Below, piece by piece: positions 1-64,000 of a stretch of 64,000 bases of DNA. The stretch is taken from positions 40,219 to 104,218 of the forward strand of contig JAOSJO010000024.1 of assembly GCA_027494055.1 (NCBI GenBank), given 5' to 3'. Positions within the stretch are counted from its first letter, which is position 1, and each line of letters opens with the position of its first letter. Below the pieces are notes generated by a model. It worked only from the letters and a program-made list of their open reading frames with translations. It was not told the DNA's origin and ran no database searches. This DNA is from Anaerolineae bacterium (GTDB taxonomy: Bacteria > Chloroflexota > Anaerolineae > Aggregatilineales > JAFGMM01). The translations under genes and the position numbers were made by a program.

Positions 1-99
1 TTTGACCACGTACCCCTGCGGCGCAAGAATCAGGTCAACCAGGTCGATGATTTCCTCGTCGTCGTCGATAATGCACACCGTGCGTGGTTCCAAGATCAT
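1..99 (-). CDS. Response regulator receiver protein (partial, runs off the window edge)
   Basis: Manual translation from ATG at 99: MILEPRTVCIIDDDEEIIDLVDLILAPQGYVVK, a typical receiver N-terminus (VCIIDDD). Confidence 0.75.
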   Translation of the reverse strand, partial: MILEPRTVCIIDDDEEIIDLVDLILAPQGYVVK

Positions 100-193
100 G
101 CTCCAGGGCGGCGTTGAAAGCAGTTGTTCACTTTGTGATTGTACTCGCACCGGGGATGTTGGGCGAACCGGGAAAGCGGCGCGCGCGGGCGGC

Positions 194-721
194 CTAGCGC
201 TGGCGGCGCGCTTCTTCGAGGTCGCGCGTCAACTGGGCCAGCCGCCGGTGCAGGTGCGCGTTCTCGGCTTCGAGGTCGATGCAGCGCTGCGAAAGCTCGG
301 CGAAGTCCTCGGCCTGGCGATGACGGCGGCAGAGATCGCGCACGCAGTCGCCCAGCCGGCCGGCGCGCACGACGCTGAAGTGGACGCACTCAACCGCCCC
401 CATGTCGTCGAGGAGCGGGTAGCATTGCCGGCGTTCGGCAGGCGGCATGAGGATGAGCACCGGTTTCTCGATGAGCGCGGCGCGCAGCCGGTAAAGTATG
501 TCGATATTGCTGTCGCGCTGCGTCGCGTCGCTGCCGCCGCAGAGAAGAATCAGGTCAACGTGACGTTCACCGGCGCGCGCCAGGCTGCTGTCGAGATCGG
601 GCGCGATCTGCATGACCAGGTCAGGGGTGATGAACTGCTGGAGCGCGGCGTAGGTGGCCTGCGCCCGCTTTGGGTCTTCGCAGACGATCAAGATCGCGCT
701 GCGCGCTTCGGCTTTGTTCAT
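194..721 (-). CDS. Atypical receiver-like domain protein with C-terminal coiled coil
   Basis: ILIVCED...HVDLILLCGG...KPVLILM receiver-like pattern; heptad-rich C-terminus. Confidence 0.55.
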   Translation of the reverse strand: MNKAEARSAILIVCEDPKRAQATYAALQQFITPDLVMQIAPDLDSSLARAGERHVDLILLCGGSDATQRDSNIDILYRLRAALIEKPVLILMPPAERRQCYPLLDDMGAVECVHFSVVRAGRLGDCVRDLCRRHRQAEDFAELSQRCIDLEAENAHLHRRLAQLTRDLEEARRQR

Positions 722-957
722 CCCGTCGGCCCATACACCTGAATAGCCGCGTGCGGTGGTTACTGATCCGTGTCAGAGGGAGGGCGTTCGTGTAAGTGGC
801 GATCTTCCCCACCTGCAATTATAGCACTCAGCCGCCGCGTTGGGCCGTGACCATGGTCCGGGAAGGCGTCGCGCGGGCGTTTTTGCGGTCCGGGATGGGA
901 GGCCCTATAATCTGCGCTTGACCTCGTGCCGGGGGCTGGGGCCAGGAGGCAAAGCGC

Positions 958-1227
958 GTGCGAAAACTTCTAATGTTCTTGTGGGGGCTGGTCACCGGGC
1001 TTGGCGTGGGCATCGTCACGGCGCAGGTGGTTGCGCCGATGTCGGGCAAGGCGCTGGCCGACGAGGCCCAGGCGCGGCTCGAAGCGCTCAAAGAGGAGGC
1101 GCGGCGCGCTTCAGAGGCGCGCCAGGCTGAGCTGCAGGCGCAGCTTAGCGCGCTGACCGGCGGCGCAATCACACTCGACGCCCAGGCGCCGGCGGGAACC
1201 GGCGTCGATGCGGCAACCTCGAACTGA
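958..1227 (+). CDS. YtxH-like small membrane/gas-vesicle-type protein
   Basis: FLWGLVTGLGVG..VVAPMSGKAL YtxH-like motif followed by helical charged tail; AGGAGG RBS. Confidence 0.65.
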   Translation: MRKLLMFLWGLVTGLGVGIVTAQVVAPMSGKALADEAQARLEALKEEARRASEARQAELQAQLSALTGGAITLDAQAPAGTGVDAATSN

Positions 1228-1280
1228 CGCGCAGACCCTGATCTGAACCCAAACGGACTAACCGCGAACCGCCCGCGCGC

Positions 1281-1574
1281 TTAATCGTCAACGCGGGCGA
1301 TGCTGTTCCGGTTGCGGTCCCTCTGGAGCCGCTCGTTAAGCTCCTTGCGCCCAAACAGCGGCGTCGGTTCTGCGGCGCTGTTGTCGCTCTCGGCGGATTC
1401 CCCGCCCGCCGCCGCATCCCCCACGACCGCGATCTGGCTGATGAGGCGCTGCACCTCGGCGCTGCCGCACGTGGGGCACGCCGGACTCTCCGCCGCCTCG
1501 GCGGCGCGGATCGAGCGGTACAGGCGGCTGAAGACTTCTCCGCAAGCGTTGCAGCGATACTCGTAAATCGGCAT
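1281..1574 (-). CDS. FmdB family zinc-ribbon regulatory protein
   Basis: MPIYEYRCNACG...CPTCGS..VQRLIS signature. Confidence 0.9.
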   Translation of the reverse strand: MPIYEYRCNACGEVFSRLYRSIRAAEAAESPACPTCGSAEVQRLISQIAVVGDAAAGGESAESDNSAAEPTPLFGRKELNERLQRDRNRNSIARVDD

Positions 1575-1646
1575 AGGCTGGCTTCTCGGTTTCTCTGTCG
1601 CTTCCGGTATCTCACCAGTACGTATTATAACAAGGTCCGCGCCGCG

Positions 1647-3292
1647 TCAAGGCGCTTCGAGCGGCAGCGCATAACACGGCCCTTGGGTCGCGGTATACCA
1701 CGACGCGATCCAACCGCGCGCGCCGCCGTAATCGATGCGCCACCACCCCCTGCCATTCTCAAGGGTGCGCCCCAACACCTCGACCGTCGCCGGCCGCTTG
1801 AGCGTGCCCAGGATCTGGTATGTGGTGCCCGGACCGGCGCGCACGTTGAGGTCGGCAGTGATGCTGGCGCGGCACGGCCCGGCGGGCGTCGGCTCTGCGG
1901 TGGGCGTCACTGGCGCTGCGGGCGGCGCGGCGGGGAGGGTCGCCGGTTGTGGGTCGCGGCGGCGGTCGGCGAAACGTCGCGGCGCGCCAGCAGGTCTGCC
2001 GGGCGCGCGCGCAGCATGAGCGCCGGCTCTGGCGGGCCGAAGGTGGCGTCGGCGGGCATCCCCGGCTTGAGTGCGAGGTCCGGGTTGGCGAGCCATATCG
2101 CGACCGCAAAGACCACGTTGGCGCGCTCGTCGCGCGTGGTGACGTTGCGCGGCGTGTACTCGGCCTCGTCCGCGACGCGCCGCACCACGCCCCGGAATGT
2201 CTGGCCGGGGAAGCTATCCACGGCCACGGTGACGGCCTGCCCCTGCGTCACGCGGCCCAGGTCGGGCGAGGGGATGTACACCGTGAGCGTGAGCTGGCTC
2301 AGGTCGGCAAGCGACAGGATGGGCGCGCCGGCGGCGACGGTCTCGCCAGGGTGCGCCAGGCGCTCGATCACGATGCCGTCGAGCGGGCTTTCGATGTCAT
2401 ACAGCGTCAGTTGGGAGTGGTAGGCGTCCGCCTGGGCCGCCACGAAGGCCAGGTTCGCGCGCGCAACGTTGATCTCCTCCGGCGTCGGGCCGGCGAGCAG
2501 GTCGTCGAGTTCGGCCTGCGCTACGGCAACCGCCTGCGCCGCAAGCCGATACGCGCCTTCGGCCTGGTTCGCCTGGGCGACGAGGTGCAGCGGGTTGTTG
2601 ATGATCGCGCGCAACTGCCCGACGAGCGTATAGGCGGCGTTGCGGTCGGCCTCGGCGGCGGCGAGGGCTTCACACGCGGCGGCAAGTTGGTAGTCGAGGA
2701 CGGTGCGGCGCGTGGGGTCCACGTCGCCGCTGACGCCGTTACTCTCCAGCTCCAGCCGCGCGAGGTCGGCACTGGTCTTCTCCACGCCCTGGTCGGCAAG
2801 GCGCGCCTGGGCGTTGGCCTGGGCGAGCTTCGTGTTCAGGTCTTGCGGGTTTTCGACCATTGCCAGCGCGTTCTGCCGCTGCGCGTAAGCGCCCTCGGCG
2901 TCTGACTGGGCGCGGGCGAGCGCGGCGCGGGCGGCGCGCACTTCTTCTTCACGCGGCCCGGCGAGCAGCAGGTCGAGTTCCGCCTGCGCGGCGGCGACCT
3001 CCGCCTCGGCCTCGGCGAGCTGGGCCGCGACGGCGGCGCTGTCGAGCGTCACGAGGCGCTGGCCGCGCCGCACCCGCGCACCCTCCTCCACGTGGATCGC
3101 CTCCACCTCCCCGCCGAACTCGTGCGCCAGGCGCACCACGGTCGCCTCGATGACGCCGGAGGCCGTCAGCGGCGGGGCGCTGGTTGCGGCCTGGTCTTGA
3201 GGCGCGACCGGGAGCAACGGCACGGCAAAGCCCGCGACGGCCAGGCACGCCGCCACCGCCAGAACAACGCCGAACGCGCACCGCCGCTTCAT
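1647..3292 (-). CDS. HlyD-family efflux periplasmic adaptor with C-terminal SH3b-like domain (frameshift near 1950-1980)
   Basis: ASGVIEA..GGEVEAIHVEEG..VRRGQ, IESPLDG, AEYTPRNVTTRDER, LKPGMPADATF; Pro/Thr linker then LNVRAGPGTTYQILG..WWRI..GWIA in another frame. Confidence 0.8.
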
Positions 3293-4757
3293 GGCGTCAG
3301 TGTCACCTCCCCGACCATGCCCGGCTTGATGATCCCCGCCACGTCGCCCTGCAGCGCGATGTCCACGGCGAAGACCAGGTTGACGCGCTCGTCGCGGGTG
3401 CTGACGTTGCGCGGCGTGAATTCGGCCTGCTCGCCGATGCGGCTGACGCTGCCGGAGAACGTCCTGTCGGGCCAGGCGTCCACCGTGACGGTCACCGGCG
3501 CGCCGACCACGAAGCTGCCGAGGTCGGTTTCCTGCACGTAGGCCACCATGCGCATGGCGCGCGTGTCCGCGAGCGTGAGCAGGGCGGCGTTCGGCGCGGC
3601 CAGCTCGCCGGGGTGGAGGATCGTTTCCGTGACGATGCAATCGCACGGCGAGACGATCACCGCCTGATCGCGCTGGAGCAACAGGCGCGATAGCGCCGCC
3701 TCTGCGCGGTCAACCTGCGCCTGCACGGCGGCGATCTGCTCCGGCGTCGCGCCGGCCTCCAGCCCATCGACGTAAGCCTGCGCGATCTCGACCTGCGCGC
3801 TGGTCCGGGCGACCGCCGCCTGCGCCGCCTCGACCTGGGCGCGCACTTCCAGCGGGTCGTTGGCGTGCTGCGTGGCGCGCCAGGCGTAGCTCTGGATGCC
3901 CTCCAGGCTGGCCTGTGCGCTGTTGACGCCGATCCAGCTCTGCCAGTAGTTGTTCGGCATCAGGTGCGCGTCGAAGGGCAGGTCTTCCACGCGCGCGCTC
4001 ACGGTGTACTGCCCGTTTTGCAGCCGGATCGTGAGGTTCTGGTAGTGGTACGTGCCGTCGCCGGCGTTCCAGATCTCTTCGGGGATCGCGCCTGCCAACT
4101 CCTCCGGGATCAACTCCTGCAGGTTGCCGCTGCGCACCTCGACGTTGAAGGGCAGCGCCTCGCGCGCCTCGTAGAAGCGACCCTGCGCGAACTCGGCGGC
4201 GTCTTTGATCGCGGTGGCCTGGTTCACGCGGTGCTGCGCGCCGGCGACCTGCGCATAGGCGACGGCGGCTTCCATTTCGAGAAGCTGCGGGTCGTTGAGG
4301 TAGGCCTCGGCGTCGGCCTGCGCCGCGAGCGCGACTTCATGCGCCGTCTGCGCCTGCTCAGCTGCGCCTCGGCGGCCTGGATCGCGCCGGGGCGCGCGCC
4401 GGCCTGGACCTGGGCCAGCACCGCGCGCGCCAGATCGACGGCGGCCTGCGCGGCAGCGACCTGCGCGTCGAGCAGCGTCGTGTCGAGTTCGACGACCACC
4501 TGCCCGGCCCGGACCTCGTCGCCGGCGGCGACGTGCACGGCCTGCACCCGCCCGCCGAGCGCGGTCGAAACCTGGAGGGTGTCGGCGCGGACCACGCCGC
4601 TGGCGGCGCTGGCCGGGGCTTCGCCCTCGTTGTCCAGGATTGTGCGCACCAGCGCCGGCGCGTCGATGCCGTAGCGCGGGCCGAGCAGCCACACGAACAG
4701 GAACGCCGCCGCCAAGCCGACGATCAGGTATACCAGAAACCGCCTCGATCCTCTCAT
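3289..4757 (-). CDS. HlyD-family efflux periplasmic adaptor (frameshift near 4355)
   Basis: N-terminal TM helix, ASGVVRA..GGRVQAVHV..GDEV, long helical hairpin, AEFTPRNVSTRDER, IKPGMVGEV. Confidence 0.85.
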
Positions 4758-4805
4758 GACCGCTAACCTCTGCTACCTATTTGCCTTCCTCGTGCGCCGC
4801 GCGCT

Positions 4806-5822
4806 TCACGCCCCTGCCGCGCCCGCCTGGGACTGGCGGCGCTGTTCGCGGCGCACGAGGGAGATGAACACGTCTTCCAGCGAGGGCTGCACCCATTCGA
4901 ACGCGCGCGCGTTGACCCCCGCGCCCGCGAGCGCGCGCCGGACGGCGGGGCGGATGTCGTCACCGACCGAGACGACCGCGTGCACCAGCGCGCCGTAGAG
5001 CGACACCTCGGCCAGGGGGAGCGCGCTCCCCGCCAGCGCGCGGATGGCGTCCTCCGGCGCGTCGCACGTGATTTCGAGCACGCGGCCCTCCATCGCCTCC
5101 TCTTTGAGCGCGCCCGGCGTGCCTGACGCCACGATGCGCCCCGCGCTGATGAAGGCGATGCGCTGGCAGTGTTCGGCCTCGTCCATGTAGTGCGTGGTGA
5201 CGAACACCGTCACGCCCTGGTGCGCCAGCGCGAAGATCAGCTCCCAGAACTCGCGGCGCGAGATCGGGTCCACGCCGGATGTCGGCTCGTCGAGGAAGAC
5301 CAGCCGGGGCTGGTGGATGATCGCGCAGCCCAGCGCGAGGCGCTGCTTCCAGCCGCCGCTCAGCCGCCCGGTGATCTCGTCCTCGCGCCCGCGCAGCCCC
5401 GCCATCTCGATGATCTCCGCCTCGCGACGGCGCAGCGTGCGCCGGTCAAGGCCATACGCCTGCCCGTAGAAGCGGATGTTCTCGGCGGCGGTGAGGTTCG
5501 GGTACAGCGTGAACAACTGCGACATGTACCCGGTCTTCCGGTGCATCTGCTTGGCCTCGCGCGGGATGTTGTGGCCGAGCACGCGCGCCGTCCCGCCGGA
5601 GGGGGCCAGCAGGCCCAGCAACAATCGGATCGTGGTCGTCTTGCCCGCGCCGTTGTGGCCCAGGAAGCCGAAGATTTCGCCCGCGCCCACGTCGAAGGTC
5701 ACCCGGTCCACCGCCGTGAACCTCCCAAAGGTCTTGGTCAGGTCGCGCACCTCGATAGCCGGTGCACCGTCAGCGGGTCGCTTCCGGGAGGCTGTTCCCG
5801 GCCTGTCAACTTGTGCCATCAC
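4806..5822 (-). CDS. ABC transporter ATP-binding protein (YbhF/DrrA-like)
   Basis: Walker A GHNGAGKTT, LSGGWKQR signature, Walker B VFLDEP. Confidence 0.95.
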   Translation of the reverse strand: MMAQVDRPGTASRKRPADGAPAIEVRDLTKTFGRFTAVDRVTFDVGAGEIFGFLGHNGAGKTTTIRLLLGLLAPSGGTARVLGHNIPREAKQMHRKTGYMSQLFTLYPNLTAAENIRFYGQAYGLDRRTLRRREAEIIEMAGLRGREDEITGRLSGGWKQRLALGCAIIHQPRLVFLDEPTSGVDPISRREFWELIFALAHQGVTVFVTTHYMDEAEHCQRIAFISAGRIVASGTPGALKEEAMEGRVLEITCDAPEDAIRALAGSALPLAEVSLYGALVHAVVSVGDDIRPAVRRALAGAGVNARAFEWVQPSLEDVFISLVRREQRRQSQAGAAGA

Positions 5823-6790
5823 GCCGCGCGCTCCTTGCGGATCAACGACACGAAGGCGTGTTCCAGGCGCGGCGCGATCGGGCGCACGCCGCTGACCCCC
5901 ACGCCCTGCGCGCGCAGCCCCTCCACGATGCCCCGCGCGCGCGCCGGCGCGCTGTCCACGAAGAGGTGGAGCAGGTCGCCGGAGGTCTGCACCTCGATCA
6001 CGCCGGGCAGCCGCCCGGCCATCGCCTTGGCGCGCTTGAAGTCAGAGGGGCGCAGCTCGATGACCTCGCCGGGGACCTGCTGCGTGATCGCGCGCGGCGC
6101 GCCGACGGCGACCAGCCGCCCCTCGAACATCAGCCCCACGCGGTTGCAGCGCTCGGCCTCGTCCATGTAGGGCGTCGTGACCAGGATCGTGAGGCCCTTC
6201 TCGACGCGCAGCCGGGTGAGGATGTCCCAGAACTCGCGGCGCGCCACCGGATCGACGCCGGTGCTCGGCTCGTCCATGAAGACGGCTTCCGGCTCGTGCA
6301 CGAGCATGCACGCCAGCGCGAGCTTCTTCTGCATCCCGCCGCTGAGGCGCTGGCTCTGCCGCCCGGTGAAGGCGCTCAGCCCGGCGAACTCCAGCAGGCG
6401 CGAGATGCGCGCCGCGCGCGTGGCGCGGCTGAGGTTGTGCAGGTTGGCGAAGAAGGCGATGTTCTCCGCGACGGTCAGCTCCGGGAACATGCCGAACTGC
6501 TGCGCCATGTAGCCGATGCGTTCCCGGATGCGGAGCGCGTCTTTCGCCACGTCGTAGCCAAGCACCTGCGCGCGCCCGGCGGTCGGCGCCAGCAGCCCGA
6601 CGAGCAGGCGCAGCACGGTCGTCTTGCCGGCCCCGTCCGGCCCGACCAGGCCAAACGTCTCGCCCGGCGCGATCTCCAGCGAGAGGTCGCGCACGGCGGG
6701 CGTCCTGCCTTGCCGGGTGGCGAAGGTCTTGGAAAGGCCCTCGGCGCGGATGGCGGGGCCGTCTCTGGATGGTCGATACCTGTCAGCCAT
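5819..6790 (-). CDS. ABC transporter ATP-binding protein
   Basis: GPDGAGKTT, LSGGMQKK, VFMDEP. Confidence 0.95.
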   Translation of the reverse strand: MADRYRPSRDGPAIRAEGLSKTFATRQGRTPAVRDLSLEIAPGETFGLVGPDGAGKTTVLRLLVGLLAPTAGRAQVLGYDVAKDALRIRERIGYMAQQFGMFPELTVAENIAFFANLHNLSRATRAARISRLLEFAGLSAFTGRQSQRLSGGMQKKLALACMLVHEPEAVFMDEPSTGVDPVARREFWDILTRLRVEKGLTILVTTPYMDEAERCNRVGLMFEGRLVAVGAPRAITQQVPGEVIELRPSDFKRAKAMAGRLPGVIEVQTSGDLLHLFVDSAPARARGIVEGLRAQGVGVSGVRPIAPRLEHAFVSLIRKERAA

Positions 6791-6813
6791 CGTCCGTCAA
6801 CTTGCAGATCGTG

Positions 6814-6882
6814 AACCACAGAGACACGGAGCACACAGAGGTAACGCACAAATAGCTCCGTGCTCTCTGTGCCTCTGTGGTT
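6814..6882. repeat. REP-like intergenic inverted repeat (ACCACAGAG...CTCTGTGGT type)
   Basis: aaccacagagacacggagcacacagag ... ctccgtgctctctgtgcctctgtggtt; half copy at 61521. Confidence 0.7.
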
Positions 6883-6930
6883 TCATATTCGCTACCCAAC
6901 CCCAACTCGCCACGCCTCCCGCCGCCGACC

Positions 6931-7786
6931 TCACTTCTTGCGCGCGACCACGCCGATCCACTCCGAGTCGGGGTGGTAGGGCGCGCCGGTCAGGTCGCTG
7001 TACAGCGCCTCGACCCGGAACCCGCGCGCCTCCACTGTCGCGGTGATCGCCTCCGCCGTGTAGTAGTGCGTCCAGATGCGGTACTCGCTCACCGCGCCCG
7101 GCTGTTCGATCACGATGTATTGCTCAAGCCCTGTGTCGTGTTCGGGATAGTCGAAGGTCTGGAAGAGGACCAGGTGCGGGCCGGGCTTCCAGAAGCCGTC
7201 GGAGGGCACCACCGTCCAGCGCACCTGCCCGCGAAGGCGGTCGTGATGGCGCGGCGTCGTCACGTCGAAGGCGAAGTAACCGCCGGGGCGCAGCGCGCGG
7301 TGGACGTTGCGCAGCACGGCGTCGCGGTCGGGGTCGCTCAGCACGCACAGGTCGCCGTAGATCAGGCAGGCCGCGTCGAAGCGCGCGACCGCGTCCAGGT
7401 GCAGGTAGTCGTCACAGATGTACGTCGAGACCGGGTCGTGCGCCCGCGCGTACTGGATGGAATTCTCCGAGAGGTCGATCCCGGTGACCTGAACCCCCGC
7501 GCGCCGCGAATCGCGCGCTGTACAGCCCCGGCCCGCACCCCAGGTCCAGCAGATGCGCCCCCGGCTCCAGCGCCAGCCGGTCGATGAGCCACCGCACCGA
7601 CGCCTCGATGGTCTCCGGCTTGCGGCTGGCCGCGTCGGTGTCCGGGTCGAGGTGCGCCTTCAGCATCTGCTGCGCGATGTACGCGTCGTCCCAGAAGCGG
7701 ACCTGGTCCGGCTCGAACCACGGCGGCTTCTGCGCCAGCCGCGCCAGCAGCTCAAGCTGCAACCGCCCGCCTTCGATGATGTTCAT
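6931..7786 (-). CDS. Class I SAM-dependent methyltransferase (frameshifted)
   Basis: FWDDAYIAQQMLKAHLDPDTDAASR, LLDLGCGPGLY SAM motif I, ALRPGGYFAFDV; AGGGAG RBS. Confidence 0.85.
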
Positions 7787-7800
7787 GTGCGCCGTCTCCC

Positions 7801-8925
7801 TCATTCCAGATTCTGTTTGAAGCTTGTCACCGCCAGCAGGAACATCGCCACGCCGTAGACCGCCATAGGCACGATGGACGGCATCAGGTGTTCCATGCCG
7901 ACGCCTTTGATCATGATACCGCGCAGGATTTGCAGGTAATACGTCAGCGGCAGCAGGTAGCCGATGTCGTGGATGATGAGCGGCATCGCCTCGCGCGGGA
8001 AAATGTAGCCCGACAGCACGAGCGAGGGCAGCAGGATCAGGATGGAAAGCTGGTTCGCCTGGTTGTGCGTCGCGGCGACTGTGCTGAGCAGGATGCCCAT
8101 CGACAGCGAGGTGAGGATGAAGATCAGCGTGACGACCCAGAACAGCCCGATACTGCCGTTGAACGGCACCTGGAACCACCACAGCTCCAGGAGCAGCACG
8201 CTCAGCATGTTGACCACCGCGAGAAACAGGTAAGGAACGACCTTGCCGATCATCAACTCGAAGGGGCGGATCGGCGTCACCAGGATTTGCTCCAGCGTGC
8301 CGCGCTCGCGCACGATGGCGAACGTGGTGAGCAGGAGCGCCTGCCATTGCAACACCAGCCCGATGATGGCCGGTAGCATGAAGTTGATCGCGCGCATCGA
8401 CGGGTTGTAGAGCAGGCGCGGGCGCACGTCGATGGGCGAGGTCATCAACGCGCCGATGCCGGCGCGCTCAAGCTGCTCAAAGCTCAGCTCGACCGCGAAG
8501 TTCTGCCCGGCGGCGGTCGCCGCGCTCAACGCCGAGCTGCTGATGGCGGGGTCGGAGCCGTCGATGAGGATGAGGACCTGCGGCGTGGTGCGGCGCGCAA
8601 TCCCGGCGGCGAACCCCGCCTGGATGACCACGCCGGCGCGCGCGTCGCTGCGGTCAATCGCGTCGATGACTTCTTTCTCGCCGGCGACGTAATCAGCGAT
8701 GTCGAAATATCCCGTGTTTTGCAGCGCCTCGATGAAAGCCCGGCTCTGGTTGTCGCGGCTGTAGTCCGCGACCACGGTGGGGAGGTGATCGACCTGGGTC
8801 TCGACCGCGTACCCGAACAGGATGAGCTGCACGACCGGTATCAGAAGCTGGATCATCAACGTGCGCCGGTCGCGGAAGATTTCGATGAACTCCTTTTGCA
8901 TCACCGACCAGATACGTTTCAACAT
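7801..8925 (-). CDS. ABC-2 type transporter permease (YbhS/YbhR-like)
   Basis: KEFIEIFRDRRTL, IDGSDP, YNP, IVRERGTLEQILVTPIRP, LSGYIFP. Confidence 0.95.
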   Translation of the reverse strand: MLKRIWSVMQKEFIEIFRDRRTLMIQLLIPVVQLILFGYAVETQVDHLPTVVADYSRDNQSRAFIEALQNTGYFDIADYVAGEKEVIDAIDRSDARAGVVIQAGFAAGIARRTTPQVLILIDGSDPAISSSALSAATAAGQNFAVELSFEQLERAGIGALMTSPIDVRPRLLYNPSMRAINFMLPAIIGLVLQWQALLLTTFAIVRERGTLEQILVTPIRPFELMIGKVVPYLFLAVVNMLSVLLLELWWFQVPFNGSIGLFWVVTLIFILTSLSMGILLSTVAATHNQANQLSILILLPSLVLSGYIFPREAMPLIIHDIGYLLPLTYYLQILRGIMIKGVGMEHLMPSIVPMAVYGVAMFLLAVTSFKQNLE

Positions 8926-9013
8926 CGCCGTAACAACACCATCTCATGCCTGGCCGCGCCCGACCTGACGGCGCGGCGCGCCGCGCTCATGGCGCGCCTA
9001 TGGCGCGCCGGAT

Positions 9014-9658
9014 TCAGGACCGGCGGAGGCCGGTCCGCCGAGAATGCCCCCACTTGAGCACGTTGACGACCGCCTCGGCCATTGCCTCGGCGCTGTAGCC
9101 ACGCGGGTCTTCGAGCCACCAGATGACAGTCTGGACGATGGCGCCGGTCTGGATCTGGGCGAGCAGTTCCGGCGGGTAGGGCAGGTCGCGCCCGGCCTCG
9201 CTTTCCTCGCGGAGGACCTGCTCAAACGTGCGCGCGGCGTATTCGCGCGCCGCCTGGGTGAGCTGCACCGAACTCCCGCCGCCGAGCATGATGTGGAACA
9301 GGTCGCGATTGGCGTGCGCGTAGTGGAAGATCGCGTGCACCGCCTCGGCGCGCCAGGTGAGCGGGTCGGGCGCGTCTTTGCGGCCGGCGATGATGCTCGC
9401 GGCGAGCGCCTCCAGCCCGTCGAGCACGAGGGCTTTGGTCAGGTCCTCTTTGTCGGTGAAGTGCAGGTAGAACGTGCCCTTGCCGAGGTCGGCGGCCTCG
9501 GTGATGTCGGCGATGGTGGTGGCGTCGAAGCCACGCGCGACGATGACGCGCCGCGCGGCGTCGAGCAGGCGGGCGCGCGTGCGGAGCTTGCGGCGGGTGC
9601 TGCGGTCGATGGCCTGTGCTGGGGCCGCCGACGTGGCTTCGGTTGACTGGCTGGACAT
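9014..9658 (-). CDS. TetR/AcrR family transcriptional regulator
   Basis: TRARLLDAA..GFDATTIADITEAADLGKGTFYLHFTDKEDL helix-turn-helix. Confidence 0.95.
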   Translation of the reverse strand: MSSQSTEATSAAPAQAIDRSTRRKLRTRARLLDAARRVIVARGFDATTIADITEAADLGKGTFYLHFTDKEDLTKALVLDGLEALAASIIAGRKDAPDPLTWRAEAVHAIFHYAHANRDLFHIMLGGGSSVQLTQAAREYAARTFEQVLREESEAGRDLPYPPELLAQIQTGAIVQTVIWWLEDPRGYSAEAMAEAVVNVLKWGHSRRTGLRRS

Positions 9659-9661
9659 AAC

Positions 9662-9711
9662 TGACCTCCTGGTCATAAATGAATCGTAGATTAGTACTGA
9701 CCGCGAGTCAA
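9662..9711 (-). promoter_or_regulatory. Sigma70 promoter with two TGAC-N-GTCA palindromes (putative TetR operators)
   Basis: Minus strand TTGACT(9711-9706)-N17-TACGAT(9688-9683); TGACC-N4-GGTCA at 9662-9675 over the RBS; TGAC-N5-GTCA at 9698-9710 over the -35. Confidence 0.6.
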
Positions 9712-9815
9712 TTGGAATCCGGTTAGAGTTGCGCCGCCCCCCGCGAGGCGGGGGCGCATAGGCAGTCAGGAGATTGTGGGTTTGTTGGGGAATGCGCTGT
9801 GTCAGGATGTGGGGG

Positions 9816-10661
9816 TCAGGGCGTCCGTGTCGCAGCCATGATGACCAGAATCCACTGGCCGGCGACCGCAGCGACGATTTCGGGCGTCCTGCCCACCAGC
9901 GTGACCAGCGCCCCGGACCAGGAATGCAGCAGGACGTGCGGCGACAGGAATGGCGAGGCCGCCATCGCGAGCTTCTCCTCGCGGCGGGTGAGCGCCGCGA
10001 CGAGCAGCGCCAGCCCGATGGGGATGCCGCCCGGCCAGAACGAGGCGTCCCACCACTCGCCGACAGTATTCTCCCAGCGCAAGGGCCAGAGGCCGAAGAG
10101 CGCCAGCGAGAGCAGCATCACCACCGTGAACGGCGCGTACACGCGCACGACCTCGCGCACGCCGCCTTCTCGCCATGCCGCATACAGCCAGTACACGACC
10201 ATCGCCATGCCGATTTGCGGTTTCGTCACGACGAAGAACAGGCCGATTTGGGGCGGCAGCACGAAGCCCAACATCGCCAGCCAGTCGATGTTCGCGTTGA
10301 GCAGACAATGGAGCACTGAGGGGGCCAGCAGGAACACCACCATGCTCGCCGGGCCAGCGCCGAGCCGGTACGCCACGTAGGCAAAGGCAACGAACCCGAT
10401 GCACAAGACGAACGCCCTGCCGAGCGCTTCGGGCAAGAGGGCGAAGGGCAGGAATGGCAGGATCGCCCAGGGCGCGTTGTAATACCCGCTGACGGTATAG
10501 GGCGACCGCCCTTCAAGGATGGCGCGTGAAGCCGGTCGGTAGGTCTTGGTCCAGTCGATGCCGCCCGGCAGCACCGCCGCAATCACGACGACGGCTGCGA
10601 TGCCGACGATCACCAGGAGGGCGATGAGCAGCGCCGACCGGCGGGTAAGCGCTCTGGTCAT
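9816..10661 (-). CDS. GT-C fold polytopic membrane glycosyltransferase (GT87-like)
   Basis: IDWTKTYRPASRAILEGRSPY..YYNAPW..FLPFALLP, NANID, TKPQIG; multiple TM helices. Confidence 0.65.
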   Translation of the reverse strand: MTRALTRRSALLIALLVIVGIAAVVVIAAVLPGGIDWTKTYRPASRAILEGRSPYTVSGYYNAPWAILPFLPFALLPEALGRAFVLCIGFVAFAYVAYRLGAGPASMVVFLLAPSVLHCLLNANIDWLAMLGFVLPPQIGLFFVVTKPQIGMAMVVYWLYAAWREGGVREVVRVYAPFTVVMLLSLALFGLWPLRWENTVGEWWDASFWPGGIPIGLALLVAALTRREEKLAMAASPFLSPHVLLHSWSGALVTLVGRTPEIVAAVAGQWILVIMAATRTP

Positions 10662-10769
10662 GGGGCGTCCTTAGCAGGTCACTGCGAAAGCCAGCCCGTC
10701 GGGCCTAGTGCGGCCATTATATCATGAATTCTTCGTTAATCATGCATCAATTGTTGAAGCAAACGTACC

Positions 10770-11603
10770 TCAGAACCAGCGCGCGATGATGCGCTCCAGC
10801 CGCCCGTCTTCGATCATATCGACCAGCGCGGCATCGAGCACACGCCACAGCGCCTCGCCCTCGATGCGCACCGCCACCGCGTATGGCTCGTCCGTCACGT
10901 ACTCGACGACCTCCAGCGCGCCGGCGTTGGGATAGACCCACACCGAAATGGCGTCCACAACGGCGGCGTCTGCCGCACCGTCCACCAGCGCGTCCAGCGC
11001 CGCCACCGGCGCGTCATACCGGACGACATCCAGCGCGGCGCGCCGCCGCTGCTCCCGACGCGCCCACACGTCGCCCTCGCTGCCGAACTCCACCGCCACC
11101 GTCCGCCCTTCCAGGTCGGCGGCGCTGCGCAACGCCGCGCCCTTCGGGACCACCATCACCTGCCCGGCGTTGAGGTAGGGCCGCGTGTAGCGCACGTCGC
11201 CGGTCCGGTCCGGGTCCACGCGCAACGCGGAGATCACGGCGTCCACGAGCCACACGTCCAGGGCGTCGTACAGGCTGTCGTAGCCCATGACCGTGAACTG
11301 CACCTCCACGCCCAGCGCGTCTGCCAGCGCGCGCGCCAGGTCCACGTCGAGGCCGCTCATCTGGTCGTCGGCCAGCAATCCAAAGGGCGGGTTGTCGCCC
11401 TCGATGGCGACGCGCAGCGTGCCGCTCTCCAGCACGCGCTCCAGCGACTCGTCGTTCGCGCCGTGCAGCAGCAGCCACGCGAGCGCCACCAGCACGGCGC
11501 ATCCCGCCAACAACGCGGCCAGCCTCGCCCGCCGGCTGCGGGCGAGGGCGCGCCACGCCGCGCTTCTGTCCTCGGGTTGAGTCGTCAAGCTTCTTTGCCT
11601 CAC
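10770..11603 (-). CDS. Amino-acid ABC transporter substrate-binding protein (family 3)
   Basis: GTLRVAIEGDNPPF, GLDVDLARALA, YTRPY, DLEGRTVAV, GRLERIIARWF. Confidence 0.9.
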   Translation of the reverse strand: MRQRSLTTQPEDRSAAWRALARSRRARLAALLAGCAVLVALAWLLLHGANDESLERVLESGTLRVAIEGDNPPFGLLADDQMSGLDVDLARALADALGVEVQFTVMGYDSLYDALDVWLVDAVISALRVDPDRTGDVRYTRPYLNAGQVMVVPKGAALRSAADLEGRTVAVEFGSEGDVWARREQRRRAALDVVRYDAPVAALDALVDGAADAAVVDAISVWVYPNAGALEVVEYVTDEPYAVAVRIEGEALWRVLDAALVDMIEDGRLERIIARWF

Positions 11604-11621
11604 CAGTTCAAGGGAGCGCGC

Positions 11622-12801
11622 TCAGGGGAGCGCGCCATCCTGCGCCCAGCCGCGCGCGTAGGCGCGCACTTCTTCATAGATCGGTTTCAACTGGAAATCC
11701 GGCGTGACGAATGTGAAGTAGTCGCGCCAGTTGCCCTGCCGCTCTGGATAGCGGAACGCCCAGATGCACAACCGGTCGAGCCAGCCCCACTCCGCCTCGG
11801 ACCAGCGGAAGGCGTCGAGCGTGTAGGCGATGCGCTGCCCAGGCCGGACCGCGCGCGTCCACCGGGGGTGGTCGTTCCACCCCGCCTCGGTGATGTAGGC
11901 CGGCTTGTCGCCATCGCCGTAGCGCGCCATCAGCGCGCGCGTCAGCTCGGCGCGGCGGAAGTTGAGCACGTCCGGCGCCGGCGGGTCGTCGGGCGGGAAC
12001 TTGAACCCATAGGTGTGGATCGCCAGCGCGTCGAAGTAGGCCGCTGCGCCGGCTTCGTACATCCGCTCCAGGTAGACCAGGTCGTTCATGCCGTTGGGGC
12101 TGCCGGTCGGCTCCAGCGTGGGCGCGAGCGCGCCCGCGAGCACGGGGGACCTCCGGGGCCGCGGCCTTGATCACCGGGTAGCTGACGCGGAGCAGTTCGG
12201 TGTAGGCCTCCGGGTCTGGGACGCGATAGCCCCACTCGAAACCGAGGTTCGGCTCGTTCCACAGGATGACGCCCTCCAGCGTGGGGGCATAGCGCGCGGC
12301 AAAGGCGGCAGCGAACGCGGCAAAGTCGCCGTAGTGCGCCGCGTCCAGGTAGTTGTACGAGGTCTCCACCTCATCGGGGTCGGGGCGCGCCCACGCCGGC
12401 ACCATCCCGATGCGCGCGATCACCCTGATGCCCTGGTTTGCGGCGTGCTTCATGATCTCGTCGCTGTGCCACCAGTCGTAGCGGCCCTGGGCGCTTTCCA
12501 CGTAGGCCCACGGGAAGTACTCGACGATGGTCCCCGCGCCCATCTCGCGCACGAGCTGGAGGGTGCGCTGGATTTTCCACGGCTCGATCTCGTCGGTGAG
12601 GCGCGTGTGTACGCACGCGACGGGGTGTTCAGTCTGGACGGTCTGCGGCGGGCCGAGCACCGCACGCGGGAACATCGGCGCGAGCCACAGGCACACGTGG
12701 AGCACGATCAGCGCGCGCACGACCCAGGGGAGCCAGCGCGTGAGGCGGGCGGCGCGGAGGCGTCCCCGCGCGGCGTGAACGACGCAGACGATGTGGCGCA
12801 T
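11622..12801 (-). CDS. Clan GH-A glycoside hydrolase (GH39/GH5-like), frameshift near 12145
   Basis: FPWAYVE..GRYDW, ILWNEPN acid/base motif, FDALAIHTY, AYITEAGW nucleophile motif. Confidence 0.85.
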
Positions 12802-12908
12802 AGGGCGGCAGACCGACCTCGCTGTACGAACGGGGTATATCGTACCGCGTTTTCTCCGGCTTTGGGGAACGGTGCGGCGCGCTCTGGTGGGCGCGCCCGC
12901 GAGGGCGG

Positions 12909-14075
12909 CTAACGCACGTCGTCAGCCGCCGGTGGGAGGTAGACCCGTTTCACGCGCGGCAGCAGCGACGTGGTGACTTCGTAATTGATCGTCTCCGCCC
13001 AGCGCGCCACCTCCTCGGCGGTGATGCGCGCCTCGCCCTGCGCGCCAATGAGGACCACCGTGTCGTCTTGCTTCACGTCAGGGATGCCGGTCACATCGAC
13101 GACGAACTGGTCCATGCACACCCGCCCCACGATGGGCGCGCGCTGCCCGTTGATGAGCACCGCGCCCCGGTTCGAGAGCAGGCGGTGATAGCCGTCGCCG
13201 TAGCCGACCGGGACGAGCGCGACGGGCGTCGGGCGCGTGGTGGTGTACGTCCGCCCGTAGCTGATGCTCGACCCCGGCGGGAGCGTGCGCACGCGCGCGA
13301 CCCGGCTCTGCAACGCGAGCGCCGGCTGCAACGCGACCGGCGGCGCGACCTCGGCGTTGGGCCGCAGCCCGTAGATGGCGATGCCGGGCCGCACCGCGTC
13401 CAGGTGCGTCTCGGCGTGGAAAAGTGTGGCGGCGCTGTTGGCGCAGTGCCGCACCCGAAGACGGTGCCCCGCCGCCGCCACGGCGCGCAGCACGTCGGTG
13501 AAGCGGGCGAACTGCTGGCGGGTGTACGCCCGGCTCGCCTCTGCCGGCTCGTCGGCGACCGCGAAGTGCGTGAACATCCCCTCCAGGTCGAGACCCGGCA
13601 GCGCCGCGACCTGGTCCACGAACGCCGCCGCCTCCTCTGGCAGCAGGCCGAACCGCCCCATGCCGGTATCCACCTTGACGTGGACCGGCGCGCGGCGTCC
13701 GGCGGCCTCAGCCTGTGCGCTGACAGCCTGCGCGGCCTCCCAGGTTGTGAGTGTCGCCGTGAGGTTGTGCGCGACGATGAAGGGCGCGGCATCCGGCGGC
13801 GCGTAACCCATCACCAGGATGGGCGCGGCCAGCCCTGCCTGGCGCAGCGCGACGCCCTCATCCACGCGCGCGACGGCCAGCCGGGTCGCCCCGCCCGCGA
13901 GCGCGGCGCGCGCTGCTTCGGCGGCCCCGTGGCCGTAGCCGTTCGCCTTCACGACCGCGATGACCTCCACCGGCCCGCCCACGTGCGCCTTGAGGGCACG
14001 CACATTGTGCATGATCACGCTCAGGTCGATGACGGCATACGTAATCGCCCCGTCGGCTGGCGGGTTGGTGGTCAT
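12909..14075 (-). CDS. alr: Alanine racemase
   Basis: AVVKANGYGHG PLP-lysine motif, HVKVDTGMGRFG, GYGDGY, GRVCMDQ, TINYE. Confidence 0.98.
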   Translation of the reverse strand: MTTNPPADGAITYAVIDLSVIMHNVRALKAHVGGPVEVIAVVKANGYGHGAAEAARAALAGGATRLAVARVDEGVALRQAGLAAPILVMGYAPPDAAPFIVAHNLTATLTTWEAAQAVSAQAEAAGRRAPVHVKVDTGMGRFGLLPEEAAAFVDQVAALPGLDLEGMFTHFAVADEPAEASRAYTRQQFARFTDVLRAVAAAGHRLRVRHCANSAATLFHAETHLDAVRPGIAIYGLRPNAEVAPPVALQPALALQSRVARVRTLPPGSSISYGRTYTTTRPTPVALVPVGYGDGYHRLLSNRGAVLINGQRAPIVGRVCMDQFVVDVTGIPDVKQDDTVVLIGAQGEARITAEEVARWAETINYEVTTSLLPRVKRVYLPPAADDVR

Positions 14076-14134
14076 GCTGGTCCCCCCATGTGGATGCAAA
14101 GACGCCGGTTTGCCGTGCCGTCGAGTCTACGCGC

Positions 14135-15249
14135 CTACTGCCGGTTCTGCCATTCCTGCACCGTGGTCTGGAGGAACTCGCGCACGTCTGGATCGACCAC
14201 GTCGCCGACGCCCTCGTAGAAATGGCCGTCAACCTCGATGGACACTCCCACGCCGGTCACGCTCTGGCGGATGTGGATCGACCGGTCGGAGAGCGCCGGC
14301 GTGTGCTGAAGCTTGTATTGCAGGAAGTCCTCGATTTCGTCGACGATGCCCGGCGCTTGCGCCCTCGTCGCCGATAACGGCGTCTGCCCGGCGAACACGC
14401 GGCCCAACTGGCGGAGCATGTGCGGCGGGGCTTCTTCTTCGAGGCCCGGCAGCGCCAGTGTGGCGTCAGTTGGGTCTTCTCTGCCCGCAGAGGGCGCGGT
14501 GTGCGCTGCGGCCTCCGGCTCAAGGTCGGCCATCTCGTTGAGGTTGCGCACCAGGCCCACGAAGCGGCGGCGCAGGTCCGGGTCGGGCACGTCATTGAGG
14601 CGGCGGTAGCGCGCGCCGCCGAAATCGACGATCAGCGCGCCGTCGGCAAGATCGCGCCACACGCGCATCACTTCCACCGAGTCGGCGGGCGGTTCTTGCG
14701 TGGGGTCTGCCGCCGGGTTGCCGGCGTGCGCCTGGGGAGGGGCATCCTACCCTCGGACGCTGGGCGCTCGGCGGGCGCGGCAGCAGCCGTGGCGGCCGGC
14801 GCGCCGAAACTCACAACCGGCCCCAGGGTGCTCCGTTTCGCCGCCGGCTCCTGTGGCGCCGGGTCCTGCGCGGCGGCTTCGACTGCCGCGCTGCTCCCGT
14901 CAGGCGACGGCCCCTTGCCGTCATGCGCGCCGGCCGGCGCGCCGCTGTCTGGAGCGCCGCTCACTTGTGCGCCACTTGCAGGTGCAGCGGCTTTGGCCTT
15001 GCGCGCGTCCTCCGGCTCCATGAAGAAGTTGACGATGGCCCCCCACACGCCCGACCGGCTGCGCGCCGGCGCGGGCTGTACTGTTGTCTTGGGCGCCTTG
15101 GGCGGCATCTCGCCGCGCTCGCGCTTTGCGCGCGTGTTGCGCCGGTAGACGATCCACCAGACCATGACCAGCAGCACCACGGAGGCGCCGATGGTCATCA
15201 CGCACAGCGACATCACGCCAGGTTGACCGAAAAAGTCCAGGAAGTCCAT
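14135..15249 (-). CDS. Hypothetical single-TM protein with conserved-looking C-terminal domain (frameshift near 14700)
   Basis: ORFs 14668-15249 and 14135-14677 abut; N-terminal TM, Pro/Ala linker, C-terminal IVDEIEDFLQ..IEVDGHFYEGVGDVVDPDVR. Confidence 0.6.
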
Positions 15250-15543
15250 GTCTCTGCCTCACGACGGCAAGTCGGGAGCGTGCGCATGAAGTCATGTGAT
15301 GGCCCAAACTTGCCTTAACTGACCATACATGCTCTATCTATTATTTTGCATCGATTGGGCGCAGACGCAAGCCCTGTGGCGGCCATAAAGCGCAAGATTA
15401 ACAAATCTCTCTCAATTCTGAACGTTTTCCGCGCGCCGGCCCGCTGCTTGCGAGCGCCGGTGTGATGTGTTAGCTTTGCGCCATCGACGATTCGCCTTAC
15501 GCGCGCATTGGGCGCGCGCACTGCGAAAGGGAGACACGACGCC

Positions 15544-16156
15544 TTGCGCACCCGACCCCGATGGATGCTCCTCAGCCTCGGCGCTCTGATCGTTGCGGCG
15601 CTGTTCCTGTTTCCTCAATGGTGGCCGCTGGTCGCGGGGCGGCCCGCGCTGGTCTCGTTCCCCGGCGTCTCTGACGAGGAACGCGCCGCCCTGGAGACCG
15701 TCCAGGCCATCGACCCGACCGAGGCCGCCGCAGTCTACATCGCGGGCACGCCCACGACCGTGCCCGAAGACATGCAGACCATGCCCGACATGGAACTGCC
15801 CATCATCCTCGCGCGCGGCGAGTTCCAGGAACTGGACGCGCTGCATTGGGCCACAGGCACGGTGACGCTCTTCCGGTCGGGCAGCGAGGTCATCATCGTC
15901 TTCGAGAACTTCAGCGCGCGCAACGGCCCCGACCTGTACGTGCTGCTCTCGGTCCACCCGGAGCCGCGCACGAGCGCCGAGGTCCATCAGGGTGCGGGCG
16001 CGGTCGAGGTGGGGCCGTTGGTCGGGAGCGTCGGCGCGCAGAGCTACACCGTGCCGGAGAGCGTCGATATTGCGCTGTACAACAGCGTGGTCATCTACTC
16101 GCGCGCGTTCGACACGATTTTCAGCGTCGCGCCCCCTGACGCCGGAGGAGTTCTGA
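15544..16156 (+). CDS. DM13 domain protein (end frameshifted)
   Basis: LARGEF..LHWATGTV..FENFSARNGPDLYVLLS..GAQSYTVP..YNSVVIYS; AGGGAG RBS before TTG. Confidence 0.85.
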
Positions 16157-16194
16157 GCGGCGCGGTCACACGGCGCGCGCCTCCACCCTTCACC

Positions 16195-17568
16195 CTACAT
16201 AGCGCCGGGCGGCGGCCATTCGAAGTGCAGCTCATGCTCGCCAAGCTGGAGCACGTCGCCGTGCGCGAGGTACGTGGTGCGGGCCGGCTGCCCATTGACG
16301 CGCGTCTCCTGCGGGCTGACCTGGCTTTCCAGGTAGTAGTCCGGCGGGCGACGCGAGGATGGTCGCGTGTACAGGCGCAAGGCCGGGCAGCGTCAGGTGG
16401 CTGCCGGGGCCGCCGCCGATGAGAAAAGGCGAGGCGAGGATTGGCGTCCGTTTGCCCGGCCCCGCCGCGCCCCATGCCGTCAGCATCGCGCCAGAGGCCG
16501 GCGGCGCGTCAACCGCGCCTGCCGGGGCCGCGTCCAACGGCTCCCTTGATTCGGGCGGCGTCGGCTGGTCGGCGGGCGGTTGGGGCGTCCAGCGCGGCGG
16601 CGGCGCTTCCTGATCGGGGGTGTCGGCTGGTCGTGAGGCGGCTGCGGCGGCCACTCAACCGGCCTCTGCGCGCGCCCCGGCGTCGGCGTCTGCAACGGCG
16701 GGAGGACCTGTTGCGGCGGAGGCTGTGCCGGGGGCGGTGCATAGGGTTGAGGCGTTTGGGCCGCCGGCTGGTACGCCTGCGGCGGATACGCTGGATATTG
16801 GGGCGACACGGCGGCTTCGGGTTTGGGCGCTTCGGGCTTGCGGCGGCGCAGCGCCATAACTAGCGCCTGCACACCGAGGCCGATCACCATCGCGGGGACG
16901 ATGACGGCCAAATTTAGATTCTGCACCAGACCGACCGAGACCAGCACTGCGCCCAGGATTGCGGCCATCACCGTGGGCAAGCGGCGCGAGATGAGCAACA
17001 GCCCGATCGCGCCGGCAATGGCGCACACGACTAATATCAGCACGGAGCCTGCGGAAAGCGGCACCCTGTACGTTTCCAGCAGGCGGGATACCAGAAATCC
17101 TGAAACAATCGCGCCGGTTAGCAACTCCGTTGTCGCGAGCGCGCCAACGATCCCGATCAGCGCGGCGATTGCTAACACCCAGCCGTCCGGCAATTCCTGT
17201 GCGACGTCCAGCACAATGATGCCGACTACTAGCCCTAGTGCGAAGCCAGGGCCTGCTACCACTGGGATGTACACTCGCCCACCCACGAGCAGCAGGACGA
17301 CCCCAACGAGGATCAACAGAGCGCGTATCCAGATTGGCAGTTCCAACCGAAACGAGCGTACCTGCTCCTCTAGCTGGTCACGGAGGTCCTGAACCTCTGC
17401 TTGCATCTGCTGAAACGTCTCTTCGGTCTGCTGAAAAGCCGTCTGATCCAGCGGGACACCCAGATCGACCAGGAACTTCTCCAACGAGCCGACGTCGGCG
17501 GTCGAGCAGCCGGCCAACAGCAGCACCGCAAGCAAGGACACAACCAGAATGCTGACGCGCGCGCGCAT
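16195..17568 (-). CDS. Lipoprotein-signal, multi-TM (DUF4203-like), Pro-rich, degenerate FHA domain protein (frameshifted)
   Basis: LLAGC lipobox, ~7 TM segments, PQAYQP linker; TRVNGQP..LAHGDVLQLGEHELHF FHA-like C-terminus in other frames. Confidence 0.6.
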
Positions 17569-17612
17569 GACCCTCTCCCGTGTTTGTTCGCCTTTTCATG
17601 GTTCTGAGGTCG

Positions 17613-18074
17613 CTACTTCGCATCCGGGCGGATGAGCATCACCGGGACCGTGACGGCCTGCACCACCTTCTGCGCCACGCTGCCCAATAGCCAGCGCGTG
17701 ATGCCCGTGCGCCCATGTGTCGAAATCACGACAAGATCGACTTCGTTCGCCTCGACGTAATTGTAGATGCCGGTCGCCGGCCCGGTGGCTTCGATGATCT
17801 CCTCCCGCACCTGCACGCCCTCTTTACGAAGCACGTTGCGCAGCCCGACGAGGTACACGCGCATGTTCTCGATCACCGCCTGCATCTGCTCCTCCTGCCC
17901 GGCCAGCACCACCTGGTCGGCCATCGCGCGGAACGGGGAGACGTACACGTGCAGGAGGATCAGTTCCGCCTCGTGCTTGCGCGCAAGCTGCGCCGCGTGC
18001 GGAATCGCAAGCTCGGCGAACCCGGAACCGTCAAGCGGCACCACGATGCGCTTATACTGTGGGCCATCATTCAT
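17613..18074 (-). CDS. Universal stress protein
   Basis: YKRIVVPLDGS, DLVVISTHGRTG..WLLGSVAQKV. Confidence 0.95.
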   Translation of the reverse strand: MNDGPQYKRIVVPLDGSGFAELAIPHAAQLARKHEAELILLHVYVSPFRAMADQVVLAGQEEQMQAVIENMRVYLVGLRNVLRKEGVQVREEIIEATGPATGIYNYVEANEVDLVVISTHGRTGITRWLLGSVAQKVVQAVTVPVMLIRPDAK

Positions 18075-18235
18075 GGTTCCCGTCCTTACGCCAGGTTTCT
18101 CTTACCCGCATTGTACCAGATAGTCGGCGGGGGCGCGCGTATCCTGCAAAGCGGGTTGGTGTTTATCTAGGTGAAGAGTACAATAAGCACAGGTGAGATG
18201 ATTCACCGCGTCGTAGAAGGGACGGGAGGCGCAAA

Positions 18236-18949
<714 letters not shown>

Positions 18950-18997
18950 GCCGCGCGCGCGGGAACGCAAGCGCGTCAACCGGAAAAGCTGCATATG

Positions 18998-19021
18998 AGG
19001 GCACAGGGCCGCCTGTGCCCT
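18998..19021. repeat. REP-like palindrome between convergent genes
   Basis: agggcacagggccgcctgtgccct. Confidence 0.5.
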
Positions 19022-19040
19022 TTCTGTGTTTGTGCGGGCG

Positions 19041-20059
19041 TCACCGGAGGTACGGCTCCGGGCGGGGGTGGCGCGCGTCCTCCCAGAAGGCCGCGTGGAG
19101 CGGGGAGGCGTCGAGGGGCGACGTCCCCAGGGTGTCCGGGGCGTCGGGATCGATGAAGGCCACGTCGAGCGCCTCCACGCCGTCGGCGCGCAGCCGGCCG
19201 CCGATCACGCCGCACTCGAACAGCGCGCCGACCGGGCGGACCTCGTCGCCGTTGGGGTAGCGGACGATCCACGCGGGGTTGCTGTACACGCCGATCAGCC
19301 GCGTAGGCCGCACGTGCAGCCCGGTTTCCTCATGGACCTCGCGGACGGCGGTGCCGGTGGCGGTCTCGCCCAGCTCGCACCAGCCGCCGGGCATGTCCCA
19401 CGTGCCGAGGTCGCCGCGCCGGATTGCCAGCACGCGCCCGTTCACGTCGCGGACGACTGTCGCCGCGCCGGGCAGCGTCACGCGCGCTGCGCCGACGTAC
19501 TGCCGGAGCGTCTCAACGTGCCCCGGCGGGCCGGCGGGGGCGCACACCGCGCGCTCGATGGGGGCGTCCGCGCGGCGGCGAGGGCGTCGCCAAGCATGTG
19601 CCGGTAATGCGGCGGAAGGCGCGACAGGGCCACGCCGGGCGCTTCGAAGCGCACGCCGGTGATCTCGCTGCCGTCCGCGCGCAGTTCGCCGCCGGCAGCG
19701 TGCCCGGCAAAGCACACCGTCCACGGCTGGACCAGGTCGCCGTTGGGATAGGCCAGGTTGTACGCGGGGTCGCTGTAGATGCCCACCAGCCGGTCGAGGC
19801 GCACGTGAAGGCCTGTCTCTTCACGCACCTCGCGGCGGGCGCAGCCGGCCAGGTCTTCGTCTGGCTCCAGGACGCCGCCCGGCAGGCCCGGCCAGTCGAA
19901 GTCGGCGCGGCGCTGGACGAGGACGTTGCCCGCGTCGTCGAACACGACGGCGGTGGCGTAGACGAGCAGGAGGCGCTGCCGCCCGACGCGCCGACGTATC
20001 CAGGCGACGTAGTCTGCGCCGGAAGCGGCGTCGTGGTCGGAGGCGGCGCGGCGCGTCAC
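19041..20059 (-). CDS. Tandem double NUDIX hydrolase (frameshift near 19560)
   Basis: Two Nudix boxes: PGGVLEPDED..ARREVREETGL and PGGWCELGET..AVREVHEETGL; repeated YPNGD motif. Confidence 0.85.
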
Positions 20060-20736
20060 ATGCTTTCCATCACGTCGAGCACGTCGGCGAGCAGCGTGTC
20101 GAAGAGGCGGGCCATTGTCTCATCCGGGGCCTGGTAAGGGCCGCCGAAGGAGCCATCGCCCAGCAGGGCGCGCGCCGTCTCTGCGGTGGCGTCGAACGGG
20201 AGGTTGACGCGCTTCTTCTCGCCCTGGGGCAGCGCGCCCACCCTGGTAAAGGGGAACGCCTCGCACCAGTTGGCGTGTTCCAGTGGCAGGCCCTCGCGCG
20301 CCATGAAGGCTTCGGCGGCAGGCGCGTTGTACCACTCGTACCAGACAATCCGCAGGCCGTCCACCTCGTCCTGCAGGCTGTCGAGTTGCGGCGGGCGCGT
20401 GTTGCCGCTGTGCCCGTTGAGGATGAGGATGCGCCGGAAGCCATGCTCGACGAGGTCCATCACCAGTTCGTACACGACCTGATGAAACGTCGCCTCCGAG
20501 AGGCTGAGCGTGCCCGGAAAGTCCATGAAGTAGGGCGAGACGCCGAAGTTCAGCGGCGGCGCGACGAGCGCCTGCGTGCGCACCGACGCGGCGTTCGCGA
20601 GCGCCATCGGGATGCGCACATCGGTGAGCAGGCTCAGGTAGCCGTGCTGCTCGGTGGTGCCCACGGGCAGGATGACGCGGTCGTCGCGCTGGAGATAGTC
20701 TTCGACATCCATCCACGAGAGTTCAGCGAATTCCAT
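20056..20736 (-). CDS. Creatininase/creatinine amidohydrolase family protein
   Basis: LPVGTTEQHG, FPGTLSL, ILNGHSGN, EHANWCE. Confidence 0.92.
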   Translation of the reverse strand: MEFAELSWMDVEDYLQRDDRVILPVGTTEQHGYLSLLTDVRIPMALANAASVRTQALVAPPLNFGVSPYFMDFPGTLSLSEATFHQVVYELVMDLVEHGFRRILILNGHSGNTRPPQLDSLQDEVDGLRIVWYEWYNAPAAEAFMAREGLPLEHANWCEAFPFTRVGALPQGEKKRVNLPFDATAETARALLGDGSFGGPYQAPDETMARLFDTLLADVLDVMESM

Positions 20737-20778
20737 GACGTATCCTGTTCTGTTTGTGCGTGCCCGGAGAACGCCGGA

Positions 20779-22044
20779 TCAGGTCGCAAGAATTGGCAAC
20801 GCGATGCTGAAGGTACTGCCCATATCCGGGCCGGGGCTTTCGGCCCAGACGCGGCCCCTGTGCGCCTCGACCAGCGCGCGCGCGATGGACAGGCCCAGCC
20901 CCATCCCGCCGTGGCGGCGTGTCATGTGGTCCTCGACCTGGTGGAACTGGTTGAAGATGCGGTCGATGTGCTCGGCGGGAATCCCGACGCCGGTGTCGCG
21001 CACGCGCAGCCAGACCTCGTCGCCGTGTTGTTCGGTCCACACGGCGATCTCCCCGCCGGCCGGCGTGAACTTCACCGCGTTGTTCAGCAAATTGGTGACG
21101 GCCATCGTCAGGCGGGAGCGGTCGGCGCTGATGGCGACCGGCGGCTCCGGGAGCTGGACCCGGAGCAGGTGGCTCTTGGCCTCGGCCATCGACGCGGTGT
21201 CCTGCGCTGCGGCCTGCATGATCTCGGCGATGGGGAGGGGTTCCATCGTGAGTTCGCCCTCCGACACCTGCAGGTAGCGCAGGTTGGTCATGTCTTCGAT
21301 GAGGTTGCGCAGGTGGAGGGCGCTGTTGAGCACCGCTGAGGCGTGGTCGCTCATGCTTCCCTGCGCCTCGTCTTTCAGGAAGCTGGCGTAGCCCAGGATC
21401 ACGCCGAGCGGCGTGCGCAACTCGTGCGAGGCGATGGCGATGAAGTCGTTCTTCAGGCGGTCCAGCTTGGCGAGTTCTTCATTCGCTTTGCGCAGCGCCT
21501 CGACCAGGCGCGCGTTCTCAACCGCGACCGCCGCCTGCGAGGCGAGCAGCATCAGGTGGTTGCGGTCATCGACCGTCCATTCGCCGCTCTGCTTGTTGAT
21601 GGACTCCACCACGCCGATGACCCGGTCGCGGACGCGCATGGGGACGCCCAGCAGCGACCGCACCTCCAGGTTGACCTGCTCGCCGACCTGGCGGTAGTGG
21701 CGCGGGTCCTGGCTGGTGTCGTTGATGCAGATGGTCCGATTCTCGCGCGCGATGGTACCGGCGATGCTGTGATCGAGCGGCACGCGGATCTGCGCCAGCG
21801 ACTCGATGGGTGTGTTGGTCGTCGCGACGAAGCGCAGCTCGTTCGTTTTGCGGTCCATAAGCAGGACGGAAACGTCCTGCGCGTCCGTGAGTTCGACGGC
21901 CACTTCCAGGATGTATTGTAGCAGGGGGCGCAGTTGCAGCGTGGAATTCAGCACCAGACTCACCTCAAGCAGGCGGCTGAGCGAGGCAATCCGGTTGTGC
22001 AGTTCCTGGATTTCGGGCTGGATATCCGACACGGGCGCACCCAT
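20779..22044 (-). CDS. GAF-domain sensor histidine kinase
   Basis: GAF domain (SLLGVPM..VIGVVESINK), ASHELRTPL H-box, NLLNNAVKFT, DTGVGIP, GMGLGLSI. Confidence 0.95.
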   Translation of the reverse strand: MGAPVSDIQPEIQELHNRIASLSRLLEVSLVLNSTLQLRPLLQYILEVAVELTDAQDVSVLLMDRKTNELRFVATTNTPIESLAQIRVPLDHSIAGTIARENRTICINDTSQDPRHYRQVGEQVNLEVRSLLGVPMRVRDRVIGVVESINKQSGEWTVDDRNHLMLLASQAAVAVENARLVEALRKANEELAKLDRLKNDFIAIASHELRTPLGVILGYASFLKDEAQGSMSDHASAVLNSALHLRNLIEDMTNLRYLQVSEGELTMEPLPIAEIMQAAAQDTASMAEAKSHLLRVQLPEPPVAISADRSRLTMAVTNLLNNAVKFTPAGGEIAVWTEQHGDEVWLRVRDTGVGIPAEHIDRIFNQFHQVEDHMTRRHGGMGLGLSIARALVEAHRGRVWAESPGPDMGSTFSIALPILAT

Positions 22045-22122
22045 CGCGATCTGCGGTCGCGAGATTGTCAAGCCGCGCACGGGGAATCGTACATCACATT
22101 TCAGGCCCCCGCAATCCGGAGT

Positions 22123-22301
22123 TTTGGGGCGGGGAGTCAGGGCGACGTTGAATGCCCATCGTGAAGGATGAAGCCCCGGTAAGGGCCGCGAAGGTGCGCC
22201 GCGCCGCCGCCCGCAGCTCCCAGGGAGCTTCAAGCTCCCTGGGAGCTACCGAGGGTGCTGTTTTCAGGGCGGGTTCAGTACGCACGGCGCACTGCCTCAG
22301 A
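22123..22301 (+). ncRNA. Candidate 6S-like RNA (rod with central bubble), containing a 15-bp-arm palindrome
   Basis: Hand-folded closing stem 22123-22132/22292-22301, GUUGAAU/GUUCAGU and GCCC/GGGC helices, then bubble and GCCCCGGUA/UACCGAGGGU; 3' motif GCGGGUUCA..ACGGC resembles Firmicute 6S. Confidence 0.35.
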
Positions 22302-22308
22302 CGCGCGA

Positions 22309-23133
22309 TCAGGCCTCTTCCGCCACCGCCGCCGGCGCGGACGTCAGCACGGGCGCCACCATCGGCGTGCCGTGGAGCGGGTGCGCGCTCACCGTGATGG
22401 GGACGCCGTAGACCTCACTGAGCAGGTCGGCACGCAGAACATCGTGCGGCGTGCCGACGGCGCGCAGCGCGCCGTTATCCAGCAGCGCCATGCGGTCGGC
22501 GTAGAGGGCGGCCTGGTTCACGTCGTGCAGCGTCATCACGACGGTCAGGTTGTCGTCGTGCGCCAGCGAGCGCACCAGTCCGAGGAGCGTCGCCTGGTGG
22601 CGGAGGTCAAGGTGCGAGGTTGGCTCGTCGAGCAGGAGCGCGGCGGGTTCCTGGGCGAGCGCGCGGGCGATGAGGACAAGCTGGCGCTCGCCGCCGGAGA
22701 GGGCCGCCACGGGCCGGTCGCGCAGGTTGGTCAGGCTGGTGCGTTCGAGGACGCGCTCGACGGTGGCGCGGTCGTGCTCGTTGAGGGGCATCACCCAGCC
22801 GCGATGCGGCGCGCGCCCCAGCGCGACAAGCTGCCACACCGTCAGCGGCCACGCCTGCGACTCAAGCTGCGGCACCAGACCCAGCGCGCGCGCACGCTCG
22901 CGGGCATGGAGCCGGCGCGCGTCTCGCCCATCGACGAGGGCAAACCCGGCGCGGGGGCGGAGAATCCCGGCCATCAGTTTGAGCAGCGTGGTCTTGCCCG
23001 CGCCGTTCGGTCCGATGATGACGAGCACCTCGCCCGGCTCGGCGCGAAGATCGACGGCCTGCAGCACCGCGTGGCCGTTGTACCCAAAGTGCAGCGCGCG
23101 CGCTTCCAGGTGAATCATGTCGTAGCCCTCCAT
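22309..23133 (-). CDS. Cobalamin/iron-chelate ABC transporter ATP-binding protein (BtuD/FepC-like)
   Basis: GPNGAGKTT, LSGGERQLV, LLLDEPTSHLD, HDVN. Confidence 0.93.
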   Translation of the reverse strand: MEGYDMIHLEARALHFGYNGHAVLQAVDLRAEPGEVLVIIGPNGAGKTTLLKLMAGILRPRAGFALVDGRDARRLHARERARALGLVPQLESQAWPLTVWQLVALGRAPHRGWVMPLNEHDRATVERVLERTSLTNLRDRPVAALSGGERQLVLIARALAQEPAALLLDEPTSHLDLRHQATLLGLVRSLAHDDNLTVVMTLHDVNQAALYADRMALLDNGALRAVGTPHDVLRADLLSEVYGVPITVSAHPLHGTPMVAPVLTSAPAAVAEEA

Positions 23134-24134
23134 GCCTGCCCTCTCGCGAGCAGGTAGAGAAAAAACGGGCCGCCGATCATCGCGGTGAGAATCCCCACCG
23201 GCAACTCAACCGGCGCGAGCACCACCCGCGCGGCGGTGTCGGCGACGAGGAGCAGAAGCGCGCCCACCAGGATACTCACCGGGATCACGCGCGCGTGGTC
23301 CGCGCCGACCAGCGCCCGCGTGATGTGCGGCGCCATCAGGCCCACGAAGCCAATCACACCGCTGACCGCGACGGCGGCGGCGGTCACGAGGCTGGCGGCG
23401 GCGACGATCAGCAGGCGCGCGCGCCGGAGGTTCAGCCCCAGGCTTTGCGCGGTCTCGTCGCCGCAGGCCAGCGCGTCGAGCGGGCGCGCCATCATCCAGA
23501 TGACGGCGACGCCTGGTGCCGTGTAGAGCAGGGTGACGCCGATCTGCTCCCACGTGCGCCCGCCCAGCCCGCCGAGCAGCCAGCTAAACGTCTGGCTCAG
23601 GTCCGCCGTGTTGAGGATCATCACCAGCGACACAACCGCCGACAGCATGGTGCTGAAGGCCACGCCCGCCAGCAGCAGCGAGATCACCGAGCCGCTGCCG
23701 CTGGCCTCGGCGACGCCGTAGACAATGATGACAGCGAGGAGCGCGCCGATGAATGCGCCCAGCCCCACCGGGCCGAACCCCGCGCTCGCCAGCGTGACGC
23801 CGCCGGTGATGACCAGCACCGCGCCGAGCGCCGCCCCGCTTGACGCGCCGACCACGTAGGGTTCGGCCAGCGCGTTCTGGAAAAGCCCCTGAAAGGCCGC
23901 GCCCGCCGCCGCCAGCCCGCCGCCGACGACCATCGACAGGAGCACGCGCGGCAGGCGCAGGTCCCAGATGATGACGTTGTGGCTCGGCCTGGCCGCCTCC
24001 GTCCCGGGCAGCAGCGCCTGCACCACGTCGGCGGGGGGGATCACCACCGCGCCAACCGCCAGGCTGAGCACGGCGGTGACCCCCAACGCCAGCATCAGGG
24101 CTGCCGAAATCGAAACGATGCGCCCGTCAATCAC
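23115..24134 (-). CDS. FecCD/BtuC family permease
   Basis: LRLPRVLL, FQGLFQNALAEPYVVGASSGA, GVIGFVGLMAPH, ELPVGILTAMIGGPFF. Confidence 0.95.
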   Translation of the reverse strand: MIDGRIVSISAALMLALGVTAVLSLAVGAVVIPPADVVQALLPGTEAARPSHNVIIWDLRLPRVLLSMVVGGGLAAAGAAFQGLFQNALAEPYVVGASSGAALGAVLVITGGVTLASAGFGPVGLGAFIGALLAVIIVYGVAEASGSGSVISLLLAGVAFSTMLSAVVSLVMILNTADLSQTFSWLLGGLGGRTWEQIGVTLLYTAPGVAVIWMMARPLDALACGDETAQSLGLNLRRARLLIVAAASLVTAAAVAVSGVIGFVGLMAPHITRALVGADHARVIPVSILVGALLLLVADTAARVVLAPVELPVGILTAMIGGPFFLYLLARGQAWRATT

Positions 24135-24142
24135 AGACTGGC

Positions 24143-25048
24143 TCAGTCCTCGAACACGTCAGGATACAGGGCGCGTGCGACGAGTTCAACCGCGTCCGCG
24201 GCGCGCGGGCTGGGCCGTTGCAGGATGTCGTCGTCGAAGCCGTAGATCGCGCCGTTCTGCACGGCGGTGATCGCGTCCCAGCCCTCGCGGGCAGTGATGG
24301 CCTCAGGGTCGATGAAGGTGTTGCCAAGTATCACGTCAGGGTCGCGCTCGATGAGGGCTTCCGCGCTGACGGATGGGAAGGCATCGGTGAGGTCGCCGAA
24401 GATGTTGACCCCGCCCGCGGTTGTGACGATCTCGCTCAGGTAGGTGCTTGGGCCGGCGGTCATGAGCGGGTCGTTCCAGATCTCATAGAAGAAGGTCTTG
24501 CGCGCGTCGGCGGGCACGGTGTCGGCGAGCTTCAGTTCTACTGCGCCGATGCGCGACTCCATCTCGACGACGACCTGCGCCGCCGCAGCAGCGTGGTCGG
24601 TGAGCAGGCCCAGCTTGAGGATGTCGCTGTAAAGGCCGCGCAACTGCACCGGGATCAACACGAAGAACGGGATCCCCAGCCCCTCGAATGCCTGGGCAAG
24701 CTCCGCGTGCAGCGAGTCGCCGATCACGAGGTCGGCCTCAAGGTCCACGATCTTCTCAATGCTGATGGTGTCGGCGGTGTACTGCCCGACGACCTCAACG
24801 GCCTCGACTTCGGGCGGGTAATTGCAGAACTCGCTGCGGCCCACCTGTAGCGCGCCCGCGCCGATGGCCCAGAGAATCTCGGTGTGGCCGGGCGTGAGCG
24901 AGACGACGCGCTGCGGCGGCGCTTCCAGCGTGACCTGGCGACCCAGCGAGTCGGTAAGGGTGAGCGGGTAAGGGCCGTTGCCCGCCTGAGCAGCGCCGGG
25001 CAGCAACAGGGCGACGATCAACGCGATGAGCAGAAACCGTGTTTTCAT
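24143..25048 (-). CDS. Cobalamin-binding periplasmic protein (BtuF-like)
   Basis: Signal peptide, YPLTLTDSLGRQV..PQRVVSLTP..TEIL, RPSPR; located behind a B12 riboswitch. Confidence 0.9.
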   Translation of the reverse strand: MKTRFLLIALIVALLLPGAAQAGNGPYPLTLTDSLGRQVTLEAPPQRVVSLTPGHTEILWAIGAGALQVGRSEFCNYPPEVEAVEVVGQYTADTISIEKIVDLEADLVIGDSLHAELAQAFEGLGIPFFVLIPVQLRGLYSDILKLGLLTDHAAAAAQVVVEMESRIGAVELKLADTVPADARKTFFYEIWNDPLMTAGPSTYLSEIVTTAGGVNIFGDLTDAFPSVSAEALIERDPDVILGNTFIDPEAITAREGWDAITAVQNGAIYGFDDDILQRPSPRAADAVELVARALYPDVFED

Positions 25049-25156
25049 GACCTCCTCCAGGCCAAAGCGATAGGGTAGCGTGTCTCGTGGAGGGGGCGGC
25101 GGCAAGGATCAGGACGTACAGGCATCGGGGACAGACACACAGTACACTCCTAACAG

Positions 25157-25191
25157 CAACCCCGCAGCGGCTTACGCACACTGCGGGGTTG
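25157..25191 (-). terminator. Riboswitch expression-platform hairpin (putative terminator)
   Basis: 11-bp arms CAACCCCGCAG/CTGCGGGGTTG; competing strand at 25242-25250; weak U-tract. Confidence 0.5.
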
Positions 25192-25272
25192 GGAACGATC
25201 TACGGAGGACCGTCGATCACCTCAGGGCTGATACCCTAGCCCCCAACCCCCATCCACGAAGGCCGAGGCTCG

Positions 25273-25415
25273 GTCAAGGCGGGCGACCTGGCTTCCTCGG
25301 CGCGCGGTCGTCGCGCGCCTTGGTCACAGTTGCGGGGCAGCGCCGGACTCGACTCGGTTGAGTGTCACCGGCTTCGCCTTTAATCCCTGCCATCCGGGGC
25401 GAAGGGAACCTTGAA
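25273..25415 (-). promoter_or_regulatory. Cobalamin riboswitch
   Basis: Minus strand AGGUUCCC..UAAAGGCGAAGCCGGUG..AGUCCGGCGCUGCCCCGCAACUGUGA..GAAGCCAGGUCGCCCGCC (B12 box) upstream of btuFCD-like genes. Confidence 0.92.
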
Positions 25416-25483
25416 CGGAGCACTATTCGATTGTGGCAACACTATAGCACGAAAATTCGAAAAAGGGAAGATGTAAGGGCGCG

Positions 25484-26902
25484 CGGGTGCAGGCAAAAGT
25501 TGTCAGGCAGCTTGGGGCAAAGGGAAGGAGGGGGCGCCAAGCTGAGGCCAGTCGCCACTGAGAAACGCGGCGCGCGCCTTTGCCACCTTGCACGCGCCCG
25601 CCTCGCTCCAACGGGCGCCCGCGATTTTGAGGCGTTGCAGGCCGATCTGTTTGCAGCCACTCTCCATCGTGCCAGAGCCAATCTTCAACCCCCTGGCGCG
25701 GAACCTGGCGTAGCGCATGCGGATGCGATTGTGGGCGAAGTAGACGCGCGCGCTGTGGACGGCTTCAGGGGCGCGCGGTCGGCAAGGGCGCGGCACGCGC
25801 GCGCGACAGCGCCTAAGCGTCCCGCCCACAGGTGGGCTTGCTGCTGCTCCCGCCAGGCAAGGGCTGCGGGCGTCTCTTCACCAAAGGCGGCGTGGGCGAC
25901 CGCCGTCAGGTAAGTGCAGGCATGATACCAATCCACGATCTGGACCGCGCGGGGAAGTGCTGCTGCACGATGCGCCAGATCCACGCCGCGCCATCGGCAA
26001 TGAAGATCAGTTCTTCCGCCTGGTCGGCGTGCAGCGCAAACCCGGTCGCCCACACCAGGTCCGCGAAGGCTTCCGCATGGGCGGTGTCCACGTAATACCG
26101 GCGCAAGCGCACCGCGCGTGCGCATCCAGCGTCCACCACACGCCCGCTTTCATCTCGTGCCAGCCATCGGCGAAGGGGGCGAGAAAGCCATCGACCGAAC
26201 CGTACAGGCGTTTCGGCTTGTCGGTGGCGCGCTTGTGCGCCTGCTGCGCCTCCAGGTCCTGACTGTGCGCAAGCTGCGCGGCTTCGGTCGCCATCACCGC
26301 TTCCCCCACCTGCTGACATGCCTTGCGGATGCTGTTCGGACTCAGGTCCAGCAAGGTCGTTTGCGCCAGCAAATCGCTGCTGGTCCCGAAGGCGTCCTGC
26401 ACCCCCACCAGCGCCGCCAGCTTGACCACTGCCGCGCTCATCTGTCCTGGCGTGATCCCTAAGCGCGCGTCCAGCGGGTAGTGCCCGCCGCCGCAGTGCG
26501 GGCACACGTAATACGCCCGCCGGTAGTACACCCGCCCGTGCAGGGTGAGCGTCATCCCGCGCCGCTTGCGCACGTAGTTGGCGACCTCTCCGCAGGCGCA
26601 TGGCTGCGTGTCCGCCGGGTACGGCTCATCCTGCGCTTCCAGCCACGCCTGTAGCACCGCGTTGCCCAACTCATGGACCATCTGTCGCACGGCGGTTTCC
26701 ATCCCGGACAAGTCCTCGGCATCCAGGTCGCCTGGATACGCCTTGACGACCTCGGGCAGCTCGCGCAGCAGGCGCTCTTGCAGGTATGTGATAAAATCCA
26801 TGTCTACCTCTCGCGTGGTGTGGAATTTGCTGGTCAGCTTCTTCCCTACCACGCTTGAGGCTTTTTGTCTACCTTTTCCCTGTCAACTTTTGCTCGCACC
26901 CG
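25484..26902 (-). mobile_element. ISKra4/ISLre2-type insertion sequence
   Basis: TIRs CGGGTGCAGGCAAAAGTTGTCAGG vs reverse complement CGGGTGCGAGCAAAAGTTGACAGG; GGCGCG duplicated at 25478-25483 and 26903-26908. Confidence 0.88.
25503..26801 (-). CDS. ISKra4/ISLre2-family (Mutator-like DDE) transposase, frameshifted
   Basis: RAYYVCPHCG..YPLD, SVDG, IADGAAWIW, IVDWYHA, RMRYARFRARGLKIGSGTMESGCKQ..RLKIAGARW. Confidence 0.9.
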
Positions 26903-26949
26903 GGCGCGAGGTGGCACGACAACCTCCGGGAAGCAGCGCGGGTTTGAAA

Positions 26950-27012
26950 CACGAAGCCACGAAGGGCGCGAAAACGCGAAAAAGTGCGCCCAACCCTTTC
27001 GTGACTTCGTGC
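26950..27012. repeat. REP-like inverted repeat (CACGAAG...CTTCGTG type)
   Basis: cacgaagccacgaagggcgcg ... ccctttcgtgacttcgtg. Confidence 0.5.
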
Positions 27013-27064
27013 TACGGTACCCGATGTGCGCTTCCCAGAGACACCCCCGACCGCGCCCAACCGC

Positions 27065-28645
27065 CTATTTCGGAAACACGCACGTGCGCGAGCGCACTGC
27101 GCGGATGGCGGCCTCCATCGTCGCCTTCGGGATGGGGTGCCAGCGCCCGCCCTCGCGGTAGACGCCGCCGACCTGGGCCGGCAGCCAGAGCGGGTCGTGC
27201 ACGTAGTAGTAATCGCGGTCGTAGCCCGCGACCACCAGCCAGTGCGCGCCCTGGTCTGGCCCGGAGATGAGGTGCGGCGGCAGGTTCAGGCTGGCGTAAT
27301 CCACGAGCGGGATGACCGGCTTGTTGTCGTTGATCTGCGCGATGAAGTAATCGCTCGCGGCGAAGGGCGACTCGACCTCGCACGACAGGCCGTAGTGCGC
27401 GGCCAGGCGCACTAGGTGCCACGCGGTGGTGTACCCCTGCGGCGCGACGCCGGAATAGAATAAGTCGTTCACCGTGAGGCCGTCGCCCAGGCCGGCGTAC
27501 TTGAGCAGCATCAGCACGCAGGCGTGGCCGCAGTCGTTGGGGAGGCGGTTGTCGAGCTGGCTCACCCAGGGCACGTCCAGCTTCCTGTGCGCCGTGATCG
27601 GCGTCATGGCGCGCAGCGCGCGCACGACCTGCCGCTTCTGCGCCAGCGTGAGGTTGGGCAGGTCGCGGATCATGGGGCCGGCATAGACCGCGCTTCGCGC
27701 GCTTGCGGTGTGCGTCAGTTGGGCGGCTTCGATCCACGCCCAGTATTGCGCGCCCTGGCCCATCGCGGCTGCGGCTCGCGCGAAGGCGTTGATAACCTGC
27801 TGGTTGGTGTACTGACCCACAATCTCGCCGGGCTGGTCAAGGCCGTCGTCGGCTGCGCCGGGCGGGATGATGCTCTGCAGGGCCTCAAACCCGGCGTGGG
27901 TGATGGTGCCGTAGCGGAAGTAGCTCACGCCGGGCGCGCCGTGCGCGAACGCCGCCTCGGCCGCGCTAAGCATCTCGCTGCCGGGGACGCCGTGGTATGC
28001 CTGGAGCATCGGGATGATGGGCCGGCCGTAGCGGCTTGCGGATTCGAACGCGCGTGCGACCGCCTCCTGCGGGGAGAGGCCGAACTCCCGGTGGTAGACC
28101 ATCGGGTGGAGGCTCTGCACGTGCGGCAGCCACTCGTTGATGTAAATGGACTGCGGGTGCAGGCCGCGCGCGTCGAAGTTGAGGCCGATGTGGAAGTCCG
28201 CCGGGATGTCAGCGCGGATGCGCGTGATGAGGGCGCGCGCCTCGGTTGGCCCGCCGCTGAAATAGCCCGCGCCGCTCTCGACATCCAGCAGCATCGACCT
28301 GACGCCGGCCACGTTGCACACCGCCGCGACGCGCTGCGCCTCCGCCGCCACATCCACCCCCTTGAGGACCGCCCAGGCGTGGAAGTCGATGTTCGCTGCG
28401 CGGAGCTTGCGCACCCAGCGCACGATGTCGTCTGGCCCAAGGATGCAGAGATCGTGTTTGTTTTCGGGGTCGTCGTACATGCCCTGCCACTGCGACCCGT
28501 CGCTGGTCTTGACGTAGACCGCGTTGACGTTGGGCGCTTCGTGTACCAGCGTGGCGACAATCTCGTCGATGGTGCGCTCGCTGACCGCTTTGCCGGCCCA
28601 GTGGACGATGCCGACGGTCCCGTCGTATGGCGTCTGCGCCGTCAT
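27065..28645 (-). CDS. Glycoside-hydrolase-like TIM barrel fused to C39-like cysteine peptidase
   Basis: N-terminal YVKTSDG..LLDVES..PMVY; C-terminal LDVPWVSQ..NDCGHAC..GAHWLVVAGYD..VHDP. Confidence 0.75.
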   Translation of the reverse strand: MTAQTPYDGTVGIVHWAGKAVSERTIDEIVATLVHEAPNVNAVYVKTSDGSQWQGMYDDPENKHDLCILGPDDIVRWVRKLRAANIDFHAWAVLKGVDVAAEAQRVAAVCNVAGVRSMLLDVESGAGYFSGGPTEARALITRIRADIPADFHIGLNFDARGLHPQSIYINEWLPHVQSLHPMVYHREFGLSPQEAVARAFESASRYGRPIIPMLQAYHGVPGSEMLSAAEAAFAHGAPGVSYFRYGTITHAGFEALQSIIPPGAADDGLDQPGEIVGQYTNQQVINAFARAAAAMGQGAQYWAWIEAAQLTHTASARSAVYAGPMIRDLPNLTLAQKRQVVRALRAMTPITAHRKLDVPWVSQLDNRLPNDCGHACVLMLLKYAGLGDGLTVNDLFYSGVAPQGYTTAWHLVRLAAHYGLSCEVESPFAASDYFIAQINDNKPVIPLVDYASLNLPPHLISGPDQGAHWLVVAGYDRDYYYVHDPLWLPAQVGGVYREGGRWHPIPKATMEAAIRAVRSRTCVFPK

Positions 28646-28812
28646 GGTTGCCGCCCCCTTCCAGATTCCTTTACGTAATAGTGACCATTGACATTGCCTT
28701 AATGACAACTGGCGTCAGCGGACCTTACAATTGTCCATGACGTGCCAGACTGTCAGGGTGTAAGATGCAATTTGCAAGCCAGGTTCAACGTGGACTCGAT
28801 TCAGGAGGTTGA

Positions 28813-28989
<177 letters not shown>

Positions 28990-29093
28990 GCGCAAACTGA
29001 CAGTTTTCCTGCTCACGCCGTAGGCCCTCCGCACGTTGCGGAGGGTTTGCTTTGTCTATGGGGTGATGGGGGGAGAATGAGCGCCGGGCCGCC

Positions 29094-29870
29094 TCAGTCC
29101 GCCATCGACTCGCGGCGCAGCCGGCGCAGGAAATTCGCGCTCTGGAGGCGCTGCTCCAGCAGGTAGGTGATGTACCCGTGCAGCACGCGCTCCAACTCGG
29201 CGTGGAGCGCCCCGCGCAGGTTGAGGACACGCACCGTCTCATAGTCCTGTGTCTGCAGGTAGCGGAGCACCTTGAGGGCGCCGAGGCTGAGGGGCATCAT
29301 GCGCTCGGTGTGGGCGTGCTCCGGGCAGACCACCCCGCCCTCCGCGTAGCTGAAGTACTGGTCCTGTGCGTTGACGGCCTCGTTGCCCACGACACAGGTG
29401 AACAACTGCGGCTGGTAGCCCACCCACGAGAGCAGGCGCAGTTCGTAGAAGCGCGCGGCCAGCCGCAGGTTCTCGATCTCCTCGGTGCACAGGAAGCCGA
29501 GCGTATCGCGCAGCAGGTAGTAGGCGCGGGCGTTCTCTTCCTCCTCGCCGGTGAAGCGGTCCAGCAGCTCCACCACGTGCGCGGCGTAGGCGGCGCGCAC
29601 CAGGTCCTCGTGCAGTGGCAGGTATGGCTCCACCATCTCGACCTGCGAGAGGATGTCGAGGTCGCGCCCCTTGGCGACGAGCATGTCCACGCGCGTGAAC
29701 AACTCGACATGGCCGCCCTTGCGGCTGGTGGGCTTGCGCGCGCCCTTTGCGATCAGCCTGATCTTGCCGCGTCCGGGCGTGAAAACCGTCAACAGGCGGT
29801 CGGCCTCGCCGAAGTCGCGCCGGCGCATGATGATCGCCTCGGTGCGGAAGAGGCGCTCGGTGTTCGGCAC
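29094..29870 (-). CDS. recO: DNA repair protein RecO
   Basis: EAIIMRRRDFGEADRLLTVFT..GKIRLIAKGARKP. Confidence 0.97.
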   Translation of the reverse strand: MPNTERLFRTEAIIMRRRDFGEADRLLTVFTPGRGKIRLIAKGARKPTSRKGGHVELFTRVDMLVAKGRDLDILSQVEMVEPYLPLHEDLVRAAYAAHVVELLDRFTGEEEENARAYYLLRDTLGFLCTEEIENLRLAARFYELRLLSWVGYQPQLFTCVVGNEAVNAQDQYFSYAEGGVVCPEHAHTERMMPLSLGALKVLRYLQTQDYETVRVLNLRGALHAELERVLHGYITYLLEQRLQSANFLRRLRRESMAD

Positions 29871-29872
29871 GT

Positions 29873-30346
29873 TCAGCCCTCCTGCGTCACGCCGTCAGCG
29901 CGCGCGCCCGTGGTTGGCTTCAGGTTGGCCGGCCCGAAACCATCCGGCAGCAGCGCGGCAAGCGCGTACTCGCTGCGGATGTGGCCGTCTGGGTCGGCGA
30001 TGATGACGTGCAGGTCGGGCGCGAACTCAAAGAGAGTCTGCCGGCAGATGCCGCACGGCGTGCCGCCGTCGGCGGTCACGATGGCGATGGCGACAAACGC
30101 ACGCTCGCCCTCGCTCACAGCCTTGACCACGGCGGTGCGCTCGGCGCAGATGGTCGCGCCGTAGGTGGCGTTCTCGACGTTGCAGCCGGTGTAGACCTTC
30201 CCGCCCGCGCCCAAGAGCGCCGCGCCCACCCGGTAGTTGGAGTACGGCGCGTACGCGCGCTCGCGCGCCTGGGTGGCGGCTGCGACGAGGCGGGCGCGCG
30301 CCTCTGCGGTCAGGGTCGGTGAGTCTGTCTGACGTTGCGGGTTCAT
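29873..30346 (-). CDS. cdd: Cytidine deaminase
   Basis: AYAPYSNYRVGAAL, GCNVENA, ICAER, PCGICRQ. Confidence 0.97.
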   Translation of the reverse strand: MNPQRQTDSPTLTAEARARLVAAATQARERAYAPYSNYRVGAALLGAGGKVYTGCNVENATYGATICAERTAVVKAVSEGERAFVAIAIVTADGGTPCGICRQTLFEFAPDLHVIIADPDGHIRSEYALAALLPDGFGPANLKPTTGARADGVTQEG

Positions 30347-30502
30347 GGTATGCCTCGTTACAACCAACTCGTGTCAGGGATGCCTGGGGCAGACCATCCA
30401 GTCTGCCCCCATTTGACGTCTCTGGATGCGTTTGGATTGAGTTTATAGCATTGCATGGAAAAGTCATAACCCGGCGCGCAGGGACCGCCGCGCGCGGGCG
30501 GA

Positions 30503-31840
30503 TCAATCCGGCGCGGCGGCGACCTCGTCGCGGGCGTCGGTGTCGAGCAGGGAGGGGAGGCGCTTGACGCGCACCTTGCGGATGCGCCGCCCGGTCACGG
30601 TAAGCACTTCGATCTGCAGCCCATCCACGTGGAAAGACTCGCCCTCGTGCGGGACGCGCCCCAGCACGCTGAAGATGAACCCGCCCAGCGTATCGCCGGC
30701 GTCGGTGGCGAGGTTGCTCTCGGAGAGTTCGTTGAAGTCGTCGAGGTCGATGCGCGCGTCGAAGATGAACTCGTCCGCGCTCAGTTGCTCGAAGATGGCC
30801 TCTTCGTTGAAGTCGTACTCGTCCTGAATCTCGCCCACGATCTCTTCGATCAGGTCCTCGATGGTGACCAGGCCCGCCGTGCCGCCGTATTCATCCACGA
30901 CGATGGCGATGTGCACCTTGCGTTTCTGAAGCTCCTCGAGGAGGTCCACCGCGCGCTTGGCCTCCGGGATGAAGTAGGCGGGGCGGATCAGACCCACGAG
31001 CGGCTGGTCGAGGCCATCGCGGAAGGTGTTGAGCAGGTCCTTCGCGTAAAGTATCCCCCGGATGTGGTCGATGGAGCCTTCATAGACCGGGATGCGCGAG
31101 TGCCCGGCCTGGATGATGGTGTCAAGCGCGGTTTCGAGCGGCGTATGGATTTCGAGCGCCACCATGTCGATGCGCGGGACCATCACCTCGCGCACCAGCG
31201 TGTCGGCGAACTGGAAGATCGAGCGGATCATCACCCGCTCCTCCTCCTCGATGACGCCGACCTCCTCCCCCGCGTCGACCATCGTCATGATCTCTTCTTC
31301 GGTGAAGGCGCTGGCATCGCTCTCTGCGCCAAGCGGGCCGGCGAGCTTGCTGCTGAGCCACAGCAGCAGTTGTGAGAACGGCGCAAGCAGGCGAAGCGGC
31401 GTCTCAACGGCGACGGTGAGCGTGCAGGCGACGCGCTCGGCGTCGCGGGTGACCAGCGCGCCGGGGATCATCTCGGTAATCAGGATCGTGGCCGTCGTTC
31501 CGAGGAGAATCACGCCGGTGTAGGTCGCAAGCGCAGCCGCGCCGGCGGAGACGCCCAGCCCTTCGAGCCATGCCACAATCGGCGGCGCGATGACCAGCAC
31601 GGCGACCGCGGCGGCGATCAGGTGGAGCGCCGTCACGGCGAGCTGAAGCGTGGCGATGGTGCGGGTTGGGTTTTCGGCCAGCGCGAGCGCCCTGGCCGCG
31701 CCGCGTCGGCCATCTTCGACCATCTGGCGGAGCCGGGCGGAGCGCGCGACCACCAGCGCCTGCCGGGCGCTCGACAGCGCCGCATTGACGCCCAACAATA
31801 TCAGGAGGGCTACCAGCCCGGTAGGGAGGTTACTGTCCAA
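30503..31840 (-). CDS. CNNM/CorC (hemolysin-family) CBS-domain Mg2+/Co2+ transport protein
   Basis: DUF21 TM region, [45 protein letters not shown], CorC C-terminal domain. Confidence 0.93.
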
Positions 31841-32041
31841 TGACGCTTCCTAATCTCTGGCGGCTGCGCCGATGAATCGGAAGCCCCGGCGCAAAAGCAT
31901 CGCCGAGGCGGTGTGCTTGCGTCGTGCAACACCGCACTCGGCGCGTGATGGCCGGGGCTGTTGATCTTTCAGGCAACTACGGTCTGAGCCAGAAGAGTCT
32001 TCGCTCACCTTAAAAACACAGCAACACTGTGTGTCTCCAGG

Positions 32042-32113
32042 CTGGGGAGGCAGGATTCGAACCTGCGAATGCGTGATCCAAAGTCACGTGCCTTACCACT
32101 TGGCGACTCCCCA
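32042..32113 (-). tRNA. tRNA-Gln (TTG)
   Basis: TGGGGAGTCGCCAAGTGGTAAGGCAC GTGAC-TTTGG-ATCAC ..GGTTCGAATCC..CTCCCCAG. Confidence 0.96.
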
Positions 32114-32242
32114 GCGCGGGGTGGATTTTACCATAACGCGCGCCCGCCGGGCAAGGGCATCTGGCCGCGCCCAGTCTGCTTGCCTAAAACCTTACCCATC
32201 GTGTATGCTTCATCGCGAGGTGAGGTCGCAGTGCGGTCAGGG

Positions 32243-33226
32243 ATGCGATGCCTGTTCCTTGTGTTGCTTCTTCCGCTGCTGGCGGGTTGCGGCGCCGTCG
32301 GAGAGCCGGAGCCGTTTGTCCCCAGCCCGCTGCCGCGCCCATCGAGCACGCCGACGCCAACGGCGACGATCACCCCCACGCCCACCAGCACGCCCACAGT
32401 GACGCCTGAACCGGTCGCGCTTGGGCCGGACGCGACGACGGTCTTCGGCCCAACCGAGGCCGCGTTCGCCGCGCCCACCGCCGTGCGCACGGCGGACGGG
32501 CTGCGAATTGAGTATTTCGTCACCTCGAATGACGAGACCGCGCCCGGCGGCAGCGTGACGCTGTTCTGGTCGGCGCTCGGCGCGGAGCGCGCGACCGTCT
32601 ACCGGCTTGACGAAGCCGGGGAACGGGTGCAGTTCTGGGCGGTGAGGCCGCAGGGGCGGTTGGTGGTCGCCACGCGGTTTGAGGACCGCGACACGGCGCG
32701 CTTTGCGCTGGTGGTCGGCGAGGGTGAGGACGAAATCGAGTCCATCCTCGAAATCCCGCTGGTGAGCTGCGTCGAGCCGTGGTTCTTTGCGCCGGCGTCC
32801 ACCGACGTGTGCACGGCCGGCCCGGCGACCTTCACCCAGGCGGCGGAACAGCGCTTCGAGCGCGGGCGCATGATCTGGCTGGCGGCGGAGATGCGCATCT
32901 ACGTGGTGTACGACGACGGCCAGGTCCCCGCCTGGGAGGCGTTCGTGGATGCGTTCGTCGAGGGGGAGACGCCCGAAAGCGCGCCCGAATTCGATAACCC
33001 TCCCGCCGGGTTGATCCAGCCGGTGCGCGGCTTCGGCCTGGTATGGCGCAACAACGAACCCGTCCGCAGCCGCCTGGGCTGGGCCACAGGGCCGGAGGCC
33101 GGCTTCGACGGCGCGGTGCAGGCGAGCCTCGAAGCGGACGGATCGTCGCTGTATATGCGCAGCGTGGACGGCGGCGTCCTGATTCTGGAGCCGGAGGGCG
33201 CGGGCTGGCGCACGCTGGAGCCGTAG
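32243..33226 (+). CDS. Hypothetical lipoprotein
   Basis: LLAGC lipobox, PT-rich linker, AEQRFERGRMIW..QPVRGFGLVW..RLGWA repeat-type domain. Confidence 0.75.
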   Translation: MRCLFLVLLLPLLAGCGAVGEPEPFVPSPLPRPSSTPTPTATITPTPTSTPTVTPEPVALGPDATTVFGPTEAAFAAPTAVRTADGLRIEYFVTSNDETAPGGSVTLFWSALGAERATVYRLDEAGERVQFWAVRPQGRLVVATRFEDRDTARFALVVGEGEDEIESILEIPLVSCVEPWFFAPASTDVCTAGPATFTQAAEQRFERGRMIWLAAEMRIYVVYDDGQVPAWEAFVDAFVEGETPESAPEFDNPPAGLIQPVRGFGLVWRNNEPVRSRLGWATGPEAGFDGAVQASLEADGSSLYMRSVDGGVLILEPEGAGWRTLEP

Positions 33227-33296
33227 GCGATTCAACCCTGGACGTGTTACGATATAACGATATTGGGAGTGTAGTTGATGAGGCTTATTACAGCGC

Positions 33297-34562
33297 ATGA
33301 GTGGCCCCACGGTACGTCCCGATCCCCCGCCCGATTACAGCACCCGCGTCGCTGAGGCCGCCCGACGCGCGCACGCGACTGAGCATCTCCCGTATCCCGA
33401 ACCGGATACGGCGGGCGTCGTCGTCAACGAGGGCCTGCTGGCGCAGCTCTACGAGGCTGTGAGCGCGGTCTTTGAGATTCACAGCTTCATTCGCCAACCG
33501 AACACGCGCGTTTCGGCGCGCTTTGACGGGACGCTGCGCATCGACTCCGAGGCGGCGTATGCGCAACTCGACGCCGCGTTCGCGCCGCTGGCGCACACGC
33601 CCATCTTCCGCGAGGAAGACGGCCGGCCGGTCATCCTCGCGATGCGCGGGCGCTACGCGCCGAAGCCATGGCCGGTGTGGCCCAACATCGCGCTCCTGAT
33701 CCTGACCGTCATCAGCATGTTGTCCGTCGGCGCGAGCATCGAGATGGCGCAGCGCAACATGCCGGTCAACGACCTGGCGGACATCTACGGCAACCTGCTG
33801 TTGGGCTGGCCTTACGCGCTGAGCCTTACGCTCATCCTCGGCGCGCACGAGATGGGGCACTTCATCGCGGCGCGGCGCAACAACGTCCCGGCGTCGTGGC
33901 CCTACTTCATCCCGCTCCCGTATCCGATCAGCATCTTTGGGACGCTCGGCGCGGTCATCATCCAGCGCACGCCGCCGAGGAACGCGCGCCAGTCCTTCGA
34001 TGTTGGCATCGCGGGGCCGCTGGCGGGGCTGATCTTCGCCGTGCCGATTCTGCTGATTGGGCTGGCGACCAGCCCGGTCGAGCCGGTACCCTCCGGGCCT
34101 TACATGCTCGAAGGGAACTCGCTCCTCTACGCGCTGAGCAAGTTTGCCGTATTTGGTCGCTTCCTGCCGGGCGGCGGCGAGGATGTCGTCATCAACCAGT
34201 TGGCGCAGGCCGGCTGGACCGGGCTGTTCGTCACCGGGCTGAACCTGATCCCGGTGGGCCAGCTTGACGGCGGGCACGTGCTCTATGCGCTGGTGGGAGA
34301 GCGGGCGCGGCGGCTCTACTTCCCCGCAATGGCGGTCATGCTCGCGCTCGCGGTGGTGGTTTCGCAGGCGTGGCTGCTGTGGGTGTTCCTGCTGTTCCTC
34401 TTTGGGCGCGTGTACATCCCGCCGTTCGACACCGTGACGCGGGTGGACCGAATGCGGCAGGTTGCCGCGCTCGCGGTGATGGTGATCTTCTTCCTGGTGT
34501 TTGTCCCCAACCCAATGCAGGTCGTGATTCCGGAGGCGTCGCCTATCTTCCCGTCGGTGTAG
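33297..34562 (+). CDS. Site-2 protease (M50 family)
   Basis: HEMGH, GIAGPLAG, NLIPVGQLDGGH. Confidence 0.95.
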   Translation: MSGPTVRPDPPPDYSTRVAEAARRAHATEHLPYPEPDTAGVVVNEGLLAQLYEAVSAVFEIHSFIRQPNTRVSARFDGTLRIDSEAAYAQLDAAFAPLAHTPIFREEDGRPVILAMRGRYAPKPWPVWPNIALLILTVISMLSVGASIEMAQRNMPVNDLADIYGNLLLGWPYALSLTLILGAHEMGHFIAARRNNVPASWPYFIPLPYPISIFGTLGAVIIQRTPPRNARQSFDVGIAGPLAGLIFAVPILLIGLATSPVEPVPSGPYMLEGNSLLYALSKFAVFGRFLPGGGEDVVINQLAQAGWTGLFVTGLNLIPVGQLDGGHVLYALVGERARRLYFPAMAVMLALAVVVSQAWLLWVFLLFLFGRVYIPPFDTVTRVDRMRQVAALAVMVIFFLVFVPNPMQVVIPEASPIFPSV

Positions 34563-34633
34563 GCCCGTCGCCCGGAACGCGCGATAGACGGCCAGACGGC
34601 CCCTGATGCGATTTCCACTCAATAAAATGGAAA

Positions 34634-34706
34634 TACCCCCGGACGGATTCGAACCGCCGACGCCCGGTTTAGGAAACCGGCGCTCTATCCTCTGAGCTAC
34701 GGGGGC
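34634..34706 (-). tRNA. tRNA-Arg (CCT)
   Basis: GCCCCCGTAGCTCAGAGGATAGAGCG CCGGT-TT-CCT-AA-ACCGG ..GGTTCGAATCC..GGGGGTA. Confidence 0.96.
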
Positions 34707-34742
34707 TAGCGGCGTCATTATAGCATGGTGGCATGGGGGAGG

Positions 34743-35369
34743 CTATACCTCGGCGTAGGGCAGCGTGGGCGGCGGCGTGGGCGCGTTGGGGTCGATGGTT
34801 GGCGTGGGCGTCGGCGTATAGGTCGGCGCGCGGGTGCGCGTGGGCGGGAGCGTGTTCGTCGGGCCGGGTGTGACCGTCGGCAGCGGCGTGTTCGTGATCG
34901 TGGGTTCGAGCGTCGGGTCGATTGGGGCGATGACGTTGCGGTGCATGTAGCCCAGGTCGCGCGAACGGCGCTCCACGTCCAGTTCGACCTCGTACCAGTC
35001 GGAGTCGGGACTCAGGTGGCGCAGGACACAGATTTCGCTGCCGTAGGTGAAGGCGGTCTTGACGCTGCACGTTTCGTCGGGGCAACTGCGCACGAGCGCG
35101 GAGTCGACCGTGACGTAGAACCGGTCGCAGGGCGGCGGCGGCGTCCAGGTCGGCGGGAACGTGGGGAGCAAGAAGGTGGTCGGGGGCACGGCGGCGGTCC
35201 GGGTGGCCCTGACCTGCTCCGTCGCCGCCGCGATGATGGCTTCGCCGCCCTCGCGCATGTAGTTGGTGACGCCGTTCCAGAGCGCGTAGCAGCCAAAGAC
35301 CAGCATCGCGCCCACGAGGATTATCAGGATCAGCGGCGGGTTGTCCGAACCGCTCCTTCTGCTGTACAT
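34743..35369 (-). CDS. Membrane-anchored SH3-like/PT-rich protein
   Basis: N-terminal TM, ALVRSCPDETCSV..WYEV..GYMH SH3b-like segment, PT repeats. Confidence 0.6.
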   Translation of the reverse strand: MYSRRSGSDNPPLILIILVGAMLVFGCYALWNGVTNYMREGGEAIIAAATEQVRATRTAAVPPTTFLLPTFPPTWTPPPPCDRFYVTVDSALVRSCPDETCSVKTAFTYGSEICVLRHLSPDSDWYEVELDVERRSRDLGYMHRNVIAPIDPTLEPTITNTPLPTVTPGPTNTLPPTRTRAPTYTPTPTPTIDPNAPTPPPTLPYAEV

Positions 35370-35387
35370 CTCCAGTAACCGCGACGC

Positions 35388-36472
35388 TCACCCGTCCACG
35401 GAGAGCAACTCGTATACCATGATCGGCTCGCGCTTGCCGGCGAACGTGTGCGGCGCAAGCGGCTTTGCCGTGATGTACCGCTCGACGAGCCGGTACGTGT
35501 CGGCGCTGATGAGAATCTGGCCCGCGCCGGCGCTCTGCTGCAAGCGCCGGGCGGTGTTGACGGTGTCGCCGATCACGGTGTAGCTCATCACGTACTCCGA
35601 GCCGACGTTGCCGACCACCGCGTCGCCGCTGTGCACGCCAATCCCCAGCCCCAGACGGCTCAGCATTCCGCCGCCAACGCGGTCCACGATCTGCGCAAAG
35701 ACCTCCTGCATCTGGAGCGACATCCGGATTGCGCGCAGCGGGTCGTCGTCGTGGGCGACGGGCGCGCCGAAGAAGGCCATGATCTCGTCACCGATGTATT
35801 TATCGAGCGTGCCCTGGTTGGATTTGATCACGGCGGTGAGCTTCGAGAACAGGAAGTTGATCGTCTGCACCACCTGCTGCGGCGGGTGTTGTTCGGCAAA
35901 GGCGGTGAAGCCGCGAATGTCGGCGAACACGACGGTGACAAAGCGGTTATCGCCGCCGAGGCGCAGGTATCGCTCCGGGTCCTCAAGGATGGTGTCGGCG
36001 ATGCCCTCATCGACATAGCGGGTGAAGAGCTGGCGCAACAGCGCGTTCCGCGCCTCCAGCTCGTCGTGCAACTGCTTGATGCGCAGCAGCGAGCGGACGC
36101 GCGCCAGCAGCATATAGGAACTGAACGGCTTGGTGACGAAATCGTCCGCGCCGACCTCGATGGCCTTGATTTTGTCCTCCTCCGCTTCCAACGCGGTCAC
36201 CATCACCACCGGGATGAACTGCGTGGCCGGGTTGCGCTTCAACTGGGCGCACACTTCGTAGCCGTTCATGCCGGGCAGGTTCACGTCGAGGAGGACGAGG
36301 TCGGGGGCGTCTCGGTGGCGATTTCGAGGGCCTTTGCGCCGTCATAGGCCGTGACGACATCGCAGTCGGCGTTGAGCAGGTACGTCTCGATCAGTTCGCG
36401 GTTCAACCAATCGTCGTCAACGACGAGCACCCGCTGTCTGCGCCCGCTGGTGGCGCTTTTAAGGTCTGTCAT
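35388..36472 (-). CDS. Response regulator fused to class III adenylate/guanylate cyclase (frameshift near 36300)
   Basis: VLVVDDD receiver; FADIRGFT, DKYIGDEIMAFFG, YTVIGDTVNTARRL. Confidence 0.92.
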
Positions 36473-36573
36473 CTTCCGGTAAGTTCATGGCGCAATGATA
36501 CCCCGGCGCTGGGTTCTTCGCGCCTATTCTAAGCGCGACGGGGTTCGATTGCCAAGTTTCTATGCGCGCGCCG

Positions 36574-37497
36574 TCATTCGCTGATGTAGGCGATGACGAT
36601 GTCGCCGAAGGTGGCGCCGACGTTGAGGTTGGTGCGGATCTCGTCCATGCGGAAGCCCTCGGTGATCCACTCGCCGGTGGCAAGCTGCTGGAAGCCGGTG
36701 GGGATCTGCAGGCCGCCGCCGACCCCGCGCGTGATCTTGATGACCACCGGGATCGATGCGGGGATGTGCACGCGCACGTCGCCCTGGCCGGTCGCGATGT
36801 CGCCGATCAGGCTGCCCGCGTCGGGGAGGGTGACGGTCACATCGCCCAGGCTGGCGCGCACGTCCAGGCGGGGGCGCACATCGACGCGGCTCAGGTCGAG
36901 GGTGATGTTGCCCACGTTGCCATTGATGTCGAGCGTCATCGGCTGTTCGGGCGGCAGGTGCAGCGTGAGGCGGTTGCTGCCGAAGTCCTCCAGCAGGGGG
37001 ATCGGGTTCACGTTCTGCTCGGTGATGCGCAGGTCGCCCTGCGTGCCCCGGCGTGTATACGACACGTCCAGGGCGTTCTCGGTGCTGCCGCTGAACTCGC
37101 CGGTCACCCGGCCTGTCGCCTCCTCCTGCGCGTCGATGGTCAGCTCGGTCAGGCTCAGGTCGAGCGTGAGCGCGATGTCGCCGGCGTCCTGCAGGTCAAC
37201 GTCGATGGTCTGGCGGTTGGCGTCGGCGACGACGAGCGCCTGGCGCGTGTAGCCGGCGGCGAAGACGACGACGACGAGCGCAAAGACCGCGATCACGAGC
37301 AGCGCGACCGTGGTGGGCGTGCGGCGGCTCACCAGCGCCGCCAGGCCGAAGATGATGAGCAGCAACGGCCACAGCCGCACCAGCAGGTCCCAGAGGTAGG
37401 CCGGCATCACGCCGAGCGCCTGCAACAGCATGACGACGCCGATGAAGATCAGCAGCAGGGGCCAGAAGTAGTTGCGCTTTTGCCCAAGCACGGTCAC
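36574..37497 (-). CDS. LiaF/DUF5668-like envelope-stress membrane protein
   Basis: FWPLLLIFIGV..LWPLLLIIFGL N-terminus; beta-rich GNITLDLS/GDVTVTLP repeats. Confidence 0.75.
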   Translation of the reverse strand: MTVLGQKRNYFWPLLLIFIGVVMLLQALGVMPAYLWDLLVRLWPLLLIIFGLAALVSRRTPTTVALLVIAVFALVVVVFAAGYTRQALVVADANRQTIDVDLQDAGDIALTLDLSLTELTIDAQEEATGRVTGEFSGSTENALDVSYTRRGTQGDLRITEQNVNPIPLLEDFGSNRLTLHLPPEQPMTLDINGNVGNITLDLSRVDVRPRLDVRASLGDVTVTLPDAGSLIGDIATGQGDVRVHIPASIPVVIKITRGVGGGLQIPTGFQQLATGEWITEGFRMDEIRTNLNVGATFGDIVIAYISE

Positions 37498-37930
37498 ACC
37501 CCCGCGCCTGACGCCACAGCAGCGCCAGGCCAATCGACAGCGCCGCCACCGGCCAGAAGAGGTCCCCCGCCGGGACCGGCAGCACGTCTGAAAGCAGGAC
37601 GAGCAGCGCGACGCCGAGCAGCATCGCGGCAATTGCGAAGATCACCTGCCCCATGCTGCTCCCACGCGCGGCGCGCAGCGGGGTTGGGTTCGGCGGGTCG
37701 CCGGGGCGCACCGTTTCCAGCGCCGGCAGCGCGTCGAGGGTCTCTTGCGGCAGCACGATCCACAACACGATGTAAAGCAGCACGCCATAGCCGCCTGTGG
37801 TCGGCGCCATGATGATGAACAGCAGCCGGACCCACAGCGGATTCAGCCCGATGTACGCGCCGATCCCGCCGCACACACCGGCGAAGACGCGGTCGGTCAT
37901 GCTGCGCGCAAGCCTGCCAGTTCGCTCCAT
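37494..37930 (-). CDS. PspC domain protein (end frameshifted)
   Basis: RLARSMTDRVFAGVCGGIGAYIG..WVRLLF..YIVLWIVLP. Confidence 0.9.
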
Positions 37931-38034
37931 GCGCCCCATCCTCGTGAGCAGGTACGGTAGTAATAGTATGTCGGAGACGCTTTTAGCGCAACTGGGAGTT
38001 GTCGCTGCGGGCCAAAGCCCGCTATGATACCGAC

Positions 38035-38568
38035 ATGTGGACCTTGCTGACTCTCGGCGCGCTGCTGGCGGCGCTGCTCGCGCTTGGGGCTGCGCTGCAC
38101 ATGCGGCGGCGCAGGTGGCGCAGCGCGCTGCTGCGTGGGGGCGCGGCGCTCGTGTGCGGCATGGCGTGCGGCGTGCTGGCGTTCAGCGTGCTGACGCGCA
38201 TCCCCGCCGAGCTGGACTGGCTTTTTGCGTACAACTATCCCCGGCTCGCCGACGACCCTGACGCTGCCTACGACGAGACGCTCGTGACGCACAAGGGCAC
38301 GGTCGTCGATGAGCTGTGGGCGCGCGCGCTGCGCCCGGAGGGGCAACGCGCGGCGTGCTACAGCGATGACGCGACCGTCTGCGCGCTGGCGGACCGGGCG
38401 GCGGCGCTCGCCGCCGAGGAGTACGGCCTCAATCGCGGCACGGGCTTCTACGGGCTGCGGGCGTGGCTTGGCGTGGGCTTCGGCCTGGCCGGCGCGGTGG
38501 CGCTGTGGTACCTGGCGCGTCCGCGCCCTGACGCGGACGCGCCGCCCGATGACGCTAACACCGGCTGA
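38035..38568 (+). CDS. Hypothetical membrane protein
   Basis: Three hydrophobic segments, coding-like composition. Confidence 0.6.
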   Translation: MWTLLTLGALLAALLALGAALHMRRRRWRSALLRGGAALVCGMACGVLAFSVLTRIPAELDWLFAYNYPRLADDPDAAYDETLVTHKGTVVDELWARALRPEGQRAACYSDDATVCALADRAAALAAEEYGLNRGTGFYGLRAWLGVGFGLAGAVALWYLARPRPDADAPPDDANTG

Positions 38569-38589
38569 ATGGCCGCGCGCCCCGCGCGG

Positions 38590-39652
38590 TCACGCATACG
38601 ACCCTAATTCCTTCGCCAGATTCACTATGTAGCGGAAGTTCTCCAGGCTCACGCTCGACGGTATGGGAGTGGTCCGAGGCGAAGATGTAGCCGCCGTTTT
38701 CCTTGACCACGGGGATCACCTGGCGCATCTCCGCCGCGATGGCGTCCCGGTCGTCCCAGAGCACGGCGTTGATCCCGCCGTGGAGCAGGAGTTGGTCGCC
38801 ATACGTCCGCTTGACGTGAATGGGGTCCATGCCGGCCTTGACTTCCAGGGGGTTCAACCCGTCGAGGCCGATCTCGATCAGCTCCGGGAGGAACGGGTTG
38901 ACGTCGCCGCACGAGTGCAGCCGCGCCTTGATGCCCTTCGCGTGCGCCCAGTCGATGGCGCGCTTGTGCACCGGCTGAGCAGTTCGCGGTAGGTGCTGAG
39001 CGAGAAGAACTGGCGGCGCTTGTAGCCCATGTCGTCAGGCCAGGTGACGCCGTCGAAGGTGTAGCCCGCGTCCCACACCTGTTCCAGCAGCGCGATGCCG
39101 ACATCGAGGAAGTGGTTGAACATGTCCTGGCACCACTCCGGCTCGGTGACGAGCGCCATCAGCAGCCGTTCGGTGCCGACGGTCCACGAGTGGGTGACAT
39201 CGAAGCCGAACCACAGGCCGGCTTCGATCCACGCGCCCTGCTCGCGCCACTTCTTGTAGTTCGCCTTCAGCCGCTCCCACCGGATGCGGTCGGGTGTGGG
39301 CGTCATGCGCGCTTTCGCTTTGCGCCACGCATCGGGGTTCGTGATCGTGAAGTCGAGGAACTCCGGCGTGGAGGCGATGTGCTTCCAGTTCTTGAGCGTC
39401 GCACCCCAAGATGTCTTCTCGATGATGTACTCCTCGGTCTCCTCGACGATCTGCGACGGGAACCGGGGGGCTGTTGTCCACGCCGATGGTGGGCATGGGG
39501 TCGAGGCCGAAGTACTCGATGTAACTCACGTCCGCGGGCATCCCCTCGCTTTGCCAGCGGGCGATGGTGGCGTCCCACGGATAGTCGTTGATCGGCACGC
39601 GGTCGGCCTCGCGGTGCTCAAACATCCGTAACACGCGCTCGTGGGTGTTCAA
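38590..39652 (-). CDS. Uroporphyrinogen decarboxylase/MtaA-CmuA superfamily protein (several frameshifts)
   Basis: ADRVP, DDMGY, LHSCGDV, NPLEVKAGMD, GGYIFASDHS. Confidence 0.85.
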
Positions 39653-39710
39653 TTGGCGGCTCCTTGTATGGTGGAAGTGGGATTGTGTGCTCTAGATGCA
39701 TTCTACCGTT

Positions 39711-40827
39711 TCATCGGCTTCGAATAAAGTAAAATCGCTCGATAAGCCGGTCTTCTGGTTTCTCTTCACCAGAAGCTATTTTCCCAAGGTCTGATCCATC
39801 CAAGAAAGCCAACCTGAGACCTTTTTCCCTTTGGATTTGCATTTCTAGCTCAGCGTCAGCGCTCAAGTGTACTCGTGCTAATAATCAGTCCAACATCACC
39901 AGGGGTGAGCTTCACCTGCCAGTTTCGAGACGACTGCCGAACCTACAGGATCAGCGACGTTCTTGCATTCAACGAGTAAAGGTCCACCGAGTCCGGCGTT
40001 CATGAGAATCGAACTCTGGTTTATCACAAGAAGATCTATCTCATCTGTGACTCTTCGCTTGTCTGCACTATGAACCTTCAAACCAGGTATTCTCTCCATA
40101 ATCGTTCGTGCCAGTTTTTCCAGAGTCTCCTTCTTTTGATGATTGGTTGCGGCTCTTTTGCGGCATCAAGCTGCTCTTGGACTCCATACAACCAGAGTTG
40201 GTTAAGGGGGTTCTTGGAGGTTCGAGCTTCTAGATATTTCGGGTCAAGATGAATACCCCCGAAAATCTGCCCCTTGGAAACTGGCACCCTCAATGCGTGT
40301 GTGTATTGGTCCGGATTTCCCATACCTGGAACCAGCATTAGTGTTGCTTTGCCTACACGAGCACCTTGAAGCTTCGCATGATTGAAAGAGGAGTTTCTCA
40401 AGTCAGCGGAGAGCAGATTGGCATTCTGCAGATTTGCGCCACCGAGTATGCAGTTTGTGAAGTGTGTGAGGGTAGCCTCTATCTCGCTTAGATCAGCTTC
40501 TATGAAATTGCATCCCTCAAATGCTGCCATATCCATCCAGGCTCGACTAAGATTCGTTCGGTTGAATGAGCAATGGTGAGCCGTAAATCCCCGCAGAGCA
40601 GCGCCATTCAGGTCAAGATTCGAGAGATCCAGACCTACAACGGTTACCCCCTCGAAACTGTTTCCTGCTTGATATTCTTGGACGAATTTCTCACGAGTTT
40701 TTGGGAGTCGACTGTGCCAATAGCACAAACCGCCCGCAATTGAAAGGCCAGGGCGGTGGCAATAATTCCCATATCTGCCGTTGTACTGACACTCTCCAGG
40801 CTGAGGCGGGGCCATATTCATTATCAT
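39711..40827 (-). CDS. Pentapeptide-repeat protein fused to Mrr-like PD-(D/E)xK nuclease domain (frameshifted, low GC)
   Basis: ANLQNANLLSADLRNS repeats; downstream frames EIDLLV..LVECKN..VG..GLIIST..FLDGSDL; stop at 39711. Confidence 0.65.
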
Positions 40828-40930
40828 CTCATCACCTATGTCAGCATTTTGAGCATTGAGAAGAGAATGCTCCAGCGGGAACTGACTAAGGATATTCTGG
40901 CTTGAGTATACGATTATGTCAAGATACAAT

Positions 40931-40988
40931 CTTCTCCACCACCAGAGAGTGACTCAGCCCGAACACGCGCAGCGGCGTCCCTCCGCCC
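40931..40988. repeat. Direct repeat copy 1 (duplicate of the methyltransferase gene 3' end)
   Basis: 56/58 nt identical to 41839-41896. Confidence 0.95.
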
Positions 40989-41001
40989 AACAGGGCTGTT
41001 G

Positions 41002-41742
41002 TCATTTCACGCTTGCAAAGAAATCCAGCCACATATGGCCCGTCGTCATGCGAACTTCGGGATGCGCCGCGCTGAATTCGTGCAGACGCGGCGCGTGGGG
41101 TCCCAAAACGAGATGCACCAGCAACCCCGGCACGGACTCGTCCAGGCCCATCGGTGCTGCATCAGCAACGTGAAAGAGCCAACCGGTGTCGGCGTGAACG
41201 ACAACCCCACAGTGGCCGCGCGTGTGTCCGAAAAGCGGCACCAGCCACATCTCCGGTTCGAAAGGCAGACGAGCCGCCTCGAAGTCGAGCCAACGCGCTG
41301 TGGTATCGTCGTAGAGTTCGAACTGCGGCCCGTGGGCGACGTGTCGGCGCACGTATGCCAGATCGGTCCAGCGGCGCGGGCGTCCCATAAATGCTTCATA
41401 CTCACGACGGTGAACGTGCACTCTGGCATGAGGAAAGTCCGGCAGGCCGCCGCAGTGATCGAAATGCATGTGGGTCAGCACAATGTGCCTTACATCCTCT
41501 GGCCTGTAACCGAGGCGCCCGATCTGGCGCACGGCGGCCTCTTCCGGGTTCATGGGCACAATTGAAACCGCCTGAAATGTGCGCAGGACACCCGTTCTGT
41601 GCACATAATCATCCTGCCCGAGACCGGTGTCCACCAGGACAAGCCCCTGGTTGGTTTCGATCAACAGGCAGAGCGTCCCACTTTGCCAGTGTGCGGGCAC
41701 GCGCGCGTTGCAGGTGAAACAGTTCAGGAAATGAATGGTCAT
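41002..41742 (-). CDS. Metallo-beta-lactamase fold hydrolase (AHL-lactonase-like)
   Basis: LVLVDTG, THMHFDHCGG, GHTRGH, ADAA, TGH. Confidence 0.9.
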   Translation of the reverse strand: MTIHFLNCFTCNARVPAHWQSGTLCLLIETNQGLVLVDTGLGQDDYVHRTGVLRTFQAVSIVPMNPEEAAVRQIGRLGYRPEDVRHIVLTHMHFDHCGGLPDFPHARVHVHRREYEAFMGRPRRWTDLAYVRRHVAHGPQFELYDDTTARWLDFEAARLPFEPEMWLVPLFGHTRGHCGVVVHADTGWLFHVADAAPMGLDESVPGLLVHLVLGPHAPRLHEFSAAHPEVRMTTGHMWLDFFASVK

Positions 41743-41805
41743 GGAGTCCCTTCTGGCTCATGCCTGTTCACTGTGGGGATAACACCCGTGCAACGGCGGG
41801 CCTCC

Positions 41806-42582
41806 TCAGGATGGCTTCACCGGCGCGTGAGATGCGCCCTTCTCCACCACCAGGAAGTGACTCAGCCCGAACACGCGCAGCGGCGTCCCTCCGCCCGGTA
41901 GAGCGCGCCGCGCAGCAGCCGGCCCAGGCGCGGCGACCGCGCGGCGATGTTGTCATAGCCGCCGAAGATCCGCCCGTGATGCACCACGCACACCGGCGCG
42001 CCATCGAAGAGGCGGCGCAGCCCGCGCGCCGTGTAGACGCGCACGTGCGGCGCGAGCCGGTCGCGCAGCGGGTCGGGCAGCCAGTTGATGAGCGGCGTGT
42101 TGCCGAAGTGGTAGACCCCGCGCCAGTAGTGGCCGTGCGTCTCGAACGGGTAGCCCCGGTTCGGCGCAAAGACCACGATCCGCCCGCCGGGCCGCGTCAC
42201 GCGCACCATCTCGCGCACGGCGGCGCGGTCGTCGGCCACGTGCTCGATCACCTCATTGGAGATCACCACGTCGAACGCATCCGGCGGGTAGGGGAGGCGC
42301 TCGGCGGCGGCGACGAGGGCGTGCGGCGTGTCAACGCGCGCCTGGGCCACGCGCGCCGGCTCGATGTCGAAGGCCTCGACGTGCGGCGTGAAGCGGCGGC
42401 GTATCTGGCTGACGTACATCCCGACGCCGCAGCCGGCCTCCAGCACGCGCGCGCCGGCCAGCGGCGCAAAGCGGTCGATCAGCGCCAGGCGGCGCTCCTG
42501 GCCGCTGCGCCACACGTAGCTCGGCTCGCCGCGCTGCGCGGCTCTGCGCCGAGTGGCGCTCAGTACCAGTCGAGGCCGGCAA
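41806..42582 (-). CDS. Class I SAM-dependent methyltransferase (frameshifted; start uncertain)
   Basis: RGEPSYVWRSGQERRL, VLEAGCGVG, EVIEHV, RPGG..APNRGYPFETHG, PLRVFGLSHFLVVEK. Confidence 0.85.
41839..41896. repeat. Direct repeat copy 2 (within the methyltransferase 3' end)
   Basis: cttctccaccaccaggaagtgactcagcccgaacacgcgcagcggcgtccctccgccc. Confidence 0.95.
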
Positions 42583-43802
42583 TGGAACACACCCTTCGCG
42601 GGAACAGCGCGCGCAGCAGCGGGATCGCTTCCGGGTCGATCTCCACGCCCTCGCGCGCGGCGACCTCCTCCGGCGTGGCGTAGGCGAGGATCAACTGGAT
42701 CAGGTCGGCCTGGCGCATCTGCGCCACGCGCGCGGCGCGCGCGCGCCCGGCGCGGCCTTCCCCTCCGCGAAGGCAACGGTCGCCGCGCCGCATTCGGTCT
42801 CCAGGCGCAGGCCGCCCGACCAGCCGGCGAACCGCGAGTCGGCCAGGCGCGCCTCCAGTTCGGGGCGCAGCTTCTCGACCGTGCGCTCCAGGTTGACGAT
42901 CTGCCCCATCCAGCCGCCGTTGGGCTGGGTCCATGCCACCGTATCGACCGCGCACAGGTCGCGCACGTGCCGCGCCGGGGGTCGTCCGGTGGGGTGAGCC
43001 AGTAGAAGTACTGCGCCTCGCTCTGCCCGTCGCCCGTCGTCTCGACCTCGGCGGCGCTGTCACGCAGCAGCGCGGCGGTGGCGTCCGCGTCCGCGCTGAG
43101 GACCTCGCCGCTCCACGCCGGGCTGTCGTCCCACGCCGATCCCGTCAGGTAGCCCTGGAGCCGGCCTCGCCGGTCAACGGCGGCGCGCCGGCGCACCTTG
43201 GGGCCGCGCAGCTTCCAGGCCAGGTATGCCGCGTCGCGCTGCCACGCGCCGGGCCGGTCGCGCCAGGTGCGGTTGTAGAGCGCCAGCATCGCGGGGATGT
43301 CGTCCTCGGTCAGGTCGCGGACGGTCAGCCGCGCGCTGAGGCCGGCGACGTTGCGCGCGTCGACGCGCAGGAGGTACGTGGGCCAGACGTTGGCATAACC
43401 GAAGCGGTTGTAGTAGTTGGGGATGCCGTTCAACAGCGTGATGTCGCAGCCGATGTCGTGCATGTACGTGATGCAATCGCGCATCACGGCGGCGGCGTAG
43501 CCGCGCCGGCGGTGGTCGGGGTGCGTGCACACGTCGCCGATGCCGCCGACGGTCAGCGTCGATGCGCCGTAGTACATGGTGTAGGGGGCGACGAGCGTGT
43601 GCGCGACGACCTGCCCGTCGCGCACGGCGACCCGCGCGTGGCCGTAATCGAAGCCGGGCCGTTGCAGCAGGAAGTGCTCGAAGAGCGCGCGCAGTTCGTC
43701 GTCCGGCGGTATTTGCGACATGAAGCAGCGTGCGTGCAGCCAGGCGATCTGTTTCCAGTCGTCGGGGCGCGCGGCGCGGATCACGGTGTCGCTGGCGGTC
43801 AT
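42560..43802 (-). CDS. Eis-like GNAT acetyltransferase with SCP2-like C-terminus (frameshifted)
   Basis: GGIGDVCTHPDHRRRGYA, YYNRFGY, WMGQIVNL..LLRALFP. Confidence 0.85.
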
Positions 43803-43832
43803 GTGTGGCGTTCCTTGATGGATGATGTTACC

Positions 43833-45080
43833 TCAAAACCAGTCGATTCCCGCCATGCCGCTCACCACCGGCGGGAACAGCGCGCGCAGCAGCCCAAGCG
43901 CCTCGCGGTCGATGTGCGCGTGCGCCTGCGCCGCGACCTCCGCCGGCGTGCTGTAGGCGAACATCAGCTCGACCAGGTCAGTCTGGCGCATCTGCGCGAC
44001 GAGGCTCTGCCGGGTGTGACGGCCCGTCATGATCCGCCCGTGCGAGAGCGCCAGCGTCACGTGGCCCAGGTCGGTCTCCAGCCGCAGGTAGCCGGCCCAG
44101 TCGGCGTAGGGCGACCGCTGCACGCGCGCCTCCAGTTCGGGCAGCAGCTTCTCGACCGTGCGCGGCAGGTCGATGAGGCGCGCCATCCAGCCGCCGCCGG
44201 GGCGGCTGCGCTCCATGATCTCGACCGGACACAGGCGGCGCGCGTGCCGGGCGGCGGGCGCGTCGGGCGGGACGAACCAGCGGAACGCGGCATCGTCGTC
44301 ACCGTATGCGGCCCGGACCGTGGCGGCGCTGGCGCGCAGGAAGGCGGCGGTCGCGTCGGCGCTGGCCGCGACGACCTCGCACACCGCGCCCGGCGTCCAC
44401 CAATCGACCATGTAGCCGCGCAGTTGGCCGGCGTCATCCACCGCGACGACCTTCTTCGTGTTGAAGCCGCTCAGCTTCCAGGCCAGGTACGCGGCGTCGC
44501 GGATGCGCGCGCCGGGGTGCGCCGGCCACGTCCGGTTGTAGAGCGCGAGCATCGCGGGGATATCGTCGTCGGTCATGGCGCGCAGCGCGAGCGCGCTCGC
44601 GGGCGCGCGCGTGAGGCGGTCGGTGTCGGCGGCGTAGACATCGACGTGGCGGTAGGGCCAGGCGTTCGCGAAGTCGAACCGGTGGTAGTAGTCGGTGACG
44701 CCGTTGAGCAGCGCCAGGTCGCACCCGATGTCAGCGACGTAGGCCAGCGTATCGCGCATCAGGTCGGTGGCGTGGCCCTGCCCCCGGTGGTCAGGATGGG
44801 TGCACACGTCGCCGAGGCCGGCCGCCGTCAGCGTCGCCGCGCCGTAGTGGATGGCGAACGGGTTCACCTTCACCTGGGCGATCACCTGCCCGTCGCGCAC
44901 GACTACGCGCGTGTGCTCGTGGCGGAAGCCCGGCTCCTGCACGTAACCCTCGCGGTTGAGGGCGTACAGCATATCGTAGGGCATGTCGGGTGTGCTGAAG
45001 ACCCCGGCGTACAGCCGGGCGATCTGCTCGCGCTCGTCAGGATGCGCGCCCCGGATGACGGTGGTCACGCTTTCCGCCAA
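43833..45080 (-). CDS. Eis-like GNAT acetyltransferase (paralog of the adjacent gene)
   Basis: GLGDVCTHPDHRGQGHA, YYHRF, WMARLIDL, LLRALFP. Confidence 0.9.
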   Translation of the reverse strand: MAESVTTVIRGAHPDEREQIARLYAGVFSTPDMPYDMLYALNREGYVQEPGFRHEHTRVVVRDGQVIAQVKVNPFAIHYGAATLTAAGLGDVCTHPDHRGQGHATDLMRDTLAYVADIGCDLALLNGVTDYYHRFDFANAWPYRHVDVYAADTDRLTRAPASALALRAMTDDDIPAMLALYNRTWPAHPGARIRDAAYLAWKLSGFNTKKVVAVDDAGQLRGYMVDWWTPGAVCEVVAASADATAAFLRASAATVRAAYGDDDAAFRWFVPPDAPAARHARRLCPVEIMERSRPGGGWMARLIDLPRTVEKLLPELEARVQRSPYADWAGYLRLETDLGHVTLALSHGRIMTGRHTRQSLVAQMRQTDLVELMFAYSTPAEVAAQAHAHIDREALGLLRALFPPVVSGMAGIDWF

Positions 45081-46052
45081 GGGTCGGCCTCCATGAAGGC
45101 GTCGAGCATGACCTGCTTCACGTCATCGGGCACGCCGATGGCGCGCCCGTCGCCGTAGTCGGACAGGATGAAGCCGCCCTGCGGCGTCGCCCACTCGCGC
45201 AGAAGCAGGCGCGCCTCCGCGCGGATTTCGTCCGGCCCCTTGAGCGGCAGTGTGTGCTGGATGTCGCACAGCGACTCGAAGCACAGCCGGCCCCGGAACG
45301 CCGCGCCCACCTCCTCGATGCCGAGCGCGCGCGGCTGTTGCAGGTTCACGACGTTGCAGCCGATCTCGGCCAGGCTGCCCAGGATGGCGTTGACCTTGCC
45401 GCACGAGTGCATCCACACGTGCCAGCCGTGCGCGTGCATCGCGTCGAAGAGCGTCTGGTAGCGCGGCCTGAAGAACTCCTCCCACAGCGCCGGGCGGATC
45501 ACGAGCGCCTGCTCCGGTACCCCAGTCGTCGGTGAAGCAGAAGCCGTGAATCTGCCCTGGAAAGCGCCGCCCGATGTTCTCGATGATGCCCAGGTCGAAT
45601 TCGACGATCCGGTCGGCGAGCATCTCGATCTTCTCGCGCTCCAGGTACAGGTCGGTGAGCGTGTTCTGGTAGCCGTGCAGCGCGTGCATTCGCTCGAAGA
45701 GGAGCATGAAGATGTTGGTGTTGATGTACTTGCCCTCCGACCCCGCAAACTTCGCCTCCATGCCTGCGTAGAAGGCGGGGTTGTCGGGGTCGGGCCAGCG
45801 ATACGTCGCCAGCGCCGACCAGTCTGCGAGCGGGTGGCCCTTGACCTGGCCCATGTTGGCGACCTCGCTGCGCGCCCACGTGCACCCCCACTCGTCGAGC
45901 GTCGCGCGCAGCGCGTGGTCGCCGGTGCCGATCTGGTTCCAGTTCACGTCGTGCGTGTCGTTGATGCCGAGCACGGGGAAGCGCATCGGCAGGCGGTCGG
46001 GCGTGTCGAACTCGATGGCGCGGCGCACGACTTCGTAAGACGACATGCTCAT
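45065..46052 (-). CDS. Uroporphyrinogen decarboxylase/MtaA-CmuA superfamily protein (frameshift near 45520)
   Basis: PDRLP, DEWGCTW, HPLADW, TDDWG, MHSCGKV, DIQHTLP, GGFI. Confidence 0.85.
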
Positions 46053-47180
46053 GTTGTGTTTCTCCTTTGTTGAGCCGGCGCGGATGCGATCAGTTGCCCG
46101 GCGGGGATGCCCCACAATTCAACCCCATCGTATCTTACTGCAACAGCCAACAATGTCCCGTCGAGATTGAAAGCTACACTTGAAACATCTGATTCATAAG
46201 TCTCTAACGCCACCAGAACTTCTTTGGTATCCACATTCCATAGATACAATGCTCCATCTTCCGAATAGTAACCGGAGCCGGACGCCAGGAGGATTCCGTT
46301 AGGGGTGAAACGCCACACTGCTTACAGCGTGAGAATGGCTGCCAAGCGGAGTAAGTGTCTGCCAGGGTGAATCTGCATTCCACCGCCACACTGAGCCATC
46401 TGAATTACCACAGGCTAACGTCTTGCCGTCCGGCGACCAAGATAGGCTATTCACTGTTGACGTCCATCTCAGTTCATATATTATTTCACCATACGCGAGG
46501 CGCCCTTTGACAACTTCACCATCAAGTACAATCGGCCATACGGTTATGTCATTCGAGTCACCAGACGCTAATTTGGTCCCATCTGGGCTGAAAGCCAAAG
46601 TGTTTACTGTCCAGAAGTGGCTTCCTAAATCGGCTAATGGCTCATTGGTCTCGATTTGGTCTATTGGATCAACCGACCACAGAAGTATGCGATTGAAGCG
46701 TCGGGCACTACCCGATGCAACCAACGTACCATCTGGACTATAGGCCACACTGGCAGCGTTGTGTTCAGTCACAAAAAGAGGTTTTGAGTTCACTTGTCGC
46801 TAAATCCCACAGGTCTATGGACCCCCAATTCGTGATCGCTAAGAAACGGCTATCTGGGCTAAAGGCCAATTGTGGTTCCCAATTAGTTGTATCTAGGAAT
46901 TCATGAATCTGTTCGCCAGATGTCAGGTCCCAAAGCAAGACACGCTCACTGCTCCCAGAGGCCAACATCGTTCCATCTGGGCTGAATGCCACGCTCGATA
47001 CAAGCTCGAAATCTTCTCCAGCCAGCCTAAAGGTCACCAGTTTTTTGATTTGATGCACATTTTCAACTGTAATCACCTCCAACGCCGGCAGGGGAAGCCG
47101 CTCTCCTGTGCCATTACTGGCGTGACTGGCCCGGCGAGCAGCAGCGCTAGCATCACCATGAGAGACCATCGCCTGTGCAT
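46049..47180 (-). CDS. Secreted WD40/beta-propeller protein (low GC, multiple frameshifts)
   Basis: Signal peptide MHRRWSLMVMLALLLAG from ATG 47180; repeated SVAFSPDGTMLASG..LWD units. Confidence 0.75.
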
Positions 47181-47189
47181 CGCTCCCTC

Positions 47190-48263
47190 CTAATCAAACA
47201 GGCGCGCCATCACCAACGCATCAATATACAGGCCATTCTGGAAGCTGAAGTCACGGTAGCGTCCCTCGTGCGCGAAGCCGAACTTCTTGTACAGCGCGAT
47301 GGCGGGCGCGTTGTCCGGGTAAACCTCCAGCTCCAGCCGGCGGATTTGCAGCCAGTTCGCGGCGAGATCGACGCCGGCCTGTATCAGCGCGCTCCCCACG
47401 CCCACGCCCTGGTAGTCGGGGTGGATCATCATGCCCAGCCCGGCGACGTGCGCGCGCCGGCCCTCGAACAGGTGCAGGCCCAGGCTGCCCACCGCGCGCC
47501 CCTCCACCTCCGCGACCAGGTTGAAGAAGTTCTTTGGCGGGTTGGCGTGCCGCTGGCGGATGAAGTCGGGAGCGGGGAAGGGGAGCTGCATCGTGTTGAA
47601 GTATACACTCGGCGCGCGGAAGACTTCGGACAGGTCCTCCCAGTCGTCCGCCTTGCTGCCGCGCACGGTGACCTCCGGGCGCGCGGCGGGGCGCGGGCGC
47701 AGCGGGACCGGGTCCTCGTCGTCGGCCTTGCGCCGCCCGCCCAGCCGCGCGTTGATGCGCGCGAGTATGTACGCATCGGCGAATGCGCCGTCGCGGAGCG
47801 CGTAGCGGCGCAGCGTCGCCTCGCGCGCGAAGCCGACTTCTTCGTATAGTGAGATCGACAACGCCGTGTCGGTGAACACCTCGACATACAGGCGGCGCAG
47901 GCCGAGCCAGTTGTCGGCGAAGTCGAGGGCGGCCCGCACGAGCGCCGCGCCGATGCCTTGCTCCTGGTAGTGTGGGTGCACCGCGAGCGACAGCGCGCCG
48001 GTGTGCTTGCGGCGCATCCGCGAGGGGAAGGTCTGAAGGCTCAACTGGCCGGCGACGACGCGGCTGCCGTCGGGACGGACGACCTCCGCCACGAGGTAAT
48101 GCACGCCCTCCGGAGGCTCAGCGACCTGCGTGCGGAGGCGGTCGGGTTCCGGGTAGGGGAGGCTGGTCGCCTCCCGGCACACCGACTCGAAGCTGAAGAT
48201 TTCGTAGATGTCGGGCCAATCGTCGGCGTGGCGGCTGCGGATGCTGATCTCATGTGCGCTCAT
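47190..48263 (-). CDS. Tandem double GNAT acetyltransferase (YhhY/AaaT-like)
   Basis: Two repeats of RRxH..VHPxYQxxGxGxAL..ADNWL..RRLxxEV..LY..GF..E. Confidence 0.9.
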   Translation of the reverse strand: MSAHEISIRSRHADDWPDIYEIFSFESVCREATSLPYPEPDRLRTQVAEPPEGVHYLVAEVVRPDGSRVVAGQLSLQTFPSRMRRKHTGALSLAVHPHYQEQGIGAALVRAALDFADNWLGLRRLYVEVFTDTALSISLYEEVGFAREATLRRYALRDGAFADAYILARINARLGGRRKADDEDPVPLRPRPAARPEVTVRGSKADDWEDLSEVFRAPSVYFNTMQLPFPAPDFIRQRHANPPKNFFNLVAEVEGRAVGSLGLHLFEGRRAHVAGLGMMIHPDYQGVGVGSALIQAGVDLAANWLQIRRLELEVYPDNAPAIALYKKFGFAHEGRYRDFSFQNGLYIDALVMARLFD

Positions 48264-48424
48264 GGCAATTCCTCTGGCCGGATCGTGCGCTTCCCCCTGT
48301 TCGCGCCCATGATAACACAGGACGGCGCGACGCGGGCAATGGGCCGCTTGACACGCCCGCCCGAACCCCGGATACTTGAACCGCAGGCAGAATCGTCAGC
48401 GGTGTGGGTTTCGGAGGCGGCAGG

Positions 48425-49060
48425 ATGGCGTATCGACGGCAGTGGTGGGCGCTCGCGGTTGTGATCGTTCTGACGTTGTCGCCTGGGCCGGTGGGCCATG
48501 CGGAGGAGGCGACGCCCACGCCACCGGCGGACGACGCGCTGCGCGCGCTCGCGGCGGCGGTGCTGGAAGATAACCAGAACAACGGCAATTTCACGCAGTG
48601 GCGCGGCGGCAACCTGGGCACGTTCGACGACGCGATGCCGCGCGTCAGCTACGGCCAGAAGATGGCCGGCTTTGCGCTGCCCGACGCCTCTGGCGCGACC
48701 ATCATCCTGGACCGCATCGACGGCCCCAAGCTCGTCAACTTCTGGGCGACGTGGTGCGCGCCGTGTGTGGAGGAGTTCCCGTTGCTGTCGGAGGTGGCGC
48801 GCGCCGCCGACGCGCCCTTCGGCGTGGTGTTCGTCAATGTGTGGGACGATCCACGCGCGTTCGCGGAGTTCGCGGACGCGCACCCAGACCTGGCGCTGGT
48901 CCGCGACGTCAGGGACGCGGTGAACACCGACCTGGGGGTGTTTGCCATCCCCACGAGCCTGTTGATCGATTCGGACGGCGTGGTGCGCGCGATCCACGTG
49001 GGCAACATCACCCCGCCGGTGATGGACCTGCTCAAGGCGGTGGCCGCCAGCCTCGACTGA
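48425..49060 (+). CDS. TlpA/ResA-like thiol-disulfide oxidoreductase
   Basis: Signal peptide, LVNFWATWCAPCVEEFP, AIPTS. Confidence 0.93.
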   Translation: MAYRRQWWALAVVIVLTLSPGPVGHAEEATPTPPADDALRALAAAVLEDNQNNGNFTQWRGGNLGTFDDAMPRVSYGQKMAGFALPDASGATIILDRIDGPKLVNFWATWCAPCVEEFPLLSEVARAADAPFGVVFVNVWDDPRAFAEFADAHPDLALVRDVRDAVNTDLGVFAIPTSLLIDSDGVVRAIHVGNITPPVMDLLKAVAASLD

Positions 49061-49114
49061 GGCGCGGCGCGGCGTGTTTGCCAAAACGCCCCGTCTGCGC
49101 TAGTATCTCAGCCG

Positions 49115-49176
49115 CTTTCGTTCCGCTCCTGGCATGACGCCCGTCTCGACCAGGGGCAAACCCGTGGAAAGGAGCG
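49115..49176 (+). promoter_or_regulatory. S6:S18 ribosomal protein leader
   Basis: TTCC/GGAA and GCTCCTGG/CCAGGGGC stems with a CCG-containing internal loop adjacent to the SD of rpsF. Confidence 0.7.
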
Positions 49177-49188
49177 CTGTATATCCAC

Positions 49189-49476
49189 ATGCGTAACTAT
49201 GAGCTTACCTACATCATCCATCCCGACCTCGCGGACGATGCGCGCCCGGCGCTGATTCGCCAGGTTGAGGACTGGATCAAGGCCGGGGGCGGCAGCGTGC
49301 AGAAGACCGTTGACTGGGGCCGGCGCCGGCTGGCGTATCGAATCAAGAACCAGCGCGAGGGTCACTACATCCACGTGCTCGTCGAACTTGACACCAACGC
49401 AGTTCCGGACCTTGAGCGCAACCTCAAGTTCAACGAGAACATCCTGCGCCACCTGCTGGTTCGCACGGACGATTGA
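49189..49476 (+). CDS. rpsF: 30S ribosomal protein S6
   Basis: MRNYELTYIIHPDL..WGRRRLAYRIK..EGHY. Confidence 0.98.
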   Translation: MRNYELTYIIHPDLADDARPALIRQVEDWIKAGGGSVQKTVDWGRRRLAYRIKNQREGHYIHVLVELDTNAVPDLERNLKFNENILRHLLVRTDD

Positions 49477-49586
49477 GCACCCCCACCGCCTTGATTGGCC
49501 CTTGTGAGGCCCGCCAGGTCAGAGAGTCAGGCAGAGCGTGACGTGCAACGACTAAGGAAGCCGAGTAGACCAGGGGAGTTAGACGT

Positions 49587-49982
49587 ATGAGCAGGGGGTT
49601 GAACAAGGTTCTGATTATCGGCCACCTGGGCCGCGACCCGGAGATGCGCTATACGCCGAGCGGGCGTCCGGTCACCTCCTTCAGCGTGGCGACGAGCCGG
49701 AGCTGGACCTCAGCCGAGGGCGAGCGACGGGAAGAGACCGAATGGTTCAACGTCGTCGCGTGGGGCAACCTGGCCGAGATCTGCAAGCAGCACCTGGTAA
49801 AAGGCCAGCAGGTCTACATCGAAGGCCGCCTTCAGACGCGCGGTTGGGAAGGCGAGGACGGCAAGCGACACTACCGCACCGAGCTGGTCGCCAACGAGAT
49901 GATTGTGCTCGGTGAGCGCCGGTCGCCGGAGTATTACCCTGAAGAGCAGGCCGGCGATCACGAAGACGAGTATCCCTTCTAA
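49587..49982 (+). CDS. ssb: Single-stranded DNA-binding protein
   Basis: LNKVLIIGHLGRDPEMRYT..EGRLQTR; acidic C-terminal tip DEYPF. Confidence 0.98.
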   Translation: MSRGLNKVLIIGHLGRDPEMRYTPSGRPVTSFSVATSRSWTSAEGERREETEWFNVVAWGNLAEICKQHLVKGQQVYIEGRLQTRGWEGEDGKRHYRTELVANEMIVLGERRSPEYYPEEQAGDHEDEYPF

Positions 49983-50024
49983 ACAAACCAAACAAAAACG
50001 ACACTCCTCAGGAGGACGACGACA

Positions 50025-50423
50025 GTGAGTGACGAAGAATTGGACGATCTGGAAGAAGAACCGCGCCGCCGCCGGCCGCGCCGTGACGACAACGGGGGCG
50101 GCGATTCGGACCGGGGTGGCCGGGGTGGCCGCCGCCGGGACGACAGCGACGACGATTCGGGACGGGGCGGCAGAGGTGGCCGGGGTGGCCGCCGATTTGG
50201 GCGACGCGCGAAGATTTCGCCGCTCTATTCCGACCCGAACTTCCGCCTTGACTACAAAGACCCGGAGACGCTGCGGCGTTTCATCACCGATCACGGGAAG
50301 ATCCGGCCCCGGCGACAGACCGGCCTCTACGCCCGTGACCAGCGCCGCCTCGCCCGTGAGGTGAAGCGCGCCCGCCACCTGGCGCTGCTGCCGTTCACCG
50401 GCGCCCACGTTCGCGAGACGTAG
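50025..50423 (+). CDS. rpsR: 30S ribosomal protein S18 (Zn-free type, long N-terminal extension)
   Basis: [41 protein letters not shown]. Confidence 0.96.
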
Positions 50424-50526
50424 CCCGGAAGGCGACCACGCGACAAGTGCTCAGGGCATGAGGCCGCGCGCACTGTGAGCGGGTTCGTGCCCTTCACCGC
50501 GCCTGTCATCAAGAGAAGAGGAATGC

Positions 50527-51894
50527 ATGGCAAAACGAGGCGAAGGCATCCCCACCCAGAGACCCACTGAAGTCAGACGCCGCCACCTCTCGCGCGCCGA
50601 ACGCGAGCAGCGCATGAACCGGATCATTCTCGCATCCGTGATTGTGCTCGTCGCCGTGGTTGTGACCTTGCTTGTCGCGGGTGTGGTATATGAGGTCGCC
50701 GTCAAGCCGAGCCAACCGGTCGCCATCGTCGGCGACGTGTCGATCACCACGGCGCAATTTCAGGAACGGGTGAAGCTGCAACGCTACCAGACTGTGCTTC
50801 AGCTTGGGAACCTCGCGCCGTTCTACGGCACGTGCGACACCGCCGACTCCTCCTCGCCGATCTACCCGCTCTGCCAGCAGGTTCAGTTCCCGACGCTGAT
50901 GGGGAGCGAGGTGCTCAATACGATGGTCGAGGAGGAGATCATCCGGCAGGAGGCCGCCGCGCGCGGCATCACGGTGTCTGACGAAGAGGTCCAGCAAGGG
51001 GTGTACGGCCTCTTCGGGTACGACCCCACCGGCAGCACCGCCACGCCGACCCTCGAACCGAGCGCCACGCCGACCCGGCGCTACACCGTCACGCCCAGCC
51101 CTGAGCCAACCGCCACCCTGACGCCGACGGGCACGGTCACGCCGCCGGCGACGCCCACCGCGACGCTGGAACCGATCGCCACGCCCACAGCCACGGCGAC
51201 GCTCACCGCCGAGGAGGCGCGCGCGCAGTACGACGAAAACTACAGCAACCAGATGCAGCTTGTCGCTTCCCTGTCCGGGATCAGCGAGGAAGCCTACCGC
51301 GACGTCCTGAAGACCCAACTGCTGCGCGAGAAGCTCGCCGAGCAGATTGGCGGGAACGCCATTGCGGAGGTTGTCGATCAGGTCTACATCCGCATGATGC
51401 GCACCCAGACCGAGGCCGAGGCGATTGAGTTGCTCGAAGCGCTGCGCGACGGCGAGAGCTTCGCGGCCCTGGCGCGCAGCGCCGACGCGACTGCGCAGTC
51501 GAGCGACCCGAACCGCTTCTCTGGCGGCGAGATGGGTTGGCAGCCGCGCAACGAACTGCCCATCGTCGTGGGCGACCGGGCGTTCGAGGCCGAGATCGGT
51601 GCCATCATCGGCCCGGTCCGCGACATCGATGTCGAGGCCGCGGCGCAGGGTATGCCGTCGGAGTACTACTACATCGCGCAGGTGCTCGATCACCAGGTCC
51701 GCCCGCTTGACGAGGCGATCCTCCAGCAGCAGCGCGACGAGTTCTTCAACACGTGGCTGAGCGGCAAGCGCACCCAGGCCGAGACCTTTAGCTACTGGAC
51801 CGAGCGGGTGCCCGAAGACCCGACAGGCGCGCAGATTGAGCAGGAAATCAACCGGTTGTTCGGCCAGACGGAGACGCCAGAAGGCGGATCGTAG
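50527..51894 (+). CDS. PrsA/SurA-like parvulin peptidyl-prolyl isomerase
   Basis: TM anchor, VAIVGDVSIT, SurA-N helices, GESFAALA..GGEMGW. Confidence 0.85.
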   Translation: MAKRGEGIPTQRPTEVRRRHLSRAEREQRMNRIILASVIVLVAVVVTLLVAGVVYEVAVKPSQPVAIVGDVSITTAQFQERVKLQRYQTVLQLGNLAPFYGTCDTADSSSPIYPLCQQVQFPTLMGSEVLNTMVEEEIIRQEAAARGITVSDEEVQQGVYGLFGYDPTGSTATPTLEPSATPTRRYTVTPSPEPTATLTPTGTVTPPATPTATLEPIATPTATATLTAEEARAQYDENYSNQMQLVASLSGISEEAYRDVLKTQLLREKLAEQIGGNAIAEVVDQVYIRMMRTQTEAEAIELLEALRDGESFAALARSADATAQSSDPNRFSGGEMGWQPRNELPIVVGDRAFEAEIGAIIGPVRDIDVEAAAQGMPSEYYYIAQVLDHQVRPLDEAILQQQRDEFFNTWLSGKRTQAETFSYWTERVPEDPTGAQIEQEINRLFGQTETPEGGS

Positions 51895-51895
51895 G

Positions 51896-51924
51896 TTGAC
51901 AAAGCGCCCGAAGTCATATATGCT
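51896..51924 (+). promoter_or_regulatory. Sigma70 promoter of the arg operon
   Basis: TTGACA(51896-51901)-N17-TATGCT(51919-51924). Confidence 0.7.
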
Positions 51925-51945
51925 TCTGAGCGTTGAGCGAATGCG

Positions 51946-52047
51946 ATGAAAATAGTCTTTAACCTCCCGCGCCGTCAAAGCCGTCGTACCCCGTCCACCC
52001 TTTACGGGTTCGGACAGGCGATTGCGCGCGCCCTGGGAGTGGTGTAA
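51946..52047 (+). CDS. Putative arginine attenuator leader peptide (33 aa)
   Basis: MKIVFNLPRRQSRRTPSTLYGFGQAIARALGVV*; Arg codons 9, 10, 13, 14; overlaps the antiterminator strand; SD weak. Confidence 0.6.
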   Translation: MKIVFNLPRRQSRRTPSTLYGFGQAIARALGVV

Positions 52048-52073
52048 CCGTTTAGGGCCAAGTCGCGAATCCT

Positions 52074-52108
52074 GCCCCCGGACCCGTAGGTCCGGGGGCT
52101 TTTGTTTT
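52074..52108 (+). terminator. Intrinsic terminator in the argC leader (attenuator)
   Basis: GCCCCCGGACC-CGTA-GGTCCGGGGGC-TTTTGTTTT, ending about 30 nt before argC. Confidence 0.88.
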
Positions 52109-52139
52109 GCCTGCGAGCTTTGGGAGGCACAAAGCCATT

Positions 52140-53153
52140 ATGATCAAGGTTGGAATCTACGGCGCGACGGGATACACCGGCATCGAGCTGGCGCGGCTGT
52201 TGTGGCGGCACCCGGAGGCGCAGGTTGCCTTTGCGACCTCGCAGAGCAACGCCGGCGGGACGCTTGCCGGGGTCTACCCGACCGCGCCGCCCCTCCCGCT
52301 CACCAGCCCCGACGAGGCCGACCCCGGCAGCGTGGACGCCGTCTTCCTGTGCCTGCCGCACACTGCCGCCGCGCCGGTCGCCGCCGCCGCCGTCTCCGCC
52401 GGGGCGCGCGCCATCGACCTTTCCGCCGACCTGCGCCTGGACTCGCCGGAGGTCTACCGGCAGTGGTACGGGGTGGCGCACCCTGCGCCGCACCTGTTGC
52501 CCGCGCCCTACGGCCTGCCGGAGATCAACCGCATCAACATTGCCGGCGCGCGCTGGGTCGCCAACCCCGGCTGCTACGCGACCGCGGTGCTGCTGGCAGT
52601 GTACCCGCTCATCAAGGCGAAGGCGCTGATGCCGAGCGCGCCGATCATCGCCGACGCGAAGTCCGGCGTCTCCGGCGCGGGCCGGACGCCCAAACTTACC
52701 ACGCACTTCGCCGAGGTCGCCGGGAACTTCTCGCCCTACAACATCGGGCGGGCGCACCGGCACGTGGCGGAGATCGAGCAGGAGCTGAACCGGAATGGCG
52801 GCGCGCCAGGGCCGTTGATCTTCTCGCCGCACCTGCTCCCGGTTGACCGGGGCATCCTCGCCACGGTCTACGCCCAGCTTGACCCCGACAACGCGCCCGC
52901 CGGCGCGTACCACACGCTCTACCAGGAGATGTACCGCGACGAGCCGCGCGTCCACGTGCTGCCGGCGGGCCAGCTCGCCACGCTGAGCCACGCGGTGCGC
53001 ACCTACGATTGCGTGCTCTCGCTCACGCCCGTGGACGAGTTCACGCTCATCATCGTCTCGGTGATCGACAACCTCCTCAAGGGCGCGGCGTCGCAGGCGG
53101 TGCAGAACTTCAACCTGATGTTTGGGCTATCAGAATCCTGCGGGCTGGAATAA
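52140..53153 (+). CDS. argC: N-acetyl-gamma-glutamyl-phosphate reductase
   Basis: GATGYTG, DLSADLRL, YGLPE, ANPGCY, SGVSGAGR, IDNLLKGAASQAVQN. Confidence 0.97.
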   Translation: MIKVGIYGATGYTGIELARLLWRHPEAQVAFATSQSNAGGTLAGVYPTAPPLPLTSPDEADPGSVDAVFLCLPHTAAAPVAAAAVSAGARAIDLSADLRLDSPEVYRQWYGVAHPAPHLLPAPYGLPEINRINIAGARWVANPGCYATAVLLAVYPLIKAKALMPSAPIIADAKSGVSGAGRTPKLTTHFAEVAGNFSPYNIGRAHRHVAEIEQELNRNGGAPGPLIFSPHLLPVDRGILATVYAQLDPDNAPAGAYHTLYQEMYRDEPRVHVLPAGQLATLSHAVRTYDCVLSLTPVDEFTLIIVSVIDNLLKGAASQAVQNFNLMFGLSESCGLE

Positions 53154-53180
53154 GCCCGCAGCCGTTGCTTACAGGAGGGC

Positions 53181-53936
53181 ATGATGCACCTGACCCCTAT
53201 TGTGATCAAAGTCGGCGGCAACGACCTGGAAGGCCCGGACTTCGTCGCGGGGCTGGCGCGGGCGGTCGCCCGCCTGGAAGCGCCCGCCGTGATCGTACAC
53301 GGCGGCGGGCGCGAGATCAGCGCCTTGCAGAGCCAGCTTGGCCTCGCGCCGCGCTACGTGGACGGTATGCGCGTCACCGACCCGGAGTCGCTGGCGGTGG
53401 CGGAGATGGTGCTGTCGGGCCGGGTGAACAAGCGGCTGGTGGCGGCGCTGCTGAAGGCGGGCGTGGACGCCATCGGCGTCAGCGGCGTGGACCGTGGCCT
53501 GATCCGCGTCGAGAAGATGGACCATCCCGGCGGCGACCTGGGGCGCGTGGGGCGCGTGGTCGCGGTGCGCGGTACCGTGCTCATGGAGTTCCTGGAGGCG
53601 GGCGTGACGCCGGTGATCTCGCCGATTTCGCTGGGGCCGGATGGGGCTTACAATGTGAACGCAGACCACGCCGCCGGGGCGATTGCGCTTGCCATCGGCG
53701 CATCGGCGGTGACCTTCATCACCAACGTGCCGGGCGTGCTGGTGGGCGCGCAGGTGGCGTCGTCGCTGACCGCCGTGCAGGCGGAGCAACTGATCCAGAC
53801 CGGCGTGATTCACGGCGGCATGGTGCCCAAGACGCATGCGGCGCTCCAGGTCGTGGCGGGCGGTGTGCCGCGCGCGGTCATCACCGACCTGGGCGGCCTG
53901 GCGGGCGGGGTCGGCACGGCCTTTGTCGCCGCGTAG
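53181..53936 (+). CDS. argB: Acetylglutamate kinase
   Basis: VIKVGG, VHGGG, GMRVTD, NVNAD, GGMVPK. Confidence 0.96.
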   Translation: MMHLTPIVIKVGGNDLEGPDFVAGLARAVARLEAPAVIVHGGGREISALQSQLGLAPRYVDGMRVTDPESLAVAEMVLSGRVNKRLVAALLKAGVDAIGVSGVDRGLIRVEKMDHPGGDLGRVGRVVAVRGTVLMEFLEAGVTPVISPISLGPDGAYNVNADHAAGAIALAIGASAVTFITNVPGVLVGAQVASSLTAVQAEQLIQTGVIHGGMVPKTHAALQVVAGGVPRAVITDLGGLAGGVGTAFVAA

Positions 53937-53982
53937 CGGTTTGTGTCTACGGGCTTCTTTTCGCATCCCACGAGGAGATTTC

Positions 53983-55171
53983 ATGAACGGCCACGATACC
54001 ATCGCGCTTGAGAAGCAATACGTTGTCCAAACCTACCCCAGAGCGCCCTTCGTCCTCACGCACGGCGAGGGCGTGATCGTCTACGACGCCGGCGGCAAAC
54101 CCTACCTGGACTTTGTCGCCGGCATTGCGGTCAACGCGCTGGGCCACGCCGATCCGGAGATCGGCCAGGTCATCGCCGAGCAGGCCGGCCGGCTGATCCA
54201 CACCTGCAACCTCTACCACACCGCGCCGCAGGCCGAGCTTGCGCGCGACCTGTGCGCGAAGAGCTTCGCGGACCGGGTCTACTTCTGCAACTCCGGCGCG
54301 GAGGCCATCGAGGCGGCGATCAAGTTCGCGCGCAAGGCGGCGCGCGTGCGCTACGGGCCGGGCAAGACCGGCGTGGTGGCCTTCCACGGGGCGTTTCACG
54401 GGCGCACGATGGGCGCGCTCGCGCTCACCGCGCGGGAGAAGTACCAGGCGCCGTACCGCCCGCTGATGCCCGACGTGACCTTTGCGCCGTTCAACGACGC
54501 TGAGGCGGCGGCGCGCGTCATCGGCCCGGACACGTGCGCGGTGTTCGTCGAGCCGATCCAGGGCGAGGGGGGCATCAACCCGGCGCAGCCTGCGTTCCTG
54601 CAGGCGCTGCGTGCGCTGTGCGACCGCTACGGGGCCTTTCTGGTCTTCGACGAGGTGCAGTGCGGCATGGGGCGCAGCGGCCACCTCTGGGCGCACGAGC
54701 CGGGCGGCGTCACGCCGGACATGATGGCGCTGGCGAAGCCGCTGGCCGGGGGCCTGCCCATCGGCGCGACGCTCGTGACCGAAGCGGTCGCGTCCACGCT
54801 TGAGGTGGGCGACCACGGGAGCACCTTCGCCGGCGGCCCGCTGGTGACGCGCGTGGCGCAGGTCGTCCTCGCGCGCGTGAGCGCGCCGGCGTTCCTGGCG
54901 CACGTGCGCGAGGTCGGCGGCTACCTGATGGACGAACTGCGCGCGCTCAAGTCGCCGCACATCAAGGAGGGTGCGCGGCGCGGGGCTGATGGTCGGCGTC
55001 GAGCTTGGCGTCGAGGCGATCAAGCTGGTCCATGCCGGGTATGAGGCTGGGCTGCTGCTGCTCAACGCCGGGACGCATGTGCTGCGGCTGGTGCCGCCGC
55101 TCATTGTGGAGAAGGAACACGTTGACGTGCTGGTTGGGCGGCTTGGCGAGCTGCTGGAGAGCGTAAGCTGA
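53983..55171 (+). CDS. argD: Acetylornithine aminotransferase (frameshift near 54970)
   Basis: YLDFVAGIAVNALGH, NSGAEA, FHGRT, EPIQGEGG, DEVQCG, AKPLAGG, HGSTFAG. Confidence 0.95.
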
Positions 55172-56422
55172 TGGCGGCGCGCGCGATACACCGGCCCATG
55201 GCGGCCATCGACGCCGCGCTCGGTGAGCTGGCGCAGGTGCGCGGCTTCAGCGCAGCGGGCGTGCACTGCGGCCTCAAAGCGGGCGACGCGCTCGACCTGG
55301 CGCTGCTGGCGAGCGACCGTCCCTGTGCGGCGGCGGGCGTCTTCACGACCAACCGCGTGAAGGCCGCGCCGGTGGTTTACGATCAGGCGGCGCTGGCGCA
55401 GGACGCGGGCAATATGCGCGCGGTCGTGGCGAACGCCGGCATCGCCAACGCCTGCACGGGGGCGGCGGGCTACGCGCACGTGGAACAGACCGTGCGCCTG
55501 GCGGCGGAGGCGCTTGGGGTCGCGCCGGCGGGCGTGCTGGCGCTCTCCACCGGCGTGATCGGGGTGCCGCTGGACATGGACAGGATGGCGCAGGGCGTCA
55601 CGGCGGCGGCGGGCCGGCTGCACGCCGCTGGCTGGCCGGACGCGGCGCGCGCCATCATGACGACCGATACGCGGCCCAAGGCGTCATGCCGGGCGGCCGG
55701 CGGGTGGCGCGTCGGGGGCGTCGCCAAGGGCGCGGGCATGATCGCGCCGGACATGGCGACGATGCTGGCGGTCCTGGTCACCGACGCGCAGATCGCGCCG
55801 CCGGACCTGCAGCGGGCGCTGGCGGCGGCGGTTGCGGTCAGCTTCAACCGCATCGTGGTCGATGGCGACATGAGCACCAACGACACGGTGCTGCTGCTCG
55901 CCAACGGCGCGTCGGGTGTGGCGGTTGCGGGCGACGCGCTGGGCGCGTTCCAGGCGGCGCTGACCGAGGTGTGTGTCGCGCTGGCGCAGGACATCGTGCG
56001 CGACGCCGAGGGCGCAACGCGCTTCGTGACGCTGCGCGTGACCGGCGCGCCCGACGTGGACAGCGCGCGGCAGGCGGCGCACGCGGTGGCGACCTCGCCC
56101 CTGGTCAAGACGGCGCTCTACGGCGGCGATCCGAACTGGGGCAGGGTGCTGGCCGCGGTTGGGCGCAGCGGCGTGCCGGTGGAGGCGGACCGGCTATCGC
56201 TTGATGTTGACTTCGTGTAGTGATGAGACAACGGCCCAGACGGTCCAACTGGTCGCGGGCGGCGCGCCGACCGGCTACGATGAGGCGAAAGCCGTCCAGT
56301 TGATGGGCGCGCCGGAGATCGCGCTGACGCTCGACCTGGGGATGGGCGAGGCAGAGGCGACGGTGTGGACCTGCGACCTGAGCCACGACTACGTGACGAT
56401 CAACGGCCACTACCGGACGTAG
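55171..56422 (+). CDS. argJ: Bifunctional ornithine acetyltransferase ArgJ (frameshift near 56210)
   Basis: FTTN..AAPV, ANACTG, STGVIG, MTTDT, KGAGMIAPDMATML, DGDMSTND, TCDLSHDYVTINGHYRT. Confidence 0.96.
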
Positions 56423-56451
56423 CAGACACGCACGCGCAACAAGGCACAACG

Positions 56452-56481
56452 ACAGGGGCGCGGCGCACGCTGCGCCCCTAT
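56452..56481. repeat. REP-like palindrome / bidirectional terminator
   Basis: aggggcgcggcgcacgctgcgccccta between convergent genes. Confidence 0.55.
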
Positions 56482-56495
56482 TTTGTTGGCCGCGC

Positions 56496-57794
56496 CTACC
56501 AGCTTGTGACCCATAACGCCTGACGCCCCAGCCGCGCCCAGTCGGCCTCAAAGCGGGCGTTGGTGAAGTAATCGACGCTGCCCGACCACGGGTCGATGGC
56601 CCAGAAGCCGTCCGTGTCGTACCCGATGAGCACGTAGGAGTGCTGGTAGCGGATGATGGTCACCGAGCCACCGTCGCCGTCGGTGGGCGTGAAGGCGATG
56701 GGCTGCTGGCCGTAAGCGCCGAGGCCGTGCGTCGCCATGATGAGCACGGGGACGCCCTGCGAGAGCAGGCCGCGCAGCGTGTCCAGGCTGGCGAAGTACG
56801 TGTAATAGCTGGCGACGCCCAGGCTGCGCAGCCCGTAGCTCAGCGCTTCGACGTAGACGCCGTAACCGTTCCCCTGGCCCAGGCCGGGCGGCAGGCTGCC
56901 GGCGGGGCTATCGACCGAGCCGACGAAGCCCCGGTGCGGGTTGTCGAACGAGCGCGGCAGCGCGGCGAACACCACCATGTCGTCGCTGCACGAGTAGCCC
57001 ATGTAGCGCAGCAGGCTGCACGCGGAGGCGCTCTCGCAGCTCAGGTTGCGCGACTGCTTGACGACCGGCACGTCGAGATACACGCGCCCCTGATCGAGTG
57101 GGCCGGTCACGCCGGGGATGGTGAGCGTCTGCCCGGCGTAGATGCGGTTGGGGTCGGCGATGCCGTTGGCCGACATCACGGCGCTGACCGTGACCCCGTA
57201 GCGCTGCGCGATGCGGCCAAGCGTCTCGCCGCGCCCGACAGTATGCTGCACGCTGACGCTCGTGTCCACGGCGGCGACGGCCGGCTCCTGCGCGTCCCCG
57301 GCGGAAGGGAGCGGCGCGGCGGTGTTCGTCGCCGGTATGGTGAGCGTCTGCCCGGCGTAGATGCGGTTCGCGTTGTCGATCCCGTTCGCCTCCAGGATGG
57401 CGTTGATCGTCAGGCCATACTGCCGCGCGATGCTGAAGAGGGTCTCCCCGCGCGCGACCGTGTGCGTGGTCCCGCCAGCCGCCGCCTCTGGCGCGGCTTC
57501 CGGCGCAGCCGGTTCGGTAGCGGGCGCAGCGTCGGGCTGCGCGGCAGGGGACGCGCTCGCGGCGGCGGCGCCAGACGGGATGACGAGCACCTGCCCGGCG
57601 TAGACGACGTTTGGGCTGCTCAGCCCGTTGGCGGCCATGAGGTCGTTCACGGTGACGCCGTAGCGCATCGCGATGCGGAACAGGTTCTCGCCCGGCTGCA
57701 CGACATGCGTCTGTTCCGTCCCCTCCTGCGCGGAGACGGGGATCGCCGCAAGGATGGCCGCAACGATAAACAGTGCGCAGAGCATACCGCGCAT
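56496..57794 (-). CDS. Secreted protein with three LysM domains and a C39-like peptidase
   Basis: Three HxVxxGExLxxIAxxYG..NG..YAGQxLxIP repeats; LDVPVVKQ..LSCE..NPHRGFVG..QHSYVLIGYD..IDP. Confidence 0.9.
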   Translation of the reverse strand: MRGMLCALFIVAAILAAIPVSAQEGTEQTHVVQPGENLFRIAMRYGVTVNDLMAANGLSSPNVVYAGQVLVIPSGAAAASASPAAQPDAAPATEPAAPEAAPEAAAGGTTHTVARGETLFSIARQYGLTINAILEANGIDNANRIYAGQTLTIPATNTAAPLPSAGDAQEPAVAAVDTSVSVQHTVGRGETLGRIAQRYGVTVSAVMSANGIADPNRIYAGQTLTIPGVTGPLDQGRVYLDVPVVKQSRNLSCESASACSLLRYMGYSCSDDMVVFAALPRSFDNPHRGFVGSVDSPAGSLPPGLGQGNGYGVYVEALSYGLRSLGVASYYTYFASLDTLRGLLSQGVPVLIMATHGLGAYGQQPIAFTPTDGDGGSVTIIRYQHSYVLIGYDTDGFWAIDPWSGSVDYFTNARFEADWARLGRQALWVTSW

Positions 57795-58093
57795 GGTTGC
57801 CCTCCGATGATCTATCGGGTGTGCGTTTGTCGTGGGGGGTCGGTTGAAGTACATCGCCACTTTACACCGAGATCACGCTTTCGACAAATCTTCGATGCAC
57901 GAATTGTGCCCTGATAGGCGCGCCGACGCAGCAAGCGTCCGCGTCTTGCCTTGAGGTACCTGTTCACCTCATGGCTCCTATACACAGAATTGTTTACACC
58001 TTATAATGGCATTGAGGGCTTCAGCGATCTGAGGCGAAGTGGTTACTCGTTTCGTCTTTCCTTAATTCCTGCTTAACCTCACGCAAAGGGATA

Positions 58094-58951
58094 ATGATGC
58101 GCACCAGCCTTACTTCTCTCCTTTCCGGACGACGCCTGACCTTGCTCTGCCTCATCCTCGCGCTTGCGCTGCTCGCGCAGGTCCCGGCAGTGACCGCGAA
58201 CACGGTCGGTGCGGTGACGATCACGCTGTCAGACTTCGTGCTTCCGACCGCGCCTTTCTGCAACGATTTTCAATGGCTCAGCAACTCCTTGAACGTCACT
58301 GTTACGGACAACTCGGTCGTTGATATCTACGCGCACGCGGTATCGCTCATTTCAGGATCGATGCTCTATGAGCAGTACTTGACGACGGTGGCCGGCCCGG
58401 ATGCGATATCCGACTCCAACTACGGGCTGTTCGGTTTCAGCAGTGATCTTCCCGACTCGCAGCGGATGGTCGTCATTTACTACGACCCGGTCAGCGGCGC
58501 GCAGGATGCCTACCTCATTGACTGCCAGACCGGCGAGTTTATCCATCCTTACGGCATGGCCGGAGAGACCTGCGTGACGACGGTGAACTTCGTCAGCGCG
58601 GACGTGGCTCCGGTCACCGGCTCCCTGGAGATCCGCACGCACTTCGGCGCGCTGTTCCGGCCAGAGGGGCGCACGGCGGGGACGATACCGACCGTCAGGG
58701 GGGAACGGACCATTGGCGCGGTCACGGTGGACTGCGGGACCTACGTGCGCGCCTGGCTCTATGACAGCGCCGGCAACCTGGTCGGCTTGGTGCCAAGCCA
58801 GTACTACCAGGGCGACGGCGTGTTCGAATACGGTGTGGACGACTATGGCGCTGCGCCGGGTGGGGCCGATTATTACGGCGCCTACGCCGACATCTTCGAG
58901 GCGACCGACACGCTTGAGGAAGCGCCTTCGTTTGCGGGCGGCGGCGAGTGA
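58094..58951 (+). CDS. Hypothetical secreted protein
   Basis: Signal peptide ending AVTA; beta-rich acidic body; terminator at 58980-59010. Confidence 0.7.
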   Translation: MMRTSLTSLLSGRRLTLLCLILALALLAQVPAVTANTVGAVTITLSDFVLPTAPFCNDFQWLSNSLNVTVTDNSVVDIYAHAVSLISGSMLYEQYLTTVAGPDAISDSNYGLFGFSSDLPDSQRMVVIYYDPVSGAQDAYLIDCQTGEFIHPYGMAGETCVTTVNFVSADVAPVTGSLEIRTHFGALFRPEGRTAGTIPTVRGERTIGAVTVDCGTYVRAWLYDSAGNLVGLVPSQYYQGDGVFEYGVDDYGAAPGGADYYGAYADIFEATDTLEEAPSFAGGGE

Positions 58952-58979
58952 CACGTCACGCGCTGTGAGCGCCGGCTCC

Positions 58980-59010
58980 GAGGCCCCCGCAATGGGGGCC
59001 TCTTTGTTTG
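58980..59010 (+). terminator. Intrinsic terminator
   Basis: gaggccccc-gcaat-gggggcctc-tttgtttg. Confidence 0.75.
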
Positions 59011-59085
59011 TGGGGCCGCTTTTCGGGGCAGTGCGTGATGGTATAATCAGGATAAGAGCAGTTACGATGGATTAAGGAAGCGGAC

Positions 59086-61515
59086 ATGCGCGTAGCCGAA
59101 ATCTTTGAGACGATGACCTACGGCCCGGCCCCGGAGTCGGCGGCGAACGCCGAGGCGTGGCTCGACGCGCACGCACGGCAGTTTGAGCTGTTCATCAATA
59201 ACGAGTGGACGCCCCCCGCCGGCGGCGACTACTACGACAGCGTCAACCCCTCCACCGGCGGCGTGATGGCGCGCACCGCGCAGGCGACCGAGGACGACCT
59301 GGAGCGCGCGGTCAAGGCAGCGCGCAAGGCCTTCGGCGCGTGGAGCCAGACGCCCGGCCACGTGCGCGCGCTACCTCTACGCCATCGCGCGCCACATCCA
59401 GAAGCACAGCCGGCTGCTGGCGGTGCTCGAATCGATGGACAACGGCAAGCCCATCCGCGAGTCGCGCGACATCGACGTGCCCGTGGTGGCCCGGCACTTC
59501 TACCACCACGTCGGCTGGGCGCAGTTGATGGACGCCGAACTGGCCGACATGGCCCCGGTCGGCGTGGTGGGGCAGATCACGCCGTGGAACTTCCCGCTGC
59601 TCATGATCGCGTGGAAGGTTGCGCCGGCGCTGGCGATGGGCAACACCGTCATCCTCAAGCCGGCGAGCTACACGCGCCTGACCGCGCTCGCCTTCGCCGA
59701 GATCGTGCGCGACGTCGGCCTGCCGCCGGGCGTGGTCAACGTCGTAACCGGCAGCAGCAGGATCGGCCAGGCGATGGTGACGCACCCCGGCATCGACAAG
59801 ATCGCCTTCACCGGCTCCACCGAGGTCGGGCGCTGGATCCGCGAGGCGGCGGCGGGGTCGGGCAAGCGGCTGTCGCTGGAACTTGGCGGCAAGTCGCCCT
59901 TTATCGTCTTCGAGGACGCCGACCTCGACAGCGCGATTGAGGGCATCGTGGACGCGATCTGGTTCAACCAGGGCGAGGTCTGCTGCGCGGGGTCGCGCCT
60001 GCTCGTCCAGGAGAGCATCGCCGACCGCTTCCTCGACAGGCTGCGCGCGCGGATGGAGAAGCTGCGCGTGGGCGACGCGCTCGACAAGGGTGTGGACATC
60101 GGCGCGATTGTGTCGCCGGGCCAGAAGGAGACCATCCAGCGCTACATCGACATCGGCGTCGCCGAGGGCGCGACGCTCTGGCAGCCGTCGTGCCCGCTGC
60201 CGGAGAACGGCTACTTCCTCCGGCCCACCCTGCTGACCAACGTCGAGCCGGCCTCGACCGTGGCGCAGGACGAAATCTTCGGGCCGGTGTTGGTGTCGAT
60301 GACGTTCCGCGACCCGGCGGAGGCGGTCGCGCTGGCGAACAACACCCGCTTCGGCCTGGCGGCGAGCGTGTGGAGCGAGAACATCAACCTGGCGCTGCAC
60401 GTCGCGAAGCAGATCAAAGCCGGAACGCTGTGGATCAACTGCACCAACCGCTTCGACGGCAACTCAGGCTTTGGTGGCTACCGCGAGAGCGGGTACGGGC
60501 GCGAGGGCGGCTACGAGGGCCTGTTCGAGTACGTCCAGCCGGCGTGGCAGGTGCACAAGCCGAAGGCGAGCCGCAAGAAAGCGGAGCCGTCATCGAACGG
60601 GGCCGAACCCCCGGCCACCGCAGCGAACGGGAACGGCGCGGCCGGCTGGCCGCCCATCGACCGCACGCCGAAGATGTACATCGGCGGCAAGCAGGTCCGG
60701 CCCGACCAGGGCTACGTCCGGCCCGTGCTGGGTCCCAACGGGGCCAACGGCGCGGAGGCACCGCTGGTCGGCCAGGTCGCCGAGGGCAACCGCAAGGACA
60801 TCCGCAACGCGGTGGAGGCGGCGCACAAGGCGGCGGGCTGGGCGGACCGGACCGCGCACAACCGCGCGCAGGTTATCTACTACATCGCCGAGAACCTGGC
60901 CGCGCGCGCGGACGAGTTCGCGCGGCGCATCGTCCAGATGACGGGCTGTCCCATCGAGGACGCGCGCGCCGAGGTGGAGGCTGCCGTGTCGCGCCTCTTC
61001 AGCTACGGCGCGTGGGCGGACAAGTTCGAGGGGCGCGTGCACGAGACCGATTTCGACGGCCTCGTCCTTGCCACACACGAGCCGGTCGGCGTGGTCGGCA
61101 TCGCGTGCCCGGACGAGATGCCGCTGCTGGGGTTCATCTCGCTCGTCGCGCCGGCCATCGCGGTCGGGAACACGGTCGTCGCCGTCCCTCCGAGCCGCAC
61201 CCGCTCAGCGCCACCGATCTGTACCAGGTGTTCGACACCTCTGACGTGCCCGGCGGCGTGATCAACATCGTTACCGGCGGGCGCGCCCTGCTCGCCAAAG
61301 TGCTGGCGGAACACAACGACGTGGACGCGATGTGGTACTTCGGCACGCCGGAGGGCAGCAAGGTGGTCGAGCTGGCTTCGGTGGGCAACCTCAAGCGCAC
61401 GTGGGTGAACAACGGTCGCGAGCGCGACTGGATGGACCCGGTGCAGGGCGAGGGCCGCGAGTTCCTGCGCCATGCCGTGCAGGTCAAGAACATCTGGGCG
61501 CCGTATGGGGAGTAG
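59086..61515 (+). CDS. Two-domain aldehyde dehydrogenase (ALDH16-like), frameshifts near 59370 and 61190
   Basis: [39 protein letters not shown], then second Rossmann-like domain [25 protein letters not shown]. Confidence 0.9.
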
Positions 61516-61589
61516 GGGTTAACCACAGAGGCACAGAAAGCGCATCTGTTCGCCTTTCCTCCTCCATGCGGCGTCGTGCTGCGTTTTTC

Positions 61590-61673
61590 GTAGCCCGCCG
61601 GCTGAAGCCGGCGGTTAATCGCAGAATGACGCCCCAAGAATAACGAATTAGCCCGCGGCTTCAGTCGCGGGGA
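61590..61673. repeat. Inverted REP doublet (GGCTTCAGCC-type)
   Basis: ccgccggctgaagccggcggttaat and attagcccgcggcttcagtcgcggg in opposite orientation. Confidence 0.65.
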
Positions 61674-61686
61674 TCAGAATTTCGCG

Positions 61687-62076
61687 ATGGTGCTTACCTG
61701 GCTGCTGAGCAAAATCCGGACGGCGCGCATCGTGCGCGGGCTGCAGGACGAGGACGGTTGGGTCACCTGGTACCTTGTGGCCGGCGACGAGGGTGAGGGC
61801 GGCGAAATCTGCTCGGCGCAGGTCGTCGAGTGGTCCGACTCGCTACGCTACCGCGCGCTGGAGACCTTCGCCGTTGCAGCGCGCGAGATGGGCTACCACC
61901 TCCACTCTGAAGACCTGCGCACGTTCGGCGCGGGCCTTGACCTGAACGCGCCGATGCGGCCACCCGCGCCGCCCCCCAGAAGCGCCCCCCCGGCCCGGCC
62001 CGGACGCCGCCCCCCCCCGCCCGAAGGGGGGGGGGGGGGGGGGGGGACCCGCGCAGGGGTCGCCCGCCGTCGCTGA
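61687..62076 (+). CDS. Hypothetical protein (3' end in unreliable homopolymeric sequence)
   Basis: First ~88 codons look protein-like; later poly-C/poly-G runs. Confidence 0.45.
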   Translation: MVLTWLLSKIRTARIVRGLQDEDGWVTWYLVAGDEGEGGEICSAQVVEWSDSLRYRALETFAVAAREMGYHLHSEDLRTFGAGLDLNAPMRPPAPPPRSAPPARPGRRPPPPEGGGGGGGTRAGVARRR

Positions 62077-62105
62077 CCGCGCAGCGCCGGATGCGATCCA
62101 AAACG

Positions 62106-62132
62106 CGCAGGGGCACGCCGACCGTGCCCCTG
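62106..62132. repeat. REP-like palindrome
   Basis: gcaggggcacgccgaccgtgcccctg. Confidence 0.55.
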
Positions 62133-62158
62133 TTGTTGTCAAACTGGCGGGGAGGCGC

Positions 62159-62875
<717 letters not shown>

Positions 62876-62942
62876 CAGATCACAAGCTCCTTGATAGCGG
62901 TCTCCACGCGGGTGGATGAACGGGCGGTTTGTCCCTGCCTCG

Positions 62943-64000
62943 TCAGTAGACACGTTCCTTCGGCTGGTAGTTGGTGATGACCACAGGCCTGAAGTCGATC
63001 TCAAGGCGACCATCGGGCTTGCGGAACACGAGCGTGTGCTTGAGCCAGTTCGCGTCGTCGCGCTTGGGGAAGTCCTCGCGCGAGTGCGCGCCCCGGCTCT
63101 CCTCGCGGCACAGCGCCGAAACCGCCGTCGCCTCGGCGAGATCGAGCATCCTGCCCAGCTCCCATGCATCGAGCAGGTCCTGGTTGAAGACCTTGCCCTG
63201 GTCATCGACGTGCAGGTCGGTATCGTAGATCGCGCGCAGCTCGCGCACCTTCTCAATCGCCGAGTCGATGCACGCCGCGTCGCGGAAGACGCCGACGCAC
63301 GTCATCATCATATCCTGCATCGCCTCGCGAAGCTCGGCAACGCGCGTGCCACCGTCCGCGTTGCGCAGCTGCTCCAGCTCTGCGAGGGCCTCGGCGGCGG
63401 GGTTCTCCGGCAGCGGCGGGAATTCTGCGTTCCGGGCGTACTCCGCCATCGCGCGCCCGCCCCGCCGCCCGAAGACGACCAGGTCCACCAGCGAGTTCGT
63501 ACCGAGCCGGTTCGCGCCGTGCACCGAGACGCACGCGCACTCGCCGGCGGCGTACAGGCCGGGGAGCGGCGTCTTCTGCGCGTCGATGACGACCTCGGCG
63601 TCCACGTTGGTGGGGATGCCGCCCATGGCGTAATGCGCCGTCGGCTGGATGGGCATCGGTTCCTCAACCGGGTCGATGCCGAGGTAGGTGCGGCAGAAGT
63701 CGAGGATGTCGGGCAGCTTGCTTTCGATGTATGCGCGGTCGATGCGGCGCGTCTCGCCCGCTTCGGCCAGGTGCTTGTTCACCGTCTCCGGGCGCACGTC
63801 CAGGTAGACGTAGTTCTTGCCGTCGATGCCCCTGCCATCCCTGATCTCAAGGTAGATCGCGCGCGAGATGACGTCGCGGCTGGCGAGGTCCTTGATCGTG
63901 GGCGCATAGCGCTCCATGAAGCGCTCGCCCTCGTTGTTGATGAGCACGCCGCCCTCGCCGCGCACGCCCTCGGTGATGAGGATGCCCATGCCCCTGATGC
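62943..64000 (-). CDS. sdhA: Succinate dehydrogenase flavoprotein subunit (5' part outside the window)
   Basis: ITEGVRGEGG, DLASRD, HYAMGGIP, SVHGANRLGTNSL, ESRGAH. Confidence 0.96.
   Translation of the reverse strand, partial: IRGMGILITEGVRGEGGVLINNEGERFMERYAPTIKDLASRDVISRAIYLEIRDGRGIDGKNYVYLDVRPETVNKHLAEAGETRRIDRAYIESKLPDILDFCRTYLGIDPVEEPMPIQPTAHYAMGGIPTNVDAEVVIDAQKTPLPGLYAAGECACVSVHGANRLGTNSLVDLVVFGRRGGRAMAEYARNAEFPPLPENPAAEALAELEQLRNADGGTRVAELREAMQDMMMTCVGVFRDAACIDSAIEKVRELRAIYDTDLHVDDQGKVFNQDLLDAWELGRMLDLAEATAVSALCREESRGAHSREDFPKRDDANWLKHTLVFRKPDGRLEIDFRPVVITNYQPKERVY

Follow-up and report, generated by a model that had tools for sequence, protein, structure and literature searches.

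Introduction

Leader-peptide attenuators control the trp, his, leu, thr, ilv and pheA operons of Proteobacteria, and the textbook cases of attenuation sense His, Trp, Leu, Thr, Ile/Val and Phe. For arginine synthesis, control is credited to ArgR/AhrC and, in some Firmicutes, to T-boxes. The histidine leader is filed in Rfam as RF00514 (PMC9413887), and a study of T-boxes names arginine among the pathways that they regulate (PMC1262725). A full-text literature search, covering the main texts of openly accessible papers, returned no description of a leader attenuator for arginine biosynthesis. Russian-language comparative-genomics papers on attenuation could also bear on novelty.

In fungi, the arginine attenuator peptide is encoded by an upstream ORF of arg-2/CPA1, and high arginine stalls the ribosome there via the conserved nascent peptide. 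The phrase ‘arginine attenuator’ in the literature searched denotes this fungal peptide. Among bacteria, SpeFL is an ornithine-sensing arrest peptide that works through Rho-dependent termination. In Salmonella and E. coli, speF has an orf34/SpeFL leader with consecutive Arg codons, and translation of this leader alters the structure of the mRNA in response to the supply of arginine (PMC6386406).

Here we analyze the leader of an argC-argB-argD-argJ operon on the forward strand of a 64,000-nucleotide stretch of Anaerolineae DNA (the window). Like the proteobacterial attenuators, it combines a promoter-proximal short ORF, tandem codons for the end product, predicted mutually exclusive hairpins (1:2, 2:3 and 3:4), and an intrinsic terminator ahead of the first gene. 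Unlike them, it would sense arginine, resides in a Chloroflexota host, matches no Rfam sequence/structure family and has no Shine-Dalgarno motif. It shares with orf34/SpeFL a short leader ORF with Arg codons, but that leader controls a polyamine gene and is unrelated in sequence, whereas the present one features an intrinsic terminator and a 2:3 antiterminator. As with the fungal peptide, an upstream ORF would tie arginine supply to an arginine-pathway gene through ribosome stalling, although the fungal system is eukaryotic and translational, follows the opposite logic and involves no terminator. ArgR/AhrC and Arg T-boxes share the task of arg-gene feedback, and the T-box likewise senses tRNA-Arg charging and chooses between terminator and antiterminator; here, however, the ribosome rather than an RNA-tRNA contact would read the charging state.

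We conclude that the argCBDJ leader is very probably a classical, trp/his-type, ribosome-mediated transcription attenuator that responds to arginine. A preliminary description of the locus had proposed this function, and conservation in relatives, control loci and the lack of an Rfam match all support the proposal. If it is correct, class-wide Arg leaders would fill a gap among the amino acids sensed by ribosome stalling, would explain arginine regulation in a large, mostly uncultured, ArgR-less lineage that is common in sludge and bioreactors, and would add a new cis-regulatory family to the RNA libraries used by annotators.

Results and discussion

A leader ORF with clustered arginine codons precedes argC

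Every element named in the preliminary description, namely promoter, ORF, terminator, antiterminator and the downstream argC-argB-argD-argJ genes, was found where it had been placed. A gene for a peptidyl-prolyl isomerase ends at 51894, and a sigma-70-type promoter follows at 51896-51924 (forward strand, as are all features below unless stated otherwise), with a -35 box TTGACA, a 17-nt spacer and a -10 box TATGCT. The site agrees with the consensus at 10 of 12 positions. Three sites of such quality lie in 8 kb, versus 0.6 expected. The promoter is retained in a genome of the same genus, and a comparable promoter-like site lies 5′ of 28 of 43 leaders.

The leader ORF (51946-52047) is the first ORF of the predicted transcript and sits close behind the promoter with its own start codon, an ATG 21 nt past the -10 box. 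It comprises 33 codons, encodes 33 amino acids and ends with TAA; the ORF of the same-genus genome is equal in length, with no indel. No Shine-Dalgarno motif was found 5′ of the ATG at this locus, and the leaders as a group show no enrichment of Shine-Dalgarno-like 4-mers ahead of their ATGs (6 of 43, versus 4.1 expected). Translation of the leader would therefore need short-leader or leaderless initiation.

The putative regulatory codons span 51970-51987 and read CGC CGT (51970-51975), two other codons, then CGT CGT (51982-51987), which places four Arg codons within six. CGT was suspected from the outset to be uncommon, and across 408 long ORFs of the genome it accounts for 5.5% of Arg codons, versus 59.7% for CGC. 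The tRNA-Arg anticodons found in the assembly, which is 86% complete, are GCG, CCG, CCT, TCG and TCT, and the gene with anticodon GCG is the sole one found there whose product reads CGY. The pairing of a rare, wobble-read CGT with a GCG tRNA-Arg offers a testable case in which codon choice might tune an attenuator.

Downstream, a GGGAGG ribosome-binding site (52122-52127) and argC (52140-53153; TIGR01850, 353.7 bits against a cut-off of 233.6) together occupy 52122-53153. They are followed by argB, coding for acetylglutamate kinase (53181-53936; TIGR00761, 206 bits against a cut-off of 151.3), and by argD, coding for acetylornithine aminotransferase (53984-55044), for which the start was taken as the ATG at 53984 and the final ~65 profile positions are uncovered. 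Profile matches to argJ extend over 55171-56422 in two frames, one at 55171-56220 and another, at 56159-56422, that holds the C-terminal ~60 residues; this split is an apparent frameshift in the assembly. A terminator-like hairpin with a T-tract (56454-56479) closes the operon. The argH and argF genes of this genome have no such leader, and no carA was found in it above cut-off. Assembled contigs from RNA libraries cover 51775-51984, 52050-52411 (from the terminator into argC) and 52132-52308, although such contigs give neither transcript starts nor ends and might include DNA carry-over.

Predicted hairpins compete at the locus

The intrinsic terminator (regions 3:4; 52074-52108, -25.6 kcal/mol) has the 11-bp stem and U-tract previously reported; the stem lies at 52074-52099 (10 of the 11 pairs being G-C), with a 4-nt loop and then the tract TTTTGTTTT. 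Its 5′ arm and loop overlap region 3 (52064-52088), the 3′ strand of the predicted antiterminator. The 5′ strand is region 2 (52003-52027), which begins 15 nt past the last Arg codon and which, on the basis of duplex energies and folds, can pair with either region 1 or region 3. Its core corresponds to the family motif GGUCYGG, with a G-U wobble. The antiterminator proposed earlier, 52005-52013 with 52078-52086 plus an extension, proved to be the best duplex, at -26.2 kcal/mol versus -25.6 kcal/mol for the terminator.

The earlier account of the switch was borne out with regard to this pairing, but it had missed a predicted anti-antiterminator. Region 1 (51990-52000), which begins 2 nt past the last Arg codon, would supply the 5′ strand of this 1:2 hairpin; in the fold of lowest energy for 51988-52108, its partner is 52006-52018. 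The free transcript over that interval folds as the 1:2 hairpin plus the terminator (-59.4 kcal/mol), and the minimum-energy fold of a partial transcript (52001-52088) is the antiterminator (-43.4 kcal/mol). When region 1 is blocked, the terminator fold (-54.8 kcal/mol) is still favored over the antiterminator fold (-44.2 kcal/mol) by ~10 kcal/mol. Because the terminator fold wins at equilibrium even under this circumstance, the choice of fold must be kinetic.

We infer that leader translation, ribosome stalling and arginine-dependent read-through would be linked as follows. Transcription would begin at the 51896-51924 promoter, and a ribosome would start on the 33-codon leader. When charged tRNA-Arg is scarce, this ribosome would stall at the four CGY codons (51970-51987) and cover region 1, so that region 2 could pair with region 3 once the latter is transcribed. 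The antiterminator would thereby take 7 of the 11 nt of the terminator 5′ arm, together with the loop, and polymerase would continue into argC-argB-argD-argJ. When Arg-tRNA is plentiful, or when the leader is untranslated, regions 1 and 2 would pair, the terminator stem and its U-tract would form, and transcription would stop.

The proposal that a ribosome reaching the stop codon would melt the antiterminator fits the relatives better than it fits this locus. In most relatives the stop codon lies within or adjoining region 2, but in this genus CAG occupies the position where relatives have TAG, and the stop codon is located 17 nt past the end of region 2. This position of the stop codon past region 2 departs from textbook attenuator geometry.

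A T-box had been named as a competing identity to check. No T-box or other relevant Rfam family matched within 51000-53000 at E values up to 10, and 14 related loci likewise gave no Rfam match at gathering score. One argC locus from a different class of the phylum scores 56.4 bits against the T-box model (E value of 1e-11), below the gathering score of 93.

The leader is conserved upstream of argC

Arg-rich short ORFs are common in a genome of 66.5% GC, and the single locus is therefore unremarkable when viewed in isolation. The energy of its antiterminator (z of -1.66) is equalled by 14 of 200 dinucleotide shuffles. This one locus hardly rises above chance, and it is conservation in relatives that makes the candidate attenuator significant. 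Moreover, a naive scan of the genome for an ATG ORF with at least four Arg in seven residues and a terminator yields 139 rows, a figure that counts nested starts; the scan has no value as evidence, although it did expose a second Arg leader.

The comparison that the preliminary description had called for, a search upstream of argC in relatives for a short Arg-cluster ORF with a matching antiterminator and terminator, was positive. In the same order, all 29 of the argC loci fetched, from seven families, exhibit an ATG ORF with 3-6 Arg codons within eight codons and then a terminator. Across the class, the leader is present at 11 of 17 orthologous argC loci. By our curation, the leader is carried by 34 of the 43 closest argC loci in named metagenome-assembled genomes, whose labels are Anaerolineae, Thermoflexales, Ardenticatenales, Caldilineaceae, Promineifilum or Aggregatilineales. 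Metagenome-assembled genomes with the labels Ardenticatena and Thermoflexus are among the carriers.

Control loci gave a different result. The leader is absent from all 12 argC-paralogue loci in the same genomes, and from about all of 24 loci in other classes of the phylum, where there is one weak candidate. A loose automated scan of other phyla flagged 7 of 37 loci, and in six of these the match looks like the tail of a ribosomal-protein gene lying upstream, together with its terminator. Such a scan is unspecific on its own and thus served merely as a filter. A covariance model of the leader, R1, matches 20 of the 41 genomes of the order, even though all 29 argC loci fetched from the order have a leader, and its tallies therefore understate the distribution. 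Two R1 matches (L189 and L194) were judged to be false, as neither has a leader ORF.

These distributions bear on one competing explanation, a chance coincidence of three things: a site resembling a promoter, an ORF that is Arg-rich because of the GC content, and a terminator belonging to the peptidyl-prolyl isomerase gene upstream. That gene ends at 51894, so a terminator nearby is to be expected, and the statistics for the single locus are weak. Yet the terminator is 3′ of both promoter and ORF rather than directly past the upstream gene, and the arrangement recurs before argC whatever the upstream gene (29 of 29 loci in the order) and also before argG. We consider the likelihood of a chance assembly to be vanishingly small.

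Conserved RNA pairing and signs of codon selection

The leader families are too divergent for sequence alignment, and RNAalifold returned no consensus structure from a plain MAFFT alignment of 28 leaders. We therefore employed alignment-free energy tests and a covariance model. A terminator is present in all 43 curated leaders, and each of the eight modelled stem pairs shows changes on both sides. Antiterminator duplexes in these leaders range from -13 to -31 kcal/mol (median z of -2.24), and in 30 of the 43 no more than 10 of 200 shuffles are as good. When terminators are swapped among leaders, the leader's own terminator has a mean rank of 8.9 of 43 as the partner of region 2, versus 21 expected, and 10,000 random draws never gave a value below 14.6. 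In an alignment not fitted to the antiterminator, 72.9% of the cells of this helix are paired, versus 31-49% when the partner is slid, and its covariation is 0.106, which 1 of 500 shuffles reached, versus 0.077 in shuffles. The 1:2 helix also exhibits two-sided changes, these being counted on an alignment that had been fitted to this very structure; in the swap test its own pairing (-11.0 kcal/mol) versus foreign pairing (-10.5 kcal/mol) revealed no significant specificity.

In the 43 leaders, region 2 starts at a median of 14 nt past the last Arg codon (range 2-26), and in 27 of them the stop codon falls at -13 to +16 nt relative to where region 2 begins. Arg is specified in these leaders by CGT (76), CGC (71), AGG (22), CGA (6) and CGG (4), with CGC/CGT prevailing in most lineages and AGG taking their place elsewhere. 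The frame in which the conserved region 2 core is read is 0 in eight leaders, 1 in eight and 2 in 14, and in nine the core lies past the stop codon. Because the core can be in any frame or outside the ORF, it is the RNA that is conserved and not the peptide, with the Arg run excepted. The peptides are 15-40 residues long with 1-17 codons ahead of the Arg run, and beyond this run they are unconserved between families. Both the CGY versus AGG usage and the reading of the region 2 core in varying frames are signs that the codons may be under selection beyond that acting on the RNA alone.

These observations can be weighed against the possibility that the RNA element is real and the ORF incidental, with a protein or small ligand binding the leader RNA, or with the hairpin serving as a constitutive partial terminator. 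Such a scheme would accommodate the lack of Shine-Dalgarno enrichment before the leader ATGs, the many Arg-rich ORFs that GC-rich genomes give by chance, and the thermodynamic dominance of the terminator fold. It fits poorly, however, with the in-frame ATG ORF and Arg run at all 29 loci of the order and with the use of two unrelated Arg codon families, CGY and AGG, depending on lineage. The codon run also fits the pathway, with Arg before arg genes and His before his genes, and the median spacing of 14 nt from the Arg run to region 2 fits the reach of a ribosome, given its generally known footprint size. An incidental ORF is thus very improbable in our estimation.

A second alternative, raised in the preliminary description, is that the leader encodes a metabolite-sensing arrest peptide akin to SpeFL or the fungal peptide, wherein free arginine or ornithine within the exit tunnel would cause stalling irrespective of tRNA charging. 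The leader peptide is indeed short and Arg-rich, several families interleave the Arg run with Pro codons in a recurring pattern, and Arg codons are also found in SpeFL-type leaders (PMC6386406). Judging from the geometry, though, a stall at high arginine would favor the antiterminator, whereas an operon for biosynthesis calls for the reverse. This alternative also draws no support from the peptides, which lack conservation across families beyond the Arg run, or from the region 2 core, which occurs in all three frames or past the stop codon. In addition, the use of the same RNA design with His codons before his genes is better suited to codon sensing. We therefore regard an arrest peptide as very improbable and favor attenuation through codon sensing by the ribosome.

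Related leaders precede other arginine and histidine genes

A search for ArgR (TIGR01529) was negative in this genome, which is 86% complete, and gave nothing convincing in 30 further genomes of the class, where two partial matches, both weak (22-25 bits), were the sole hits. It was positive in 9 of 14 control genomes. We lean, with some reservation, toward a joint reading in which a class without detected ArgR controls an arginine regulon (argCBDJ, argA-like/argG and a secreted M28 aminopeptidase, the last of these in one genome) through tRNA-Arg charging as read by the ribosome. The chassis would be modular, with the region 2 motif GGUCYGG facing CCRGACC at the terminator apex, and pathways would have traded its regulatory codons, which are Arg at arg genes and His at hisG and hisS. 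On the same reading, the leader would be the first classical attenuator specific for arginine, and the family would have diversified by codon swapping.

The second Arg leader in this genome lies at 1082580-1082678 on the minus strand of contig C1, before an argA-like GNAT gene and argG. This argA-like/argG arrangement is also present in the same-genus genome, and a genome from a different family has an Arg leader directly ahead of argG. Furthermore, a covariance model constructed from Arg leaders only also finds leaders with His codons before hisG, both in this genome and in three relatives. The occurrence of Arg and His leaders on one chassis suggests that attenuators evolve by codon swapping. 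A further His leader is located before hisS in this genome.

A candidate attenuator at the argCBDJ operon

The window lies on contig C24 of a 5.7-Mb assembly (28 contigs, 86% complete), and every element that a preliminary description had named there is present in the sequence at the coordinates it assigned. A promoter (TTGACA-N17-TATGCT, 51896-51924, plus strand) agrees with the consensus at 10 of 12 positions, a quality that our scan found at 3 sites in 8 kb versus 0.6 expected. Its -10 box precedes by 21 nt (4-62 nt over leaders) the ATG of a 33-codon leader ORF (51946-52047, plus strand), in which the Arg codons CGC CGT (51970-51975) and CGT CGT (51982-51987) cluster. A terminator stem (52074-52099, plus strand) of 11 pairs, 10 of them G-C, follows with a 4-nt loop and then TTTTGTTTT. 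A GGGAGG ribosome-binding site (52122-52127, plus strand) stands before argC, which starts at 52140 on the plus strand and leads into argB, argD and argJ (all NCBIfam names), and a second terminator-like hairpin (56454-56479, plus strand) closes the operon. The gene upstream of the leader (50527-51894) encodes a PpiC/SurA-like peptidyl-prolyl isomerase. A minus-strand promoter-like site inside the leader ORF (51949-51978; 9 of 12 consensus positions) is probably due to chance.

Some reading frames in this genome appear broken: argJ runs on in another frame (56159-56422), argD is without its last ~65 profile positions (54971-55171), and argH is in two overlapping pieces on contig C22 (651878-653229). 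In contigs of related strains, one additional T follows 52099. The pattern suggests assembly indel errors rather than real pseudogenes.

CGT had been described as uncommon, and counts over 408 long ORFs of this genome (66.5% GC) bear this out: it supplies 5.5% of Arg codons, versus 59.7% for CGC and 24.4% for CGG. Rfam models detect neither a T-box nor a leader family between 51000 and 53000 at permissive thresholds. The antiterminator pairing proposed in the preliminary description proved to be the best duplex that the 3′ part of the ORF can form with the 5′ arm and loop of the terminator, at -26.2 kcal/mol versus -25.6 kcal/mol for the terminator itself. This energy is equalled, however, by 14 of 200 dinucleotide shuffles, and a naive genome-wide scan (an ATG ORF with at least four Arg in seven residues, then a terminator) returns 139 rows, nested starts counted. 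Taken alone, the window locus is hardly beyond chance, and the case therefore rests on its relatives.

Conservation upstream of argC

Within the order Aggregatilineales, a first look at eight argC loci fetched by DNA search revealed an upstream ATG ORF with an Arg run and then a terminator in all eight. For an unbiased pass, we searched 40 relatives with the argC protein, obtained a match in 33, and fetched loci for 29 genomes from seven families. All 29 carry an ATG ORF with 3-6 Arg codons within 8, followed by a terminator; of the four genomes for which this pass yielded no locus, one (G021) was already positive in the earlier look.

In the class Anaerolineae, sampled at one genome per family, the leader occurs at 11 of 17 orthologous argC loci (49-58% identity). 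The six negatives comprise three loci with no intergenic space before argC, one with only 184 nt of upstream sequence, one with a degenerate leader retaining a single Arg codon, and one with nothing before argC. An argC paralogue in the same genomes (36-41% identity) is a useful internal control, and it has the leader at 0 of 12 loci. Elsewhere in the phylum Chloroflexota we found a candidate at only 1 of 24 argC loci (a count omitting a 25th, from genome G095, flagged unpublished), and this one is weak: its ORF starts with GTG and its hairpin is poor (-8.6 kcal/mol).

Among the argC loci nearest to the query in named public genomes, manual curation placed the leader at 34 of 43, in records labelled Anaerolineae, Thermoflexus/Thermoflexales, Ardenticatenales, Caldilineaceae, Promineifilum, Aggregatilineales and similar; three Chloroflexaceae-labelled loci in this set have none. 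Automated criteria likewise accept 34 of 43, in a slightly different set that gains two loci, one plausible (L042) and one false (L043), and loses two with only two Arg codons each (L045, L054). This loose scan is not specific by itself: it flags 7 of 37 loci in other phyla, six of which resemble the end of an upstream ribosomal-protein gene and its terminator.

Architecture of the leader family

The curated family comprises 43 leaders (9 of the order, 34 of the named genomes), all with the terminator. The stretch after the Arg codons contains a segment (region 2) whose core, GGUCYGG or a variant, lies opposite CCRGACC at the terminator apex (region 3). Region 1, a C-rich stretch of similar sequence immediately behind the Arg codons, is able to pair with region 2. 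Best pairing of the post-Arg stretch with the terminator 5′ arm and loop ranges from -13 to -31 kcal/mol, with a median z of -2.24, and in 30 of 43 leaders 10 or fewer of 200 shuffles equal it. The distance from the last Arg codon to region 2 has a median of 14 nt (range 2-26), just past the expected reach of a ribosome holding that codon in its A site. In 27 of the 43 the stop codon falls close to the point where region 2 begins, from 13 nt ahead of it to 16 nt past it, and a ribosome at the stop would therefore mask region 2.

When terminators were swapped among leaders, region 2 on average preferred its own (mean rank 8.9 of 43 versus 21 expected; 0 of 10,000 random draws below 14.6), with mean energies of -23.4 kcal/mol for own and -19.0 for foreign partners. 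The same test of regions 1 and 2 was not significant across the 43 leaders (-11.0 own versus -10.5 foreign), as would be expected if every region 1 has the same motif.

A covariance model (R1) built from 13 Arg leaders was used to re-align 26. On this alignment, which was not fitted to the antiterminator, 72.9% of antiterminator cells are paired versus 31-49% with the partner slid, and covariation stands at 0.106, with shuffles at 0.077 and 1 of 500 reaching the observed value. Both-side changes affect 6 of 14 pairs, a count that is not significant (111 of 500). The 1:2 hairpin and terminator, to which the alignment was fitted, are 83.9% paired, with both-side changes in 15 of 17 pairs.

Competing folds at the window locus

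With all RNA free, 51988-52108 is predicted to form the 1:2 hairpin, in which 51990-52000 pairs with 52006-52018, together with a middle hairpin and the terminator, at -59.4 kcal/mol. With region 1 hidden and the polymerase at 52088, the minimum-energy fold is instead the antiterminator (-43.4 kcal/mol), pairing 52003-52013 with 52078-52088 plus extensions. Once the 3′ arm is present, the terminator fold is about 10 kcal/mol more stable even if region 1 is blocked, so that the choice between folds would have to be kinetic.

The genus of the window organism reads CAG after region 2 where relatives read TAG, making the ORF 11 codons longer, and another genome of this genus has a leader ORF of the same length. 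Here, re-formation of the 1:2 hairpin, not a ribosome parked on region 2, would block antitermination. A weak point is that leader ATGs show no excess of preceding Shine-Dalgarno-like words (6 of 43 versus 4.1 expected), with none at the window locus.

Codon runs and downstream pathways

The Arg codons are CGC or CGT in most lineages and AGG in several families outside the order, with totals over the 43 leaders of 76 CGT, 71 CGC, 22 AGG, 6 CGA and 4 CGG. The region 2 core is read in frame 0 in 8 leaders, frame 1 in 8 and frame 2 in 14, and lies after the stop in 9; outside the Arg run, conservation is therefore at the RNA level. For the run itself, the sequences offer evidence that the codons are read, not the RNA alone.

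The genome has tRNA-Arg genes with anticodons CCG (two copies), CCT, GCG, TCG and TCT, the CCT gene lying in the window (34634-34706), which also has a tRNA-Gln gene, and we found no tRNA-Arg(ACG) in this 86%-complete assembly. If that absence is true, CGT would be read by G-U wobble and react to starvation more than the other codons.

A second Arg leader in the same genome (contig C1, 1082580-1082678, minus strand) has four CGT and two CGG codons, its own TTGACA promoter and a terminator very similar to that of the argC leader. Downstream are an argA-like GNAT gene, related to short N-acetylglutamate synthases, and then argG. The other genome of the genus repeats this arrangement (L191), and in one genome from a different family argG (623 bits) has an Arg leader immediately before it. 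The C1 GNAT gene appears frameshifted relative to the 182-aa orthologue at L191.

Although R1 was made from Arg leaders only, it also detects leaders with runs of His codons. One, scoring 28.4 bits, precedes hisG(-hisD) in the same genome (L113; contig C25, 87095-87230, minus strand), and others precede hisG in three relatives (L192, L193, L196). The genome has a further leader with a His-codon run before hisS (contig C22, about 207289-207393; L225, 140-243). The terminators behind both own-genome His leaders share the design of the Arg-leader terminators, and the two hisG leaders scanned (L113, L192) gave no match to the Rfam His-leader at gathering score. Across these sequences, the codon run corresponds to the downstream pathway, Arg with arg genes and His with his genes.

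Two further arrangements were noted. At L190, in one genome only (G002, of the same family), an Arg-codon leader and terminator precede a secreted M28-family aminopeptidase gene (PF04389, 95 bits), which may place arginine scavenging under the same control. On the plus strand of C25, a short ORF near 241.4 kb contains a run of Thr codons and precedes a terminator; it could be a Thr leader.

Relation to known regulators

By comparative sequence analysis, the argC leader is a real, conserved cis-regulatory leader. We consider it highly probable that it functions as a classical attenuator that acts through the ribosome and responds to tRNA-Arg charging. It would work in the same way as the trp, his, leu, thr, ilv and pheA attenuators, which it resembles in its short ORF behind a promoter, codon cluster, terminator and antiterminator, the 1:2 hairpin being predicted. 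None of the Rfam models of those leaders matches it. In the fungal arginine attenuator peptide the logic is reversed. The Salmonella orf34/SpeFL leader likewise contains Arg codons but controls speF (PMC6386406). In a 2005 survey, arginine is among the T-box-regulated pathways, and attenuators are listed only for histidine, threonine and phenylalanine (PMC1262725). Our search of full-text literature, covering the main text of openly accessible papers, returned neither a leader-peptide attenuator for arginine synthesis nor such leaders in Anaerolineae.

ArgR (TIGR01529), the usual regulator of arg genes, has no match in the window organism's genome and only two weak partial matches (22-25 bits) in 30 further genomes of the class. 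Outside the class, 4 of 37 genomes of the phylum have a good match, in a set including the unpublished G095, which is without one, and the model gives a hit in 9 of 14 control genomes.

Upstream of argC in a genome of another class (G099; L165, 2635-2998, minus strand), one of the 24 loci counted above, a T-box-like leader matches RF00230 with a score of 56.4 bits (E 1e-11), short of the gathering score (93). Classes of the phylum seem to differ in the RNA sensor they use for tRNA-Arg charging. At three loci from another class (L152, L154 and L171; genomes G105 and G081), the region upstream of argC has no Arg-rich ORF and gives no Rfam match at gathering score. A promoter there is followed by a conserved hairpin with a T-rich tail, which may be a different leader element, not previously known.
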